This document shows, in pieces, positions 1 to 64,000 of a stretch of 64,000 nt of DNA; position 1 is the first letter of the stretch; each line of letters begins with the position of its first letter. The notes beneath the pieces were generated by a model. It was not told where the DNA came from and searched no databases. It worked only from the letters and a program-made list of their open reading frames with translations. The position numbers and the translations under genes were made by a program. The DNA comes from a virus: the IMG/VR virus record IMGVR_UViG_3300031758_000006; one strand, given 5' to 3'.

Positions 1-2642
1 TTTGTAACGTCCTCAACAACCCATCTAATTAGTACTGGGTCCCAATAAATTAAAATGTCAAAACCTGCACATCCAGATGGGCAATTTCCACCCGCTAGTG
101 TTGTTCCAGAATAAGATGGTCTACCATTTATCGGCGTGTTAGTTAAATAAAAATTACTACCGTAATTCACAGATACTCCACCACCAAGAGGACATTCCCC
201 AAAGAATCTAATACATTGTGGTGTTACCACCGGTTCTAATGGTGGTGTTATAATTACAGTTTTTGCTGGTTTTGGAGCTAAGTCTATTAATTCATATCCA
301 TCTGGACAAATACCACAAGTTGTTTTAACACCGTTATCTAGAACTACATTAGCTGAACTAGTTATGACATAATCATTAATTATTGGTAATCCATTTGTAT
401 TTGAGTTAAGGAAGTAATATGTTGGGTCGTTTGATACTGGATTTGGGTTACTATATATTTCATAAGCTAGGACGCCCTCTCCGGATCTATTAACCCCACA
501 GATTTTAATTGTGTTTATTTGACCACCAATTAATGTGATGGGATATACATTCCAAAATGTATAATTCAATGGTTGTGATGGATTTAAAGTTTGATCTAAT
601 ATCAATGTACCATTCAATGTTATTTTTGTAGCGTCTGAACAAACCCCAATAAAATATGTTTGTGTTTCTGGGACAAACAATGATTCACATCTACACAATT
701 CACCCTCATAGTTTAAATTATTTTCAGCCCATATACCAATATCCCAAGCTCTTCGTCTCCAAAATCTAAGTAATGGACTAACTTGTATCATAGGTTGAGT
801 ACCGGTACTGGAACAAACTTCCAAATCACTATAATTTTGATTACATTGTTGTGGTAATAAAGAGTATGTTGAGGTACATCCAAAATTAAACATAGTTGAT
901 GGTCCAGTTCCATCTAATAAAAATGTTGGTTGGAATACTGCCACACCCTCTTTACATAATAATGGGTTAAATGGTAAATTGTTATCACATAGTAAACTAC
1001 TATATAATTCTAAGTTTTGTGTTTGTCCGCTACCTGCTGGTACCGTTACCCCAGAATAACACAATCCATTTGGTAATGGTTGATACCCTGGAGGACAATC
1101 ACATCCTTCGGTTGGTATTTTTGTAGCGTGTACCTGGAAACTAATATTATATAGTGAACTTTGTGGACATGTCCAAATACCAGTGACTGGATCGTAAGTA
1201 TTCGCTGGGAATAGAGTTTCCCAATCATCATATTGTTGTGAAGTTATTACCGGTAATTGTATTGTACCATCAAAAATTGTTCCAGATGGTACACTTGGGA
1301 TAATAGCTGGTGTGTCGATTGATACAGCCTCACCCATAGCTGCTATTAAAAATATGTTGTTTGTATTTCCGGTAACAACGAAGTTATCTGAGTCTAAACC
1401 TAAGTTAGCAACATCTTGGTTGTTTGGAATATCAGTAATTCGTAATTTTGGTGTAAATACTGAATCGTCTGTGTTAATATTTGAACTGGATAATATCTGT
1501 CCTAAATCAGTTAATCCGTTTAATGATTGGGTGTTAATTAAGTCCCCACCAACAATTACTGATCTTTGTGAAGAGTTGTTTGGTATAACCGCATTAATTG
1601 ATATAACACTAGATCCATCGTTCCCGGATAAAATTTGATTTGTTGTACCAAGAATAGATGATAAGTTTGACCCAGCAAAGTTTGAAGCTCCACCAAGAAT
1701 AGTTGTAAAAGCTGAATCGGTAAAGTTTTTATCCCCACCAAATATTGTTGACCCATTTTGTGAAATACTGTTGTTGGTACCACCAAAAATTACAGATCCA
1801 CATGAATCACCACCAATTTGGTTGTTGGATCCTCCACCAATGTAGTTAACCGATCCTTTAGTAACGTTTTGACAACCACCGAGTAATGTATTTCTATTAA
1901 AGTATGATCTATTCTCAGTTCCACCACCAATTGACGACATTCCAGTTCCTAAACTGGTTAGGTTGGAAGCTCCACCTAGGATAACAGAACACGCGTTCTC
2001 AATTAAATTTGTTTGTCCACCTAGAATTGATGAACCCACACTATCAGTGATGATGTTTCCAGTTCCACCACCAATTGAGTTGTCACAAACTTTCTTACTT
2101 GCAATCAAGTTAATGTAATTGTCGGTACCACCCAGAACTACCGAGTAATTACCAATCAATTTATTTCCCCAACCACCAGCAATTGTTGATCCATCTGACA
2201 TATCACTAGTAGAGTTTATGTTACCGATTGTGTTTAAATCACCACCACCAATACTTGAAAATATACCTTGTACTTTGTTTTCTTTACCACCGATTATACT
2301 AGAACATGGTTTGTAAATTACATTTTTAAATCCTCCACCTATCGATGACCTATTTGTTTTAATACTTTGATTGTATGTGAATATTAAGTTACCGTATCCA
2401 CCAATAATTGATGATTGACATGAATTATCAATTTTATTAGACGAACCACCTACTATTGTTGATCCACAGGAATCCAATTTTGTGGTTGATGAGTCTGGTC
2501 CAACAATAGTGTTTAACCTACCACCGAACACAGTTGAATACTGTGATCCAGCTAAATTACCAAGAGCACATCTAACTGTTGATGTTTGTCCACCACCCAA
2601 AAACTGGTTGTCCTGAATTATAATTTCTGTTATTACTGCCAT
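1..2642 (-). CDS. Large virion adhesin/tail-fibre-like protein, >880 aa, runs off window start (not in ORF track)
   Basis: ATG at 2642 (MAVITEIIIQDNQFLGGGQ); frame open wherever I translated it down to base 3; many (I/V)xGGxxN repeats; C1q-like TYDPVTGIWTCPQSSLYNISF; PA14-like QTYFIGVCSDATKITLNGTLI; TATTTAT 18 nt upstream. Confidence 0.8.
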   Translation of the reverse strand, partial: MAVITEIIIQDNQFLGGGQTSTVRCALGNLAGSQYSTVFGGRLNTIVGPDSSTTKLDSCGSTIVGGSSNKIDNSCQSSIIGGYGNLIFTYNQSIKTNRSSIGGGFKNVIYKPCSSIIGGKENKVQGIFSSIGGGDLNTIGNINSTSDMSDGSTIAGGWGNKLIGNYSVVLGGTDNYINLIASKKVCDNSIGGGTGNIITDSVGSSILGGQTNLIENACSVILGGASNLTSLGTGMSSIGGGTENRSYFNRNTLLGGCQNVTKGSVNYIGGGSNNQIGGDSCGSVIFGGTNNSISQNGSTIFGGDKNFTDSAFTTILGGASNFAGSNLSSILGTTNQILSGNDGSSVISINAVIPNNSSQRSVIVGGDLINTQSLNGLTDLGQILSSSNINTDDSVFTPKLRITDIPNNQDVANLGLDSDNFVVTGNTNNIFLIAAMGEAVSIDTPAIIPSVPSGTIFDGTIQLPVITSQQYDDWETLFPANTYDPVTGIWTCPQSSLYNISFQVHATKIPTEGCDCPPGYQPLPNGLCYSGVTVPAGSGQTQNLELYSSLLCDNNLPFNPLLCKEGVAVFQPTFLLDGTGPSTMFNFGCTSTYSLLPQQCNQNYSDLEVCSSTGTQPMIQVSPLLRFWRRRAWDIGIWAENNLNYEGELCRCESLFVPETQTYFIGVCSDATKITLNGTLILDQTLNPSQPLNYTFWNVYPITLIGGQINTIKICGVNRSGEGVLAYEIYSNPNPVSNDPTYYFLNSNTNGLPIINDYVITSSANVVLDNGVKTTCGICPDGYELIDLAPKPAKTVIITPPLEPVVTPQCIRFFGECPLGGGVSVNYGSNFYLTNTPINGRPSYSGTTLAGGNCPSGCAGFDILIYWDPVLIRWVVEDVT

Positions 2643-2660
2643 AATGTATTTTCTTTTCAA

Positions 2661-2667
2661 ATAAATA
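2661..2667 (-). promoter_or_regulatory. TATTTAT putative late promoter
   Basis: Recurrent motif upstream of structural-type genes. Confidence 0.55.
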
Positions 2668-2687
2668 TTATGTAATTGGTAAAAAAT

Positions 2688-2721
2688 TAAAAACCCCCAC
2701 AAATAATGTGAGGGTTTTTTA
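2688..2721. terminator. Intrinsic terminator hairpin
   Basis: AAACCCCCAC-AAATAAT-GTGAGGGTTT with A/T runs on both sides. Confidence 0.65.
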
Positions 2722-2723
2722 TA

Positions 2724-2878
2724 TGTCGTTATTAAATTGGTTATATAGTATGAATGATTGTTAAATTTTGACTAAAAAACTTTTGAACTTCATGAATTTT
2801 GTACTTTGAGTGCCTAATCAATATCTAACCATCGATTAACAAGTTGTAGAATTTAATATAACCATTTAATTAACGACA
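2724..2878 (-). ncRNA. Candidate structured RNA downstream of DIP1984-like gene
   Basis: 23-nt imperfect inverted repeats (2724-2746/2856-2878), internal 8-bp stem with a G-U pair on the minus strand, recurring (T/A)CAAA units. Confidence 0.5.
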
Positions 2879-2881
2879 CAA

Positions 2882-3367
2882 TTACTCGTTAGTTTTATCT
2901 TCATCAGTTTCTGATGGTTCGAGTCCAGGTAAAGTTGTTGTTGAATTATGTTGATCCAATTCATCTTGTATTTCATCAATTCTTGCTTCAAGAAATTTAA
3001 TTTCTGAGTCCCTTTCAACTACAGAAATTTCAGATTTTTTAATCGTCGGTGAATCTGAACGTCTTCCGTAGTAGTCATCCTCTGATACACCATCAGTACA
3101 GTCCACCCCTTTTAAGTGTTTAACAATACTCTTTAATTCGGACAATAAAAATATTTTATCGTATACCTCTGAATTAGCTTTGTGGATTTCAGTTTTTAAA
3201 GCTACCAACTGGTTTACTAAATTATACTGTTGTTCCAAAAGAGCTTTGGTTGAGTACGGTCTTTGATTTGACTCAGATACGGAATTGTATCTCATCATTT
3301 TAATTTGTGTGTCGGTAATCTCACCAACCAATCGATTTTTAAGTTTTAAAGCTTGTTTAATTGTCAT
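2882..3367 (-). CDS. Coiled-coil protein, DIP1984/DUF6847-like
   Basis: N-terminus MTIKQALKLKNRL resembles the MKLAEAL..R signature; helical heptads. Confidence 0.5.
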   Translation of the reverse strand: MTIKQALKLKNRLVGEITDTQIKMMRYNSVSESNQRPYSTKALLEQQYNLVNQLVALKTEIHKANSEVYDKIFLLSELKSIVKHLKGVDCTDGVSEDDYYGRRSDSPTIKKSEISVVERDSEIKFLEARIDEIQDELDQHNSTTTLPGLEPSETDEDKTNE

Positions 3368-3396
3368 GATTTTAATTTTATTAAATTATATAAATT

Positions 3397-3903
3397 TTAT
3401 TTTAATATGTCAATACCTTTTTTCAATTTTTTATAATCTTCTTTTGATATTTCCACTAAATTAATGTTGGCTTCCAAATAAGAAGTCTCCGGATTCGTAA
3501 ATACTTCAAACTTTTGGTGTTTTTTTAATTTTGTATTTTCAGATCTTGTTACAAAATTGTATTTACCACAATTATTTAAATAAAAGTCAACCAGGTCAAG
3601 TTCACCACTTTCAATTTTATCTATATTGTTCAGTAGATGTGTCGCGGCAATCTTTCTTGGGTACTCATGTTCTTTTGTTGGTGAGTAACTTTTATTTAAT
3701 CTAATTTGGTTTAGACATTCTTCGGATATTTTTCCGGTCCAATTCTCGATTGAATCGGGTAAGTAGAATATTCCAGCCCCAAACATGGTTTCCATAAATT
3801 TCTTTTGGTCGTCACTGACGTTTGGGTCTGGGTATAATTCTTTTAATGATACTAACATTCTACGTAAAACTTCGCACCGGTCTTTTAGTTTACTGATGTT
3901 CAT
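3397..3903 (-). CDS. Hypothetical protein, possible His-Me-finger (HNH-like) nuclease
   Basis: TKEHEYPRK ... FVTRSENTKL spacing resembles EHxxP...VTxxEN. Confidence 0.4.
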   Translation of the reverse strand: MNISKLKDRCEVLRRMLVSLKELYPDPNVSDDQKKFMETMFGAGIFYLPDSIENWTGKISEECLNQIRLNKSYSPTKEHEYPRKIAATHLLNNIDKIESGELDLVDFYLNNCGKYNFVTRSENTKLKKHQKFEVFTNPETSYLEANINLVEISKEDYKKLKKGIDILK

Positions 3904-4034
3904 TGTTTAATTTCCGTTTTCGTGGTGTCATTATGAACTGGGGTGACACTTCCATAAGCGTCACACCCAGATTCTTTTTTTGATTTACATGAACCAAGTA
4001 ATAAACAAACAATTGCAAATACTACTACTCTCAT
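3900..4034 (-). CDS. 44-aa predicted lipoprotein (not in ORF track)
   Basis: [28 protein letters not shown]...; lipobox LGS-C; TAATG overlap with dnaK and ATGA overlap with next gene. Confidence 0.7.
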   Translation of the reverse strand: MRVVVFAIVCLLLGSCKSKKESGCDAYGSVTPVHNDTTKTEIKQ

Positions 4035-5887
4035 TACTTAACCTCCTCAAATTCAACGTCAGACATGTTATCGACATTGTCGGAGTTTGGTTGTTCATAA
4101 AGGTTTTGACTAACTTCCTGGAACTTAGAATTTAATTCATCCAAACCAGATTTCATTAGATCAAAATCACGTTTACTTTGAGAATCTTTTAAATTTTCCA
4201 GCAGTGTGTTCAACTCAGTTTTTTGGTCCTCAGAAATTTTGTCTTCCAAATCTTTAATTGATTTCTCACTCTGGAATATAGTTGAGTCTACTGTGTTAAT
4301 TAACTCAGCCTCTTCTCTCAACTTTCTATCCTCATCCGCGTTCATTTCAGCTTCTTGTTTCATTCTCTCAATTTCTTCTTTCGATAAACCGGAGGATGAT
4401 TCGATTCTGATTGTTTGTTGTTTATTGGTTCCCTTATCCAAAGCTGATACATTAATAATACCATTAGCGTCAATATCAAACGTTACCTCAATTTGTGGGA
4501 CACCACGAGGTGATGGTGGAATACCATCCAGGTGGAATCGTCCAATTGTTTTATTATCCTTAGCCATTGATCTCTCACCCTGTAACACATGTATCTCGAC
4601 TGATGGTTGGTTTTCAACTGCGGTTGAGAATGTTTGTGATTTTTTGGTCGGTATTGTTGTGTTGGCTTCGATTAGTTTGGTGAACACTCCACCCATTGTT
4701 TCAATACCTAATGAAAGTGGTGTTACATCTAATAATAAAACATCGTTTACATCACCAGCTAAAACACCTCCCTGGATTGCGGCACCCAAAGCTACAACCT
4801 CATCTGGGTTAACACCTTTGGATGGTTCTTTACCGAAGAAGTTCTTAACAGCTTCCTGGATTACCGGAATTCTTGTTGTACCACCAACCAGGATAATCTC
4901 ATCGATATCTGATACAGACATCTTAGCGTTTTTCAAAGCTGACTTACACGGATCGATTGTTCGTTTAACCAATGAGTCAACTAGTTGTTCAAATTTAGAT
5001 CTTGTTAGAGTCCTAACTAAGTGTTTTGGGACACCGTCAACTGGCATAATATATGGTAAGTTAATCTCCGTTGAGGATGAGGACGATAACTCAATTTTAG
5101 CTTTCTCAGCTGATTCTCTAAGTCTTTGTAAAGCCATAGGATCTTTAGCTAAATCAATACCGTTTTCATCTTTAAATTCAGATACCAACCAGTCAATGAT
5201 GGATTGGTCAAAGTCATCCCCACCAAGGTGTGTATCACCGTCTGTTGAAAGTACTTCAAACACTCCGTCACCTAATTCTAGAATTGATACATCGTGTGTT
5301 CCACCACCACAGTCAAAGACAACAACTACCATGTCTGACTTCTTTTTATCTAGACCATAAGCTAAAGCAGCTGCGGTTGGTTCGTTTATAATTCTTTTAA
5401 CCTCAAGACCAGCGATCTCACCAGCTTCTTTCGTTGCTTGACGTTGTGAGTCATTAAAGTAAGCTGGTACCGTAATTACAGCTTCAGTTACAGTTTCACC
5501 TAAGTAATCCTCAGCGGTTTGTTTCATCTTTTGTAGAATAACCGCAGATAATTCTTGTGGTGTATACATTTTACCATCAATTTCAACTCTAGGTGTGTTA
5601 TTGTCACCTTTAACTACTTTGTATGGTACTTTACCCAACTCGGACTTTGAGTCTGAGTAACTTAATCCCATAAATCTCTTGATTGAGTAAATTGTTTTAT
5701 CTGGATTAGTGACCGCTTGTCGTTTAGCTGGATCACCTACTTTACGTTCCCCATCTTTCACGAATCCAATCACCGAAGGTGTTGTTCGTTTTCCTTCATT
5801 ATTTGTGATCACGACTGGTTCATTACCTTCCATAATCGCGACACATGAGTTTGTTGTTCCTAGGTCAATACCTATAATTTTTCCCAT
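4034..5887 (-). CDS. dnaK: Hsp70 chaperone DnaK
   Basis: [37 protein letters not shown]-like [10 protein letters not shown]; C-terminus VEFEEVK. Confidence 0.97.
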
Positions 5888-5939
5888 TGTTTTTTTTTAT
5901 TGTTATTTATTTATGATCTAAAAGATCGATTTATTTTTC

Positions 5940-5980
5940 CCAAAAAATATTCCAGATGAAATTATCTGACATTTTGTCAG
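5940..5980 (-). promoter_or_regulatory. Possible sigma54-like -24/-12 box plus upstream palindrome before dnaK
   Basis: Minus strand CTGAC-AAAAT-GTCAG followed by TGGAATATTTTTTGG (GG and TTG at sigma54 spacing). Confidence 0.35.
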
Positions 5981-5981
5981 T

Positions 5982-6278
5982 TTACCAAGTACTAACGTCA
6001 GTTAAATCTAACTCTACCTTAGCTAATTCACTATAAACTATGACAATTGGTCCTATACCGCTACTTGTAAATCGATATTCATAATCACCATACTCCCCGT
6101 AAACGGCTTTTATATGTCCTTGCCACTTTTTCAATTTTTTAACCTGGTCTGGATCTATTGTAAATGACATTGGTTTATATTTGTTTTCAATGTCATCCTT
6201 TTTATCAGATTTTTCTTTTTTATTTTTTTTTGACATTTCCAAGATTCTTGATTTTAAATTTATAATTTTACTTTTCAT
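5982..6278 (-). CDS. Hypothetical protein
   Basis: ORF in operon orientation; start may be the later MSKKN. Confidence 0.7.
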   Translation of the reverse strand: MKSKIINLKSRILEMSKKNKKEKSDKKDDIENKYKPMSFTIDPDQVKKLKKWQGHIKAVYGEYGDYEYRFTSSGIGPIVIVYSELAKVELDLTDVSTW

Positions 6279-6304
6279 AACATTATAAGTTTACGTATTT
6301 TTTT

Positions 6305-6853
6305 TTAAAGTTTCAATACTTTAACCGACCACGGGTCAAAAAAATTATCAACTTCACAAGTTTTAATTTCATTGTGTAGAGCGTCGTAGTAATAATCACC
6401 ATTCAATATAGGTGTTTTTTCCATAATAAAGTATTTACGTCCATTGAAGTTGACTAATGAGGTCTCTTCTCTGTGTTCATCACATAGACAATATATCCAA
6501 CCACCGATTTTATGTTGTACTCCCGGTTCACCACAAACTTCACAAACATTAAAACTTTCTTTTTCAGCTTCAACAACAAAATGAAATCCATTTTCTGGTA
6601 AATTATCTAAGAATATACTCATTCCACCAAACTTTTGTTTTACATTTAAAAATTGTTTATCCCAACCCATTGATATTAAAGTCTCAAACAATCTTTGTAA
6701 AATACCTAACCAACCATTACTGACGGAAAAATTGTGTCGTTCTAAAATGGGTGATTTATGTTTATGAAATCCGTGATTAAGTCCACCAATATTTTTTAAA
6801 AAATTATTAAATTCTTTATCGGATAAATAATTATTGTTCATTCTTACTCCCAT
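6305..6853 (-). CDS. Conserved hypothetical protein with C-terminal Zn-finger-like motif
   Basis: VKQKFGG motif; CEVCG...CDEH. Confidence 0.65.
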   Translation of the reverse strand: MGVRMNNNYLSDKEFNNFLKNIGGLNHGFHKHKSPILERHNFSVSNGWLGILQRLFETLISMGWDKQFLNVKQKFGGMSIFLDNLPENGFHFVVEAEKESFNVCEVCGEPGVQHKIGGWIYCLCDEHREETSLVNFNGRKYFIMEKTPILNGDYYYDALHNEIKTCEVDNFFDPWSVKVLKL

Positions 6854-7262
6854 CTTTATTGTACATTTTTAACATGGTTAACGAATTTCTTAATATCCAA
6901 TATGAGTCCCAGAATCCACCTCTATCATCCAGGAAGATGTTAGCGTACAATTTCCCATTTAACCCATATGGTTTGTCCCATTCTGAGTGCATTTGGTTGA
7001 CACCATGAACAACAATTCCAAGATCCTCCACTTGTTTTTTAGCGTTCACCAATTGTTTTTCACTTCTAGCGGTATTAATTAAAAATACTATACCATGTTC
7101 TTGACATTCCAAAATTAAATCAACCATTTTTTTACAGTTCTCTTTAATTTCTTCGTTGTAAGGGATAATAGTATCGTCAAGGTCACAAGCTATGATGATT
7201 TTCCCATTTTTAACCCATTCATTTGTTAATCGATTCGTATAAAAATTAGCGTGGTGTCTCAT
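6831..7262 (-). CDS. HAD-superfamily phosphatase (BT0820-like)
   Basis: IIACDLDDTI (DxDxT) and KLYANIFLDDR. Confidence 0.75.
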   Translation of the reverse strand: MRHHANFYTNRLTNEWVKNGKIIIACDLDDTIIPYNEEIKENCKKMVDLILECQEHGIVFLINTARSEKQLVNAKKQVEDLGIVVHGVNQMHSEWDKPYGLNGKLYANIFLDDRGGFWDSYWILRNSLTMLKMYNKDGSKNEQ

Positions 7263-7263
7263 T

Positions 7264-7482
7264 TTAATTTAGGTTTCTTTTTATGTGGTATAGTGATATC
7301 ATAATCACCGGTAATCCAAATAATATTGAAATTGTGGTCATCTGGAGTACCATACAAAACCCAACTAGGTATGTCACCGAAAATATTGTGTCGACTATAA
7401 CCTCAGTAATTCCAAGTTTAGTTATCAAACCAAAAAACGATTCTAATTTTCTCGTCAAACTCTTTAGTTTTTTCATCATCAA
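7264..7482 (-). CDS. Small membrane protein, start uncertain
   Basis: Two hydrophobic segments; 65-nt overlap with upstream gene. Confidence 0.4.
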   Translation of the reverse strand: MMMKKLKSLTRKLESFFGLITKLGITEVIVDTIFSVTYLVGFCMVLQMTTISILFGLPVIMISLYHIKRNLN

Positions 7483-8017
7483 ATAAGTAAAATTCTTCTT
7501 TTAATCTCTCGGTAATCTTATTAGCCAACCTAGCTAATGGACTTTCTTCTTCCCAAGTTCTATAATCCCAACCTTCAACTGTTGTAAATTCAGCGGACAT
7601 TGTTGGTGTTTTACCACTGGACTCCAATTCTTCAATTGATTCTGGTGATATCATACCCTCAACCCAGACTGTTGGGTTGTCAGATAAAAAATCATTAATT
7701 TCTTTTAGTGTTAGGTGACTGTGACTATGTCCATCAGATTCCCAATAGTCTGATCGTTTCTTTACAATCTCGGTAACATCCTCCGGTAATCCCTTTGGAT
7801 CTGAAATTGTATTCTCACAATATCCCCTTACGTTTGCCAGAATACAAAATAGTTCGTAGTTCCTTCCTAGGTATATTGACCTTTGTTCGTATTTCTCCCC
7901 ATTTTGACCGTCCTCACTGTAGTACGGATTAATTCTGAAGTCATCACAATTAACCCAAGTTTCAACACCATTGATTTTTATTTTTTTCTCAATGTATAAA
8001 TGAATATCACATCCCAT
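7418..8017 (-). CDS. Conserved phage hypothetical protein
   Basis: MGCDIH start, R.Y.LF..LA.VR and C-terminal RIVFWFDN motifs. Confidence 0.75.
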   Translation of the reverse strand: MGCDIHLYIEKKIKINGVETWVNCDDFRINPYYSEDGQNGEKYEQRSIYLGRNYELFCILANVRGYCENTISDPKGLPEDVTEIVKKRSDYWESDGHSHSHLTLKEINDFLSDNPTVWVEGMISPESIEELESSGKTPTMSAEFTTVEGWDYRTWEEESPLARLANKITERLKEEFYLFDDEKTKEFDEKIRIVFWFDN

Positions 8018-8036
8018 AATTTAAATTTTAAATGTT

Positions 8037-8201
8037 TTAATTAAAAAATCCCCCAGTTAAGAGTAATACAAAATATAACCCAGTACTAATAATTGTCACC
8101 CAAAAACTGTGATTCCCCTCTTTAGGTTTCCCATGTAGATGAGCTCCCAATAATAAGTTTAACGATAGTAAACAATACATAATAATTTGACTAGTTCCCA
8201 T
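8037..8201 (-). CDS. 54-aa two-TM membrane protein (not in ORF track)
   Basis: MGTSQIIMYCLLSLNLLLGAHLHGKPKEGNHSFWVTIISTGLYFVLLLTGGFFN; fills the gap exactly. Confidence 0.7.
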   Translation of the reverse strand: MGTSQIIMYCLLSLNLLLGAHLHGKPKEGNHSFWVTIISTGLYFVLLLTGGFFN

Positions 8202-8229
8202 AATAATTTAATTTTAATTTATATTTTAT

Positions 8230-9282
8230 TTATTTTCCAAATCCAACAGTTCCGGATCCTTTTATTCTTGGTTTCTCAGCTAAAGATTCCAAATTACTAA
8301 TTGTTTCCTCAAATGTTCTTCCCATCACAATTACCGAAATAACAACCTCTTTTAAATGTGATAGGGACATCCCTTCAGTTTTTTTAACCCACAGATCAAT
8401 GTCAATACCCTTAATGTCTTCCTCATTTAATTTGTGGTTAATATACGCTCTTCTAATTTCCTCATTAGGACTCCCCACCTTATATCGTCTATCAAATCTT
8501 GATGGTCGATTTGTGATTCGTTCCTGGAGTTTCTCTGGGTAATTGGTTGTCGCGATATACACAACACCTTCAATTTGTTTAACCCCGTCTAGGATGTTTA
8601 ATAACCTAGCTGTTTGGTACCTACTTTCACTAGCTATTGAATCAATGTCTTCCAATAAAACAACAAGTGGTCTATTTGGTTCTACCTTTCTAAACGTTGA
8701 GATGAATGATGTAAATCTATCCACATCTTCTTCGTCTTTAACATTGATGACAATACCATTTCTCTCGATTAATTTTTGTGATATGAGTTGGATGATACCG
8801 GATTTACCACATCCTGGATCACCGTACATTAAAATTCCTCTTTTATGAATAAAATTATATGTTTTGTATTTGTCCGCTCTATTCCAGAAGTTTTCAATGT
8901 CTTCCAGGATATCTTTAATTTCTGGTGACGGTAAATGATATAACTCGTCCGTTTTGAATGGTTGTTTCTTTAATGTATGAGTTTGTAGATTACTATTCCA
9001 ACCTATTTCATAAACCCCAGCTGGTACTTGTGGTACTGTGACATAAGCGGGAGCGTATTCCTCATTTTTTAGATTACTCCAACAAGAAGGAACGTCTGTA
9101 TCAATTTTATGGCCCTCTTCTAGATCTGGTACTACCCTACCAATGATTGGTTCGTCAAATCTTCTTGGGTCATCGTCCGTGTACTCAAGTGTTTCTTCAA
9201 TATATTTATCACTCATATTATTTTTTTTTAAAATTTCTTTTAGTTCTTTTTTCCATTCCATACTATTGTTCAGATTCCCCAT
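8230..9282 (-). CDS. AAA+ ATPase
   Basis: Walker A GDPGCGKS, Walker B LLEDID, TTNYPE, RPSRFDR. Confidence 0.9.
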   Translation of the reverse strand: MGNLNNSMEWKKELKEILKKNNMSDKYIEETLEYTDDDPRRFDEPIIGRVVPDLEEGHKIDTDVPSCWSNLKNEEYAPAYVTVPQVPAGVYEIGWNSNLQTHTLKKQPFKTDELYHLPSPEIKDILEDIENFWNRADKYKTYNFIHKRGILMYGDPGCGKSGIIQLISQKLIERNGIVINVKDEEDVDRFTSFISTFRKVEPNRPLVVLLEDIDSIASESRYQTARLLNILDGVKQIEGVVYIATTNYPEKLQERITNRPSRFDRRYKVGSPNEEIRRAYINHKLNEEDIKGIDIDLWVKKTEGMSLSHLKEVVISVIVMGRTFEETISNLESLAEKPRIKGSGTVGFGK

Positions 9283-10354
9283 AATGTTTAATCATGTGTT
9301 CTTCAATTTGATTTAAAATATGATTAGAAACCATATCATTATCAGGTCCTGTGGTAAATCTTTGTACTACCTGAATTGGTACCAACCTAGCTTGTCGTGT
9401 GACCGCGGTTACTTCTCTTTCTTCCATTACGATATCACAAACAGGAGGTTCCGGGTCAATAATTTCCTCTTGTTCTCCCGATTCATGAATCATGGGTTGG
9501 TTGATTTCATCAGGTAATTTACCATGATGTCCTCTCATTTTCTTTTTCTCATCATCCGAGAATAGTTTATAGTTTGGTATTGTTGTCGGTAATTTAAGAT
9601 CTGTCTCCCTTAATATTATTTCCAAGATGGAAAGTGGTAGTCCCGTTTGTATGGTATCAATTTGTTTGTCCTCCTGGTTGAATGTTTTAAACACGTAATT
9701 TTCGTGTTCATTAAACTCTAATTCAAAGTAATTCGGACAGTGTTTGTAGAAAGCGAACTTTTTATTTTCTTTTTTATCGATTAGGTAGATCAAAATACCT
9801 CTTGAATGGTTATAGAAATAAGAATCGTCATTAATCATAGCTGTACACCATTTAGTTTGGTAACCGTACGAACAAGATGACATATAAGTTAGTGGTTTAA
9901 AAATCAAATAATTTTGATCCTCATAAATCCTATGGATTTCTTTTTTTGATTTCTTAAACATCTCACGATTCTTAGCTTCAAATAAATTTGTCTCCAACAT
10001 TTCCCAAGAATCATATTTACTAATATCGTTTTCTTGTATTAAACCTTTCTCCATTAATTGTGTAAATTCCACAAATCTACTCATATTACCGTGAGAAAAT
10101 ATCCAGTCAGTAATATAATCCCTAATTAGAGCGTTTTCACAAGAACTGTATGGCATTACATCATCAAGTGGGTCGTTTTCACGGAATGGTCTTACAAAAC
10201 TCCTGTCGTTTTCGATTGCCGATACTTTTTTAGTAAACATTTTAACTAAAAATTGTGTATATTTTTTAGTTTTAGTCGAATCAAACTTAGATAACATGTC
10301 AATGAGTGTCATGTTTAAAAGATCATTTTCTTTTTTTAATTTTTTAATCCCCAT
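9263..10354 (-). CDS. Hypothetical protein with YGxxTKWC domain
   Basis: Paralogous to 16331..17263. Confidence 0.7.
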   Translation of the reverse strand: MGIKKLKKENDLLNMTLIDMLSKFDSTKTKKYTQFLVKMFTKKVSAIENDRSFVRPFRENDPLDDVMPYSSCENALIRDYITDWIFSHGNMSRFVEFTQLMEKGLIQENDISKYDSWEMLETNLFEAKNREMFKKSKKEIHRIYEDQNYLIFKPLTYMSSCSYGYQTKWCTAMINDDSYFYNHSRGILIYLIDKKENKKFAFYKHCPNYFELEFNEHENYVFKTFNQEDKQIDTIQTGLPLSILEIILRETDLKLPTTIPNYKLFSDDEKKKMRGHHGKLPDEINQPMIHESGEQEEIIDPEPPVCDIVMEEREVTAVTRQARLVPIQVVQRFTTGPDNDMVSNHILNQIEEHMIKHYGESEQ

Positions 10355-10357
10355 ATA

Positions 10358-10543
10358 TTATTCATTTATTTCTGTTAAACAAGATCCAAGAAGTATTAAT
10401 TCAAATAGTACAAATCCCATTATATTAAAAAATCCACTAAACAACTCCCAGGTTGTGATGTCCAACGACCCAAAAACTAAGGAGAATATTGAGTACCAGA
10501 ATAGGTTTTTTGATAAAAACTCTAAAAAGTTCAGTGTGTACAT
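10358..10543 (-). CDS. Small membrane protein
   Basis: Two hydrophobic helices; operon position. Confidence 0.6.
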   Translation of the reverse strand: MYTLNFLEFLSKNLFWYSIFSLVFGSLDITTWELFSGFFNIMGFVLFELILLGSCLTEINE

Positions 10544-10545
10544 GT

Positions 10546-10773
10546 TTATTTGACGATTATTGGTTCAACAATCACTAATATTTCCTCAATACGATCAGTT
10601 TTTAATTTTACAATTCTATCCTCTTTAAGTAATAATTCCTCATCACCTGAATTTATATTGTTATAGTATTCTTTTAATTTGTCTTTTGCCGAATATTCGG
10701 ACTTGTGAAATGATACGTATTTATCACACTCATCCCTTTTATCTAAAAGGGCAAACACTACTTGGTTATTCAT
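10546..10773 (-). CDS. Hypothetical protein
   Basis: Operon-packed ORF. Confidence 0.7.
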   Translation of the reverse strand: MNNQVVFALLDKRDECDKYVSFHKSEYSAKDKLKEYYNNINSGDEELLLKEDRIVKLKTDRIEEILVIVEPIIVK

Positions 10774-11039
10774 GGTAATCTACTTGATATTTTTTTAATT
10801 AATTCTTCTTCCTCATTTGTTAACAAATAATATGAGTTCCATATTTTCGTTAACTTGTCTCTTAATTCACGTTCACCTGGTGATTCCTCATCACCCCGAA
10901 CTACTTTTCTAATTTCCGGGTTTGGGTGTCCTTCTAAGACTCCATCATCGTGTAACCAATCCGCCATTATTTCTTTATCACGTCTATCCATTTCATGGTA
11001 GACCTCATCTAAATCAACATCAATTCTTATGTAAGCCAT
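10770..11039 (-). CDS. Hypothetical protein
   Basis: ATGA-coupled ORF. Confidence 0.7.
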   Translation of the reverse strand: MAYIRIDVDLDEVYHEMDRRDKEIMADWLHDDGVLEGHPNPEIRKVVRGDEESPGERELRDKLTKIWNSYYLLTNEEEELIKKISSRLP

Positions 11040-11079
11040 ATTGTGTTTTTTTTAAGTATAAAAATAAAAATTTAATAAA

Positions 11080-12222
11080 TCAATGGGAGTCCCCAACATT
11101 ATGTTTTTCACTGAAAATTAAATAATCTGGGTTAATAACTTTAGATACCTTATTTCGTTCTCCGGTAATCGTTTTAACCACAACACCTTCGTGAGGTACT
11201 TTGGTTCCTCTAATGAAATTATTAAATACGTATTCGTCTTGTTCTTCTTTAGACCATTTTCCTATGTATAATAATTCAACGGTTGGTAACTCCAAGTCAA
11301 TAAAGATCCCACGTTCAACAAAAAATTCTTTATAGTTACCATTAATTTCAACATCAAAACCAGCGAACTTAATATCCTCCAGTTGGTAATCATAATTTTT
11401 TTGAATCCCGTATCCATAGATTTCACCGTAAATAATTAAACCACTTTGTAATCTTTCCGGTGTATAATAAGTTTTAACATATTTCCATAATTTTTCTTTA
11501 ATCATGTATTGGTCCGCGATTGTTCTCCAAACATCTGTTGAGTAGAATCCCTGGGATTCAGATCCCTTCTCAACGTTATGAGATCCGTATACATACTCAA
11601 AGTAAACCCACTTATTTCCAAATAATCTCCTAATACGATCAATAATGGATAACTTTTTCTTTTTAACTATCCCATACCTAGCGTTGGTTCCATGAAGTTT
11701 TCTTGTTATAACTACTGTGTCCTCACCGGTGAACATATCCGGAACATTTTTTTGATTCGGGAATTTATGGTAAACATGGAAGTTTGGGTTTTGGTGATAT
11801 TTAAACTTTCGTCCACCTGAAACTAATGTAACGGTTTTTACCGGTGGTTCATATTTGGTGATCTCCATTTTTTCCATCATGTCCATACCGTCATAATACT
11901 GATCACCATAACCTGGTATGTACTTAGTGGGGATTATTAAACACTCTGAATAAACACCTCTCAATTTGACCGTACGAACTCTTTGGCCCTTACGTAGGTA
12001 ATTGGTCACACCCATTTTATCGGATAACTCCTGTGGTATTATCGCGTCTGTTGTGGCTATTACAACCAGGTCACCAACTTTATATTCACCTTTTGGGGTT
12101 ATGGAGTTCCATCCATTAACCATAACTAATTCAATATTGTCTGAATTTGGTATTTCGGATATTGACCCTATCGTACCAACATAAGCTACACTGTTTTGAT
12201 TTTCCATATTATAGTTTTTCAA
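11080..12222 (-). CDS. RNA ligase, DRB0094/Rnl2-like with N-terminal OB fold
   Basis: Motif I ITRKLHGTN, IYGEIYG, FAGFDV, HEGVVVK, KVINPDYL. Confidence 0.85.
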   Translation of the reverse strand: MKNYNMENQNSVAYVGTIGSISEIPNSDNIELVMVNGWNSITPKGEYKVGDLVVIATTDAIIPQELSDKMGVTNYLRKGQRVRTVKLRGVYSECLIIPTKYIPGYGDQYYDGMDMMEKMEITKYEPPVKTVTLVSGGRKFKYHQNPNFHVYHKFPNQKNVPDMFTGEDTVVITRKLHGTNARYGIVKKKKLSIIDRIRRLFGNKWVYFEYVYGSHNVEKGSESQGFYSTDVWRTIADQYMIKEKLWKYVKTYYTPERLQSGLIIYGEIYGYGIQKNYDYQLEDIKFAGFDVEINGNYKEFFVERGIFIDLELPTVELLYIGKWSKEEQDEYVFNNFIRGTKVPHEGVVVKTITGERNKVSKVINPDYLIFSEKHNVGDSH

Positions 12223-12469
12223 ATTCTTCTTTTACTAAATCTATTTCTTCATTCAACCTCTCAAGTGATTTGGTAATCATTTCTTTAATAAGATTTGTAT
12301 TATAGAGACTCACCTCTTGTTTACTCGGATAAACTCCTCCCTTTGAATATTCAACTTTTACACCTAAACTACAAGATTTAAGTGCGGATTCCAGTTTATA
12401 CTTTTGTATTTCTAACCTATCAAAATTCTCTTTGATTTTTTTTGCCTGTTCAAATTTTTCTACTTCCAT
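12209..12469 (-). CDS. Hypothetical coiled-coil protein
   Basis: Operon-packed ORF. Confidence 0.7.
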   Translation of the reverse strand: MEVEKFEQAKKIKENFDRLEIQKYKLESALKSCSLGVKVEYSKGGVYPSKQEVSLYNTNLIKEMITKSLERLNEEIDLVKEEFEKL

Positions 12470-12483
12470 TTTATTTTAAATTT

Positions 12484-13008
12484 TTAATTTTCACCATCTT
12501 CATCAGAATACTCTTTCTTCATAGATCTTGGTTCAACAAAATCCCACTTGGTGTTTTCAAATTCTTCAATCCATTCTTTCAAATCTTCTCTTGTCCATAT
12601 TGGTGCAAAAGATGGTCGGTATTTAAATGGTACATTATCTTTATTTTCCCACTCATCAAGTCGTTGTGTTACATCCTTAATAAAGTTTTTAGACTTAGTG
12701 TGTTTAACCCACTCTCGATAATCGTCCTCCGATTTGATGTACATAACATCGCCATAATTATAAAACTCCATTTCAGGAAATTCCAAATTTGGGTTATTGG
12801 TGTAAACATCAACAATGCCATTGTCTCCGTTGTATTCACCACAAAGTTCTTTTAATGAATATAAACTACTTGGTCTTTCTTCCCACACACTGCCAAACTG
12901 ACGGACAGAACAGATGTATAAATAACCATCCTCATATGAATGAATAAGTCCTTCAATTTTATTTCTCAAAGAAATAAGTTCGTCCATTGTTAATTTTGTA
13001 AGATCCAT
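12484..13008 (-). CDS. Hypothetical protein
   Basis: Operon-packed ORF. Confidence 0.7.
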   Translation of the reverse strand: MDLTKLTMDELISLRNKIEGLIHSYEDGYLYICSVRQFGSVWEERPSSLYSLKELCGEYNGDNGIVDVYTNNPNLEFPEMEFYNYGDVMYIKSEDDYREWVKHTKSKNFIKDVTQRLDEWENKDNVPFKYRPSFAPIWTREDLKEWIEEFENTKWDFVEPRSMKKEYSDEDGEN

Positions 13009-13009
13009 A

Positions 13010-13420
13010 TTATATGTTTAAATGTTTTTTTGCGTTCTCTAAAAATCCTTCAATATTTCTTTTTCCAACTGGGTTTGCACTATGAACCAAATACTCCGGT
13101 AATGGTTGGTTTTCATCTGCACAGTATTCCACAAGAAACTTTGCACAGTCAAGACCAGTTTTTTCTTCTATGTTATCATAATCCAAAGTTCCATTGGTTG
13201 CAACATTTCTAAAATATTCATCCATCGCGGTATCACCTAGGTCGTGATCAAATGATACAAATTTAGGGACTCCGTTAAGTTCAATGTATTCAACAAAATC
13301 ATCATAGTTTGTCACTATATCCCAATCATTGGAAAAGTAAAACTGATTGTGTTTATCTGAGACCAACCCAATTGCGTCTTTTGGGATTCTTACATCATCC
13401 AAAAATAATTTATTTTTCAT
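13010..13420 (-). CDS. Cyclic-phosphate-processing receiver (cREC) domain protein
   Basis: LFLDDVR.P, SFDHDLG, TGLDCAKFL, VHSANPVG. Confidence 0.8.
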   Translation of the reverse strand: MKNKLFLDDVRIPKDAIGLVSDKHNQFYFSNDWDIVTNYDDFVEYIELNGVPKFVSFDHDLGDTAMDEYFRNVATNGTLDYDNIEEKTGLDCAKFLVEYCADENQPLPEYLVHSANPVGKRNIEGFLENAKKHLNI

Positions 13421-13733
13421 ACAATCCGTCTTTTTCGTCGTCTTTCATCATTTTAACTATTGCACTTTCTCTTTTGTATTTTCTCAAAAGATTGAAGATT
13501 TCCTTGATATCTGTAAATTCAGATGGTGGCGAGTCGTTTCTTCCTGGAAGAAACATCACAGTAAATCCGTGATTTGCTGCAAACCTTTCGGTTACTCTAA
13601 TACCATTGATTTCATCAAGATAAATCCAAGGAAAGTTTCCTGATAGTTTTACTTCTATTCCTATTTTTTTAAGTCGTTCAATAAACACTGCAAGTTTATC
13701 TGTGCTTATTTTTGTGCTGTTTCTTGTTTCCAT
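13410..13733 (-). CDS. Hypothetical protein (start reassigned to METRN)
   Basis: The longer ORF-track start overlaps the upstream Cys-rich gene. Confidence 0.65.
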   Translation of the reverse strand: METRNSTKISTDKLAVFIERLKKIGIEVKLSGNFPWIYLDEINGIRVTERFAANHGFTVMFLPGRNDSPPSEFTDIKEIFNLLRKYKRESAIVKMMKDDEKDGLYEK

Positions 13734-13749
13734 CGTATATGTTCCAAAT

Positions 13750-13923
13750 TTAGTTTTTACTTCCATAACATTCAAGTTTTTTATCCGTTACATTCCACAA
13801 ATCTTTTTTTCCTTCCGTCATATGACAGTTGTGTTTCTTTCCGGTTCTTTTACCGAACTCCACAATCATATCATTATGACGATTACGAATAAAATGAGGA
13901 CATTCTTTGCAGGGTTTTTTCAC
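13750..13923 (-). CDS. 57-aa GTG-start Cys/His metal-binding protein (not in ORF track)
   Basis: VKKPCKECPH...HNCH...ECYG; fills the gap. Confidence 0.65.
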   Translation of the reverse strand: MKKPCKECPHFIRNRHNDMIVEFGKRTGKKHNCHMTEGKKDLWNVTDKKLECYGSKN

Positions 13924-13959
13924 TCCGTAAAGTTAAGAAATGTTTTTTAATGAAACAAA

Positions 13960-15198
13960 TTATTTTTTGAAATTGTAGGTGGTTTGGATTGGTCTTTTAC
14001 CGTACTTCTTTTCCATAAGTTTCTGGTGTAAATCCCAATTCACGATCGATTCGTTTGTTTGTTCCTTCTCGTCTGGGATTAAGGAATAAATTTTTGATAT
14101 TTTTTTTAACATTTGATTACCTAATCTATTAAAATTTTCACATTCATCTTTAAAAAACTGTACAGGATCATTTTGATACCTTACAGTTCTTGAGATGTAT
14201 TTATCTCTAATCCTTTCCTTTTCTTTATCTATGAATGGACTAGAAGTTCCAATAAAATTTGAAAACAATTGGTCCAGTCTGTCTTTAGCGTTATAAAATT
14301 GATCGTCGAAAATGTTAATCTTAGCGTTTACTATGTTGATATATACAAGTTCAAGGATCTTTGATATTTTTTCATTATCTGACATATTTTTTGGGTCAAG
14401 TTTAACGTGTGTTAATAACCTATCAATTCTGTCCATTTCATTTTTCATACTTTCAATTAATTTATCAAAAGTAAGATCTCTAATATTTTTAATTTCAATG
14501 AATGTTGGGTCATTGGTTATGAACTCATAAAATTGGTCTCTGGTGACTCCTTTTAATTTCATCCTAGCAGCTATCTCAGTTGGTCTAACCAGATTCTCAA
14601 TTGAACTGATGAAATAAGATTTTCTCATAAAATCATCGATCACCGGAATACCGAATCTAATTCCAGATGACGCGTATACTTGGTATTTTGCTAATTTACC
14701 TAATTGACCCATCTTCTTTTTGGATTTGTCATATCTGTGTTTTAACTCATGTGCTAATATTGAGATGGTTTCAATACTATCTTTTGTAAACGACTCATAC
14801 ATATCACTTGGTTCCCAATTTTCTGAAGCTATAAAACTTAAAGCTAAATCTAGTTTAGAATTTTGTAATATAATTACCATTTTAATACCCGTATCAAATC
14901 TAGATTGGTTATAAACACCCATAGACCCAATCACCATTTCACCATCATATTCATCGACAGTTTCAACGGAAACCTCAACTTCTAGTTCCTTTAATTTCAG
15001 ATCCAAAATGTTAATTTCAAATGTACTCCCAAATTCGTATTTGGGTTCTTTGGTGTTAATTTTTTTCAATTGTTCCGAAATGAAGTTATATAATTTTTCA
15101 GCTTCATCTATAATACCTTCAGGTACTCCAACAGCTTCAGTTATCAATTTTTTTGATATATAATTAAGTTGATTCTCGGTTAAAAAAATATTTTTCAT
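13960..15198 (-). CDS. Putative virion-associated protein with zincin HExxH motif
   Basis: MKNIFLTENQL..LITEA leader; ILAHELKH; TATTTAT at 15204-15210. Confidence 0.6.
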   Translation of the reverse strand: MKNIFLTENQLNYISKKLITEAVGVPEGIIDEAEKLYNFISEQLKKINTKEPKYEFGSTFEINILDLKLKELEVEVSVETVDEYDGEMVIGSMGVYNQSRFDTGIKMVIILQNSKLDLALSFIASENWEPSDMYESFTKDSIETISILAHELKHRYDKSKKKMGQLGKLAKYQVYASSGIRFGIPVIDDFMRKSYFISSIENLVRPTEIAARMKLKGVTRDQFYEFITNDPTFIEIKNIRDLTFDKLIESMKNEMDRIDRLLTHVKLDPKNMSDNEKISKILELVYINIVNAKINIFDDQFYNAKDRLDQLFSNFIGTSSPFIDKEKERIRDKYISRTVRYQNDPVQFFKDECENFNRLGNQMLKKISKIYSLIPDEKEQTNESIVNWDLHQKLMEKKYGKRPIQTTYNFKK

Positions 15199-15212
15199 AT
15201 TATATAAATATA

Positions 15213-15240
15213 AAGGGGACCCATTATAGATCCCCAGTTT
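15213..15240 (-). terminator. Probable intrinsic terminator
   Basis: GGGGA...TCCCC stem followed by T-rich tract on the minus strand. Confidence 0.45.
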
Positions 15241-15261
15241 AGAATTAATCAATAAGTATGT

Positions 15262-15627
15262 TTACTTCCGTAAAGGTACGGTGTCAACAATTTCCAAAGA
15301 TACCGGAATAATTCCAGCTCTAATAATGTTTAACTTCTTAGCACATCCATAAGACAAATCTATAATCATCTTTGACGACTTTGGTAGTCTATCGTTGATC
15401 TTGACCAGGATTGTGTCATTATTTTTTAAATTTTTCACCTTAACAATGGTTCCAAATTTATAGTACTTGTGTGCTGCGGTTAAACTGTCACTGTAAAATG
15501 TTTCACCTGACGCGGTTTTCCTTCCGGTCCAGTGTTGTCCATAATACGAAGCTGTTCCCTTTACCGGACCACCACTCATCATAACCGACATCAAAAACAT
15601 CGGTAAAAATAAACTAGCTTTTCTCAT
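15262..15627 (-). CDS. rlpA: RlpA-like double-psi beta-barrel lytic transglycosylase
   Basis: GTASYYG, GRKTASGE, LTAAHK, VKINDR, IIDLS. Confidence 0.9.
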   Translation of the reverse strand: MRKASLFLPMFLMSVMMSGGPVKGTASYYGQHWTGRKTASGETFYSDSLTAAHKYYKFGTIVKVKNLKNNDTILVKINDRLPKSSKMIIDLSYGCAKKLNIIRAGIIPVSLEIVDTVPLRK

Positions 15628-15666
15628 AGTTTTTGTTTTTATTTTGGTTTATTTATTACAAATTAA

Positions 15667-16320
15667 TTACCCAACAACACCAACCTTATCATCCAGGTGG
15701 TGGTCATCAAGTACTTCAGACCCAATTGGTCGTTTATTCATTATTCTAACTATTTCATCAATAGTGTATGGGTTCATATTATTCCCATCAACACCAACAT
15801 CCATTTTTTTACCATTACCAAATTTTCTATGTTCTGGTAAATGAACGTGACCATGAAGATGAATAACACCTTTGTTTAACCCATGCCAACTCTGTAATGG
15901 GTAGTGACACAAAACAAATGAATTATCATCTATTTTAACTTCCAAGTAATGTTGTACACTTAAAAATCTTGTTTGGATGTTTGCTCTGTTATTTTCAATG
16001 TGGTGATCGTGATTTCCTAATATTAGGTGGATGTTTTGACAAACAAGTCTATCAAGGAATATATCAATATTTTCAAATCCCCCAAATGAAACGTCACCCA
16101 ACATTATTAGGGTATCATCTTGACCCACCTTACTATTAATACCTTCAACTAATCTTTCATTCATTTTTTCAATGGTGTCAAAATCTCTAGTTGAGTCGGT
16201 TGGTATCTCACCTTCCGGTGTTCTCCAGTTTGTCGTACCTCTAACTATGTTCTTATGTCCATAGTGTGTGTCTGAAGTTATAAAAACTTTTCCGGTTGTT
16301 AATATTTTTTTAAAATTCAT
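15667..16320 (-). CDS. Calcineurin-like metallophosphoesterase
   Basis: SDTHYGH, GD, GNHD, HGHVH. Confidence 0.88.
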   Translation of the reverse strand: MNFKKILTTGKVFITSDTHYGHKNIVRGTTNWRTPEGEIPTDSTRDFDTIEKMNERLVEGINSKVGQDDTLIMLGDVSFGGFENIDIFLDRLVCQNIHLILGNHDHHIENNRANIQTRFLSVQHYLEVKIDDNSFVLCHYPLQSWHGLNKGVIHLHGHVHLPEHRKFGNGKKMDVGVDGNNMNPYTIDEIVRIMNKRPIGSEVLDDHHLDDKVGVVG

Positions 16321-16330
16321 ATCCTATTTT

Positions 16331-17263
16331 TTATGGTAAATCATCTAACCAATCAAGATCACTTGGTGGGACAAATCTAGAAGAGTCCGGGTAACTATTA
16401 ATCATATTCCTAAGTCTAGAAATCCTATCAACATTATAACTTCTATTTGGGTTTGCTGGTCTTGGGATATCTAGGGTCGCTGTTGTACTGATAGAGTATG
16501 GATTTCCCATTGTCCCGTATAATGAATCTGAATTGGTTAATAATGTATTATTTTCTATCCCAGCTAGTTCACCGGTTGTCTTATACATTTGTAATTCTTT
16601 TTTTACAACCAAAAACAATTCATCTGGGATTTCACTGATTGACATCGGGTCTATTTCTTTATCTTGTTCATTCCAAGCTTGTATTTGATTGTTTCTGTTT
16701 CTTTGATGTTCCAACCTAAAGTTTCTTGAGAACGCTATTTTTAAACCGGTGGTTTTATTTATAACATACACTAATCGGTGTGTTGATAAATAATTAACCC
16801 AATATTTTTCTTGTGTCACACACCATTTTGTGTTTGATCCGTAGGTTTTGGATGACTCAAAACTTAATGGGGTTATTATAAACCAGGTATCGTCCTCGTA
16901 AATTTTAATAACTTCTTTTTCTAGTTTTTTCCTATTTTCAATTTCTTCGGCTTTTTTAACAACCTCATACAATTCTAGAAAATTACTATAAGAACTAATA
17001 TCTTTATTTTCAATTCTATTAGATCTAGAGTGTCTCTCAAATTCATTTAGGGTTTCAATCTCACCCGAACCAAATAAGAACACTCCCATATACCCCATGA
17101 ACTCTTCTTTATTTGGACTATAATACTCATTGTCTCTTTTGAAGTTTTTAATCAAAAAATCCAAATACTTATACGAATCAGTTGGGTCCAAATAAGAGAT
17201 TATATCAATTATTGATACATTCAAATCTGGGTGTTGTTCTTTTAATTTATCTAACCTACTCAT
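16331..17263 (-). CDS. Hypothetical protein with YGxxTKWC domain
   Basis: Paralogous to 9263..10354. Confidence 0.7.
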   Translation of the reverse strand: MSRLDKLKEQHPDLNVSIIDIISYLDPTDSYKYLDFLIKNFKRDNEYYSPNKEEFMGYMGVFLFGSGEIETLNEFERHSRSNRIENKDISSYSNFLELYEVVKKAEEIENRKKLEKEVIKIYEDDTWFIITPLSFESSKTYGSNTKWCVTQEKYWVNYLSTHRLVYVINKTTGLKIAFSRNFRLEHQRNRNNQIQAWNEQDKEIDPMSISEIPDELFLVVKKELQMYKTTGELAGIENNTLLTNSDSLYGTMGNPYSISTTATLDIPRPANPNRSYNVDRISRLRNMINSYPDSSRFVPPSDLDWLDDLP

Positions 17264-17649
17264 AACTTAATTTCAAAACGATTTATCATTTGTTCAATTT
17301 TATCTTCTGGGACATCGTGTTGGTTTTTACCACCGTGTCTGTTTTCAACAATAATGGTGAAAACGGTATATCCAAACTCCTTAGCTAAATCAAAATATGG
17401 TTTCATTTCCCATTCTTGGGTTGAGGTGTTTGAGACGACTATCTTTGGGTACTCCAGGATCATATCAGTTTTAACAAAACTTTGACACCATTGGTGTGCG
17501 TCTTTGATTTTCGTTGGGTTAAATTCATATTTCCCTGATGGAGTTACAAAGTACATATCAGCTTCGTAGTGTTGTCCACCCAATGTTTTAGCAAAGGTAC
17601 TCTTCCCTGATCCGGGAATTCCTCTAACGATATATAATATTTTATCCAT
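17260..17649 (-). CDS. P-loop kinase (polynucleotide-kinase/AAA_33-like)
   Basis: RGIPGSGKST; SNT...WE..PY; HDVP...M..RFE. Confidence 0.85.
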   Translation of the reverse strand: MDKILYIVRGIPGSGKSTFAKTLGGQHYEADMYFVTPSGKYEFNPTKIKDAHQWCQSFVKTDMILEYPKIVVSNTSTQEWEMKPYFDLAKEFGYTVFTIIVENRHGGKNQHDVPEDKIEQMINRFEIKL

Positions 17650-17653
17650 GTGA

Positions 17654-17685
17654 CAAATATAAATCTTTTTTTTTGAAAAAACAAA
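17654..17685 (-). promoter_or_regulatory. Bacteroidota-type -33/-7 promoter
   Basis: TTTG-N20-TATATTTG ending 4 nt before the kinase ATG. Confidence 0.75.
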
Positions 17686-17692
17686 TATTTAT
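17686..17692 (+). promoter_or_regulatory. TATTTAT putative late promoter
   Basis: 4 nt upstream of the ECF sigma ATG. Confidence 0.55.
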
Positions 17693-17696
17693 AAGT

Positions 17697-18248
17697 ATGA
17701 AATTGGTATTATCAGAAAATCAATATAGAGTTCTGCTTTTTGAATCTTCGGATTTTGGGGAGATCTATAAGATGTATTACCAGGAAATGTATCGTAAGAT
17801 CTGTTATCCGATGTCTAACAACGACTCTGACTTAGCTAAAGACTATTGTCAGTCAGCGTTTATAAAAGCGTATGAGAAATTTGATAAATTTGATGATGTA
17901 CGTAATGTTCAAGGTTGGTTAGCTAGGTTAATTAGAAACCACATAATAGATCAAATGAGGGGTAATAAAATGAAACATACTTCAGATAGTGAACTGTTGT
18001 CCACTCCAGAGGAGGAGCCAAATGACCCAAATTTATTTATGAATGAGTATAGTGAGGAGGAGATTAAAAAAGCTATTGATATGTTAACACCAAACTATAA
18101 AAAAGTATTAAAGATGTACTACTTTGAAGGTCTATCTCACCAGGAAATAGCTGACGAACTGGGTATTAGTGAGGGTACATCAAAATCAAACCTACATAAA
18201 GCTAAAGCTAATTTTAAGAAAAACCTTAAAAAAATTAAAGGGGAATAA
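17697..18248 (+). CDS. ECF-type RNA polymerase sigma factor with N-terminal LSE/LFE leader
   Basis: AKDYCQSAFIKAY, GWLARLIRNHIIDQMR, L..FEGLSHQEIADELGISEGTSKSNLHKAK. Confidence 0.88.
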   Translation: MKLVLSENQYRVLLFESSDFGEIYKMYYQEMYRKICYPMSNNDSDLAKDYCQSAFIKAYEKFDKFDDVRNVQGWLARLIRNHIIDQMRGNKMKHTSDSELLSTPEEEPNDPNLFMNEYSEEEIKKAIDMLTPNYKKVLKMYYFEGLSHQEIADELGISEGTSKSNLHKAKANFKKNLKKIKGE

Positions 18249-18259
18249 ATCCCCCCTTA
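18229..18259 (-). terminator. Terminator at convergent gene junction
   Basis: GGGGA-TTTAT-TCCCC followed by TTTAATTTTTT. Confidence 0.6.
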
Positions 18260-18267
18260 AATTTTAG

Positions 18268-18319
18268 GTCAACACTTAGATTGTGTCCGACTCCACCACC
18301 TTGTTTTTTCTAAACAAGG
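18268..18319 (-). ncRNA. Candidate two-hairpin RNA element in 3' UTR
   Basis: CCTTGTTT/AAACAAGG stem, TGGTGGA linker, GTCGGACAC/GTGTTGAC stem; loops complementary (TAGA/TCTA). Confidence 0.35.
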
Positions 18320-18322
18320 AAA

Positions 18323-18814
18323 CTAACTAAATTCTGTCGATGTTGATATTCTTAAATCGTCAATATAAATATCGTGATACCTAGAACTATCAAACCATGA
18401 AACTCTACTTGATGGATTTTCTTCATAGTATGTCTGTGTGTCCCATCCGTCCTTACACCAATCAAGGGCCATTTCAATAAATTCGTCCTGATTAATCTCA
18501 ACACCATACTCATCAATTATACGACCACTTCTAATAAAGTCAAATAATTCTTCTTTACTGGTGTAGAATTTTTTATCGTGGAAATTCCAACAAAACTTCC
18601 ACCCCATACTCCTTTTACCCAAATGGATTAGAATGTTGTCGGTGAATTCATCCCATGGGGACCAGTTAGTCCATTCATCTGGACCACCACCAATGTTAAA
18701 ATTATTATTAATTGATCTTGGACTTATGTCCATTTTCCTTATTTTAGTCTGTAACTTGTTTTTTCTTTCCTCAAGTTCCTTAACTGAAGGTATTCTATAA
18801 AAATTGGTCCCCAT
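18323..18814 (-). CDS. Conserved phage hypothetical protein
   Basis: MGTNFY start; IHLGKRSMGWKF.W and IIDEYG motifs. Confidence 0.75.
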   Translation of the reverse strand: MGTNFYRIPSVKELEERKNKLQTKIRKMDISPRSINNNFNIGGGPDEWTNWSPWDEFTDNILIHLGKRSMGWKFCWNFHDKKFYTSKEELFDFIRSGRIIDEYGVEINQDEFIEMALDWCKDGWDTQTYYEENPSSRVSWFDSSRYHDIYIDDLRISTSTEFS

Positions 18815-18816
18815 AT

Positions 18817-19263
18817 TTAAATTTTATTTATCCAAAGATAATAATTAGTATTGTTTGTGGTCCCTGGTGTTATAATGTGAAATGGTACCCCAGGTATTGA
18901 TCCGTAATTAAACATTGACATGTTCACACTTCCACTCATATCCCCCCATATGAACGAATACAAACTTAAGTTCATTCCGGACATGGTCTCTGTCAAATGA
19001 TAAACACTCTGAGTACCGTTCATAATGTATGTGTCCTTATCAATAAAAGATATTGTGTCATTAAGTGGTAATACCTCACCAAACTCCCCAACACGATAAC
19101 CAGTAACGACCCAGTCTTGACCTGACAATGTATATACACTATCAATACTTGTGGTGTCAGTTATAATTGGTTGTGGTGGATTTGGTGGATTTGGTTGTAT
19201 GTTCTCCTTGACACATGACGTGAGTAGAACTAAAGAAAATAAAACTAAATAAATGAATTTCAT
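18817..19263 (-). CDS. Predicted lipoprotein
   Basis: MKFIYLVLFSLVLLTS-C lipobox followed by Pro-rich linker. Confidence 0.75.
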   Translation of the reverse strand: MKFIYLVLFSLVLLTSCVKENIQPNPPNPPQPIITDTTSIDSVYTLSGQDWVVTGYRVGEFGEVLPLNDTISFIDKDTYIMNGTQSVYHLTETMSGMNLSLYSFIWGDMSGSVNMSMFNYGSIPGVPFHIITPGTTNNTNYYLWINKI

Positions 19264-19271
19264 ACTAATAA

Positions 19272-19547
19272 TTATTTAGTAACTAAAGCTTCAATTTTAC
19301 TTTTAACTGGATTTACCATATCAAGTTCCTTGGTTGAGGTGACAATAACACAGTCCTTAAGGATCCGACTTGGTATGTGAATGTAGAATGTATCCCCATT
19401 AAATGACGTTAGGTCCTCGTTTAACTCCACACATCCGTGGATCATTTTCAAGAACAACTTAAACTGAATCTGATCAACAAATACTTCCTCTAACAATGTA
19501 CCAAACTTCTCGTTGATAATTAATATTCCGTATCCAATCTTTTTCAT
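19272..19547 (-). CDS. Hypothetical protein
   Basis: Operon-packed ORF. Confidence 0.7.
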   Translation of the reverse strand: MKKIGYGILIINEKFGTLLEEVFVDQIQFKLFLKMIHGCVELNEDLTSFNGDTFYIHIPSRILKDCVIVTSTKELDMVNPVKSKIEALVTK

Positions 19548-19550
19548 ATC

Positions 19551-19781
19551 TTAAACGTTAAAAATTTGTTTTAAAACCATAATAACTTCTGAGTAATTTC
19601 CGTGTCTTAAATCGGTCTCACACTCTTTAAGTACTTCAATTACACAACCTTCAGCGTCACTATTTGAGTGTCCTTCTGAGATTAGTTTAACCACCGCTTT
19701 GTCGGAAGTCATATATACCATCTTCAAACCTTTCGGGAATTTTTTAATGGTTTCGATAGATTTTCTTTGTTCTTTTGTCAT
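19551..19781 (-). CDS. Hypothetical protein (start reassigned to MTKEQ)
   Basis: Promoter at 19804-19834 lies inside the longer ORF-track call. Confidence 0.7.
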   Translation of the reverse strand: MTKEQRKSIETIKKFPKGLKMVYMTSDKAVVKLISEGHSNSDAEGCVIEVLKECETDLRHGNYSEVIMVLKQIFNV

Positions 19782-19803
19782 TGGGTATCTGTTAATGTTA
19801 AGA

Positions 19804-19834
19804 CAAATATACAAGATATATTTTAATTGGCAAA
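19804..19834 (-). promoter_or_regulatory. Bacteroidota-type -33/-7 promoter
   Basis: TTTG-N19-TATATTTG. Confidence 0.75.
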
Positions 19835-19948
19835 AAAAAATCCCATAAAAAATTACTTCCATGAGATTTTTAGTTATTAACCAACAATATTTTGAAAGGG
19901 AATATTAGGTTTTGTGTAATATAAATACACAATACTTTTTAAAAGTTC

Positions 19949-20371
19949 TTACTTTTTTAATACTTTTTTTATAATTTCCTCTAATTGATCATTTTTTTTA
20001 CTAAATGGTAGATCATCTATTGTAAAATACCCACATTTACTGTGTTCGTGTCCGTCTTTAGCTTTATTTAAATTTGGTGTTATATTTTTACTTGTTTCAT
20101 GTAAATAAACATAAATTAACCCACGTTTTGTTGTCTGGTCTTTATCATATTTATTAATAAATCCAACTAATTTTAATTTGTCTGGTAGTACAATATTTGT
20201 CTCTTCATTAAATTCTCGTAAAGCAGCTTGTACTGGTGTTTCATCACCTTCGATCATTCCAGAAGGTATTGACCAGACATTTGGCATTGATTCGTCTGGT
20301 GATCGTTTACATAACAACACCTTATCTTTGTTTTTGATTATAATACCTGAATACCTTTTAAATTTAACCAT
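19949..20371 (-). CDS. NUDIX hydrolase
   Basis: GMIEGDETPVQAALREFNEET Nudix box. Confidence 0.9.
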   Translation of the reverse strand: MVKFKRYSGIIIKNKDKVLLCKRSPDESMPNVWSIPSGMIEGDETPVQAALREFNEETNIVLPDKLKLVGFINKYDKDQTTKRGLIYVYLHETSKNITPNLNKAKDGHEHSKCGYFTIDDLPFSKKNDQLEEIIKKVLKK

Positions 20372-20377
20372 ACGACA

Positions 20378-20391
20378 ATATTTATAAATAT
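20378..20391. promoter_or_regulatory. Palindromic ATATTTATAAATAT, TATTTAT on both strands
   Basis: Fills the 20-nt gap between two divergent genes. Confidence 0.55.
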
Positions 20392-20763
20392 ATGATAAAG
20401 TTAATTATAAACAATAGTCTTTTTAATGTAAAATGTCCTATGACCGATAAAGACATTAGTGACGGTATGATGGGTAAAAAATTTGATGATGATTTTAATG
20501 GGATGTTGTTTTTAATGAAAAAGTCCAACCATTCGTTCTGGATGGTTGATTGTATTGTTCATTTAGATATAATTTTTATTGACAATAATGTAATCACAAA
20601 AATACATAAAAATTGTAAACCATGTTTAGACAGTACTGGTTCTGAATGTGAGAGATATCGTGGTTATGGTGATATGGTATTGGAAATTAACGGTGGTGAT
20701 TGTGATAAATACAATATTAGGGAGGGTATGTCTATTGAGTACCCAACTAAATTAATGATCTAA
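20392..20763 (+). CDS. DUF192-family protein
   Basis: GM.....GMLF, SFWM, LDIIFID, VLEINGG. Confidence 0.8.
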   Translation: MIKLIINNSLFNVKCPMTDKDISDGMMGKKFDDDFNGMLFLMKKSNHSFWMVDCIVHLDIIFIDNNVITKIHKNCKPCLDSTGSECERYRGYGDMVLEINGGDCDKYNIREGMSIEYPTKLMI

Positions 20764-21817
20764 TTAAAAAACCTACAGGGTCTACCGTTGGGTTTGACAC
20801 ATTTTTAGTCAATAACTCTGTTGGTGTTGTTATCTCTTCCGCTCCGGCTAATTGTTGTTCACCTTCTGGTTGTTGTCCCCCAAATTCGTCATTATAATAC
20901 TGTTGTGATTGTTGTGTTTGTGAATACTCCCCAACTTTTTGGTTGACATATTCCTGACCATATTTAGCATCCAATTCTTCTGGTCCAACCCAATTACCTA
21001 ACCCAAGAAAATCCAAAAACCCTAAATACCATTTAGTTCTTCTCATAAGTGATCTAACAGATCTATTACCCCATATTCTGGGAACACCACCAGCTAATCC
21101 TGACCAAAGTGTTGGATTGGCGTTTTTATATCCCTTAAATATACTCGATCCGTCAGCTAACTTTCGTAAATTTTTAATATTTTCAATTTTCTGTACGTCA
21201 CTAATTTTTGACCAATTTTTTACTAAATTACCAGTCTCAGCTTTTAACACCCTACCTTTGGTACCAGCTTGGGAGAATAGATCTATCCACTGTCCGAGTA
21301 CACCCCTAGTTCTCCTGGTTAGTACACCACCAGGTACATTGTCAACCGCAGCTTTTAATTTTGGTGTCCACTGTCCGGACCCCCTAACAAAATTACCAAC
21401 AACACCTTTTTCCGCTGACAACGTTTTAAGTATTCCAAGAGCCTCAGCACTTTTACCAGCTTTACTTAATTTCAAAGCGGTATCCAATGTTTTAACCGCT
21501 GGTTTACCAACTTTCATAGCACCCATAACCGGTTTAGCTAATACGTCACCAACGTACGGTATTACCGATATCATGGATAAAAACCCAAATAAATAATCAC
21601 CTTGATTAATGTATGAGATACCATTAGCTAAATCTATAACACCAGTTGGGTCAAATATACCTAATATGTCACCAACAGTGTTATACCATTGTGATTCATT
21701 TAGATTTTTTTTTCTTTTTGGTAATAAATCATTACATAATGATAATAGGAATAACTTATCATTATCTGATAGTCTATTCCATTTTTCCTCCAAAATTTGT
21801 TTTTGATTTTTATTCAT
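20747..21817 (-). CDS. Putative virion protein with pre-toxin (PT-TG-like) segment
   Basis: GDILGIFDPTGVIDLANGISYINQGDY...SVIPYVGD; TATTTAT at 21837-21843. Confidence 0.5.
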   Translation of the reverse strand: MNKNQKQILEEKWNRLSDNDKLFLLSLCNDLLPKRKKNLNESQWYNTVGDILGIFDPTGVIDLANGISYINQGDYLFGFLSMISVIPYVGDVLAKPVMGAMKVGKPAVKTLDTALKLSKAGKSAEALGILKTLSAEKGVVGNFVRGSGQWTPKLKAAVDNVPGGVLTRRTRGVLGQWIDLFSQAGTKGRVLKAETGNLVKNWSKISDVQKIENIKNLRKLADGSSIFKGYKNANPTLWSGLAGGVPRIWGNRSVRSLMRRTKWYLGFLDFLGLGNWVGPEELDAKYGQEYVNQKVGEYSQTQQSQQYYNDEFGGQQPEGEQQLAGAEEITTPTELLTKNVSNPTVDPVGFLIRSLI

Positions 21818-21868
21818 TAAAAATACTTAATTTATTATAAATATCCTAAGTATTCAAAATGGGTTAGT

Positions 21869-22690
21869 TTAGTTTAATTTTGATTCCAAATTCTTAATAT
21901 GGTGATCTAGGTACCATAAAGCTTTTCTTAAGTCTTCCAATTCTTTTGTTGGGTCCTTTTTACCAGCTCTAGAAATATATTTAACAGTATTACCTAATGA
22001 AAACCCGAGATCCCAAGCGTCAATAACTTTAATAGCTTCGTATGGATTTTCACCACCACCATAATGATTTGGGTGGTCTACATGTTCAGTTGTTTGATTT
22101 GGTTTTGTATTAATTGCCCAGAAAGCTCCATCAATACTGTTTATTGTGAAGTTTTCCCAATTAATACTATCAACACCCCTATCAACATCTGGTATATTAG
22201 TTTCTGTGGATTTATAATCATCAATATATATAACACCACCTGGTTGTAATCTAGAAGCTGTCAATATTGTGTCGGATGTTACACATTCAAATGTGTGACC
22301 ACCATCAACCTCAACAAAATCAAATAGAACTTCGTTTGAAGTTAGAAACAGTGGAATTGTCTCTAATGAGGTTCCTGGTATTAAATTCATGTATATACCA
22401 TACTTTTTAACTTCTTCCGATAATATCTCAAAATTAGGTACCGTACATTCGTGTTCACAAATATCAAAAACAGTTATTACTACTGGTGTTTCACCGTATT
22501 CACCAGATTGTCTCATTGAAGCTATTGTATCACAAATAATAAAAGCTGAGTGTCCCATATTAAACCCGATCTGAATAATCTGTTTAGGTTTATATTCCCT
22601 TATTAAATTTGATAGTAGGTTTTGTCTGTTTGGGAACCAACTAATGTTTCCTTCATTACAGTCGGTTTTCATTCCAGGTAATAGATTCAT
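21869..22690 (-). CDS. Class I SAM methyltransferase fused to a DUF3310 domain
   Basis: IIQIGFNMGHS and VEVDGGHT (Methyltransf_24-like); C-terminal HVDHPNHY...GNTVKYISRAGKK...EDLRKALWYL. Confidence 0.75.
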   Translation of the reverse strand: MNLLPGMKTDCNEGNISWFPNRQNLLSNLIREYKPKQIIQIGFNMGHSAFIICDTIASMRQSGEYGETPVVITVFDICEHECTVPNFEILSEEVKKYGIYMNLIPGTSLETIPLFLTSNEVLFDFVEVDGGHTFECVTSDTILTASRLQPGGVIYIDDYKSTETNIPDVDRGVDSINWENFTINSIDGAFWAINTKPNQTTEHVDHPNHYGGGENPYEAIKVIDAWDLGFSLGNTVKYISRAGKKDPTKELEDLRKALWYLDHHIKNLESKLN

Positions 22691-22694
22691 GTTA

Positions 22695-22883
22695 TTATTT
22701 ATTTAATTCTTTAATTTTTTCAAGTATTTCTTCTTCGGTTTTACCTTCATTAAACATTCGGTATATTATCACTGAAAAATCATCGGTTAGATAAGCTGCG
22801 TCTGAATCCAAGTATTTCATTATGTTATCTAAATTTTTTAATATTCCTTCCTTACTAAAAAATCTTTTATTAAATCCCGTCAT
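22695..22883 (-). CDS. Hypothetical protein
   Basis: Operon-packed ORF. Confidence 0.65.
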   Translation of the reverse strand: MTGFNKRFFSKEGILKNLDNIMKYLDSDAAYLTDDFSVIIYRMFNEGKTEEEILEKIKELNK

Positions 22884-23673
22884 CTTCGTTAACTATAGAA
22901 AACCTATCCTTTAATTTTTTATATTTATTAATGATTTCATTTTGTCCAACATATGTTATTAACTTACGTTTAAACAAAGGTAGTAATGTTTGTTCTATTG
23001 GGAACTCACCATTACTGGTCATTTCAAATACCGGTAGTTTTCCGTCTGTGTTTTTATCAACCGTATTAAAATTATCAATAATTTTTGATATTGTCAAATC
23101 TGTGGTGTCAGAAAATATTAAATTTGTTGTTGTCTTTTTTTCTGGTGACTTTTTGGACACCTGTTTGATGTCGTATCTCCACACATATTTTTTATTTGTG
23201 TTTTTATCAATAAAATAAAAATATCCGGTAGTACTTGTTGTATTTTTTTTATTCTTTTTTGGTTTGATCTCTACGTTATCGAACACTATTGTCCATACTG
23301 ATTTAGCGATATTGAAATACTCCAACATTTTTGGTGCGGTGTATTTTAGGATTTCAATAAACTCTTCAGTTTCAGATTCATCCATTTCTGGAATGTCTTT
23401 AATTTTTAAATCCCTAACCAACAATTCGTCGTCAACTGATAGAAATCGTTTATTGGTGTATACGATTTTTCTATCCTTGATTAATGTTTGGACATTAGCT
23501 AAGTGTAGGGACAACTCAATAAAACTTGGGTACAGTTCCAGATTATCTAGTTTTTCACCCATTTTTTGAAAGTACGAGAGTAGCTTGTACTCTTTATGTT
23601 CCTTATCGATTGGTTTTTCGAACATCCAGTCGGTGTTCATTAAAAATTCTATTTTTTTCTTTCGTTTCATCAA
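22870..23673 (-). CDS. Hypothetical protein
   Basis: 267-aa ORF, no motif recognised. Confidence 0.75.
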   Translation of the reverse strand: MMKRKKKIEFLMNTDWMFEKPIDKEHKEYKLLSYFQKMGEKLDNLELYPSFIELSLHLANVQTLIKDRKIVYTNKRFLSVDDELLVRDLKIKDIPEMDESETEEFIEILKYTAPKMLEYFNIAKSVWTIVFDNVEIKPKKNKKNTTSTTGYFYFIDKNTNKKYVWRYDIKQVSKKSPEKKTTTNLIFSDTTDLTISKIIDNFNTVDKNTDGKLPVFEMTSNGEFPIEQTLLPLFKRKLITYVGQNEIINKYKKLKDRFSIVNEDDGI

Positions 23674-23709
23674 TCATAATAATAAACATAAATCTTGTTG
23701 GTGTAAAGA

Positions 23710-25257
23710 TTAATCTGTTCTAACAACATAATATCGGTCCTGATTTATTGTGTAGTAATCATATGTGTCGTCATAACCACTAATTCTACCATAATCACTA
23801 TCACTAACTAAATCATCTAACATTTCATCTTTATCAATAAAAGGACCATAATCCATCCCATAATCATCCAACCATCTTGTCGGGTTATCTCTAATCTCGG
23901 ACAATCGGTCCTCAACAGCTTCTTCCACTGAATCATCATCTAAATCACCATCTGGATCATCTTTAATTACTTCAATTTCAGATTCAATTTCACTAGTTCT
24001 ATCTTCAATCTCACTTATTCGGTTTTCATTTTCCTCCTCATGTTCACCATCCTCATCGTCATCACTATAGTATATTTGTTCAACCTCTTTACCGTTTTGA
24101 TAAATCACCCATCGATTAGAATCGTACTGAGTTATTAATTCATTATTCATGTAATCGGTAAATTTAAAATACCTTAAACTTTCAGTTACTTCTTCCGTTA
24201 ATGGTGATCTAGCTCCTCTTTCAATTAAAAATTGTTCCTGAAGTAATGATCTTCTTTCATATTCTAGTTGTTCAATTTCACGTTCCTGACTACCACTAAG
24301 AGTTTTTTCAATGTCATAACTTTCTGGACTTTCATATATGTCATTTCTAACGTCATCTTCAAAGTATTCAGCGACTTCATCACCGTTTATGTATCTTTCT
24401 AAGTGGTTTGAATCAAAATATTGTTCGGGACTATCAACCCAGTCTTGATAATATTCTTTTAAAGCTTCATCAAATTGGTCTTCAGTTCCAACTGCGTATC
24501 TTTGACCGTAAGTTGTGTCATTAACAGATTTAAATATGGTTAAATCACCATAATGACCTCCATCCTCAACTAAATCATAGACATCATGAACCTCATCCAT
24601 TAAATCATTGATGTCAGATTCAACCTCATCCATTTCAACAACAATGTCGTCAGATTTTTCATCATCTTCCTCTTCTTCTAGTTTTTGTTCTAATTCTTTA
24701 TGTTTTCTTCTAAGTTCTTCTAATTTTTCTTGATCTTCATCATCTAAAAGTTTAACTGAACCATCGTGGTCTTCCATGAATTTAAGAACAGCGTGTGCCA
24801 TTTCACCGGTTGTGTCCCCATTATTTAGGTCCCATTCATTTTCTTCACGTCTTTCCTGAGATTCTTCTCTCTCTCGTTGTCTTTTTAATCTTTCAAGATA
24901 TTTCTCGTACGGTGTTCCCCAAACTCTGATATGATTGGAGTGTGTTGTTATTCCTTTAATCGTTTTGATACCGGTACCAGATAAATCAACCACACCATCA
25001 ATTCTAATGTCACCCAAATCAGTAATTTTTTCCCTAAACTTATGATCACTTAAATCTAAATTCCCGGTGATTCGTATTTTTTTACCTTTAAATTGTGGGA
25101 GGTTATGAATTAATTGAGCGTTACCATTAACACCCATTAATAATTTTTTATACATCTCTGGTTGGATTTCGACGTAATTGTCCTCCTCATTCTCCAGGAT
25201 AATGTTCTTAATTAAATTAATTAATTTACTTTCACTAAGTCTTACTAATTTTTTCAT
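23710..25257 (-). CDS. Very acidic protein with LSE/ILE leader, putative virion-internal
   Basis: MKKLVRLSESKLINLIKNIILENEE; TATTTAT at 25263-25269. Confidence 0.65.
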   Translation of the reverse strand: MKKLVRLSESKLINLIKNIILENEEDNYVEIQPEMYKKLLMGVNGNAQLIHNLPQFKGKKIRITGNLDLSDHKFREKITDLGDIRIDGVVDLSGTGIKTIKGITTHSNHIRVWGTPYEKYLERLKRQREREESQERREENEWDLNNGDTTGEMAHAVLKFMEDHDGSVKLLDDEDQEKLEELRRKHKELEQKLEEEEDDEKSDDIVVEMDEVESDINDLMDEVHDVYDLVEDGGHYGDLTIFKSVNDTTYGQRYAVGTEDQFDEALKEYYQDWVDSPEQYFDSNHLERYINGDEVAEYFEDDVRNDIYESPESYDIEKTLSGSQEREIEQLEYERRSLLQEQFLIERGARSPLTEEVTESLRYFKFTDYMNNELITQYDSNRWVIYQNGKEVEQIYYSDDDEDGEHEEENENRISEIEDRTSEIESEIEVIKDDPDGDLDDDSVEEAVEDRLSEIRDNPTRWLDDYGMDYGPFIDKDEMLDDLVSDSDYGRISGYDDTYDYYTINQDRYYVVRTD

Positions 25258-25340
25258 ATATAATAAATATTAAAATCTTTACAAATATAACTTTATTGGG
25301 ATATTTATATATAGAAATAAACCTAATAAAAACATTAGTC

Positions 25341-25490
25341 ATGGGATGTGGATGTAAAAACAAAGGGAACCAACAAGCTGCTCCGGCTCCTCAACAACAA
25401 GTTAACACTCAGAATGAGGGTACAAAAAATCAAACTGTACAGGAATCTGTGAAAAAAATTGTTGAGAGATATTATAACAATAAGAAATAA
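25341..25490 (+). CDS. 49-aa MGCGCK protein
   Basis: Start reassigned downstream of TATTTAT at 25302-25308. Confidence 0.65.
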   Translation: MGCGCKNKGNQQAAPAPQQQVNTQNEGTKNQTVQESVKKIVERYYNNKK

Positions 25491-25515
25491 TCCCTTTGTC
25501 AACTAAAAGACTTAG

Positions 25516-25543
25516 AAGGTGGGAATGTTTCCACCTTTTTTTG
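25516..25543 (+). terminator. Intrinsic terminator
   Basis: AAGGTGG-GAATGTTT-CCACCTT followed by a T run. Confidence 0.7.
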
Positions 25544-25564
25544 TATTTATATTAAAAGTAAAGT

Positions 25565-26677
25565 ATGAAGCCTTCAGATATTATTGAGTTATTTAACGAT
25601 GGTGAATGGGAAAAAATTTCCAAATTCTTCAATAATGATATAATGACATTTTTAAAATTTTCAATTAGTAAAGGATTCTCAAATCGTTTGGATATATCTA
25701 ACATATCCTGGAGGGAGTTTGAGGAAAATGAAAATTTATTTGATTTTTTAGCTGAGAACGGTTTTTTGGATAACGTTGACTACGATTCATTGGATGATGA
25801 TCTTAAAAACTATTACTTATATTGGTGGTTAAATGAAAATCCAGATGAGTGTCTTCAGTATATATCTGGTGGGATATTATCGGATGTTGAGATTAGAGGT
25901 GAGGGTGAGTATTGGTTAAGACTTAGAGACCGTGATGAATTGGTGGTGTTTTTTGATGATACTGGTAGGGATGTTACAGCTCGTGATTTAGCTAAAGGTA
26001 TTTTTGAGGAGGAAGATAGGTGGTATGACAGATTCTGGGACACCACGGATAATGTTTACCGAGATGTCATCGATGAACTTGATGATAGTAATTTACGGGT
26101 TTTAGCTAGTCGTATTCTCAAAGAGATCGGTAACCAGGATCTAAACATAGAAGATTATGGGTCTGATTTCTTTCACGAATTAATGAAACAACAAGGTAGG
26201 GAAGATTTTTTCCAAATAACTGATGATGTTATTTATGATTTAATAAAGGATCAGGAAGCTATGGAGGAATTACTTGATGGTGACCTAGATGAACTAAAAG
26301 GTGAGTTATATAATGTACATGATAACGCGTATAACAGTGCGTATGAGAGTGAATGTTATGATTTAGTTTATGATGGTCTTGATGAATTCTTCTCATCAAA
26401 AATAACTGAGGAAATGACAAAATCTGGTGATAAAACAAAATATACCCCCTATATTAGAATTAGTGATTTTTATAACAATGTTAAATCATTTGTTTATGAA
26501 AATAGGGGTCGTGGTTATAGTGATGGGTTATTGGAGTATCATGGATCATATACTGAAATGATGAGGTCCCTATTTGATGATAATGAATATGAGCAAATTG
26601 ATTTTAGAATTCCTGGGTACCCTGATTGGGATCGTGTTAATAACAACATAAATGAATTTTTCTCAGATTATATATAA
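25565..26677 (+). CDS. Acidic hypothetical protein, tandem paralog 1
   Basis: FNDGEWEKISKFFNND; D/E-rich; TATTTAT at 25544-25550. Confidence 0.75.
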   Translation: MKPSDIIELFNDGEWEKISKFFNNDIMTFLKFSISKGFSNRLDISNISWREFEENENLFDFLAENGFLDNVDYDSLDDDLKNYYLYWWLNENPDECLQYISGGILSDVEIRGEGEYWLRLRDRDELVVFFDDTGRDVTARDLAKGIFEEEDRWYDRFWDTTDNVYRDVIDELDDSNLRVLASRILKEIGNQDLNIEDYGSDFFHELMKQQGREDFFQITDDVIYDLIKDQEAMEELLDGDLDELKGELYNVHDNAYNSAYESECYDLVYDGLDEFFSSKITEEMTKSGDKTKYTPYIRISDFYNNVKSFVYENRGRGYSDGLLEYHGSYTEMMRSLFDDNEYEQIDFRIPGYPDWDRVNNNINEFFSDYI

Positions 26678-27663
26678 TGAAAGTTTCAGAACTAATAGAT
26701 AGATTTAATAATGGTGAATGGTATAAAATTTCAAAACTATTCAACAATGATTTATCCACATTTATAAATTTTTTTGATAAAAAAGGATTACTGGATAAGA
26801 TTGACATAGAATCAATTAATCGAAATGATGATGATGGTACAATAAATCAAGTGTGTTTAATGTATTTGGATAAATATGGTCCTGATTACTTTTTGAAGTA
26901 CCTTGGTGATGTACAAAAAAATGAGGACGGGTATTTTTTAAAATTAGATGATTTATCTGAGTTATCTAAATTATTTGATTCTGGGGACAGTCGTGGTATG
27001 ACTGATGAAGAGATTGTCAGTGAGGTACTCAGTCCAGATTGGTTTGAGATGTATACTTTTTCTAGTCGTGATGTTGATTGGTACAGTGATATTGTGGATG
27101 ATTTAAATGATGATAACTTAAAAACTTTAAAGGGTGTTGTATTGGATAAATTATCCGGTGTTGAGTTTGATAGTGAAGATTTCAATGATGAGTGGTTTTA
27201 TGACCAATCAGACGATAATGGTATGTTCACCATAAATGAAACAAACATAGACCAGGTATTTTCTGATAAAAGTGTTTTTAATGAATTAATGTGGTTAGAT
27301 AGTCTAAGTGAGACTAGAAGTGAGTTATATTCACTATATTCATTATCTTATAATGAAGCGTGGAACGATGAGGTATATGAACAAATTAAAATAAAAATTT
27401 CTGATTATTTTGATGGTGATCACATATGGGATAACGAAGATGTTTACTTTAAAATAAAGAATTTTGAGGGTGACTTAAGGGATTTTATGACGTGTATGGA
27501 GGATTACTCAGATTCAATAATTGATAAATACGACTACTTAGACATGGTTAAAATGTATATGACTACGTGTGGTGAGGAACTTAGAATATACAACCCGGAA
27601 TACGCTGATAGTGATCTAGTGAAAAAAAACCTGAACGAGTATTTCTACAATTATATTAGTTAA
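26677..27663 (+). CDS. Acidic hypothetical protein, tandem paralog 2
   Basis: FNNGEWYKISKLFNND; TAATG-coupled. Confidence 0.75.
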   Translation: MKVSELIDRFNNGEWYKISKLFNNDLSTFINFFDKKGLLDKIDIESINRNDDDGTINQVCLMYLDKYGPDYFLKYLGDVQKNEDGYFLKLDDLSELSKLFDSGDSRGMTDEEIVSEVLSPDWFEMYTFSSRDVDWYSDIVDDLNDDNLKTLKGVVLDKLSGVEFDSEDFNDEWFYDQSDDNGMFTINETNIDQVFSDKSVFNELMWLDSLSETRSELYSLYSLSYNEAWNDEVYEQIKIKISDYFDGDHIWDNEDVYFKIKNFEGDLRDFMTCMEDYSDSIIDKYDYLDMVKMYMTTCGEELRIYNPEYADSDLVKKNLNEYFYNYIS

Positions 27664-27710
27664 CTATTTATATATTAAATTAATTTTCATATCAATTGTA
27701 AAAAAAAGAT

Positions 27711-28409
27711 ATGAGATTAATAAACAAAAATTCTAGAAGAGGTGTTGTTAACTTATTTTCAGAATTTGTATTATCCAAAATAAATAAAACAGAAAATTCC
27801 ATAATTCAGGTTACCGACTGTGGACCTTTTTTCGTTGTTAATGGTTTAACGACTAGTTTGTCAATTTTGGATTTAAACAAAGTAAGGGATGAGTTTGTCG
27901 ACTGGTTTAGTGAGGTATTAACCGATGTTGATATCGAAACCATAAATATAATCGATCTGATTAAGTATGGTGAAAAAATAAAGAATATTGAACGTGGGTG
28001 GGTTAAGGTAAATAGGTCACTGTACGTTGAGGAACCGGAACCGGTATCTGAAGTATCAGTAAGTTCTGAATTCCCGTATGGTCACAGTTTAAATTGTGGT
28101 CGATTAATGGTTTATTATTCCCACTACATTTTCAACCACTGTTACAGTTCAATTGGTACCGATGAGGTGTATTTTTATTTTACAAAAGAACTAGATGAGG
28201 ATGATGATTTTAAAATTAGGGTCATCACAAGTAAAGGTGATAAAGTTGACCATAGAGTTAAGTCGATGATACTGGACGTATTTGATTTTAATCTGGAAGA
28301 GTTTAGTAGTAAACTAACTAAGTATGATTTAATACATGATGTACTAGATCCAAATAAATCCAAACCTTACCTGATCCAAGACAGATTAAAAGATACTATT
28401 TTATTTTAA
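27711..28409 (+). CDS. Hypothetical protein, weak resemblance to a degenerate MetK fold
   Basis: Faint motif echoes only; TATTTAT at 27665-27671. Confidence 0.5.
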   Translation: MRLINKNSRRGVVNLFSEFVLSKINKTENSIIQVTDCGPFFVVNGLTTSLSILDLNKVRDEFVDWFSEVLTDVDIETINIIDLIKYGEKIKNIERGWVKVNRSLYVEEPEPVSEVSVSSEFPYGHSLNCGRLMVYYSHYIFNHCYSSIGTDEVYFYFTKELDEDDDFKIRVITSKGDKVDHRVKSMILDVFDFNLEEFSSKLTKYDLIHDVLDPNKSKPYLIQDRLKDTILF

Positions 28410-28412
28410 AAA

Positions 28413-28445
28413 CGAAACCCCCATTTTAAGTGGGGGTTTTTTTAT
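28413..28445. terminator. Bidirectional terminator
   Basis: AAACCCCCA-TTTTAAG-TGGGGGTTT between convergent genes. Confidence 0.8.
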
Positions 28446-28729
28446 TTTTCAAAAAATTCTTTGATTATACCGACACCATCTTCCAGGTCGTCAAAATCCC
28501 TTTCGGGAGCGTATAAATTTGTACTAGGTTCTTCACTTTCCGGGGATTCAATCAACATAAACGCTGGAACAAATTCATTCTGTGTGACTTCCACAAACAT
28601 ATCATATTCTTCCTTGTGTTTATTTATATCCCTATCATAATAAGTGATGTTCTCTTTATCCAACATTTCTTTTAACATGTGACAATATGGACAAGATTCC
28701 ATAGTGAATAAAATAACTACCTTATCCAT
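28442..28729 (-). CDS. Glutaredoxin-like protein
   Basis: CPYC active site; VPAF. Confidence 0.85.
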   Translation of the reverse strand: MDKVVILFTMESCPYCHMLKEMLDKENITYYDRDINKHKEEYDMFVEVTQNEFVPAFMLIESPESEEPSTNLYAPERDFDDLEDGVGIIKEFFEK

Positions 28730-29036
28730 TTATCAATTCGTTTACCATTCCGTTTATTTGTGACTCATTTAACACACCAACCTTGGTGTCAATGTTTTCA
28801 CCTGAGTTAAATACTTTGGTTGTTGGGATACTACGAATACCAAGTGACATAGCTATCTCACGATTCAAATCCACATTCATTGTAAACATGTGAACATCTG
28901 TTTTATTTTCTGATGATACCTTTTCAAATATTGGTTTCATCATTCTACATGGTCCACACCATTCAGCCCAGAATTCAACTATGATTTTTTCACCAGAGTT
29001 TATTTTTTCCTGTAAGTCAACGCTACTAATTTCCAT
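28722..29036 (-). CDS. trxA: Thioredoxin
   Basis: FWAEWCGPCR; GIRSIPT. Confidence 0.92.
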   Translation of the reverse strand: MEISSVDLQEKINSGEKIIVEFWAEWCGPCRMMKPIFEKVSSENKTDVHMFTMNVDLNREIAMSLGIRSIPTTKVFNSGENIDTKVGVLNESQINGMVNELING

Positions 29037-29037
29037 T

Positions 29038-29358
29038 TTATTTTAATTTTGTTAAATTTTTAATGAAGAGACTAACCTCATCAAATTGATCAGTTCTATA
29101 AATAATCTTCATTTGATAAATATCCTCATCTCTACTTTTGGATAAATATATTAGAAACCCGGATGGTGATATAAACGAAGCTTCATCGTGATACATGGTA
29201 CCGTTTAAAGAATATCCATCGAGATGTTTAATGGTATATTTTCTTTCCATCAACATAACTGGAGTTATTTTAACTGGATCTAAGTAATGTATTACAGAAT
29301 GTACCTTACCAGTATTCTCCTCAAGTTTTTTAATGAATTCTTCTTCTCGTTTAAACAT
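29038..29358 (-). CDS. Hypothetical protein
   Basis: Operon-packed ORF. Confidence 0.7.
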   Translation of the reverse strand: MFKREEEFIKKLEENTGKVHSVIHYLDPVKITPVMLMERKYTIKHLDGYSLNGTMYHDEASFISPSGFLIYLSKSRDEDIYQMKIIYRTDQFDEVSLFIKNLTKLK

Positions 29359-29370
29359 TGTATTCGATTA

Positions 29371-29398
29371 AAGGTGGGGGGTTTTACCCCCCCACTTA
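29371..29398. terminator. GC-rich hairpin, probable terminator
   Basis: GTGGGGGG-TTTTA-CCCCCCAC-type stem. Confidence 0.55.
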
Positions 29399-29401
29399 TA
29401 T

Positions 29402-30157
29402 TTAAATCATTTCCTCAGCGGTTTCCCAGAGTTTTGTGTTTATGTGATTGTTCTGTAAGATATTTTTAATACCTCTAAGTTTGGTTCGTCGACCGGAGTT
29501 TGACTTATATCCAACCCCACCACGAACAAACTTCTCCTGAACAACATTGAACACCTTCCAAAGATCATCACCTTCGTCCTCAGATCTATTTGGTGTTAAC
29601 AAGTCCATAATATCCAAGTCTGTCGGTTTTGATCCGGTATTCCATCTAAATTTAGATGATTTCATAGCAAAGTCAATCTTTTCTTCTAGAGTTAATTCTC
29701 TTTCCATCATTCTATCAATTGACTGTTGGATTCTAGGTAGTCTTTTGGAGAAGCTCTCAGTTAACTTTTTAACATCATCGAACTCAAACCCTGTATGTCT
29801 AACGTCAAATCTGTCAGCTACTGAGGTGGGTACAATCAATCCGTTACTACAAACTAATCGGTGTAGTCCAGATGTAATTGATAGAGCGGACATACCGTTG
29901 TGTGAGTTTCTAATCACAGCTTCAACAAGGGTATCACCAACTTTAGGTAATTCACCATTTCGAAGTCTTAACTCATGTAGGGAATGAATTCCTCGACCAC
30001 TTTGTTTAACTGAAGATACTTTCCACCCTTCACGATCAAAAAATTCAATGATTTGATCTGTCGGTACAAATTTGTATCGACTTGTCATTTTTGGTGACGC
30101 TGATGTAGCGAATACTGATGGAGCTACTTGTTTGATTAATTCTGGGGTGTAGATCAT
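29402..30157 (-). CDS. DUF932/DUF945-family protein
   Basis: PSVFA, RY.FVPT, NSHNG, GL.RLVCSNGL. Confidence 0.8.
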   Translation of the reverse strand: MIYTPELIKQVAPSVFATSASPKMTSRYKFVPTDQIIEFFDREGWKVSSVKQSGRGIHSLHELRLRNGELPKVGDTLVEAVIRNSHNGMSALSITSGLHRLVCSNGLIVPTSVADRFDVRHTGFEFDDVKKLTESFSKRLPRIQQSIDRMMERELTLEEKIDFAMKSSKFRWNTGSKPTDLDIMDLLTPNRSEDEGDDLWKVFNVVQEKFVRGGVGYKSNSGRRTKLRGIKNILQNNHINTKLWETAEEMI

Positions 30158-30184
30158 GTTATTTAATTTAGATTAATAATAACA

Positions 30185-30215
30185 CAAATATAAGGGTTTT
30201 TTTGGTATAAACAAA
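30185..30215 (-). promoter_or_regulatory. Bacteroidota-type -33/-7 promoter
   Basis: TTTG-N19-TATATTTG. Confidence 0.75.
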
Positions 30216-30225
30216 TTTTTTTAAA

Positions 30226-30510
30226 TTAATTCATTATTATATCACCAAATTTTGTTTTCATTACCAGTTTACTAACCTCAGAATGGTCATTAATTTGTGG
30301 TATTTTCATTTCAACAACGATATTAATAATTTGTTCCCTGGTTAAAATTATATCCAAACCTTTTTTGTGGTTATCTTCCGATTTTTCCCTCAATTTTGTG
30401 TAAAATTCCTCTTTCTGGATTTCACCAATTAGTATTAATAGGTCATTTGGGTTAGTTTCAAAGAACCTAATTAGATTTGAGATATAAATCTCGATGTCTA
30501 CGTTTTTCAT
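30226..30510 (-). CDS. Hypothetical protein
   Basis: Operon-packed ORF. Confidence 0.7.
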   Translation of the reverse strand: MKNVDIEIYISNLIRFFETNPNDLLILIGEIQKEEFYTKLREKSEDNHKKGLDIILTREQIINIVVEMKIPQINDHSEVSKLVMKTKFGDIIMN

Positions 30511-30516
30511 ATATAA

Positions 30517-32601
30517 TTAAAAGTCAAAGGTTGCTGGACAGTGTTGTTTCATCTCTGGTGGGAAATTAGGTTGTACATAACCCATAAATTCATCCTCAAT
30601 AAAATATTGTTTAGCTGATTCAGGTATACTATTTTCATCAATCCCGGATCCGGATGTTGATAAAAACTCCAAACAAGTTAAATTAACAATTGATTTTGGT
30701 AGTTTTGTCAATCTAGGACAATTCAATAAGTTTAAGAAAACTAAAAACTTACATTGTCCGATAGCTTCTGGAATTGATTTGATATAATTGTCAACAATTA
30801 ACATTTGTAAGTTGGTAAATTGAGCTATCTCGTTTGGTAAATCAAGATATAGGGATCCCTTACTTGTATTCTCAAGTGAAACATATGTTATTTTGGTTTT
30901 ATCTTTAACACTAGCAAATAATTTTTCCAATCCAAATATAGCGGAAAATTTAGCGTTAATGTTTGATGGGTAACTTATTTCTAAAGATGATCCACCAAAT
31001 TGTTCGTCAATACCAAATTCAATTTCCTTTGTGTATATTTCTCTAATTTTTTCTTTGTGTTTTTTCATTAACGGACTATTGATGAGAGCGATATCTAACT
31101 CGGTTAATTCCTTTAATGATTTATTTTCAAATTGTTTTACTTTTTCTCTCAAATAATAAGCGACTACATCTGGTTCTGAATCCTGAACCATTTGAGCGTT
31201 TAACGGTAAACTTAAACCAATGTATTTCTTTTTAAGTTCTGGTGTTAGATTCTTGTAAATTTCAGAACCACCACTTCTATTACTCAAATCTGGACCAACC
31301 AATTCTAACCACAATTCAGCTTCAGCTTCAGACCCTAATTCTTTAATAGCGTCAGTACTAACTCTAGCACTCTCAATTCTATTCATATGTTCCCTATCCT
31401 CATCACTAATTGGTAATGGTTTAAATAAATCCTCCTTACCTTTTAGTAGTGGGAACTTTTCGGTGATTTCATTCCAACTAACTGTTTGACCTCCGGACCA
31501 TCGTCCTGAGTTAGTAGCGTCAGCCAATCTTTTATCACCATATCTATCAACAAGGACAACACCAGCGTGATTTGGGTGTGTTCTATAGTTTGCTGGTTGT
31601 GTTAAATCAATTACGTAATATAACGTTAAATTTTGTTTTAATCTGTAATTGTAATAGTAGTTACCCGCTCTATCCCAGGATGTACACCAACTTGAGTTAG
31701 GTGCGTATTTTTTTCTAATTCTGATACATTCATTTTTTATTGTTGGTAAAAATACTAATAATTCATCATCTTCATATATTGTTTTGATATCATCCAGGTC
31801 AATACCTACTTTCGTTTCATCCTCTTCGTCCACAGGTAAAGCATCAACAATATGTTCGAATTCATCAAATGTCATTAACATTAACGGTTTAGTGTTGAAT
31901 GGTATTTTTGAATAAGCGGTGGCGTAAGCTTCAAGTCTTGGTAAGACAATTTCAGGGGTTAATTCTGGATTTTCAGTTGCGAATTTTTTCCAACCAACAC
32001 TAACCACAATCTCTTTAAACTTATCGTTTAATACCTGTTGTAGTCTTTCTTTTGGCATTTTAAGTATCTGTGATGATACTCTAGGATCCATTTGTTCAAG
32101 ATCTTTTATTTTTCTCTTCATGACCATTAATGGTACGAATTGGTTTTGTATCAGATCATTTAGATCAACATCGGTATAATTTAAAATATTTTGTTCTTTT
32201 GCTGGTAATACGTCTTTAACCATATCGAAAGCTTTAAAATTAGCCTTAACTTGATTAATATCCGCTCCTTTATTTTTGTCCATAAAAGCTTTAAAAGTTT
32301 CTGTAGACGCTTTTTTAGCTTCTTGTTTTTTCTTATACTCCTCTACTGTTGTTTTTAAATCGTTATATGTGTATTGTACGATATCTCTTCTATCCGGTGG
32401 AAAAGCTTGTTTAAATCTTTCAAAATCTGAAATGAGTTCTCTAACATAATCCTCAGTTGGTGGGTTTGGGTCCCCCTCTGTCTCACCACTAAATTTATCA
32501 ATCATTTGTTTGATAACTTTTTCAGACATAGCTTCCGATAAAAGATCTTTTCTTTTAATATTTTTAACTACCGTTTCGGATAATATCTTTATTAACTCCA
32601 T
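30517..32601 (-). CDS. Multidomain protein: LSE leader, WCT domain, C-terminal leucine-rich repeats
   Basis: ILSET/LLSEA; IYED...SSWCTSW; LPNEIAQFTNL..IPEAIGQCKFL..LPKSIVNLTCL; TATTTAT at 32617-32623. Confidence 0.7.
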   Translation of the reverse strand: MELIKILSETVVKNIKRKDLLSEAMSEKVIKQMIDKFSGETEGDPNPPTEDYVRELISDFERFKQAFPPDRRDIVQYTYNDLKTTVEEYKKKQEAKKASTETFKAFMDKNKGADINQVKANFKAFDMVKDVLPAKEQNILNYTDVDLNDLIQNQFVPLMVMKRKIKDLEQMDPRVSSQILKMPKERLQQVLNDKFKEIVVSVGWKKFATENPELTPEIVLPRLEAYATAYSKIPFNTKPLMLMTFDEFEHIVDALPVDEEDETKVGIDLDDIKTIYEDDELLVFLPTIKNECIRIRKKYAPNSSWCTSWDRAGNYYYNYRLKQNLTLYYVIDLTQPANYRTHPNHAGVVLVDRYGDKRLADATNSGRWSGGQTVSWNEITEKFPLLKGKEDLFKPLPISDEDREHMNRIESARVSTDAIKELGSEAEAELWLELVGPDLSNRSGGSEIYKNLTPELKKKYIGLSLPLNAQMVQDSEPDVVAYYLREKVKQFENKSLKELTELDIALINSPLMKKHKEKIREIYTKEIEFGIDEQFGGSSLEISYPSNINAKFSAIFGLEKLFASVKDKTKITYVSLENTSKGSLYLDLPNEIAQFTNLQMLIVDNYIKSIPEAIGQCKFLVFLNLLNCPRLTKLPKSIVNLTCLEFLSTSGSGIDENSIPESAKQYFIEDEFMGYVQPNFPPEMKQHCPATFDF

Positions 32602-32683
32602 GTTCGTATTTTATCAATAAATATGTTAATAATAACCTTTTTTTATTTATTTGTCAATTTAATGTATTTATTTTTAGTAAAAA

Positions 32684-32845
32684 ATGATAGAAATGAAGAA
32701 AGCTACGGAAGTCAATGGATGTCGTAAATGTAATAAAGGATTTACAAAAACTCAAATAGGTATTGTTATAGTTTCCGGATATATTTTATTATCCTCAATA
32801 TATGGTACAGTAATGTTGTTTAAGACCCTATTGGAGATGTTTTAA
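32684..32845 (+). CDS. 53-aa CxxC plus single-TM membrane protein (not in ORF track)
   Basis: MIEMKKATEVNGCRKCNKG...IGIVIVSGYILLSSIYGTVMLF; TATTTAT at 32665-32671. Confidence 0.65.
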   Translation: MIEMKKATEVNGCRKCNKGFTKTQIGIVIVSGYILLSSIYGTVMLFKTLLEMF

Positions 32846-33759
32846 GTCCTTGTGAACTTAAGTATTAAGTTTACTACCAAATCACCCTGTGGTTGTTGTT
32901 TAAACCCCTTATTTTTAACTCTTAGAGCTTTTGAGGTGTCGATTGTGTCTGGAAATTTTATTGACATGTCACCATCCGGGTGTGGTACAATAAAATCATC
33001 TTTTTGGATTTCATCTAAATTTAATACTTTATTGTAAATTAGGTTATTTGAAATCTTTTCGAACCCATTTTCGGGTGTTATTTGTACTCTAACCACCAAG
33101 TCACCGTACACTCCGTTTCTAAAATCACCAGACCCCTGTACTTTAACAAATTGACCATCGTCAATTCCGTGTGGTAATTTTATGTCAATTGTTTTTATCT
33201 CATCTTTATCACCAGTACCGTGACAAACGTGACAAGCGTTTTTAATAATCTTACCAGAGCCTCGACAAGTATTACATGTCATAGATACCATTTGAATAAA
33301 CATACCACTCCCCATTTGTCTAATGACGTTTCCGGAACCCCCACATTCGTGACAAACTAATTTATCACCTCCAGTTCCATTACATGGGTCACATTTTGAT
33401 TTTCGTTTAAAATTTAATTGTTTTACTTTACCTAAATAGGATTCTAATGTTCCAACGGTAACTGTGATTACAGTACTATGTACTTGTTGTCTTCGATTAC
33501 CCCTATTAAACATATTAAACATTTCATCGAAACCAGGAAAACCACCACCAAACGGATTTTGTCTGGACATGTCATATTGGTTCCTTTTTTGTTCATCACC
33601 AAGAATATCGTAAGCTACTGATATTTTTTTAAACTCTTCCTCACTACCACCAACATCTGGATGTTTTTCCTTAGCTAACTTTTTATAGGTTTTTTTTATC
33701 TCATCTTGTGTCGCTTTTTCACTAACACCTAAAATATCATAATAGTTTTCTGTATTCAT
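32842..33759 (-). CDS. dnaJ: DnaJ chaperone
   Basis: J domain YYDILGV..HPD, G/F-rich linker, four CxxCxGxG repeats. Confidence 0.95.
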   Translation of the reverse strand: MNTENYYDILGVSEKATQDEIKKTYKKLAKEKHPDVGGSEEEFKKISVAYDILGDEQKRNQYDMSRQNPFGGGFPGFDEMFNMFNRGNRRQQVHSTVITVTVGTLESYLGKVKQLNFKRKSKCDPCNGTGGDKLVCHECGGSGNVIRQMGSGMFIQMVSMTCNTCRGSGKIIKNACHVCHGTGDKDEIKTIDIKLPHGIDDGQFVKVQGSGDFRNGVYGDLVVRVQITPENGFEKISNNLIYNKVLNLDEIQKDDFIVPHPDGDMSIKFPDTIDTSKALRVKNKGFKQQPQGDLVVNLILKFTRT

Positions 33760-33788
33760 TTGTATTATTTATTTATTATATTTATTAC

Positions 33789-34427
33789 ATGAATTATATC
33801 GTTGTTCTCTTTAAAAATAAAGAAAGAAAGAAAATAATAAAGAAATTTAAAAGATTTGATCGTGCTAAAAAATATTATGATCAATTAATTAAAAATAATG
33901 ACGTTATATTTGAAAAGGTTGTTGAGGAGAATGTTGATTGTACTTTTGAATTGTCTTTGCTTGAATTTAAACCTGTGGATCATACTCCGGTATTCATTAG
34001 GGATGAGATTGGTAGACAGTTTAAAGCTGAGGTCGATGATCCTGAATATAAGATAATAAAAATAAATCCGTTTAAACTGGAGGAGTTAATTTATGATGTC
34101 TCAAAGAACAAAAGAATATCATTTAATAAATTCATAACTGATTATATTTCTAGTAGATCATTAAAACTAATATCAAAAATAAACAACAAAATATCTATTC
34201 AAAATGACGATACCATAAATCTTTTCACATTTAAAACTGAATCAGAATCCTTTAGATTTTTAGAGATACTCGAGAAATTTTTAATCGATTCGGGTAATAA
34301 AAATTGTGTTTTAGTTTATGACACTAGTAAGACACAAAAAAAGTATATTTATGATATATTAAGTAATATGGGTGTTAGTAAAAGGAAATTGTATCGTAAA
34401 TACACATCATTTCCCGGTAGGAAATAA
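33789..34427 (+). CDS. Hypothetical protein
   Basis: 212-aa basic ORF; TATTTAT at 33779-33785. Confidence 0.7.
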   Translation: MNYIVVLFKNKERKKIIKKFKRFDRAKKYYDQLIKNNDVIFEKVVEENVDCTFELSLLEFKPVDHTPVFIRDEIGRQFKAEVDDPEYKIIKINPFKLEELIYDVSKNKRISFNKFITDYISSRSLKLISKINNKISIQNDDTINLFTFKTESESFRFLEILEKFLIDSGNKNCVLVYDTSKTQKKYIYDILSNMGVSKRKLYRKYTSFPGRK

Positions 34428-34736
34428 TTTACGAAACCAACTTACCCTCTTAGGTTCTTCCACTGGTTCTTCTACTGGTTCCGGTTCTTCCGATTTTTCT
34501 TCTTCGTTGAAGATACTCCCATTTAGAAAGACAATTTCTGTTTCCGATATATCTATTTTAAACCTCTTAAGGTTACTGTCGAATATGTTGAATATTGTTT
34601 TAGTTTTAGCAAACTCATATTCATCCATCTCAAATATTACTGTTGACTTTGATTTTGGGAACGTTGTTTGTATTTTATCAGTAACAACTGCTAACTCCTC
34701 TAAGATTTTGTTATCACTTTCATTATTTTCTCCCAT
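34407..34736 (-). CDS. Hypothetical protein
   Basis: Operon-packed ORF. Confidence 0.65.
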   Translation of the reverse strand: MGENNESDNKILEELAVVTDKIQTTFPKSKSTVIFEMDEYEFAKTKTIFNIFDSNLKRFKIDISETEIVFLNGSIFNEEEKSEEPEPVEEPVEEPKRVSWFRKLFPTGK

Positions 34737-34912
34737 AATGTTAATTTTTTGATTTCTATTGGTTTTGGTAGAATTTCAGATCTATCCATATTTTTTATCT
34801 GTTGGATAAATTTTAACTTACTTCGTTCAAGTTCTACTTTATCTTTTTCAATCTCACTGTTAAGCCAGTCTACTTGGCTCTCCAGTTGTGTCGGCATCTT
34901 CTTCATCGTCAT
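34700..34912 (-). CDS. Hypothetical protein, start uncertain
   Basis: Overlaps both neighbours. Confidence 0.55.
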   Translation of the reverse strand: MTMKKMPTQLESQVDWLNSEIEKDKVELERSKLKFIQQIKNMDRSEILPKPIEIKKLTLWEKIMKVITKS

Positions 34913-35300
34913 CTAGTTCAATCTTTTTATTGTTTGATTCAAACAGGAACGTTAAGTTTTGTAGGTTATCAAGTCTTTGTTTTTCAAAGATACTTTTTAA
35001 CTCATCCACTTTAGAGTTAAATAACCTTTCTTTTTCTTCTTTATCTTTGTTATATTGTATGATGTGAGTTATACTGTTAATTATATCATCAACAGATTCC
35101 TCAGTAAATTCACAAACAAATGAAAAATGTCTACTTCCTTTATTTGTACTATCATTCTCAATCACATTTTTCTCGTTTACATACTTTTTAAGTATCTTCC
35201 AGGTGAGTGGGAACTCAATATCAAATGATAAATAGTTTTTGAGTTTCCTTACGGATTGGATGTATGGGTATAGATGTTGGAATTCCTTGAATAAGCTCAT
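34860..35300 (-). CDS. Hypothetical protein
   Basis: ATGA-coupled ORF. Confidence 0.7.
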   Translation of the reverse strand: MSLFKEFQHLYPYIQSVRKLKNYLSFDIEFPLTWKILKKYVNEKNVIENDSTNKGSRHFSFVCEFTEESVDDIINSITHIIQYNKDKEEKERLFNSKVDELKSIFEKQRLDNLQNLTFLFESNNKKIELDDDEEDADTTGEPSRLA

Positions 35301-35488
35301 AGTATTTTAAATAAAAATGTTATTATATATGAAAGTAATAACCCGTAAAATACTAGACCTTTGTTTCCGATGTCTAAACTTTTTGGGTTAGAACTAAACA
35401 GTGATATTAATGTGACCATTAATAACCTAAATAGTGTTAGGGTTGAAAACACAAACACGAAAAACAATATTGATTCCAACCCTAACAT
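35297..35488 (-). CDS. Small two-TM membrane protein
   Basis: Two hydrophobic helices. Confidence 0.65.
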   Translation of the reverse strand: MLGLESILFFVFVFSTLTLFRLLMVTLISLFSSNPKSLDIGNKGLVFYGLLLSYIITFLFKIL

Positions 35489-35495
35489 AATTTAT

Positions 35496-35666
35496 TTAAG
35501 CTTTTTTAGTCTCCAAAATTTCACCTCTCAACGTCTGTAATAACGCTTTCAATTCTTGTGCTGTTTTTCTAGCTCGTGTTCCAGCACTTTTATTACCACC
35601 AAAAAACTTGGTAGTATCATTGTTTAGTGACTCAGTTAATGTTTTAATTTGCTCTAAAGTTTCCAT
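35496..35666 (-). CDS. Hc1/histone-H1-like small DNA-binding protein (not in ORF track)
   Basis: METLEQIK...GNKSAGTRARKTAQELK, matching the GNKAAGTRARK signature. Confidence 0.8.
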   Translation of the reverse strand: METLEQIKTLTESLNNDTTKFFGGNKSAGTRARKTAQELKALLQTLRGEILETKKA

Positions 35667-35726
35667 TTTTAAAAAATTAATGTTTATTGATACTAATTAT
35701 AGTCATTTTTAATTTGGTTGTCAACA

Positions 35727-36191
35727 CTATATATTTAAATTTTTATCTAATGACTTGTAAATGGTGTATATCATATCCACATCTGACCGAGTAAATGGTT
35801 TTTCACGATCAAACACATCGGAGAAAAATTTACCAATAGAATCTTTCATATTTTTATTATCTTGTTTATAGTATATCTCATCAAAAAATGATTTAAAATA
35901 ATCGTAATGGTCTCCATTTTGATTAAATTCCAACCCTTCCTTGGAGAAATTATCAACGGTTTTTTTCCAACACCAATCAAAATGTTTTTGGTTATCCTCA
36001 TCCGATAAAGTTATTTTAGTTTCATTATCCACATTTTCACCTAAATAAGTATCCATCACCAAATTATATAGTGAAATTGTGAAATCATAATATAACTCCA
36101 GTTTTTCCGGTATTATATTATTAGCGTTAAACCAGATGTCAACTTCATCTTGATCTAAATTTTTCGATAAGTAATTAAAAAAATTCTCCAT
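35727..36191 (-). CDS. Hypothetical protein
   Basis: 154-aa ORF whose ATG lies in a 12-bp hairpin. Confidence 0.75.
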   Translation of the reverse strand: MENFFNYLSKNLDQDEVDIWFNANNIIPEKLELYYDFTISLYNLVMDTYLGENVDNETKITLSDEDNQKHFDWCWKKTVDNFSKEGLEFNQNGDHYDYFKSFFDEIYYKQDNKNMKDSIGKFFSDVFDREKPFTRSDVDMIYTIYKSLDKNLNI

Positions 36192-36210
36192 AGGGTATCT
36201 ATGGAGAATT
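36182..36210 (-). terminator. Perfect 12-bp hairpin with T tail overlapping a start codon
   Basis: AATTCTCCATAG-ATACC-CTATGGAGAATT followed by TTTTT. Confidence 0.55.
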
Positions 36211-36235
36211 ATAATAAAAGATATGTAAATGTAAA

Positions 36236-37711
36236 TTATTGTGTTTTTCTATCGTAAGATATTAAATTTTTAATCTTGTTAAATTCTTCATTTATTTTTT
36301 CCACTTTCTTTTCCTCTGCTGATTCCAATTTAATATTCATACCTTTACCTTTTTCGGTTCCTGGTTTTTCATTGAAGACTGGGCTAGTTACCCTTTTATA
36401 TGATTGGTTTTTTAACTTATTTAATGTTTTTCTTTCTTCAAATTTGTGAAATCTATCGTTGGCTTTTGATTTAAGTGCGTTTCCACCAGGTTCATTTCCG
36501 GTTTTACTAGACCCAAGATAATAATTTTTGATTGACTCTTCATTGTGATCAACCCCATCGGATACCGGTATTTGTAATCCACCAATTTCATAATTAAAGT
36601 CTTCACCCTCATCAGAAAGTTCAAAAGCTTTTTTATCCATATCACCATTAGCCATTGGGAACTCCTCTGGATTCATATCATATTTAATTTTTGACCCTGG
36701 TTTTTGATATTCATTCATTTTTTTGGTTAGAGCTTTAATATAGTCATCATTTTCATTACCAGACTCTTTATGTATCTTGTTGTATGTATCTAAACCTTTG
36801 TGTGATCTTTTCTTGATATTATCTTTTTCCTCGTTAACAATTTTTTCAATTATTGAGATAATTTCACTTTCGGTAAATAAAGCTGATTCTTTTACTGTTT
36901 TCTTTTTCTTACCTTTATTTGATCCTAAAAATCCACCAACATTAGCAGCAAATGTAGCCATTTTAATGACCTTGGTGTCGTTTGATTTCATAGCTTTGTC
37001 AATACATGATTTAGTCACCTCACCATCTTCATTAGTTAAATCTTGTCTTTCACACCATTTTCTAAAATTACCTTCAGTTCCTTTTTTCCCCATTTTACTT
37101 GAGTCTTTTTGTATGAATTTTTCAGAACTTTCATTTCTAACTTTATACTTTCTATCGTCAACAGTAAAATACTCATCGCCACGTTCTCTAGCTTTATTTA
37201 ACTCACCACTAAATTCATTACCTTCCCAAACATCAGATTCGTCAATTTCACGTTCCATTTCTAATTCATACATAATTTCTTCATCATCGTCATGTTTTCT
37301 ACTTCTGTTTGAGTGTACTTCCCCACCCATTATATCAGAGTCTTTGTAAAAATCCATATCTTCAGATTCTTTCATGTCTTTTCGTTTTTTAGATCTTAGT
37401 ACTTTAAGATCCTCAGCGTCTATTTCATCTTCAGGTTCAGCTAATTTTGCGATATTCTTTTGTTTTCTAGATAATGTTTTTTCTTCTTCCATTGACATTT
37501 TTGAATACCCACATTCGTTACACTCACCCTCAACCATTTCACCTAACCCACATTCGTTACACATTTTACTCTCAGCTGTATAATCAAATTCATTATCAGG
37601 ATTAATGTCTTTCATGTTCATTATTTTTTCTAAAACTTCCTGAGCTTTTGATTCCATACTTTCCCTTAAAAGTTTTTTAAATATACTACGTTTTAATTGG
37701 TCTTTTCTCAT
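36236..37711 (-). CDS. Highly charged putative head-internal/scaffold-like protein
   Basis: LLRES, LFTESEII..IVNEE, INEEF motifs; CxxC..CxxC; TATTTAT at 37727-37733. Confidence 0.6.
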   Translation of the reverse strand: MRKDQLKRSIFKKLLRESMESKAQEVLEKIMNMKDINPDNEFDYTAESKMCNECGLGEMVEGECNECGYSKMSMEEEKTLSRKQKNIAKLAEPEDEIDAEDLKVLRSKKRKDMKESEDMDFYKDSDIMGGEVHSNRSRKHDDDEEIMYELEMEREIDESDVWEGNEFSGELNKARERGDEYFTVDDRKYKVRNESSEKFIQKDSSKMGKKGTEGNFRKWCERQDLTNEDGEVTKSCIDKAMKSNDTKVIKMATFAANVGGFLGSNKGKKKKTVKESALFTESEIISIIEKIVNEEKDNIKKRSHKGLDTYNKIHKESGNENDDYIKALTKKMNEYQKPGSKIKYDMNPEEFPMANGDMDKKAFELSDEGEDFNYEIGGLQIPVSDGVDHNEESIKNYYLGSSKTGNEPGGNALKSKANDRFHKFEERKTLNKLKNQSYKRVTSPVFNEKPGTEKGKGMNIKLESAEEKKVEKINEEFNKIKNLISYDRKTQ

Positions 37712-37734
37712 TTTTTATTTTTATTAATAAATAT

Positions 37735-38409
37735 CTAATTATTACGTTTATTCCATTCTGATAGGATAATTGTTTTAATTGTGTCAACGTCGATACCGTA
37801 TTTTTCAGAAACAGTGTTTATGACATTATTTAAAACCTCATTTTCAAATATGTTAAGAGCTTTAATATCCCCCTGATTACAGTATGGAAAACGTTTACAT
37901 TTTTTTTTAACCTGAACGAATTTTCCTCCCGGTATTTGTGTTTTTGATTTTCCTCTCCAATCTTTTTTACTTGTTGACTTGGCCCAGACCTTGGGTGTTG
38001 AGTATTGACCACTAGAAGCTGTTGACGTAGCCTCCTTGGTCTCAACTTTTTGGGGTTCACTAAACAACTTTGTGGAGTATGACATTCCGGCCGCACTACT
38101 TGTGGAGATTTCTTTAGTCTCCTCTTTTTTGTATTTTTTTGTATTGTTTTTTACGGATAAAAGAAAATCATTAATATCCCCTGGATCCTTTAAAAATTCT
38201 TTTATTTTAATCCTAATGGTTCGATTGGACAATTTTTTATCCCTAATCAATTTTAAAATTTTAACAATGTCACCTCTATCATTTAAGTAACTCAAATAAT
38301 CACCTTCTTTTTTATTTGTTTCTTCTAGGGCATTTTTTCTAGCTTCAAGTTCACCTGGTAATTCTTTTTTTATCTGATCAGTCAATTTATTGAGAACATT
38401 ATCCATCAC
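37735..38409 (-). CDS. Hypothetical protein
   Basis: Repeated ETKE-(I/A)-(S/T) segments; CKRFPYCNQG motif. Confidence 0.7.
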   Translation of the reverse strand: MMDNVLNKLTDQIKKELPGELEARKNALEETNKKEGDYLSYLNDRGDIVKILKLIRDKKLSNRTIRIKIKEFLKDPGDINDFLLSVKNNTKKYKKEETKEISTSSAAGMSYSTKLFSEPQKVETKEATSTASSGQYSTPKVWAKSTSKKDWRGKSKTQIPGGKFVQVKKKCKRFPYCNQGDIKALNIFENEVLNNVINTVSEKYGIDVDTIKTIILSEWNKRNN

Positions 38410-38651
38410 ATACTTTTAAATTTAGATTCCCAAACATGTCTTTGTTGGTACATTATCGTATAAAACTCCCTAAATGACTTTATAACAAGGTCTTTAATAT
38501 CTCCCTCGATTTTTCCTCGTTTAATGTCCCTTGATATTCTATCAATAATTTTATCCTCAAATTGTTTATAGGTATTAGACCCAAAAAAGTCTTTTATCTC
38601 TTTTTTAACAATTGATTCAACCTCTCTTTTATCACTCTGAGTTAACGCCAT
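38406..38651 (-). CDS. Hypothetical protein
   Basis: Coupled ORF. Confidence 0.7.
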   Translation of the reverse strand: MALTQSDKREVESIVKKEIKDFFGSNTYKQFEDKIIDRISRDIKRGKIEGDIKDLVIKSFREFYTIMYQQRHVWESKFKSM

Positions 38652-38652
38652 T

Positions 38653-39063
38653 TTATTTAAAAATAAATATGTAGGTTATTGATGTTAGTATCGCAGCACC
38701 AACAATTTCTATAATAGTTGTTTTTGTTTTTAATTTTCTAATATCATCTCTAAGTTTTCCATTTTCTTCATTGACAATTTTAAACTTATCCTCAGTCATT
38801 TTTATTATCTTAACGTTATTACTATCTTTCTCCTCTAGAACGTCGATAATACCATCCTGTTTTATTGATTTTTTTTCCAATTCAATTATCTCAAGTCTGG
38901 TTAATTTACTTTCATCCCGTAATCTATCTAATTCATTTAAATCTAATAGTATTTGTCTTCCTATAGTATACGGCAAACAAATCTGATTACTATCAACAAC
39001 ACCAGATTGTCCAAAAACCGTATATGTGTTGAATAAAATTATAAATGCTAGGAGTCTTTTCAT
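38653..39063 (-). CDS. Exported coiled-coil protein with C-terminal TM, spanin-like candidate
   Basis: Signal peptide, heptads, hydrophobic tail; downstream of amidase. Confidence 0.45.
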   Translation of the reverse strand: MKRLLAFIILFNTYTVFGQSGVVDSNQICLPYTIGRQILLDLNELDRLRDESKLTRLEIIELEKKSIKQDGIIDVLEEKDSNNVKIIKMTEDKFKIVNEENGKLRDDIRKLKTKTTIIEIVGAAILTSITYIFIFK

Positions 39064-39067
39064 AATG

Positions 39068-39421
39068 TTAGTATTTGTATCTTGTTTTAAACAGGCTATC
39101 CACCTGTTTAGCGTTAGCGTTTTTAATATCCTGGGATTTTTTATCGTAGTAGTTGTTTATAGTTTTTTTCTCAACTCTAATGTTGTTGATTGTAGAGTCT
39201 ATTTTTGATATATCTTTTTTATACGTTACGATCAATTTGTCCAGTTCTTTTTGTCTTTGATTTACTTCATTAATATTTTTATCAAGTTGTTCTAATTTAT
39301 ATTTAATTAACTCACTGTTGTCGGTGGTTTGACTATATAACTTTGTCAAAATAAATACAATTGTACAACTGAATACAATTAATAATATTTCTTTATAATT
39401 TTTAATTAAAAATTCTTTCAT
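39068..39421 (-). CDS. N-terminal TM plus coiled coil, i-spanin-like candidate
   Basis: ILLIVFSCTIVFILTKL then heptads. Confidence 0.5.
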   Translation of the reverse strand: MKEFLIKNYKEILLIVFSCTIVFILTKLYSQTTDNSELIKYKLEQLDKNINEVNQRQKELDKLIVTYKKDISKIDSTINNIRVEKKTINNYYDKKSQDIKNANAKQVDSLFKTRYKY

Positions 39422-40020
39422 AGTTCTGATAGTTTTTTTCTGTCAGCCAAAACCTTACTCCATTTTGACTTAAATTTTTCATAAAAAGTTTGTATTTTTT
39501 TTAATGTTTCAATAAAAGGTTCATCAACTTTTGACATTTCAGAATTTATATAGACACCTGTTGACTCACCAATTGAGAAAAAGAAGTCTAGGTCCATTTC
39601 AGTTATCTTACCTGACCATTCAACATTATTATCATAAACATTAAGTTTGTTGAATTCAACTAGTTCACTAACATCAGTTCTGAACTCGTTCATACTGTCT
39701 TGGAAAGCTTTCTTATCGTCACTTGTTAACTGTAATTGAGACTTATCTTTTGAGTGTAGGATCATTATCCCACCAGATATTTTAAATCCCCTAGTCTTGT
39801 CGGTTTTTGATTTTTTTTCATCGTTATCTTCAATTTCCTCATCAGAAACTTCAGCTGTTTCATAACCTGTCGGTTTTCGGTCCATATCGTCCAGATCCTC
39901 ACTTATAATACCGTAGGTTGATTTAATACGTGTAAATTCCTCATTTAATGATTCATTAGTTAATAACTTTCTAGAAGCTTTAAGTAAATCCCTAATTTCA
40001 TCTTGTCTATTCATCTTCAA
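39418..40020 (-). CDS. Hypothetical protein with LTNESLNEE leader
   Basis: Coupled to amidase. Confidence 0.7.
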   Translation of the reverse strand: MKMNRQDEIRDLLKASRKLLTNESLNEEFTRIKSTYGIISEDLDDMDRKPTGYETAEVSDEEIEDNDEKKSKTDKTRGFKISGGIMILHSKDKSQLQLTSDDKKAFQDSMNEFRTDVSELVEFNKLNVYDNNVEWSGKITEMDLDFFFSIGESTGVYINSEMSKVDEPFIETLKKIQTFYEKFKSKWSKVLADRKKLSEL

Positions 40021-40603
40021 TTTTTTTTACAAACCATTCAAAATTAAAAGCTGGACTAAGATCAGTATTATATAACTCAAAATTACTTTTAGTTAAAATA
40101 CCCTCATGTCTTTCAGCTCCATTTATTTTTGTATTGTGTCCAATACATTTAAGTTTTATTGACATATCTTCTGACAATTTTTTACACAATAAAACACAAG
40201 ATTCCATTTGTTCTGTTGTGTATGGTTGCCAAAAAATATAATCTCTCCACTTTCTTTCAAAAATGTCCCCATTATAAATATCACCAATCCAATTAATGTA
40301 TGAATTTTTAAGTGGTACTTTTTCTAACCAACCTAGGTTTTCCAGTGATACCACCACGGACTCCTTATTCATCTTATCCAATGAAAAATATTTTAGGTAT
40401 TTTTCTGGACTTAATGTCTGGATGATTTTACCGTCCCTAGTTATTACGAAGTTTGGTATTTTTTTGTATTTTTTATTATTCCTGTATTTTAATGACTGTA
40501 TATAGTTTATTGAATTCCTACCGGTGTGAGTTAAAATTATTTTATTTTTATTGTTATTTACCTCACCTTGATCCGTAGTATATATGTCAATAATGTCAAT
40601 CAT
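40007..40603 (-). CDS. N-acetylmuramoyl-L-alanine amidase (Amidase_2-type endolysin)
   Basis: IILTHT, FVITRDG.I, VSLEN, YTTEQ, IGHN, DLSPAF. Confidence 0.8.
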   Translation of the reverse strand: MIDIIDIYTTDQGEVNNNKNKIILTHTGRNSINYIQSLKYRNNKKYKKIPNFVITRDGKIIQTLSPEKYLKYFSLDKMNKESVVVSLENLGWLEKVPLKNSYINWIGDIYNGDIFERKWRDYIFWQPYTTEQMESCVLLCKKLSEDMSIKLKCIGHNTKINGAERHEGILTKSNFELYNTDLSPAFNFEWFVKKIEDE

Positions 40604-41778
40604 ACATTTTTGGTATATGTTAAACGTTTAACTTGTTGTTCATCCTTGAAGAATCTATTCTCATCGAATAAATTTTCGTCTGGTGTGGTTGGTTGGACCT
40701 CAACTGGGATCTCAACTATTTTTTCAATTTCAACTATCCGGTCTACTGGAACCTCAACAATTTTTTCAACCTCAACTATTCGATCTACTGGAACTTCAAC
40801 AATTTTTTCAACTTCTCTAATAACCTCTACCGGAACCTCAACAATTTTTTCAATTATTATTGGTTCAGCTTGGTCGGAGCTTGTAGGTAACTTAGTCGGT
40901 ACTTGGTCGGTATCTTGTATGGTAACTTGGGGGGTGGTTGTGGGGTAGTTGTGGGGTAGTTGTGGAGTATCTTCGTCTTTTCTTTTTCCTTTAAAAGCTT
41001 GATTTGTCGCAATTACCAAGGTAATTGCCAATGGATCAAACACAAATATAAGGATTAATATAAAAAAGTTAGCAGTTTTTTTTATATCCCAATCTAACAT
41101 CTCACTCACATATTTTATCACTCCAAGTTCACTTCCCGACAACTCTTGGGATTCCATATTTAATATCTCAACGTCAAGTTTTGTAATACTGTCATTATAC
41201 CCATCAACTTTTTTTGACAATTCATCACGTCTTGTTTGAGCTTCTTTTAATTGGGATTCAAAAGTTTTACGGTTTGCGTTATTAGCTTTTGTTATTACCT
41301 GTCCGGTTTTTCTATCCACCGATTGAGTTGTTGTATTTGTCGATAATCCATCCCGTAATTTGGTGATGTCCCCATCAAGTATTGTTTTTTCTCGATTTAA
41401 TTCACTTTTTATTTCCTCAAATCTTTTTTTCTTAACTTCAACATTTTTTATTTGTTTTTCACTAATTTCAAGTTTTGATATATTTCCCTGGAATCCGGTA
41501 CTTAATAGTCCATATATACCAAGTGATGTAATTATTGATAGGGTAACTAAAGCTATGGTCATGTATATTTTCAAAACACCATAAGTTTGTTTCCATTTGT
41601 CGTGTAGATAAGTCGCGATAGCTATTTTGGATATTTCCAAAAATGATCCCATAATTATAACCGGTATAGCTACTCCAGAAAATACCACAGATAACCCTAT
41701 AACACTATAATAAGCCGCTGTACCAGATAAACCAAGAGCACAAAACAATAAAAACCAAGGTAAAAATTTTTCTTTCAT
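40600..41778 (-). CDS. Membrane protein with coiled coil and VEVPV repeats
   Basis: N-terminal TMs (AAYYSVIGL..LEISK), IFVFDPLAI, articulin-like KIVEVPV repeats; TATTTAT at 41797-41803. Confidence 0.75.
   Translation of the reverse strand: MKEKFLPWFLLFCALGLSGTAAYYSVIGLSVVFSGVAIPVIIMGSFLEISKIAIATYLHDKWKQTYGVLKIYMTIALVTLSIITSLGIYGLLSTGFQGNISKLEISEKQIKNVEVKKKRFEEIKSELNREKTILDGDITKLRDGLSTNTTTQSVDRKTGQVITKANNANRKTFESQLKEAQTRRDELSKKVDGYNDSITKLDVEILNMESQELSGSELGVIKYVSEMLDWDIKKTANFFILILIFVFDPLAITLVIATNQAFKGKRKDEDTPQLPHNYPTTTPQVTIQDTDQVPTKLPTSSDQAEPIIIEKIVEVPVEVIREVEKIVEVPVDRIVEVEKIVEVPVDRIVEIEKIVEIPVEVQPTTPDENLFDENRFFKDEQQVKRLTYTKNV
40868..40969. repeat. 11-nt tandem repeats inside a CDS
   Basis: GTTGTGG(G/A)GTA x3 at 40937-40969; four (A/G)CTTGGTCGG(T/A)-like units at 40868-40911. 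Confidence 0.75.
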
Positions 41779-41872
41779 ATCAATTGTTGTCTATTTATAA
41801 ATACTATTATAGACATTTATTTGAATATGTCACTACTTCTAACTGGGTTCCGTGTTAATTGGATTAAAATAA

Positions 41873-41897
41873 AAAACCCCACGAATAATCGTAGGGT
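41873..41897. terminator. Probable terminator
   Basis: ACCCCACG-AATAAT-CGTAGGGT, same loop as the 2688 hairpin. Confidence 0.5.
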
Positions 41898-41924
41898 AAT
41901 TAGAAATATAGGGAGATACCAAAT

Positions 41925-42164
41925 TTACAACTCAGGTAATAGTCCGGCTTTTTCGACGATATTCCAGACTCTATCTTTGTACCTATCCACGGATTCGGTC
42001 TGATTAATATGGGTAAAACCCCTATCGGTTAATATAGCTAAGAACGTGATTAATTCACAAGTCATGTGGTCAATCTCATCAATGGTTAATCTTTTTTTTC
42101 TGATACCTTCCTTAAGAATATCATAGTTAACCTCAACTTTTCTACGTAAATCAGACATAAACAA
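41925..42164 (-). CDS. Hypothetical protein
   Basis: Preceded by a host-type promoter. Confidence 0.7.
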   Translation of the reverse strand: MFMSDLRRKVEVNYDILKEGIRKKRLTIDEIDHMTCELITFLAILTDRGFTHINQTESVDRYKDRVWNIVEKAGLLPEL

Positions 42165-42188
42165 AAAATTAAATTAATAAATATAAAA

Positions 42189-42220
42189 CAAATATATAGG
42201 TTTTTTTTTAACTGGCCAAA
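42189..42220 (-). promoter_or_regulatory. Bacteroidota-type -33/-7 promoter
   Basis: TTTG-N20-TATATTTG. Confidence 0.75.
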
Positions 42221-42223
42221 TTT

Positions 42224-42514
42224 TTAATGAATTCTTCTAAGTTTTTTTAAAATCTCATTAATATCATCTTCGGTTTGATACCCTAAAACATCATTAGTAA
42301 ACTGTGTGTCATAAGTAATATCCCAATTATCCGGTGTCCCTTTAATTATTGCCACTTCCCAGGTGTTTCCATCACAATAAGATCCGTATCTTGTTGATCC
42401 TGGTATTTTAAACCTAACGACAGAAATACCGTACCCATTTGGTAAAAACAACTTACCTTGTTTCCCCTCACCAACCTGGTGTGGTTCAAAAACTATTTGA
42501 TCGAAAAAAGACAT
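42224..42514 (-). CDS. Conserved phage hypothetical protein (start reassigned to MSFFD)
   Basis: F.NGYG.SVV, WEVAI, DVLGY motifs. Confidence 0.7.
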   Translation of the reverse strand: MSFFDQIVFEPHQVGEGKQGKLFLPNGYGISVVRFKIPGSTRYGSYCDGNTWEVAIIKGTPDNWDITYDTQFTNDVLGYQTEDDINEILKKLRRIH

Positions 42515-42518
42515 AATA

Positions 42519-42734
42519 TTATTTTTTGATGAATAATTTTGTAAAATAATCCATAGGTACCTTATATAGAGTTTCATAGAACGTTACACAACGGGTACCA
42601 ATCTCAATAGACTGAGTTAAGAAGGTTACTTCCTCACCCTTTTTTACTTTACGACCATTAATACCACCACCATTTTTAAACGTGTACAGAATATAAGTGT
42701 CCTGAGTTGCTATAAATTTTTGACCTTTTACCAT
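42519..42734 (-). CDS. Hypothetical protein
   Basis: Preceded by a host-type promoter. Confidence 0.65.
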   Translation of the reverse strand: MVKGQKFIATQDTYILYTFKNGGGINGRKVKKGEEVTFLTQSIEIGTRCVTFYETLYKVPMDYFTKLFIKK

Positions 42735-42756
42735 GACTAAATTTTAAATATTTAAC

Positions 42757-42787
42757 CAAAGATAATGGTTTTTTTTTAATTTCCAAA
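42757..42787 (-). promoter_or_regulatory. Bacteroidota-type -33/-7 promoter
   Basis: TTTG-N19-TATCTTTG. Confidence 0.75.
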
Positions 42788-42792
42788 TATTT

Positions 42793-43593
42793 TTATAAAT
42801 AATCAAATAATTCTGAACTTTCGTTTCTAAGTCTACGCAAAGCTTTATCTTTAATTTGTCTAACTCTTTCTTTTGTTAGATTAAAGTCAGATCCAATATC
42901 TTCTAACGTTCTTGGTGTTCCTGTTAATCCGTAATAATCTTCAACAATAACTCTTTCTCTATCATCTAGAATATTTAGAATTGACATCATTTTATCCTTT
43001 AATTGATCTTTAGTGTTGAAAATGGAATCTGGTGACTCCGCGTCATTGTTAACAATAACATCGATCAACGTATCACCTTCACTATTTATCGACATATTTA
43101 GATCAATAATTGATGGTAGTGATGTGAATTTGTCATCCATTTTTTTACCGGAGTTTTCAACTTCTTTTTTAGCTTTTTGTAAATCCTGAACAATATTAAC
43201 CGGGAGTCTTATGGTTCTAGCGTTATCATTTAATGACTGGATAATACTTTGTTTAACCCACCAAACCGCGTACGATATAAATCTAAGATCCTTACCCCAA
43301 TCAAAGTTTTTAATAGCTTTCATTAACCCAAAGTTACCTTCAGCTATTAAATCTTGGAGATCCATACCCTGGTTTTGGTATTTCTTAGCTACCGTAATTA
43401 CAAATCGTAAATTACCGAGTAACAGTTCTTCCTCAATTTTATCCCTTTCGTATTTAGTTGTCGACTCTAATTTCATCTTTACAGCTAATTCTTTTTCCCT
43501 ATCTGGGGTCATTACTTTAAGTTTCCTGATGTCTTTTAAATAATAATAAAGTTCTTCTTGATTAATTGGTATACCCCCATTTTTTTCCTTCAT
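42793..43593 (-). CDS. Primary-type sigma70 factor lacking region 1.1 (Bacteroidota RpoD-like)
   Basis: YLKDIRK, NLRFVITVAKKYQNQG, DLIAEGNFGL, RFISYAVWWVKQSI, RTLEDIG...ERVRQIKDKALRRL. Confidence 0.93.
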   Translation of the reverse strand: MKEKNGGIPINQEELYYYLKDIRKLKVMTPDREKELAVKMKLESTTKYERDKIEEELLLGNLRFVITVAKKYQNQGMDLQDLIAEGNFGLMKAIKNFDWGKDLRFISYAVWWVKQSIIQSLNDNARTIRLPVNIVQDLQKAKKEVENSGKKMDDKFTSLPSIIDLNMSINSEGDTLIDVIVNNDAESPDSIFNTKDQLKDKMMSILNILDDRERVIVEDYYGLTGTPRTLEDIGSDFNLTKERVRQIKDKALRRLRNESSELFDYL

Positions 43594-43599
43594 ATTTCG

Positions 43600-44103
43600 T
43601 TATCCCCTTTTTGACTGATTGTTTAGTTTATTTAATTCTTGTTTAGTTAATGATTCCATACCATACTGACTTATTTTATCTAGAATCTCGTCCACACTTA
43701 ATTTAGACTCCATGTTATTTACAATTTTAGTAAATCCACTCAATTCTTCTAAAAAAAATTCACCAACAAGTGATTTATATTCGTGTAATGATTTTTCATC
43801 ACTCTGGATGTCATTTAAATAGTTTTTAATTTCTGATGAGATATTAGTTCTGAACCCGTCATTAGCTTGTACTATGAAATACGTAAAGTCAATCTCTACT
43901 TGTTTACCATAGATTAATAACACGTCCTCTAATTCGGACAACTCACTTGGGTCAGTACTAAAATGTATTACTATATATTTTGGTCCGTAAGTGTATTTAA
44001 TGTTTTTGGAGTTTGAGAATCCCAATAAAACATCACAAATCTCTTCAGCTAAATCTTGTGTATTTCTAATATTATGTGGATACACGAATAGTAAATGTTT
44101 CAT
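43600..44103 (-). CDS. Hypothetical protein with DUF6576-like C-terminus
   Basis: VDEILDKISQYGMESLTKQE. Confidence 0.6.
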   Translation of the reverse strand: MKHLLFVYPHNIRNTQDLAEEICDVLLGFSNSKNIKYTYGPKYIVIHFSTDPSELSELEDVLLIYGKQVEIDFTYFIVQANDGFRTNISSEIKNYLNDIQSDEKSLHEYKSLVGEFFLEELSGFTKIVNNMESKLSVDEILDKISQYGMESLTKQELNKLNNQSKRG

Positions 44104-44104
44104 A

Positions 44105-46486
44105 TTACATCATTATTTTTGACACATTATCAACTTTTTTAATTTTTACAATTGTATCAGCCCATTGTCCAACCATTGGGTTATGGGTGATGACAAATAT
44201 TTTTTCAAAGTATTCTTTTATTTTGACAAAAAATTCAGATACCATCTCCAGGTTATCGTTAGATATTTTACCAAATACCTCATCAAACACAACGATATTT
44301 GGTTTTGGTAAACTACATATCTTACTTAAAACGGATCTTAAAGCTAATGAAGCTATTGTTCGTTCATATCCAGACCCAGATACCATTAATTTTTCAATTC
44401 CGGTCCCATTATCAATCATTACAAACTCAACTTCATTTTTATCATTTATTCTAATCTCCAATTTAAAGTATGAACTGTCTTCCATTAATCTTTGTAATTC
44501 TGAATTAATTAATGGCATCATTGTTTTCATAATCATTTTAGACAACCCGTTTTTACCAAAAGCTTCCAGGTACATCTTGTAGATCTTATCCTTTTCCTCT
44601 TCCTCAGATATTTTGATTATAATCTTTGAGTAATTATCAATTTTCTCATCAGATGACTTTATTTGATACTCCTTATTTGTGATTTCTTGGGTTTTAACCT
44701 TTTTATCACCTTCAAGTTGTTCAATTTTAAGGTCAGCTTTTATTATTTGTGTATCAATCTGTTGATTTTCCTTTATTTTATCCTGAACATCGTTCCACCT
44801 ACTAATCTTATCATTTAAGGTTTCAATTTTTAAATCACAACTTTCAACACTTAATTCATACTTTTCTTTGATTAGTTTGTTTTTCTCATATTCATCAAAG
44901 TCTTTTTTAAGTTGTGTGTAGGATTTTTCTTTAACCTCAAGATCTTTCCATTTTTTTGATAGTTTGTCAACTTTAATTTCCCAATCAGATAATTCATCAA
45001 TCTTTTTCTTTGTTAAAGCAGCTTCCATTAATTTGATCCCACAATGTTCACATTGAATCCCGTCACCATACTTTTTAATCAAATTTTCAATTTCTTGTAC
45101 TTTGTTTTGAGAAGATACTAGCTCTCCATTTGTGGTCTTCATTTCATCTTTAATTTCATCGTGTTTATCCTCATGATAAAATTCTTTTGGTTCAACAACA
45201 TTTAATTCAGAGATTTTTACAATAAATCCACTTTTTTGGGTCTTTAATTGTGAGATCTCCTCATCTGTTTTTGTTGGATTCAACATACTAATTTCAGTAT
45301 CTATGGTATGTTTTTTCTTTAACATGTCGTCACGATATTTTCTACCAGTTGTCAATCTATCTTCAATGTCTAATAATTCTGACGACAAAGTTACTATATC
45401 ATTCTTTAATTCGGAAATCTTATTCGAATTATTTTCAATGTCTGTTTTTAACTCCTCAGTATTGTATACGTTTGACATTTTAGACTTACTAAACTCTGAG
45501 TAAATTTCTTTACCAACTTCCTCCTTCCTTTTTAAAAACTCTAAACCCATAAACCTAGATAATACTTGACCTCTAGCTGTTGGTTTTGATTCCAGGAGTT
45601 CCTCCAGGTTAGTAGCGGTAGTCAATATGGTCATTAAAAAATCATCCTTAGTCCCGATAGAATTTTTAATAAAGGTTTCAGTTTCTCTTCTTTGTTCCCC
45701 AGTAAAATTTTGTAATTGACCATCAGAAAGTCTTTTAAAGAAGTCTAGATCGGTTTTTACATTCCAGTCACCCTTTTTTGACATCTTTCTTTCGATTGTA
45801 CGAACGATTAAGTAATCCTCACCATCAATTGTTACCTCACCCTTTACCGTGACTTTATCGTGATTTGTAAACCTATTAAATATCTCCTCAGCTTTTGTTG
45901 TTTTTGTTGTCTCATTAAAAAATAAGAATAACAATAAATCAACTGAAAGTACTGTTTTACCACCAAAATTAGGTGGATCAGACTCGACAACTACAACACC
46001 GTTACATTTGTCAAAATCCATAACCTGGTTTTCACCGTAAGATAGGAAATTTGAAAATTCAATTTTTCTAATGTACCACTTTTTAAATTGTGTGTTATCA
46101 ATTTCTTCCTCCGACATTTTATTTTCAACCATTCTGTTGATTGATATTACATCATCAATATAATCATCATAGTTCTTAGACTCCAAGAATTTTTTCAATA
46201 AATCCAACTGATAATTAACATCAGTAACATTTAAGGATACATCAACCGTTTGTTGGGTGTCGTCCTGTACTGCTTTGGACTTTGTCAACACATTCACATT
46301 TGTTGTGTTATATTTTTTCTGAAAATAATGTTTAACCCCTTTAATTTTATCTTGAGTAAAATTCTCGGGTAAATCTTCCCAAACAACTTGTATTGTTGGG
46401 TTCTCAAACTTTGAAAAATCTAATTCATTTATCATTATATCGTAATTAAATTGTTTTGGTGGATTAAATAGATCCAGTTGTGTCAT
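44105..46486 (-). CDS. SbcC/Rad50/gp46-like ATPase with ~130-aa N-terminal extension
   Basis: IEFSNFLSYG, Walker A NFGGKT, Zn-hook CEHC, SGSGYE, FDEVF, ITH; start reassigned to MTQLD. Confidence 0.9.
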   Translation of the reverse strand: MTQLDLFNPPKQFNYDIMINELDFSKFENPTIQVVWEDLPENFTQDKIKGVKHYFQKKYNTTNVNVLTKSKAVQDDTQQTVDVSLNVTDVNYQLDLLKKFLESKNYDDYIDDVISINRMVENKMSEEEIDNTQFKKWYIRKIEFSNFLSYGENQVMDFDKCNGVVVVESDPPNFGGKTVLSVDLLLFLFFNETTKTTKAEEIFNRFTNHDKVTVKGEVTIDGEDYLIVRTIERKMSKKGDWNVKTDLDFFKRLSDGQLQNFTGEQRRETETFIKNSIGTKDDFLMTILTTATNLEELLESKPTARGQVLSRFMGLEFLKRKEEVGKEIYSEFSKSKMSNVYNTEELKTDIENNSNKISELKNDIVTLSSELLDIEDRLTTGRKYRDDMLKKKHTIDTEISMLNPTKTDEEISQLKTQKSGFIVKISELNVVEPKEFYHEDKHDEIKDEMKTTNGELVSSQNKVQEIENLIKKYGDGIQCEHCGIKLMEAALTKKKIDELSDWEIKVDKLSKKWKDLEVKEKSYTQLKKDFDEYEKNKLIKEKYELSVESCDLKIETLNDKISRWNDVQDKIKENQQIDTQIIKADLKIEQLEGDKKVKTQEITNKEYQIKSSDEKIDNYSKIIIKISEEEEKDKIYKMYLEAFGKNGLSKMIMKTMMPLINSELQRLMEDSSYFKLEIRINDKNEVEFVMIDNGTGIEKLMVSGSGYERTIASLALRSVLSKICSLPKPNIVVFDEVFGKISNDNLEMVSEFFVKIKEYFEKIFVITHNPMVGQWADTIVKIKKVDNVSKIMM

Positions 46487-46817
46487 TTCTATCTTCAATT
46501 GTGAACCCAGCGCTGTCGTGTGTTGGTTCGTTTTCAATAACTTCGATGTCTATTGTTTCGTCGTTATTTGAATCAGTAAAATCCAAATTATTCAACTCAT
46601 CGTTTAGTTTTGTATTTGGAAAAATACCGGAGTCTTCAACCAAACTAAACGGTAAGTCTTTATCACCTAGTTTTACACTTAAATCAGGAGTATTCATACC
46701 ATCCAATCGTTGTTCAAAAAGTTTATCAATTTGTTTTTTCATCATATACTTTTCTTGTTCGATTTTTCTGTTTCTTTTTTCAACTTTTCTTTTGTGTTCT
46801 TTAGCTTTCTTACCCAT
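46464..46817 (-). CDS. Hypothetical protein
   Basis: Basic N-terminus, acidic C-terminus. Confidence 0.7.
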   Translation of the reverse strand: MGKKAKEHKRKVEKRNRKIEQEKYMMKKQIDKLFEQRLDGMNTPDLSVKLGDKDLPFSLVEDSGIFPNTKLNDELNNLDFTDSNNDETIDIEVIENEPTHDSAGFTIEDRNDTTGSI

Positions 46818-46828
46818 TTTATTTATTT

Positions 46829-47209
46829 TTAATCGTTTATTGTTTCGTTGTTATTATTTGTCATTTCCCTCACTGGTCTATTTTCTTCAAACCATTCAAT
46901 GATCGAATTTAAAGCCCAAACTGATCCAGCTGATAACATTCCATCAAAGAATACATAAAAAAATTCATTATGTCCAATAAAATGTGTTACCGGTGAAAAA
47001 AAAGTTAATGATAGAAAAAATCCAACCCAAGTAGAGGTACACAAAACACATTGTATTAGTCCCGATAGGAATTCACCCAGGTACTGAAATGGAGCGTATC
47101 TGTTATTACCCCAATTATGGATTTTGTTTCTTAATCCGTTAAATATTGATCCATACACCAATATTGTTGTCATTCCGTAAGCGGCTAAAATAAAAATAAT
47201 TAATTCCAT
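46829..47209 (-). CDS. DUF1360-like membrane protein
   Basis: TMs with L..CVLCTSTWVG. Confidence 0.65.
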   Translation of the reverse strand: MELIIFILAAYGMTTILVYGSIFNGLRNKIHNWGNNRYAPFQYLGEFLSGLIQCVLCTSTWVGFFLSLTFFSPVTHFIGHNEFFYVFFDGMLSAGSVWALNSIIEWFEENRPVREMTNNNNETIND

Positions 47210-47210
47210 G

Positions 47211-47834
47211 TTATATTTTTTGATTTATATTTGATCCCCTAAGATAAACCGCTATTTTTTTACTTGATTCATCCGTGAGATCTTTGTTTATTTTTTCTAA
47301 TTCTTGAATTTGTTTGTTTTTATCGTTAATTTCCTTTCTTAACTTTTGTAGTGTTTCCTGTAACATCTTTGTTTCCTCGGTATTTTCTTTTGGTGTTTCT
47401 TTTAAAATGTCTAAATTACGTCTAAGTTCATCTAATTGTTCATCTTTTTTAGACATTTCTTCTTTCATTTTAGTTATACTTTCATCTAGTTCATTTTCAG
47501 TTTTTTTGTCGTAAATATATACTATTTTTTCGACAGGAACTTCCACTTTTATCTCTTTAATTACCTCTCTATCTACATATTTGATAACTTCGACTTCCGT
47601 AGGGGGGGTCGGAACTTCCTTTATAACCTCACGATCAACATATTTAATAACTTCAACCTCCTTTACTTCAGTTTGATTACTTTCACCCAGAAAACCGTAT
47701 CTTTCAATATCAAACCCTTGTTTAAAACATTTAAAAACAAACTTATCAACGTCTAAAATATTATTTGTTCCACAATATTTAGATATTGATTCCAGGGTTT
47801 TTTTATCAAATATTTTTGAGAACTTCTGATCCAT
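47211..47834 (-). CDS. Protein with EVIKYVDREVIKE repeats and coiled coil
   Basis: Duplicated 15-aa unit; VEVPVEK. Confidence 0.7.
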   Translation of the reverse strand: MDQKFSKIFDKKTLESISKYCGTNNILDVDKFVFKCFKQGFDIERYGFLGESNQTEVKEVEVIKYVDREVIKEVPTPPTEVEVIKYVDREVIKEIKVEVPVEKIVYIYDKKTENELDESITKMKEEMSKKDEQLDELRRNLDILKETPKENTEETKMLQETLQKLRKEINDKNKQIQELEKINKDLTDESSKKIAVYLRGSNINQKI

Positions 47835-48585
47835 TTTCCAAGTCTTCGTATGATGTTATAAAAAATTTAAGGAATGGTTTAGGATTAAATAGGTCGGTAT
47901 ATGTGTATTCCTTCGTTTCGATGTCGTACATACCAAACCCGTGTCTTCCAATACTTTCACCAATATTGTTTTGGACTGTGGATCCAATCATATACCCTTT
48001 ACCAGTTCCAAACTGAAACTCAGCTCTTTTATGTATGTCGCCACAAAGTACGGTTTCAAGACCATCAAACTTTTCAACATCATAAGCTTCTTCACCAAAC
48101 TCAAATCCAAGGTCTGTTTTTAACCCGGATATTGGTCCGTGAAATAACCCTATTTTAATTCCTTTAGCTTCACTAAGATCTGGTGGGATATTCCCTTGGT
48201 ATTGTGAATAAACACACCAGCTAATATTATCATCCTCATAAACACCCCTATCTTTATAATATACAATATTATCATCTTTAAGTGAGTCAATTATTGGTGT
48301 TAAAGCGTCCAACCTTTCAATGTTATTCACTAAAAAATCGTGATTACCTGGGATAATGATTGTTTTACAAATTTTAGAACACTCCGTTAAAACCCAACTA
48401 ACCATCTCAATTAACTCTGGTGTCATTTGATTTTTGGAGTGGACTAGATCACCGGTAAAAACAATTCTATCTGGGGTTGTTTCACCCCATTGTTTAAACA
48501 TTTCTGTTAAAATTGACCGATATAGATCATGGTCCTTAAATAATCTGATGTGTAAATCAGAAAAGTGTACAAGTTTTTTTATCAT
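47806..48585 (-). CDS. SbcD/Mre11/gp47-like nuclease, short form
   Basis: SDLH, TGDLVH, PGNHD, FHG, GDIH. Confidence 0.88.
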   Translation of the reverse strand: MIKKLVHFSDLHIRLFKDHDLYRSILTEMFKQWGETTPDRIVFTGDLVHSKNQMTPELIEMVSWVLTECSKICKTIIIPGNHDFLVNNIERLDALTPIIDSLKDDNIVYYKDRGVYEDDNISWCVYSQYQGNIPPDLSEAKGIKIGLFHGPISGLKTDLGFEFGEEAYDVEKFDGLETVLCGDIHKRAEFQFGTGKGYMIGSTVQNNIGESIGRHGFGMYDIETKEYTYTDLFNPKPFLKFFITSYEDLENGSEVLKNI

Positions 48586-48830
48586 TACATTACAATTTTT
48601 GGTGGTGCTCCTAAATCATCGTGTCCATCTTCTTTAAATGGGTTTACTGATACAGGTATTGGTTCAAATCTACGAGGAATTATTGTTGATGGGTTTGGGA
48701 AGAAAGGATCAACGTCTTTTACTTCTCTCATTTTTTCTTGAATGGTTTCAATATCACTCTGTTGTATAACTGTCCAACGTCTATTGGTCATAAATCCATC
48801 TAACCATATATAAAATTCTTTGTGTGTCAT
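48585..48830 (-). CDS. Hypothetical protein
   Basis: TAATG-coupled; FYIWLDGF motif. Confidence 0.7.
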   Translation of the reverse strand: MTHKEFYIWLDGFMTNRRWTVIQQSDIETIQEKMREVKDVDPFFPNPSTIIPRRFEPIPVSVNPFKEDGHDDLGAPPKIVM

Positions 48831-48832
48831 AT

Positions 48833-49033
48833 TTAATCCTCCTCAATATTAAAATCATATTCATCTTCATTTTCGATTTTATCCCACTCCAATTCTTGGT
48901 CCCCCCTGAAATCAACTTCTTCGTAAAACTTTTCTTCATCTTCTTCAAAAAGTTTAGCTTCCTCATCTGTTAACTCGGCAGAATACTTACAAATTGTTGT
49001 ATAAGATTCAAACCATACTAATTTTTTTCCCAT
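48833..49033 (-). CDS. Small acidic hypothetical protein
   Basis: Operon-packed ORF. Confidence 0.65.
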   Translation of the reverse strand: MGKKLVWFESYTTICKYSAELTDEEAKLFEEDEEKFYEEVDFRGDQELEWDKIENEDEYDFNIEED

Positions 49034-49039
49034 GTTTTT

Positions 49040-49186
49040 TTAATTTAATTCTCGATTATAAAGGTTTACTAATATTAATCTAGCTAGTTTAAACTCCCTG
49101 GATCTGTTTAATCTCAATCCATATGTCTTAGATATAGTATCTAGATATGGCATAGCTTGGGATATTGTCATTTTACCTATCTCCAT
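49040..49186 (-). CDS. 48-aa hypothetical protein (not in ORF track)
   Basis: MEIGKMTISQAMPYLDTISKTYGLRLNRSREFKLARLILVNLYNRELN; TAATG-coupled. Confidence 0.6.
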   Translation of the reverse strand: MEIGKMTISQAMPYLDTISKTYGLRLNRSREFKLARLILVNLYNRELN

Positions 49187-49401
49187 TAGTCCACAAATAA
49201 TTCAAAGTCTGTATTGACATGACCACAATCATTACACATGTAGGTTGGAAATGGTACTAGGGTGTCTTCTGGACTTCCGGTTAATAATTTAGGTACTTTC
49301 TTTAACATTGTGACTTCTTTAAAGAATTTACTCTCACACTTTTCACATTTAATTGTCTCTTGTTGTCTGAGATCAATCTTTGGTCTTATTATATCATCCA
49401 T
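49186..49401 (-). CDS. Zn-ribbon protein
   Basis: CEKC...CNDCGH. Confidence 0.7.
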   Translation of the reverse strand: MDDIIRPKIDLRQQETIKCEKCESKFFKEVTMLKKVPKLLTGSPEDTLVPFPTYMCNDCGHVNTDFELFVD

Positions 49402-49412
49402 ATTTGTTATTA

Positions 49413-49628
49413 TTACATTTCAATAAACATTATTACCTCATTAATCGGTATTCTTACGTGGGGTATGTTTGTACTGCTCATTGGGTGTTTAACCATAACC
49501 TCATAAAACCCTTCAGGGCAAGCTTTTACTGTTGGTGTATTACTTATTCTTAAAATTTCTTTTGTTTCTTCCATGTCGGAAAAAAGTATGACAAATTTAT
49601 CTGTCGTATTAAAAACTAACTTTTTCAT
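49413..49628 (-). CDS. Hypothetical protein
   Basis: Operon-packed ORF. Confidence 0.65.
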   Translation of the reverse strand: MKKLVFNTTDKFVILFSDMEETKEILRISNTPTVKACPEGFYEVMVKHPMSSTNIPHVRIPINEVIMFIEM

Positions 49629-49630
49629 AT

Positions 49631-49813
49631 CTATTTATTAAAAATTGCTTGGATTACTATTACTATTATTATGAATAACAAGGCCCCAATCCATAATGGG
49701 GAGGTTACCCACCACCAGGACCAATCAATGTGTCCGGTTAATTTTAGAACTAGGAATATTAGGAATAAAATCATATTTAAACTAATACTCCCATTTGTTT
49801 CTTTATTACTCAT
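49631..49813 (-). CDS. Small phage membrane protein
   Basis: LVLKLTGHIDWSWWWVTSPLW motif. Confidence 0.75.
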   Translation of the reverse strand: MSNKETNGSISLNMILFLIFLVLKLTGHIDWSWWWVTSPLWIGALLFIIIVIVIQAIFNK

Positions 49814-50702
49814 GTTTATTTGTTTTACTAATTATATTACTTTTTTTTGACTTTGTCAAATTAGATTTAATATCCATATTAAGGATTAGGTCAATTGTTG
49901 ATTTATCAACCCTATATTCCACATATTTACGGTCCTCGGTTAATCTAACAATGATACACCCAAGTAGTTTTACGTTTTCATACTTTGACCCCTCCAACAT
50001 TTTCAATATTAATTTACCATACAGTGGTAATTGGGTTTTATAGTGTCCAAGTGCGTTGTTTGGTAAATACACAAACGGATATTTCATTGGTTTTGTATAC
50101 CTTTGGGTTAAGAAGTTTTTTTCTTGGTTTGTTTTCCAGTCAGTGATTAATATTCCAATCTCACCCTTAGTACTAACGACCAACCACACCTTATCCGGTT
50201 GTCCTGTATATCCAAGTTCTGGGTGACCAAGTACTATTTCGGTGTCAAGTAAAACACACCCCCTATCTTGTAGTAACTTGATATATTCTTTACCAGCTAT
50301 TATCATTGTGTCACTAACGATTATTTGTTGAGCGTCACAGTCAAATATTGGTTGTCTAACTTCCTTACTAATATTAAATTCTTTTAGGACGTGTTCCTCA
50401 AGGAAATAATGTACCCTGGATCCCATATTTGTTGATTTTCTACCTTTCTCAGCCCACTCATTTAATAATCTTTCAGTTTTGTCTGGATCACCACCGGACA
50501 TTTCATAAGCTTTTTCTTCCGACGGGAACTCATCGTAGAATAACTTCATAACCTTGGATACTGATGGGAAATCAGTTCTTAAATTACCGTCCAGATCAAC
50601 CATTGTATATTTATGTTCTTCTTCTTCAAAGGTCAATTGGAGTTCTTCCCTTTTTTTATTTAGAATTTCTCTAATTTCTTCAGCTATTTTTTCTATTTCC
50701 AT
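49806..50702 (-). CDS. PD-(D/E)XK exonuclease
   Basis: PSVSKV, GTNMG-like MGSRVH, GQPD, ITDWKTN, Y..QL.LY. Confidence 0.82.
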   Translation of the reverse strand: MEIEKIAEEIREILNKKREELQLTFEEEEHKYTMVDLDGNLRTDFPSVSKVMKLFYDEFPSEEKAYEMSGGDPDKTERLLNEWAEKGRKSTNMGSRVHYFLEEHVLKEFNISKEVRQPIFDCDAQQIIVSDTMIIAGKEYIKLLQDRGCVLLDTEIVLGHPELGYTGQPDKVWLVVSTKGEIGILITDWKTNQEKNFLTQRYTKPMKYPFVYLPNNALGHYKTQLPLYGKLILKMLEGSKYENVKLLGCIIVRLTEDRKYVEYRVDKSTIDLILNMDIKSNLTKSKKSNIISKTNKHE

Positions 50703-50704
50703 AT

Positions 50705-51607
50705 TTAATCTTTAATTTGTATAAAGTATTCTTCTATATTACCCCCAAGATCACAAACGTCTTTATCTTGTGGTAACTTCACTATTTTTATCTTTTCGTA
50801 CAGTTTACCTCCGTTTAATTGTCTATATAATTTAACCGCGTTGTTAAAAGCGTCACCATCTAAAGCGATTATCACATTACCTTCAGCTTTTTCGTATATT
50901 TTTTCAAATAATAACTCCGACATGTGTTTACCTAACATGGGTATTGAGTTGTCTAGAAAAAACCCATCGAATACCCCCTCAACCAGGTATATATCTTTTT
51001 TCCAGTCGATTAGTCTCTCGTTGAAGATGATCTTATCTTTTTCAGCTTCTGGGTTCTTATATTTAAATTTAGTTCTTGGGTCCCAACTTCTAGCGATATA
51101 GTAGTTTAAATTTCCCTTTTTATCGTATGACGGGACAATTATTCTACCGGAATGACTACCTTGGTCACAAAAACCAATATTATATTTTTCAATTATTTCA
51201 TCTGTTATCCCCCTATTTTTTAAATAATTGTACGCTTGTCGTCTAACTGGGTATACCGGGTTTGATTCACTAAACTTTGTGTATGATTCGGGTAATACCA
51301 TTTTTTGGTATTTTTTCTTTACTGGAACAATACTCTCCGGTCTTAAAATACCATATAATTTTTTATGGGATTTATTCCCATATTTAGAAAATAACTTGTT
51401 TAATGACCCGTGAGTGTCTTCACTATCACCACAGGACCAGCATTTATATACCCCCGTAATGTAATTTACCTCCAGGTTGTGTTTGTCTCTCCCATCATCA
51501 CAAACAGGACAATTAAACGATATTTGACCTTTGTTTTCATAGTGTAGTCCATAGTCACCAAGAACTTCCATTAATAAATCAACTATAGCTTCTTGTTCAT
51601 CAACCAT
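50705..51607 (-). CDS. DNA primase (Zn-binding domain plus TOPRIM)
   Basis: CPVC..CWSC, YLKNRGI, RIIVP, KYKNP, VEGVFD, LDGDA. Confidence 0.88.
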   Translation of the reverse strand: MVDEQEAIVDLLMEVLGDYGLHYENKGQISFNCPVCDDGRDKHNLEVNYITGVYKCWSCGDSEDTHGSLNKLFSKYGNKSHKKLYGILRPESIVPVKKKYQKMVLPESYTKFSESNPVYPVRRQAYNYLKNRGITDEIIEKYNIGFCDQGSHSGRIIVPSYDKKGNLNYYIARSWDPRTKFKYKNPEAEKDKIIFNERLIDWKKDIYLVEGVFDGFFLDNSIPMLGKHMSELLFEKIYEKAEGNVIIALDGDAFNNAVKLYRQLNGGKLYEKIKIVKLPQDKDVCDLGGNIEEYFIQIKD

Positions 51608-51621
51608 TTTAAAGTTTTTTA

Positions 51622-51653
51622 CAAAAATATATATTTAATTCCAATAAAACAAA
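51622..51653 (-). promoter_or_regulatory. Bacteroidota-type -33/-7 promoter
   Basis: TTTG-N20-TATTTTTG before primase. Confidence 0.7.
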
Positions 51654-51706
51654 ACTTCACAAGTTTTTTCTTATTTCTATATTTATTATAAACACAAATA
51701 GTATTA

Positions 51707-51928
51707 ATGCCAACCAGTATTACATTAACATCAGTTTCAGGTTTATCACCATTTCACATATACGTCTGTGATACCGGTTTTACATCTTGTATTTATGTTA
51801 ATACGGTGACACCAATTGATATTCCATATCAAATAGGTATACCACCATTATTTTCATCACTATCAAATGTTGTCGTAAAAGTAGTCGACACAAATGATTG
51901 TGAAATTAAACAAACCGTTTTAATTTGA
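51707..51928 (+). CDS. Small putative structural protein, paralog of 61354..61656
   Basis: I..+.GL.P..IYVC...C pattern; TATTTAT at 51680-51686. Confidence 0.7.
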   Translation: MPTSITLTSVSGLSPFHIYVCDTGFTSCIYVNTVTPIDIPYQIGIPPLFSSLSNVVVKVVDTNDCEIKQTVLI

Positions 51929-53796
51929 TGTCTGTATCTTGTGGACCATATTGTATATACGTACCTGGTTACCCATATAGTGGGAATTATACTAATGCTG
52001 GTACATATGATACATATTCATACTTAACTGGTAACACAACACCAACATATTACATGTACTATTTAACTGGTGAAACAAAGTGGTGTTTATCAACAGTACT
52101 TGGTGGTTCAATTTGTGATCAATTTGGTCCATTGGGTTCAACTTCATTGTGTCCCGATTTTGATCCATCCTTTTTTAATGGTAGTGGCGTTTGTTTGACA
52201 CCGACACCAACACCGACAGTTAATTGTAGTATTCTTGATTTTGATTCAATATTAAATTGTTTTGTACCTGTTACACCAACACCGACCGCTACCCCAACTG
52301 TCACACCAACAAACACACCAACACCAACAGAGACGGATTTATGTGGTGGTTTTGGTATTAATTTAACAGTTTCCTACATAACCTCGACTCCAACACCAAC
52401 CCCAACACCAACCCCAACAGTTACACCAGAAATTACAAGGCCTTGTAATTTTAATGGTCAGGTAATTTTTAATACTTTAGATGAGTTAATGCGTTGTCCA
52501 AATAGTAGTGAATTTGTTGATTGTTATACGGGTCAAAAATATATCACATCAGAATCTGTATTTTTACCAACTGGGGATATTCTAACAATTGGTACAGTGT
52601 ATAAGATGAACGTTAATAGTGTTTCAGTATGTGCGACATTTACCGGATTGGTTGACAATATAATCGGTGTTGATCAAATTACTATTATATCGGTATTTGG
52701 ACCATCTAGTGAGGGTAATTGTATTGTTTGTGTTCCGGATTCAACACCGACACCGACACCGACAGTTACACAAACAATGACACCAACACCATCAACAACA
52801 CTTCCGGTGTGTCTTGAGTTAATAGTATCTAACACAATACCGTTTGAATCTTCATTCCAATACCACGATTGTATTTCTGGAGAATTAATCACACAATCAA
52901 TCGGTCCAAATGGATCAATAACAATATGTACCAAAAAAGAACCTTCCGGTCCATCTAACATATCTTGGGATCCAACAGGTGTTAACTGTTATCCGACAAC
53001 ACCAACACCGACACCGACAAGGACAATGACACCAACCCCAACAATGACACAAACACAAACCCCAACAATTACTCCTAGTCAAACACCACCACCATGTATG
53101 TTTATGATGACAATTGATACAAGGATAACAAATCCATCGACAAGCCCTGGAAATAGATTTAAATTCCCTAACACACCGGGTTGGGTTGACGTAACCGTTG
53201 AGTGGGGTGATGGTAGTACTGATGTATTTGGTGGTGGGTCACATGTAGCTCATATCTACCCAATTGGTGATATTTACCAATTAAAAATTTACGCGAACCC
53301 TGGTGGGTCTGTGGTTGGTTTAAACTTTGGTGTTGGTAGTAGTGATGAAATAAAAATATTAAGTATCGACTCTTGGTGTGGATTTATACCTACTGAGAAT
53401 GATAACTTACTTGGTGCTGACAATTTGGATATGTCATCAACTATTGGTGTTCCTAATATTCCTCTTGCTATTTCAACTGGAAATATCGGTTCCCTTTGGA
53501 ATATGTTTCAGGGTACTTCAGTTACTAATATTAATAACGTTGGGTCTTGGGACATCTCAGGTCTAGATATTATAGACTGGGGTAACGGTGGTGGTCCTGG
53601 TACTGGTATAAATTTAACACCGACTAATTATAGTTCACTCTTAATAGGTTGGGCTTCTTTAGGTTCCTCATTATCGGTGGGTACATACTTTGATGCTGGT
53701 ACATCACAATATAATAATGTACCGGTAGTTGTAGCTGCTAGAAATTATCTAATCCTAACAAAAGGATGGACAATAATCGATGGTGGGCCAATATAA
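51925..53796 (+). CDS. Putative virion protein: Cys-rich modules, Pro/Thr linkers, PKD-like and DUF285-like C-terminus
   Basis: Several TPTPTPT runs; VEWGDGS..HIYP; MFQGTSVTNINNVGSWDISG. Confidence 0.7.
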   Translation: MMSVSCGPYCIYVPGYPYSGNYTNAGTYDTYSYLTGNTTPTYYMYYLTGETKWCLSTVLGGSICDQFGPLGSTSLCPDFDPSFFNGSGVCLTPTPTPTVNCSILDFDSILNCFVPVTPTPTATPTVTPTNTPTPTETDLCGGFGINLTVSYITSTPTPTPTPTPTVTPEITRPCNFNGQVIFNTLDELMRCPNSSEFVDCYTGQKYITSESVFLPTGDILTIGTVYKMNVNSVSVCATFTGLVDNIIGVDQITIISVFGPSSEGNCIVCVPDSTPTPTPTVTQTMTPTPSTTLPVCLELIVSNTIPFESSFQYHDCISGELITQSIGPNGSITICTKKEPSGPSNISWDPTGVNCYPTTPTPTPTRTMTPTPTMTQTQTPTITPSQTPPPCMFMMTIDTRITNPSTSPGNRFKFPNTPGWVDVTVEWGDGSTDVFGGGSHVAHIYPIGDIYQLKIYANPGGSVVGLNFGVGSSDEIKILSIDSWCGFIPTENDNLLGADNLDMSSTIGVPNIPLAISTGNIGSLWNMFQGTSVTNINNVGSWDISGLDIIDWGNGGGPGTGINLTPTNYSSLLIGWASLGSSLSVGTYFDAGTSQYNNVPVVVAARNYLILTKGWTIIDGGPI

Positions 53797-53798
53797 AA

Positions 53799-53826
53799 AA
53801 AAATATCGTCTAAAAAGACGATATTT
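53799..53826. terminator. Bidirectional terminator between convergent genes
   Basis: AAATATCGTC-TAAAAA-GACGATATTT. Confidence 0.6.
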
Positions 53827-53851
53827 CAAATTATCATTATTTTAGACGATA

Positions 53852-54454
53852 TTATTTCCAAATCTCATTGGACTTCATATATCCTAGAACACAAGTGTAA
53901 GCGTCTGTCTGGTCGAAATTTTCCTTTTTTAGTGTGTTGTTTTTAGTGTATAACCACCTTATTTGTGGTTCTCTTTTAGCCACATGTTCCCAAATGATCA
54001 TTTTTTTATCAATATCTTTAGGTAACCCACCAAATAAGACGAATTTCTTTTTGTCGTTTTCTTGTACTAATTCCGGGAACGCGAATTTTCTTGAGTTATA
54101 TGTCGATATAAATTCTGGTATGATACCTAATATATTATATATTTCTTTAAAGATGAAACTATTAAACCTTAATAGTGTCTGAATTGTATATATATTGTTA
54201 GAATTTAATAATGGTTCCTCAATTATAACTTTAACAATTCCCAAATTTTTATATTCTTTTAATTTTTCTGAGAATATTTCAGATTTAAGTATCAATTCTT
54301 TTAACTTATCGTCGGGTACCGGTTTTGGTCTTGGTGATACGTGTGTCAACTCCAACAACTCTTGTGTTTTTATCTCAAATAGAGCCCAACCTATCGTTTT
54401 TGTTGATATATCTAGTCCCAAAACCTTCGGACTATTCTTAATACTTTTTGACAT
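53852..54454 (-). CDS. RuvC-like Holliday junction resolvase
   Basis: VLGLDISTKTIGWA, IIEEP, DQTDAY. Confidence 0.8.
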   Translation of the reverse strand: MSKSIKNSPKVLGLDISTKTIGWALFEIKTQELLELTHVSPRPKPVPDDKLKELILKSEIFSEKLKEYKNLGIVKVIIEEPLLNSNNIYTIQTLLRFNSFIFKEIYNILGIIPEFISTYNSRKFAFPELVQENDKKKFVLFGGLPKDIDKKMIIWEHVAKREPQIRWLYTKNNTLKKENFDQTDAYTCVLGYMKSNEIWK

Positions 54455-54507
54455 AATATTCTTTTTAATTTAAAAATAATATATATCGAAAAAAAATGAA
54501 TAATTTA

Positions 54508-57126
54508 TTAAAAATCTATTTTAACCAAATACTGTTGTATACCGGTTCTTAGTGTTGGTGATTGTAGTTTCGACATAACAAGTATATCTTTATTCTCATC
54601 CAATAGAGCTATTTCGGTAATATAAGATTTGGTTCCTGGGGTCCAGGTTGGGTTTGTTGTGTTTTGGAATTCAGTATCATTCAGATTTATCTTATACCTC
54701 ATCTCGTAAATTGTGGCTTGAATGTCTGACTCCAGTGATCCGTAAAAATAATATTCATCACCAAAATTTAAATTCAAACCGGTCGTTCCGTTAGGTACCA
54801 ATTCAACATAATCATTTAGGTTATAATACGGTGCTGTGTTATATAATTCGGGTGTAATTATAAATGTAGTCCCGGTAAGTGAAGTCTCCGTAACATACCC
54901 ATTTAAGAATTGATCTGAAATCGCTGATGTATAATCAATTATTTTCCAAAGTGATGAATCAGGTCTTTGACCTGTAGGTACTAATTGACATATAATTTCA
55001 AATGTATCAGCGTAATATCCGTTTGGAATGTCACAGGTTGTTGGACAAATTGTTGTTGTTTCGGTGACAACAGGATTAATTGTTGTTGTGGTGGTGACTG
55101 GTACATAGTCAGGTTGTGTTAAACATTGGAATTCCCCACCAAATCTAATCGCTACGTTTTTTGAAGTTTCTGGAGTACATATGTTACTTTCTGTTATTTT
55201 TGAGTAATAATTACAGTGTAGGGAGTTTGTGAAGTCCACAGTGTTTGATAACCTATATGTAACATACAACGTTTGACTACTACCTGTAATAATACCAGTT
55301 AAACTAGTTGTTATATCGCATGTATTTGGTGTTATTAGTGATATTTGTGGTGCTGGTAGTGTCCAATTCCTATTTGATTTGTATGACATAGCAGCTACCA
55401 ACTCTTCGTCATCAATTACCACCATTTTATTGTCTGGGAATACTTTACCAACTCTATTTGGTATACCATCAGAATTAGGGTTTGTGTCCCATAAATGGTA
55501 ATATCTAATTCCTGGTTGATTCATATCTGAATTCTTCTTGGATTTAATGTATTGTACCTTAAATAGGTCTTTATCATCAAATCCAGGTGGGTCAACCCAA
55601 AAAGTTTCACCAAAACAACATTCAGGGTTTTTGTGCCACATTAACCACGGAACATGGAATTTAAAATTCCTAGCTTGACCGGTAGTGTCCTGTGGGTTTG
55701 TTGGGTCGTATGGTTCCAACGCAAACTTTTCACCATAAAATAAATCTATGGTCTGGTTGGTGTAGTGTACTATTGAGACACATTTTTGTTCTTCTGGTTT
55801 AACCTCAATAATCTCATCAAATGAATTATAATAAAATGTTCTACTTGTATCTGACTGTCCCAAACTAGAGTTATAACCCAAATACTCTTTTGTACCTATG
55901 TAATCAATCGATCCAAACTTGGTATAATCCTCAAAAGTGTTATAATTTAATCCAGCTGGATTCTCCGTCCATGGAATATTCATATTCCAAATTTTAACAT
56001 CAAACTCATCAATATCACAAACAGTTTCAAAATTAATAGCGTCCGTACTCCAGTGTGGTCTAGGTGTTACACTGTCATATAAAGTCGTCATATTTGGTGG
56101 GTATATCAACGTTCTAGCGATACATCCAGGTAATAACCCAAGTAAATTTGGTGTTGGTCTATCTAAAGTTAACTTATTACCACAAACACCAACTATTTTA
56201 TAGGTTAGGATTGGATAACATGAATTTAATGACACTAAACAACTAACTTCTGGTTCTGGTGGACACACAGGTCTTGGACTTGGTGACAAACAAGGTGTTT
56301 TGGTTGGTGTAGGTGTTGGGGAAGGTGATATACAAGGGTAATCTTTTGTTGAACTTGGTGTGGGTGTTGGTGTGGGTGTTGGTGTTGGTGATGTTTCGGG
56401 TGATCCTAAACCATTTCCACCCCCATTTCCAATACCTAATGATGATTCATCACAATAAATTAAATTATCGTCATTTTCGGTCATTAGATTCTCAGTTAAT
56501 TCTGTTAAAATGTTACATGAGTCTATTGTCGGTGTTGGACTTGGTGTGGGTACTGGTAAATTTGTACATTCACAGTTATATGATGACTTTCCATCATAAA
56601 AAATAGTTATTATATCACCAACACTTGGTTTTTTAATGTTTGTTGTATTACAACCAGAGTATATGACATCAATAGTATTTGACCCGTCGAGTTTTGACAT
56701 GTCAACAACGTAGTTTGCACTTATAACATACCTATCACTAGTTAAAGCACTCCAACTAATTGTGTCAGCTGTTGTGTTCCCGGTAAAAAATCCTCTTAAT
56801 GGTGCTCTGTTATACACAGAATCAACCACCGAATCCATATATGGTATACCATATGTATTCCCACTAGTACCGTCAACAAAATATGGATATTTTATACTGT
56901 GTTTTGTTGATTGTGGAATACCTGTACTATTTTGTGTGTTAAATGGTGGTTCAAGTACATAACTATTGGGGTAGTTATATAACTCTGGTAGTTTGTTGTA
57001 CGATATTTCACTATCACCGATTTGGAAATACTTTATATTGAAGTTGCCCTGGGATAGTTTCTGTCTACCGGTATCTGTTACTCTGGTATTTACCAAACCA
57101 CTTGTATTTTTAATTATGTACGCCAT
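54508..57126 (-). CDS. Large putative baseplate/tail-collar-like structural protein with Pro/Thr insertions
   Basis: N-terminal TDTGRQKL and C-terminal YITEIALLDENKDILVMSKL..P; TATTTAT at 57133-57139. Confidence 0.6.
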   Translation of the reverse strand: MAYIIKNTSGLVNTRVTDTGRQKLSQGNFNIKYFQIGDSEISYNKLPELYNYPNSYVLEPPFNTQNSTGIPQSTKHSIKYPYFVDGTSGNTYGIPYMDSVVDSVYNRAPLRGFFTGNTTADTISWSALTSDRYVISANYVVDMSKLDGSNTIDVIYSGCNTTNIKKPSVGDIITIFYDGKSSYNCECTNLPVPTPSPTPTIDSCNILTELTENLMTENDDNLIYCDESSLGIGNGGGNGLGSPETSPTPTPTPTPTPSSTKDYPCISPSPTPTPTKTPCLSPSPRPVCPPEPEVSCLVSLNSCYPILTYKIVGVCGNKLTLDRPTPNLLGLLPGCIARTLIYPPNMTTLYDSVTPRPHWSTDAINFETVCDIDEFDVKIWNMNIPWTENPAGLNYNTFEDYTKFGSIDYIGTKEYLGYNSSLGQSDTSRTFYYNSFDEIIEVKPEEQKCVSIVHYTNQTIDLFYGEKFALEPYDPTNPQDTTGQARNFKFHVPWLMWHKNPECCFGETFWVDPPGFDDKDLFKVQYIKSKKNSDMNQPGIRYYHLWDTNPNSDGIPNRVGKVFPDNKMVVIDDEELVAAMSYKSNRNWTLPAPQISLITPNTCDITTSLTGIITGSSQTLYVTYRLSNTVDFTNSLHCNYYSKITESNICTPETSKNVAIRFGGEFQCLTQPDYVPVTTTTTINPVVTETTTICPTTCDIPNGYYADTFEIICQLVPTGQRPDSSLWKIIDYTSAISDQFLNGYVTETSLTGTTFIITPELYNTAPYYNLNDYVELVPNGTTGLNLNFGDEYYFYGSLESDIQATIYEMRYKINLNDTEFQNTTNPTWTPGTKSYITEIALLDENKDILVMSKLQSPTLRTGIQQYLVKIDF

Positions 57127-57140
57127 TTACGAATAAATAT

Positions 57141-59087
57141 TTAGAATATCTTTTTAGGTGGATTATTGACCAAAATTTCACAACAATCACAATTGGTAAC
57201 ATCTACCGTACCGATGGATAAAGACATACTCAAATTGTTTCCTTTACAGAACCCAATATTTGGTGTTAAAATGTCGTCGGTATATGTTCCAGTTATGGTG
57301 TTATTTCCGGTTATAACAAATGTTCCGGATCTATTATAGATTTCCTGGATACCAGTGAATAACGGTGGACAACCATTTAATGATGGTATTATAGCTGACG
57401 TACCGGAATCTATTGGTAATTGACCATAACCATTAACTGTCACCACACAATCGTATGTTGGTACCGGATCAATAGCTCTTTTCCAATATTTAAATACACT
57501 TTGTTGGTTTAATTCAAATGATATTGATGTCCCAATTGGTAGTGGGTTATCCAGTGATATTGTAAATGAATTTGTATTTACATCTAATGATAATGTTAGG
57601 TTATAGACCGATGTTGGTGCTGGTACTAATGTAGCTGTTGTGTTACTCACACTTCCTGTTGAATCTTTTACAAAGATCAAATAAGTTCCTGGTGATAGGT
57701 TCATAAATGTTGGTGCTAATTGATATGTCACTCCTCCATTTATTGAATATTCATATGGTGGTACACCTGTCGTTGCGTTAATAATTATACTACCATCATT
57801 ACCACATATTGGTTGACTTTCAACTACTTTGAAGTTTATTATTGATAGTGGTTTACACTGACCCACATTAACAATTACTGAGGATATTATTGACGCTCCA
57901 ACTGGTTGCCACCCAACGACTGGTGGTGTGACTGGATTTGAGTTTACGAATTGTCCAGGGAATGGTCCGTCAATAATCCAATTGGATGTTATTCCTGTGT
58001 TCCAATATAATTCATAATCACCACCTAGTGATAACCATTGTTGTTGACCATTTATTAATCCATTAGGGTATAATACTTCTTGATAAACCGTGTCTTTAAT
58101 CTCATATTCGTTTGTTATTAGATTGAATATTGCTATCGACTGAATATATGTTAAACATAAGGTTTCACCAAACGGTATTGTTGTTGTTGTGGTTACAGGT
58201 ATAAGTGTTGTTGTTGTAGTTACTTGTGATTCTAAAATACAGGTTGTTCTAACAATAAAATCACCATAATAATCGGTAACAGTTGCTGGATATTCACCAA
58301 CATTTAAATCACTTAACACCGTACTAACACTTCCATTTTCCCAATTTATTTGGTATGGTGGGGTTCCACCTGTAATTACCAATGTTAATAGACCATCAAA
58401 AGATGTATTGGTTGACGGGTCTACCGATAAACATTTAACACCCATGGGATATAATGTAAGTACGTCACACTCATTACCTCGTTTAATTGGTATTGGGTTT
58501 GGTTTAAAATATGGTATTGTTGTGGTTGTGGTTACATGTGGTATTTGAGTGGGTGTTGGGGTTGGTGTTGGGGTTGGTGTGGGTGACGGTGATATTGGTG
58601 GTTGTGGACACGGGTTTGATTGTTCACATAATACACAATGATAATATAAAACCTCATCAAACGATAATGTTGTCACATCCACATATAGGTCTGGATCACA
58701 ACTATAGATTGGTGGACTCTGGTTATTACCAAAACTAACCAATTCAAAACAACCACTAAAATTTTGGTTTGGGTTTGATGATGATATGGCTTGATTAAAA
58801 TAATACGTTTGTCCAATTGTGGCCGAACTAAACACTGGGGAGGTACTTACCCCCTTAAAGGATATTAGTTCCCCATCACAACAACCACTAAAACAATATG
58901 TGGTGTCTGTCTTATTATAAAATGATACAGTAACGTCAAGTGATGGTGATGTTACTGAAAATGAAAATAAAAAATAGGTCAGACTTGGTTGTAGGTTAAT
59001 AACCTTCGACGTACCGTATCCATCAACAAAATTAAATCCGTTATAAACTGTTGTTCCGGTATTTTTAACCGACCATATAGCACCCAT
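57141..59087 (-). CDS. Putative virion protein with SprB-like repeats and Pro/Thr linkers
   Basis: ITGGTPPYQINW..L..GEY..TVTD; GVPPYEYSING..L.PGTY...VKD; TATTTAT at 59101-59107. Confidence 0.7.
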   Translation of the reverse strand: MGAIWSVKNTGTTVYNGFNFVDGYGTSKVINLQPSLTYFLFSFSVTSPSLDVTVSFYNKTDTTYCFSGCCDGELISFKGVSTSPVFSSATIGQTYYFNQAISSSNPNQNFSGCFELVSFGNNQSPPIYSCDPDLYVDVTTLSFDEVLYYHCVLCEQSNPCPQPPISPSPTPTPTPTPTPTQIPHVTTTTTIPYFKPNPIPIKRGNECDVLTLYPMGVKCLSVDPSTNTSFDGLLTLVITGGTPPYQINWENGSVSTVLSDLNVGEYPATVTDYYGDFIVRTTCILESQVTTTTTLIPVTTTTTIPFGETLCLTYIQSIAIFNLITNEYEIKDTVYQEVLYPNGLINGQQQWLSLGGDYELYWNTGITSNWIIDGPFPGQFVNSNPVTPPVVGWQPVGASIISSVIVNVGQCKPLSIINFKVVESQPICGNDGSIIINATTGVPPYEYSINGGVTYQLAPTFMNLSPGTYLIFVKDSTGSVSNTTATLVPAPTSVYNLTLSLDVNTNSFTISLDNPLPIGTSISFELNQQSVFKYWKRAIDPVPTYDCVVTVNGYGQLPIDSGTSAIIPSLNGCPPLFTGIQEIYNRSGTFVITGNNTITGTYTDDILTPNIGFCKGNNLSMSLSIGTVDVTNCDCCEILVNNPPKKIF

Positions 59088-59116
59088 AGTGTTTTATTTA
59101 ATAAATAATCGTTTTT

Positions 59117-60088
59117 TTATTTTTTTAAGTATGACTTCATCACTTCTATGTATTTTATTGTGGAACTTTCCGGATCTATATAATCAAAATGTCTAATATC
59201 TTCCGATAATTTAACTAAAGGGTCGACATTAATGTAATCCCCTTTGTAGAATTTTGTACTTTTTAAATTTTCGGTAACACCAGCCATGTGTAATATTGGT
59301 GATTTTTCATATTTTTCTATTGTGTCAGTAGCCCAGGAAAAATCTAACTTATCGGTAACTTTAGTCTCAACATTATGTAACCATAAATTCCATAACAATG
59401 ACCACATTTCCGCTGTCCAAAACTGTATTTGACCTGGGTTTATTGGGAATCTTTTTTGGTAATCCATCATTTGATCGTATAGTGGTGTACAATCACAATA
59501 TATTTTACACCACAAATCACTATTCGTATTTTTAATTAAGTATTGACCACCACCTGAATTTTCCTGATTATCTTTTATTACATTAATGTCAATCCCAACA
59601 ACCTCAGCCATTTCCTCAAATAATTCATTTTTGTAAGTACTAATGTGTTGGTTTTCGTATTTACGACAACAACTTATTATATACTCATACCCAATGTATG
59701 AAATTGTATTTGACATGTATGTTATACCATCTTTCAATAATGAATCAAAATCTGGAAGTTCTCTGAAAATAATATCAGCGTCATGTAGAAAAAATAAGTC
59801 ACCTCGACTTTCATCTTCTTTAATCCATTTATGTATTAGAAATGGTTTAATACTGGGTATGTATGATTTTTTTTCCCTATCATCAATATAAAAGTGTACA
59901 TTAACACCCATGTCCCTTAATTTTTCACCTTCTTCTGAGGGTGTGTGGTTACCGTTAACTAATCCAAAAATTATATGAATATTTTCAGGTTTAATCCCGT
60001 TTTGTATGAAATTATGAACATATACCTTGGATTGCCAATGGAAGTATGGGACATCTGGTTGTGCCGTTACAAATAGAATATCTTTCAT
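59117..60088 (-). CDS. GT-A glycosyltransferase resembling plant SERGT1 (GT96) / HPAT (GT95) protein O-glycosyltransferases
   Basis: YFHWQ, Y.PSIKP...KWI, LHDADIIFR (DxD), GGGQY, WTAEMW, ILHM in the same order as the plant motifs. Confidence 0.7.
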   Translation of the reverse strand: MKDILFVTAQPDVPYFHWQSKVYVHNFIQNGIKPENIHIIFGLVNGNHTPSEEGEKLRDMGVNVHFYIDDREKKSYIPSIKPFLIHKWIKEDESRGDLFFLHDADIIFRELPDFDSLLKDGITYMSNTISYIGYEYIISCCRKYENQHISTYKNELFEEMAEVVGIDINVIKDNQENSGGGQYLIKNTNSDLWCKIYCDCTPLYDQMMDYQKRFPINPGQIQFWTAEMWSLLWNLWLHNVETKVTDKLDFSWATDTIEKYEKSPILHMAGVTENLKSTKFYKGDYINVDPLVKLSEDIRHFDYIDPESSTIKYIEVMKSYLKK

Positions 60089-60123
60089 AAATAAAATATA
60101 TTTGTAAAATGAACAAAGTGAAC

Positions 60124-61332
60124 CTAATAAATCTTATTTAAAACTAATATTTCAGTAAAAATGAAATTAGCTGCGTTTGTTGAATTGAACTGTGCTGTAA
60201 TGTCAAGTTGATTTGGGATTGTCGTATCAAAAGTAGTTTGATTTAAAGTACTAAAATTATCACCTTCAAAGGTACCACCGGCATTTTGTGTAAATGTAAA
60301 GAAACCCGAAGATTGTATTTTTGCATTTCCAGCAGTACCCACAGCTCTAATAGTAAATGTTACTTCAAAAGAAAAATGTGATGACGTAACATTTGGCATA
60401 TTAAGTGGTCCAACAACACCAAATTCAGCAGAACCTGATTTTACTCGTAGTGTTAAATCGTCACCATTGTTAGCACCTAAGTCACCGGATACCCTAACAA
60501 CAAAAGAATCACCAACAGAAAATCCGTTTGTTGGAACGTTTAATGTACCCACACCAGGTCCAATAATACTTAATTCTGATGTTGTGCCAGATACTGTAAT
60601 ACTATTTCCTGTTTGAGCATATAGACCAAAAACTGTTGGTCCAGGAATTGTTTTATATTTTACCATTCCAGATATGGTATCCCTAACTAAATAATCGGTA
60701 GCGGTTTGGTCCTGTGGTGGTGTATTCTTTATCAATAAATTATTTATATGTACCGTACAAGCTGATTGTGTTGATATGTTACTTCCGATTACTGTTGAAA
60801 AGTTATGATTTATCACGTTTCTACACCCTCCGACTATTGTCGAATAGCAAGAGTTTATTATATTCCCGTTAGCCAGTAATATTGACCCCCCACCAACAAT
60901 TGATGAAAAAGTACCATTAACAACATTTTGTATACCACCACCAATAAAATTATAATTACATAAAGTTTTATTACCCAACGCTGGACATGATCCACCACCA
61001 CCGGTTATCACGGATCTGTCCCCACTGACGGTGTTAAATCCACCTCCACCAACAAATCCAGCTAAACCTAATACAGTATTACTGATACCACCACTAACGA
61101 CAGAACAATTACCGGATGAGTCTGATGATGTCCCAATTCGTTGTGTTGAGTCCGTTCCGGGTCCAACTTCATATAATGTTGTTCCGGTAAATCCGGATAT
61201 TACTTGTTCAATTGTAGCTTTATATGAGGATCCAGCTGGGTTTCCTTGTGATATGTCGGTTGGTATTACGATGTGTATAAGATCGTTTAATGTTACACCA
61301 GAAGCTAATGTTTGGTCAGTTAAAAAAGCCAT
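60124..61332 (-). CDS. Gly-rich tail-fibre-like protein with GGxxN repeats
   Basis: Repeats like those in 1..2642; beta-rich C-terminal domain; TATTTAT at 61347-61353. Confidence 0.7.
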   Translation of the reverse strand: MAFLTDQTLASGVTLNDLIHIVIPTDISQGNPAGSSYKATIEQVISGFTGTTLYEVGPGTDSTQRIGTSSDSSGNCSVVSGGISNTVLGLAGFVGGGGFNTVSGDRSVITGGGGSCPALGNKTLCNYNFIGGGIQNVVNGTFSSIVGGGSILLANGNIINSCYSTIVGGCRNVINHNFSTVIGSNISTQSACTVHINNLLIKNTPPQDQTATDYLVRDTISGMVKYKTIPGPTVFGLYAQTGNSITVSGTTSELSIIGPGVGTLNVPTNGFSVGDSFVVRVSGDLGANNGDDLTLRVKSGSAEFGVVGPLNMPNVTSSHFSFEVTFTIRAVGTAGNAKIQSSGFFTFTQNAGGTFEGDNFSTLNQTTFDTTIPNQLDITAQFNSTNAANFIFTEILVLNKIY

Positions 61333-61353
61333 GTTATTTTTATTTTATAAATA

Positions 61354-61656
61354 TTACTGGAAGTCATAAATATCCCCAGACATAAAATAAAACTCAGTAC
61401 CGTCTTGGAATAGTTTTTCTGGGTCAAAGTTTTCACAATACAAAATATGGAATCTTTCACAACCGTCACTTGTGATAATTTTTAAACCGATAGCTGGTGC
61501 GGTGTCAAAAGATGGTGGTAAAATATAACTAACTATTGGTGGTACCGTACTAGTCAAATTATCCAATGAAATACAGTCATCACCAAAAACATTACAGACG
61601 TAGATCATATAGTTTGGTCCCAAACCGGTTATATTTGTTATAATAACTTGTGTCAT
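61354..61656 (-). CDS. Small putative structural protein, paralog of 51707..51928
   Basis: Start reassigned to MTQVII (TAATG overlap). Confidence 0.7.
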   Translation of the reverse strand: MTQVIITNITGLGPNYMIYVCNVFGDDCISLDNLTSTVPPIVSYILPPSFDTAPAIGLKIITSDGCERFHILYCENFDPEKLFQDGTEFYFMSGDIYDFQ

Positions 61657-63848
61657 TATGGAATTGTCGTTGTGGTGGTTATTGGTGGTAGTCCACAATC
61701 AATACATGATATATCATAAACTATTTTCAAGTTAATAATAAAATTAGACCCATCGTATTGGTTAAATGAATATGGTTGACAAGATTCTTGGATTTCGGCA
61801 CAATCGTTATATATTATAATTTCATTATTATTTACATCAAAATCAACATTACCAACACCTGGGAATTGTTGTAAAGTTTGTCTAACAGTATCTAGATATT
61901 GTAATTCGGTTGGGTAATCTGTAATTCCAGATGAGGTGTAGAACGTATTTTCAATCACGCTGTCGTCAATTTTAACCTCAACAATAAATTGAGCTGAGTT
62001 GATAATACATCCATAGTCGTTCAAAGTTAGATCATAAAAACCTTCATTAAACATTTGTAATATCCCCCGTTTACCTAATTGTCCGGTGTTTTTAAAAACT
62101 TTTTCACAAACCGTATATGTTTCATATGATGATACCAATTTAGTACCTTTTAAAATCACTGATTTAGTCAGTGAACATCCGTCCGAATCAACTACTTGTA
62201 GGGTATATGTACCCGCTGATAGGTTATTTATTGATGGTGTTGTTTGACCACCTGGTGACCAAAGATATGTAAACGGTGGTGAACCACTGGTTATCATCGT
62301 TGATATTTGACCATCATTACCTGTTACCGGATCAAACGGTAATAGAGTGAAAAATACATTTTGACTTGGGTTAACGTAGAAATTGGTTGTTTGAATACAT
62401 CCAACTGAGTCTAAAACATAAGCGGTGTATGTTCCAGGTGCTAACCCGTTAAAGGTGTTTGACACTTGGTATGGGTATGTAACGGGACTACTAGTTGGTC
62501 CAACAACTTGGTATGTATATGGGATAATCCCCCCAGTTGTAGCTATTATTTTAACTGACCCATTATTAAGTCCACAGGTTGTATTTGTTACGGTGGTGTT
62601 GACTCTAAATTTGTCAACATTTTTAATTTCAATTATTTCGGTATATGTACAAACACCATCATCAATTATCAATGTATAAATTCCACTGGATAATCCGTTA
62701 TAGTTAAATATTGTATTTTCATTAATGTCAAATACAGTATTCCCAGAGGAATCGATTAATTGGTAACTATATGTTCCGGATGGTACACCAGAATTTAGTG
62801 TAACACTTATAGACCCGTCTAAATTACTACAAAAAGAATTTGTTACCGTGATATTTGTCACACTAAAACTATTGGTGGTAATGACGTTTGTTGATCCAGA
62901 TGTTGCACAAAATCCAGAATCCTGGACAAACACATTAAATACACCTGACGACACATTTGTGAATGTATATGATGTTGAGAATGATATTATGTTTTCCCCG
63001 TTGGATCCTGAGTAGAAGAATGGTCCGGTTCCACCCAATAACTGTACTGTCACGTCACCATCACTACCAAAGCAACTGGGTTGGGTAGCTGTTATTAACC
63101 CAATACTCACATTATCTACTTTTCCAACACCTGTAATATTAGTTACGGAACAACCAAGTGAATCCGTAACTGTAACTGGGTAAAACCCTTCTGTTAGTCC
63201 GGTAATTGTTGATCCGGTTTGACCAATACAACTATATGTGTATGGTGGTGTGCCTGTAACCCCAGTTATATATATTTTACCATTTGGTATTCCAGAACAA
63301 CCATAGTTATCAACAACATATGTTCCAAAATTAAGGGTATTTGATGTGTATACTAATACGGTTTCACTTGTTCCGGAACATCCACCCTCATCACTTACTG
63401 TGACATAATATGTGTCAGCTGAAACTGGGTCAAATACCGCAAACGTACCACCATTTTTAACATCTAAAACATTACCTGATATATCATATAGGGTATAACT
63501 GTTAGACCCAAAAACTGATTGTGTTGTAGCGGTTATAGATCCGTTGTCATTCCCACATGTACTACCACTGGATGATAGACTTACGGTTATACCACTGGAA
63601 ATGTTAAACCCATATATACTTGGTGGATCTGGTGTAGCGTCTTGTATGTATACAAAATAACTAAACCCAGTTAGATTATTAGCTGAATAACCGGTCACAC
63701 CAACAGATGTTGGTAATAACCCAGTTGTTGTAGCTTCGTACACAGTGAACGTTGGACTATCCCCAGCTATATCAAATGATACCGCTCCTAAACCACTGTT
63801 GGTACAGTCCCCGGTTACGGATAAGTTATATATTGAAATGAATCCCAT
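61656..63848 (-). CDS. SprB-repeat putative virion protein
   Basis: Five or more C.G..DG.I.....GG..PY.Y...L..G.Y.V.V.D..GC units. Confidence 0.75.
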   Translation of the reverse strand: MGFISIYNLSVTGDCTNSGLGAVSFDIAGDSPTFTVYEATTTGLLPTSVGVTGYSANNLTGFSYFVYIQDATPDPPSIYGFNISSGITVSLSSSGSTCGNDNGSITATTQSVFGSNSYTLYDISGNVLDVKNGGTFAVFDPVSADTYYVTVSDEGGCSGTSETVLVYTSNTLNFGTYVVDNYGCSGIPNGKIYITGVTGTPPYTYSCIGQTGSTITGLTEGFYPVTVTDSLGCSVTNITGVGKVDNVSIGLITATQPSCFGSDGDVTVQLLGGTGPFFYSGSNGENIISFSTSYTFTNVSSGVFNVFVQDSGFCATSGSTNVITTNSFSVTNITVTNSFCSNLDGSISVTLNSGVPSGTYSYQLIDSSGNTVFDINENTIFNYNGLSSGIYTLIIDDGVCTYTEIIEIKNVDKFRVNTTVTNTTCGLNNGSVKIIATTGGIIPYTYQVVGPTSSPVTYPYQVSNTFNGLAPGTYTAYVLDSVGCIQTTNFYVNPSQNVFFTLLPFDPVTGNDGQISTMITSGSPPFTYLWSPGGQTTPSINNLSAGTYTLQVVDSDGCSLTKSVILKGTKLVSSYETYTVCEKVFKNTGQLGKRGILQMFNEGFYDLTLNDYGCIINSAQFIVEVKIDDSVIENTFYTSSGITDYPTELQYLDTVRQTLQQFPGVGNVDFDVNNNEIIIYNDCAEIQESCQPYSFNQYDGSNFIINLKIVYDISCIDCGLPPITTTTTIP

Positions 63849-64000
63849 TAGTTATTACATAATATATTAAAGTTTATACCGACATTAATTTCAATTGTGT
63901 CTGTTGGGTCAATTGGTATACAGTTATTATTATACACCGAAACCGTTTCCTTTGTTTGGTCAATGAAATAACTTAATCCGGAATCCTGTAATTCATCAAG
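63848..64000 (-). CDS. 3' end of a gene running off the window
   Basis: Open frame ending ..IEINVGINFNILCNN-TAA, TAATG-coupled to the next gene. Confidence 0.7.
   Translation of the reverse strand, partial: LDELQDSGLSYFIDQTKETVSVYNNNCIPIDPTDTIEINVGINFNILCNN

Follow-up and report, generated by a model that had tools for sequence, protein, structure and literature searches.

A DIP1984-fold protein gene and an adjoining heptad-repeat RNA: a candidate protein-RNA particle of giant phages with sporadic bacterial occurrence

We found that a gene encoding a 161-amino-acid protein of the DIP1984/DUF6847 fold (2882..3367, minus strand) in the window, i.e. the 64,000-nucleotide stretch of the viral record IMGVR_UViG_3300031758_000006 analysed here, is directly followed by a stem-closed RNA of about 160 bases whose interior presents short units in a 7-nt register. 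The gene product and this RNA are probably the two halves of an undescribed protein-RNA particle, a reading drawn from sequence comparison because the pair recurs in every relative examined and no catalogued RNA family matches the RNA.

The parent IMG/VR viral record is 83.7 kb in length and, since this is estimated to be only 29% complete, the window, which is part of it, is taken to derive from a giant phage. The local genes are encoded on the minus strand, as is the gene-RNA element, and the RNA is flanked by the 161-amino-acid ORF (3367-2882) on one side and by a long, repeat-rich ORF with its start at 2642 on the other. The promoter (3385..3413, minus strand) is composed of TTGACA (3413-3408), a 17-nt spacer and TATAAT (3390-3385); it is identical to the sigma-70 consensus at 12 of 12 positions and ends 18 nt ahead of the ATG. 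In most related loci, a TTGAC-type -35 and a TATAAT-like -10 element occur in this order 45–55 nt ahead of the start codon. At the other end of the element, where a separate terminator had been proposed at 2688-2721, the terminator scan indeed located an intrinsic terminator at 2719-2689 (2689..2719, minus strand; a 13-pair G+C-rich stem and a T run), beginning 2 nt past the closing stem of the RNA. A similar terminator stands behind the RNA in most related loci and is absent in some clades. With promoter, inverted repeat, repeat units and terminator in place, the unit consists of promoter, gene, RNA and terminator, and would represent a single self-contained transcription unit, in which one transcript carries both the message for a small helical protein with the DIP1984/DUF6847 fold and the partner RNA of that protein.

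The surroundings of the pair in the window include a full-length, phage-encoded dnaK/Hsp70 homologue of 617 amino acids (4034-5887, minus strand), which is followed by a 44-amino-acid ORF (3900-4034, minus strand) with a lipoprotein-like signal (LLGSC) and by a 168-amino-acid ORF without a family (3397-3903). The ORF on the other side of the RNA (3-2642, minus strand) is longer than 880 amino acids, extends beyond the window edge and contains many glycine-rich short repeats of the GG.xN type, with a tail-fibre-like appearance; homologues of this ORF (29–35% identity) were found 1–1.5 kb farther downstream of the RNA in loci L004, L009 and L015. A 143-amino-acid ORF (6831-7262, minus strand) matches phrog_1238, annotated as phosphoheptose isomerase (E 1.6e-19), and ORFs of this type are the best-conserved neighbours (75–80% identity) in the related clade L004–L012.

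The AlphaFold2 model of the window protein (pLDDT 85.8) comprises three long helices and a small beta hairpin, and an acidic disordered tail extends from residue 147. The best structural match of the model in Foldseek was 3KDQ (TM 0.71–0.78), and VIA-align against the same structure yielded a Z score of 12.8 and an rmsd of 2.4 Å over 141 of 152 residues, the next match having a Z score of 9.3. 3KDQ is an unannotated Corynebacterium diphtheriae structure of the DIP1984 family, solved since 2009. By sequence, the window protein scored below the cut-off of the DIP1984 HMM NF038048 (E 1.3e-3; 18.9 bits against a cut-off of 70 bits), and no match was obtained in Pfam at E <= 0.01, in PHROGs, in PADLOC or in a sequence search of the PDB. 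Its relatives at approximately 55–60% identity reached 27.7–29.4 bits on PF20935 (threshold 27 bits), so that family membership is assigned through a chain of homology and not by the protein's own score. The description of the gene as DIP1984-like in the original prediction thus holds for the fold of the model, as judged from 3KDQ, but not at the level of the family HMM cut-offs, under which the window protein falls.

Homologues of the window protein form 381 protein clusters, and Deinococcus radiodurans also has a member of the DIP1984/DUF6847 family. The family is well conserved (mean column identity of 63%), with four invariant polar residues (K58, H62, N65 and Y69) whose spacing fits one face of helix 2 of the model. 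A singleton of 496 amino acids, considered as a possible fused or longer form, is probably a gene-calling artefact. The protein core is mildly acidic (pI ~5.4–6.2), which is unusual for a general RNA binder, and the fold comparison returned no known RNA-binding relative; both points count against an RNA-binding role. A full-text literature search retrieved no paper on the function of the DIP1984/DUF6847 family.

Both arms of the inverted repeat on which the RNA had been predicted were recovered at their claimed positions, 2724-2746 and 2856-2878 (23 nt, 87% complementary, with 109 nt between them). The arm is unique within the window, and 100 shuffles produced no match. Together with flanking pairs, the arms form a closing stem, P1, of 24 pairs in total (2880-2856 with 2746-2722; 5′ arm 2856..2880 and 3′ arm 2722..2746, both on the minus strand), for which inverted repeat, fold and covariation all provide evidence. 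With the two outer pairs included the helix begins 1 nt past the stop codon, and not 4 nt after it as first described. The RNA fold of 2680-2885 on the minus strand has an energy of -52.4 kcal/mol (z = -6.8), equalled by none of 200 shuffles.

The closing stem is 15–29 bp long in the relatives, where its sequence is clade-specific and its pairing is kept. Stem sequences as unrelated as UGUGUCGUUAAUUAAAUGG in the window, GGUGGAACGUUAGUGAAUC in L006 and CUUGUUGUUGACUAACAAAU in L066 are each paired with their own counterpart arm. Among the close relatives (81–89% protein identity), 94% of the P1 cells are paired and five pairs have changed on both sides, including changes from C-G to U-A and from G-C to A-U; compensatory changes in P1 were also seen across a 15-sequence set. 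In 49 distinct sequences, whose alignment, like the others used for P1 covariation, was fitted to the model and is therefore biased towards the structure, 84.3% of the P1 cells were paired, compared with 50.6% in shuffled and 36–42% in slid-partner controls. All 24 pairs showed two-sided changes in this set (279 cells against 96 expected). Folds of the individual sequences, which are independent of MAFFT, agree with the P1 pairing. On neither the MAFFT alignment (A2) nor the model alignment (A8) did RNAalifold predict any pairs, since the stem arms vary and fall out of register between clades.

The interior of the RNA begins with a 5′ joining region containing the motif CUACAA (2844..2849, minus strand), which both alignments, A2 and A8, show as conserved. 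Next comes a local hairpin (2815..2838, minus strand) with an 8-bp stem and an 8-nt loop (TAATCGAT-GGTTAGAT-ATTGATTA), the G-U pair of which exists on the minus strand only. Three GAU triplets lie within this hairpin (2833-2831, 2825-2823 and 2819-2817), spaced by 6–9 nt and preceding the heptads, and the letters GAU...GAU...UGAU are conserved family-wide in both alignments. The inner 8-bp stem of the original prediction is present in the window and kept in four of the five close relatives, with a series of A-U, G-U and G-C at one of its pairs, but across the family it finds no support (54% paired against 53% in shuffled columns).

The CAAA-type units that had been noticed behind the gene were confirmed as a heptad array at 2756..2810 on the minus strand, which reads CUCAAAG UACAAAA UUCAUGAAG UUCAAAAG UUUUUUAG UCAAAAU UUAACAA UC (in DNA letters from 2810 to 2756, CTCAAAG TACAAAA TTCATGAAG TTCAAAAG ... 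TCAAAAT TTAACAA). The window array comprises seven units, including two degenerate ones; it contains little G, and most of it is predicted to be unpaired. A typical member, L066, also displays seven heptads (CUCAAAG UUCAACU AUCAAAAGUA UUCAAAG UUCAACC AUUAAAC UUUAAAA). Over 48 phage RNAs, gaps of 7 nt between YAA units were counted 132 times against 15.7 expected, with echoes at 14–15 nt. The heptad region is 81–95% identical among close relatives, compared with 58–77% at the four-fold degenerate sites of the gene, and it was the more conserved of the two in all 10 close-relative pairs. An all-against-all column scan of A8 detected covariation nowhere but in P1, and the long-range interior pairing of the minimum-energy fold of the window RNA is lost even in close relatives.

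The RNA core contains only 8% G, and this depletion is specific to the sense strand. Pairs of the G.U type outnumber A.C in the P1 columns (59 against 9), and this excess, together with the low G content of the interior on the gene strand, indicates that the folded molecule is the gene-sense RNA. Folding energy does not tell the strands apart, the antisense strand folding as well or better in 36 of 51 cases.

Some clades carry additional elements within the RNA. An extra short hairpin between the 5′ arm and CUACAA, about 30–60 nt past the stop codon and of clade-variable but still paired sequence, was found in the clades of L016, L045, L052, L069, L210 and L216; the window RNA does not have it. 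Locus L055 (3439-3700) contains an insertion of about 100 nt behind the 5′ stem arm, with tandem TTTTACATTGTGA repeats, and was missed by the covariance model R2.

At least 136 loci emerged from a profile search of IMG/VR, and 80 of them were retained. The stem-plus-heptad RNA was detected behind the gene in all 80 of these distinct loci and in the six metagenome contigs inspected (6/6), starting 1–11 nt past the stop codon or past a small CxxC ORF. The approximately 200–260 nt behind the gene share a common plan, with an outer stem, CUACAA, GAU..GAU..UGAU and a G-poor UCAA-type tract that terminates in UUAAAACUC; the return arm comes next and usually a terminator. Downstream structure and CAAA repeats, the two features on which the prediction had been staked, were hence both present at every homologous locus inspected. 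Covariance models were built from five close relatives and then from 15 sequences (R2). The latter matched 50 of 58 loci, each of them once, immediately behind the gene and on its strand, and gave one match in the 83.7-kb phage record itself. A pattern scan of IMG/VR that was blind to the protein, combined with an nhmmer screen, listed 80 loci, comprising 16 true copies of the RNA and 64 chance matches, and the gene was present in all 15 true copies with sufficient upstream sequence.

The flanking genes vary: dnaK adjoins the pair upstream only in the window's clade, and the next downstream gene belongs to at least 16 unrelated families, which marks the gene and the RNA as a conserved, co-inherited unit. 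A tblastn search for cultured phages retrieved only two uncultured huge phages (LR756511 and LR756500), and the phage T5 record AY543070 gave no sequence match to either PF20935 or the A1 profile. The gene-RNA pair is common in uncultivated giant freshwater phages.

In one clade (L020, L025, L030, L034, L036–L040 and L042), an ORF of about 62 amino acids with two CxxC pairs, zinc-ribbon-like, sits between the DIP1984-like gene and the RNA (~3436-3650). This ORF overlaps the stop of the gene (TAATG) and its own stop is the beginning of the closing stem, the RNA remaining at the end of the unit. The 75 nt ahead of the gene in L059 (~353-427) and L083 (~2926-3000) end in a tRNA-T-arm-like sequence (GGTTCGAATCC...), so that a tRNA gene is the probable immediate upstream neighbour in both clades.

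With each prokaryote species represented by one genome, a scan yielded 29 loci, in Bacteroidota metagenome-assembled genomes (MAGs), the isolate Arcicella aurantiaca DSM 22214, Planctomycetota, Armatimonadota and Chlorobiota, i.e. in four phyla with genomes of 25–73% G+C. The gene is rare in bacteria (one of 401 sampled Bacteroidota genomes). The RNA was found behind the gene in nearly all readable bacterial loci; even at 59–73% G+C, its closing stem remains long and CAAG/UAAG units keep to the 7-nt register, as exemplified by the array of a Fimbriimonas MAG (UUUAAG CUUAAGA UCCAAGC CGUAAAG GUUAAGC CGCAAGC). Lag 7 was observed 54 times in the bacterial loci against 9.9 expected, and R2 matched nine of these loci, each at the expected place. 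The cultured strain A. aurantiaca DSM 22214 carries the gene-RNA pair (L214); here (4684-6426 of the locus) the pair precedes a type I restriction R-subunit gene (ResIII, HSDR_N) by approximately 1.2 kb, a defence-island-like setting. A second, weak R2 match in Arcicella (E 0.27) has no homologous gene alongside and was discarded as a chance match.

The Rfam check gave no named family for the window region or for nine diverse member loci. In Rfam 15, the best score within window positions 2400-3500 was 22 bits against a gathering threshold of 55, with all E values >= 0.25 and no match on the whole element, and the nine loci gave nothing on the element at E <= 0.1. No match to Y RNA, YrlA, 6S RNA or RAGATH was obtained in Rfam.

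Several known systems resemble the pair in part. TRAP is an all-beta 11-mer ring that wraps single-stranded RNA carrying many evenly spaced GAG/UAG triplets; in the Bacillus trp leader RNA these triplets are 2–3 nt apart, lie in a 5′ leader and serve attenuator control, and the RNA between them is not conserved. The likeness to TRAP drawn earlier survives as an analogy of principle only, that of an oligomer reading short repeats spaced along single-stranded RNA, but does not extend to the fold: the window protein is modelled as a helical bundle, not as the all-beta fold of the MtrB type, and has no Pfam hit. The Ro60/Y RNA system shares the overall architecture, as a large loop in Y RNAs is closed by a long stem formed from their 5′ and 3′ ends, and the genes for RNA and protein are neighbours; unlike Ro60, however, the protein described here has no TROVE domain, and a heptad array is absent from Y RNAs. 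Type III toxin-antitoxin loci such as ToxIN likewise combine a protein gene with a repeat-bearing non-coding RNA, but in these the tandem repeats are of ~34–36 nt and lie upstream of an endoribonuclease toxin gene. This second comparison of the original prediction did not stand, as the units here are of 7 nt, the RNA lies downstream and within a closing stem, and the protein is all-helical; a repeat search of the window found no tandem repeats of ~34–36 nt, and PADLOC and Pfam were negative for ToxIN, CptIN and TenpIN. The DIP1984/DUF6847 family itself (PF20935, NF038048 and 3KDQ) shares the fold, and no partner RNA has been described for it.

The closest working analogy is provided by the Bacillus subtilis hut terminator RNA, in which hexameric HutP recognises UAGNNNNUAGNNNNUAG immediately 3′ of its own gene; UAG-N4 repeats with a 7-nt period, one unit per subunit, are followed there by a terminator (PMC2425495). 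Both systems thus place units of 7-nt period directly downstream of the protein's own gene and ahead of a terminator. They differ in that the two proteins have unrelated folds (no HutP-family match was obtained for the window protein in Pfam, and its only clear structural match is 3KDQ) and in that the hut unit is UAG, whereas three GAU and about seven YAA are found here. Moreover, the hut sites flank and invade the terminator stem, whereas the array described here lies within a long closing stem, is separated from the terminator by the 3′ arm of P1, and precedes downstream genes that are not conserved.

On the comparative evidence of co-occurrence, covariation and varying neighbours, the protein-ncRNA module suggested at the outset is supported, its original interpretation as a whole in part, and we infer the following course for binding, stoichiometry and RNA processing. 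Once the ribosome has departed from the stop codon, the 25 nt at either end of the RNA would pair as the 24-bp P1, enclosing a loop of about 110 nt that would remain single-stranded because it is depleted in G. The loop would then present its short units in a 7-nt register, three GAU and then about seven YAA, on which several copies of the protein, one per unit, could assemble side by side, the outcome being a particle of fixed size. P1 would delimit the array and shield its ends, and its length would suffice for an RNase III processing stem that releases the particle from the mRNA. As the RNA is made in cis, such assembly would couple the level of the protein to its own transcript. We lean, with some reserve, towards the central step of this scheme, namely binding of the heptad array by the protein in oligomeric form, for which HutP and TRAP serve as analogy; against it, the linkage of gene and RNA would also be expected if the RNA merely needed the gene's promoter or its translation in cis. 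More tentatively, the pair could represent a new and widespread class of sequence-programmed ribonucleoprotein, in which some 7–10 DIP1984-fold protomers polymerise on the array, one per heptad, and the closing stem fixes the length of the assembly. Such an assembly would be akin to viral nucleocapsid proteins, each of which covers a fixed number of bases, and the particle would occur in many giant phages and sporadically in bacteria of several phyla, the pattern expected of a module engaged in phage-host conflict or in the takeover of a host process.

Other explanations were weighed against this one. The RNA might share only the gene's promoter and act as a decoy or regulator on a host or phage factor, for example as a sponge for a YAA-reading protein. 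A stem-closed, single-stranded array of multiple sites does resemble sponge RNAs, of which CsrB and CrcZ are known examples, and the protein is acidic and has no known RNA-binding fold. Nevertheless, the RNA was never found without the gene, the adjacent protein is its only constant partner, and a host target common to Bacteroidota, Planctomycetota and the many phage clades in which the pair is kept is hard to envisage; we regard a decoy as unlikely. Another view would make the RNA a cis-acting element of the 3′ untranslated region, either an RNase III or stability stem or an autorepression site, with no particle acting in trans. Its position between the stop codon and the terminator would suit this, as would a P1 that starts 1 nt past the stop codon and exceeds 20 bp, since stems of more than 20 bp suit RNase III. 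A stability stem, however, would require neither an interior of 110 nt conserved beyond the level of synonymous sites nor a 7-nt repeat that persists from phylum to phylum, which leaves this view quite improbable; autoregulation by the protein is a version of the main explanation and no true rival.

Antitermination in the manner of HutP, with the protein on its repeats letting polymerase read through the terminator into downstream genes, draws on the match to the hut operon in layout, i.e. regulator gene, repeats of 7-nt period, terminator and further genes (PMC2425495). It appears very unlikely for the pair described here, given that the repeats are inside P1 and do not overlap the terminator stem, that no competing pairing of the P1 3′ arm with the terminator was apparent on inspection of the sequence, that the genes downstream come from at least 16 unrelated families and that some clades have no terminator behind the RNA at all. 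Finally, inverted and short direct repeats are typical of replication origins too, and the finding that in 36 of 51 cases the antisense strand equals or surpasses the sense strand in folding energy would be in keeping with an element acting as DNA, be it an origin, a site of recombination or a series of protein-binding sites. The predominance of G.U over A.C in P1 (59 against 9) and the sense-strand-specific loss of G speak for RNA instead, the element is always oriented with the gene and placed between its stop codon and the terminator, and repeats every 7 bp do not keep phase with the DNA helix, so that a DNA-level element is the most improbable of the explanations considered.

If the particle reading is true, the RNA would constitute a structured RNA family new to Rfam, and its partnership with the protein would provide the first functional clue for the domain of unknown function represented by structure 3KDQ. 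The 7-nt register leads to a simple hypothesis, that of one protomer per unit, and cultured organisms offer entry points to it, A. aurantiaca DSM 22214 with the pair and D. radiodurans with a family member. The spread of the pair through phages, with sporadic occurrence in bacteria, would suggest an undescribed molecular machine that moves between genomes.
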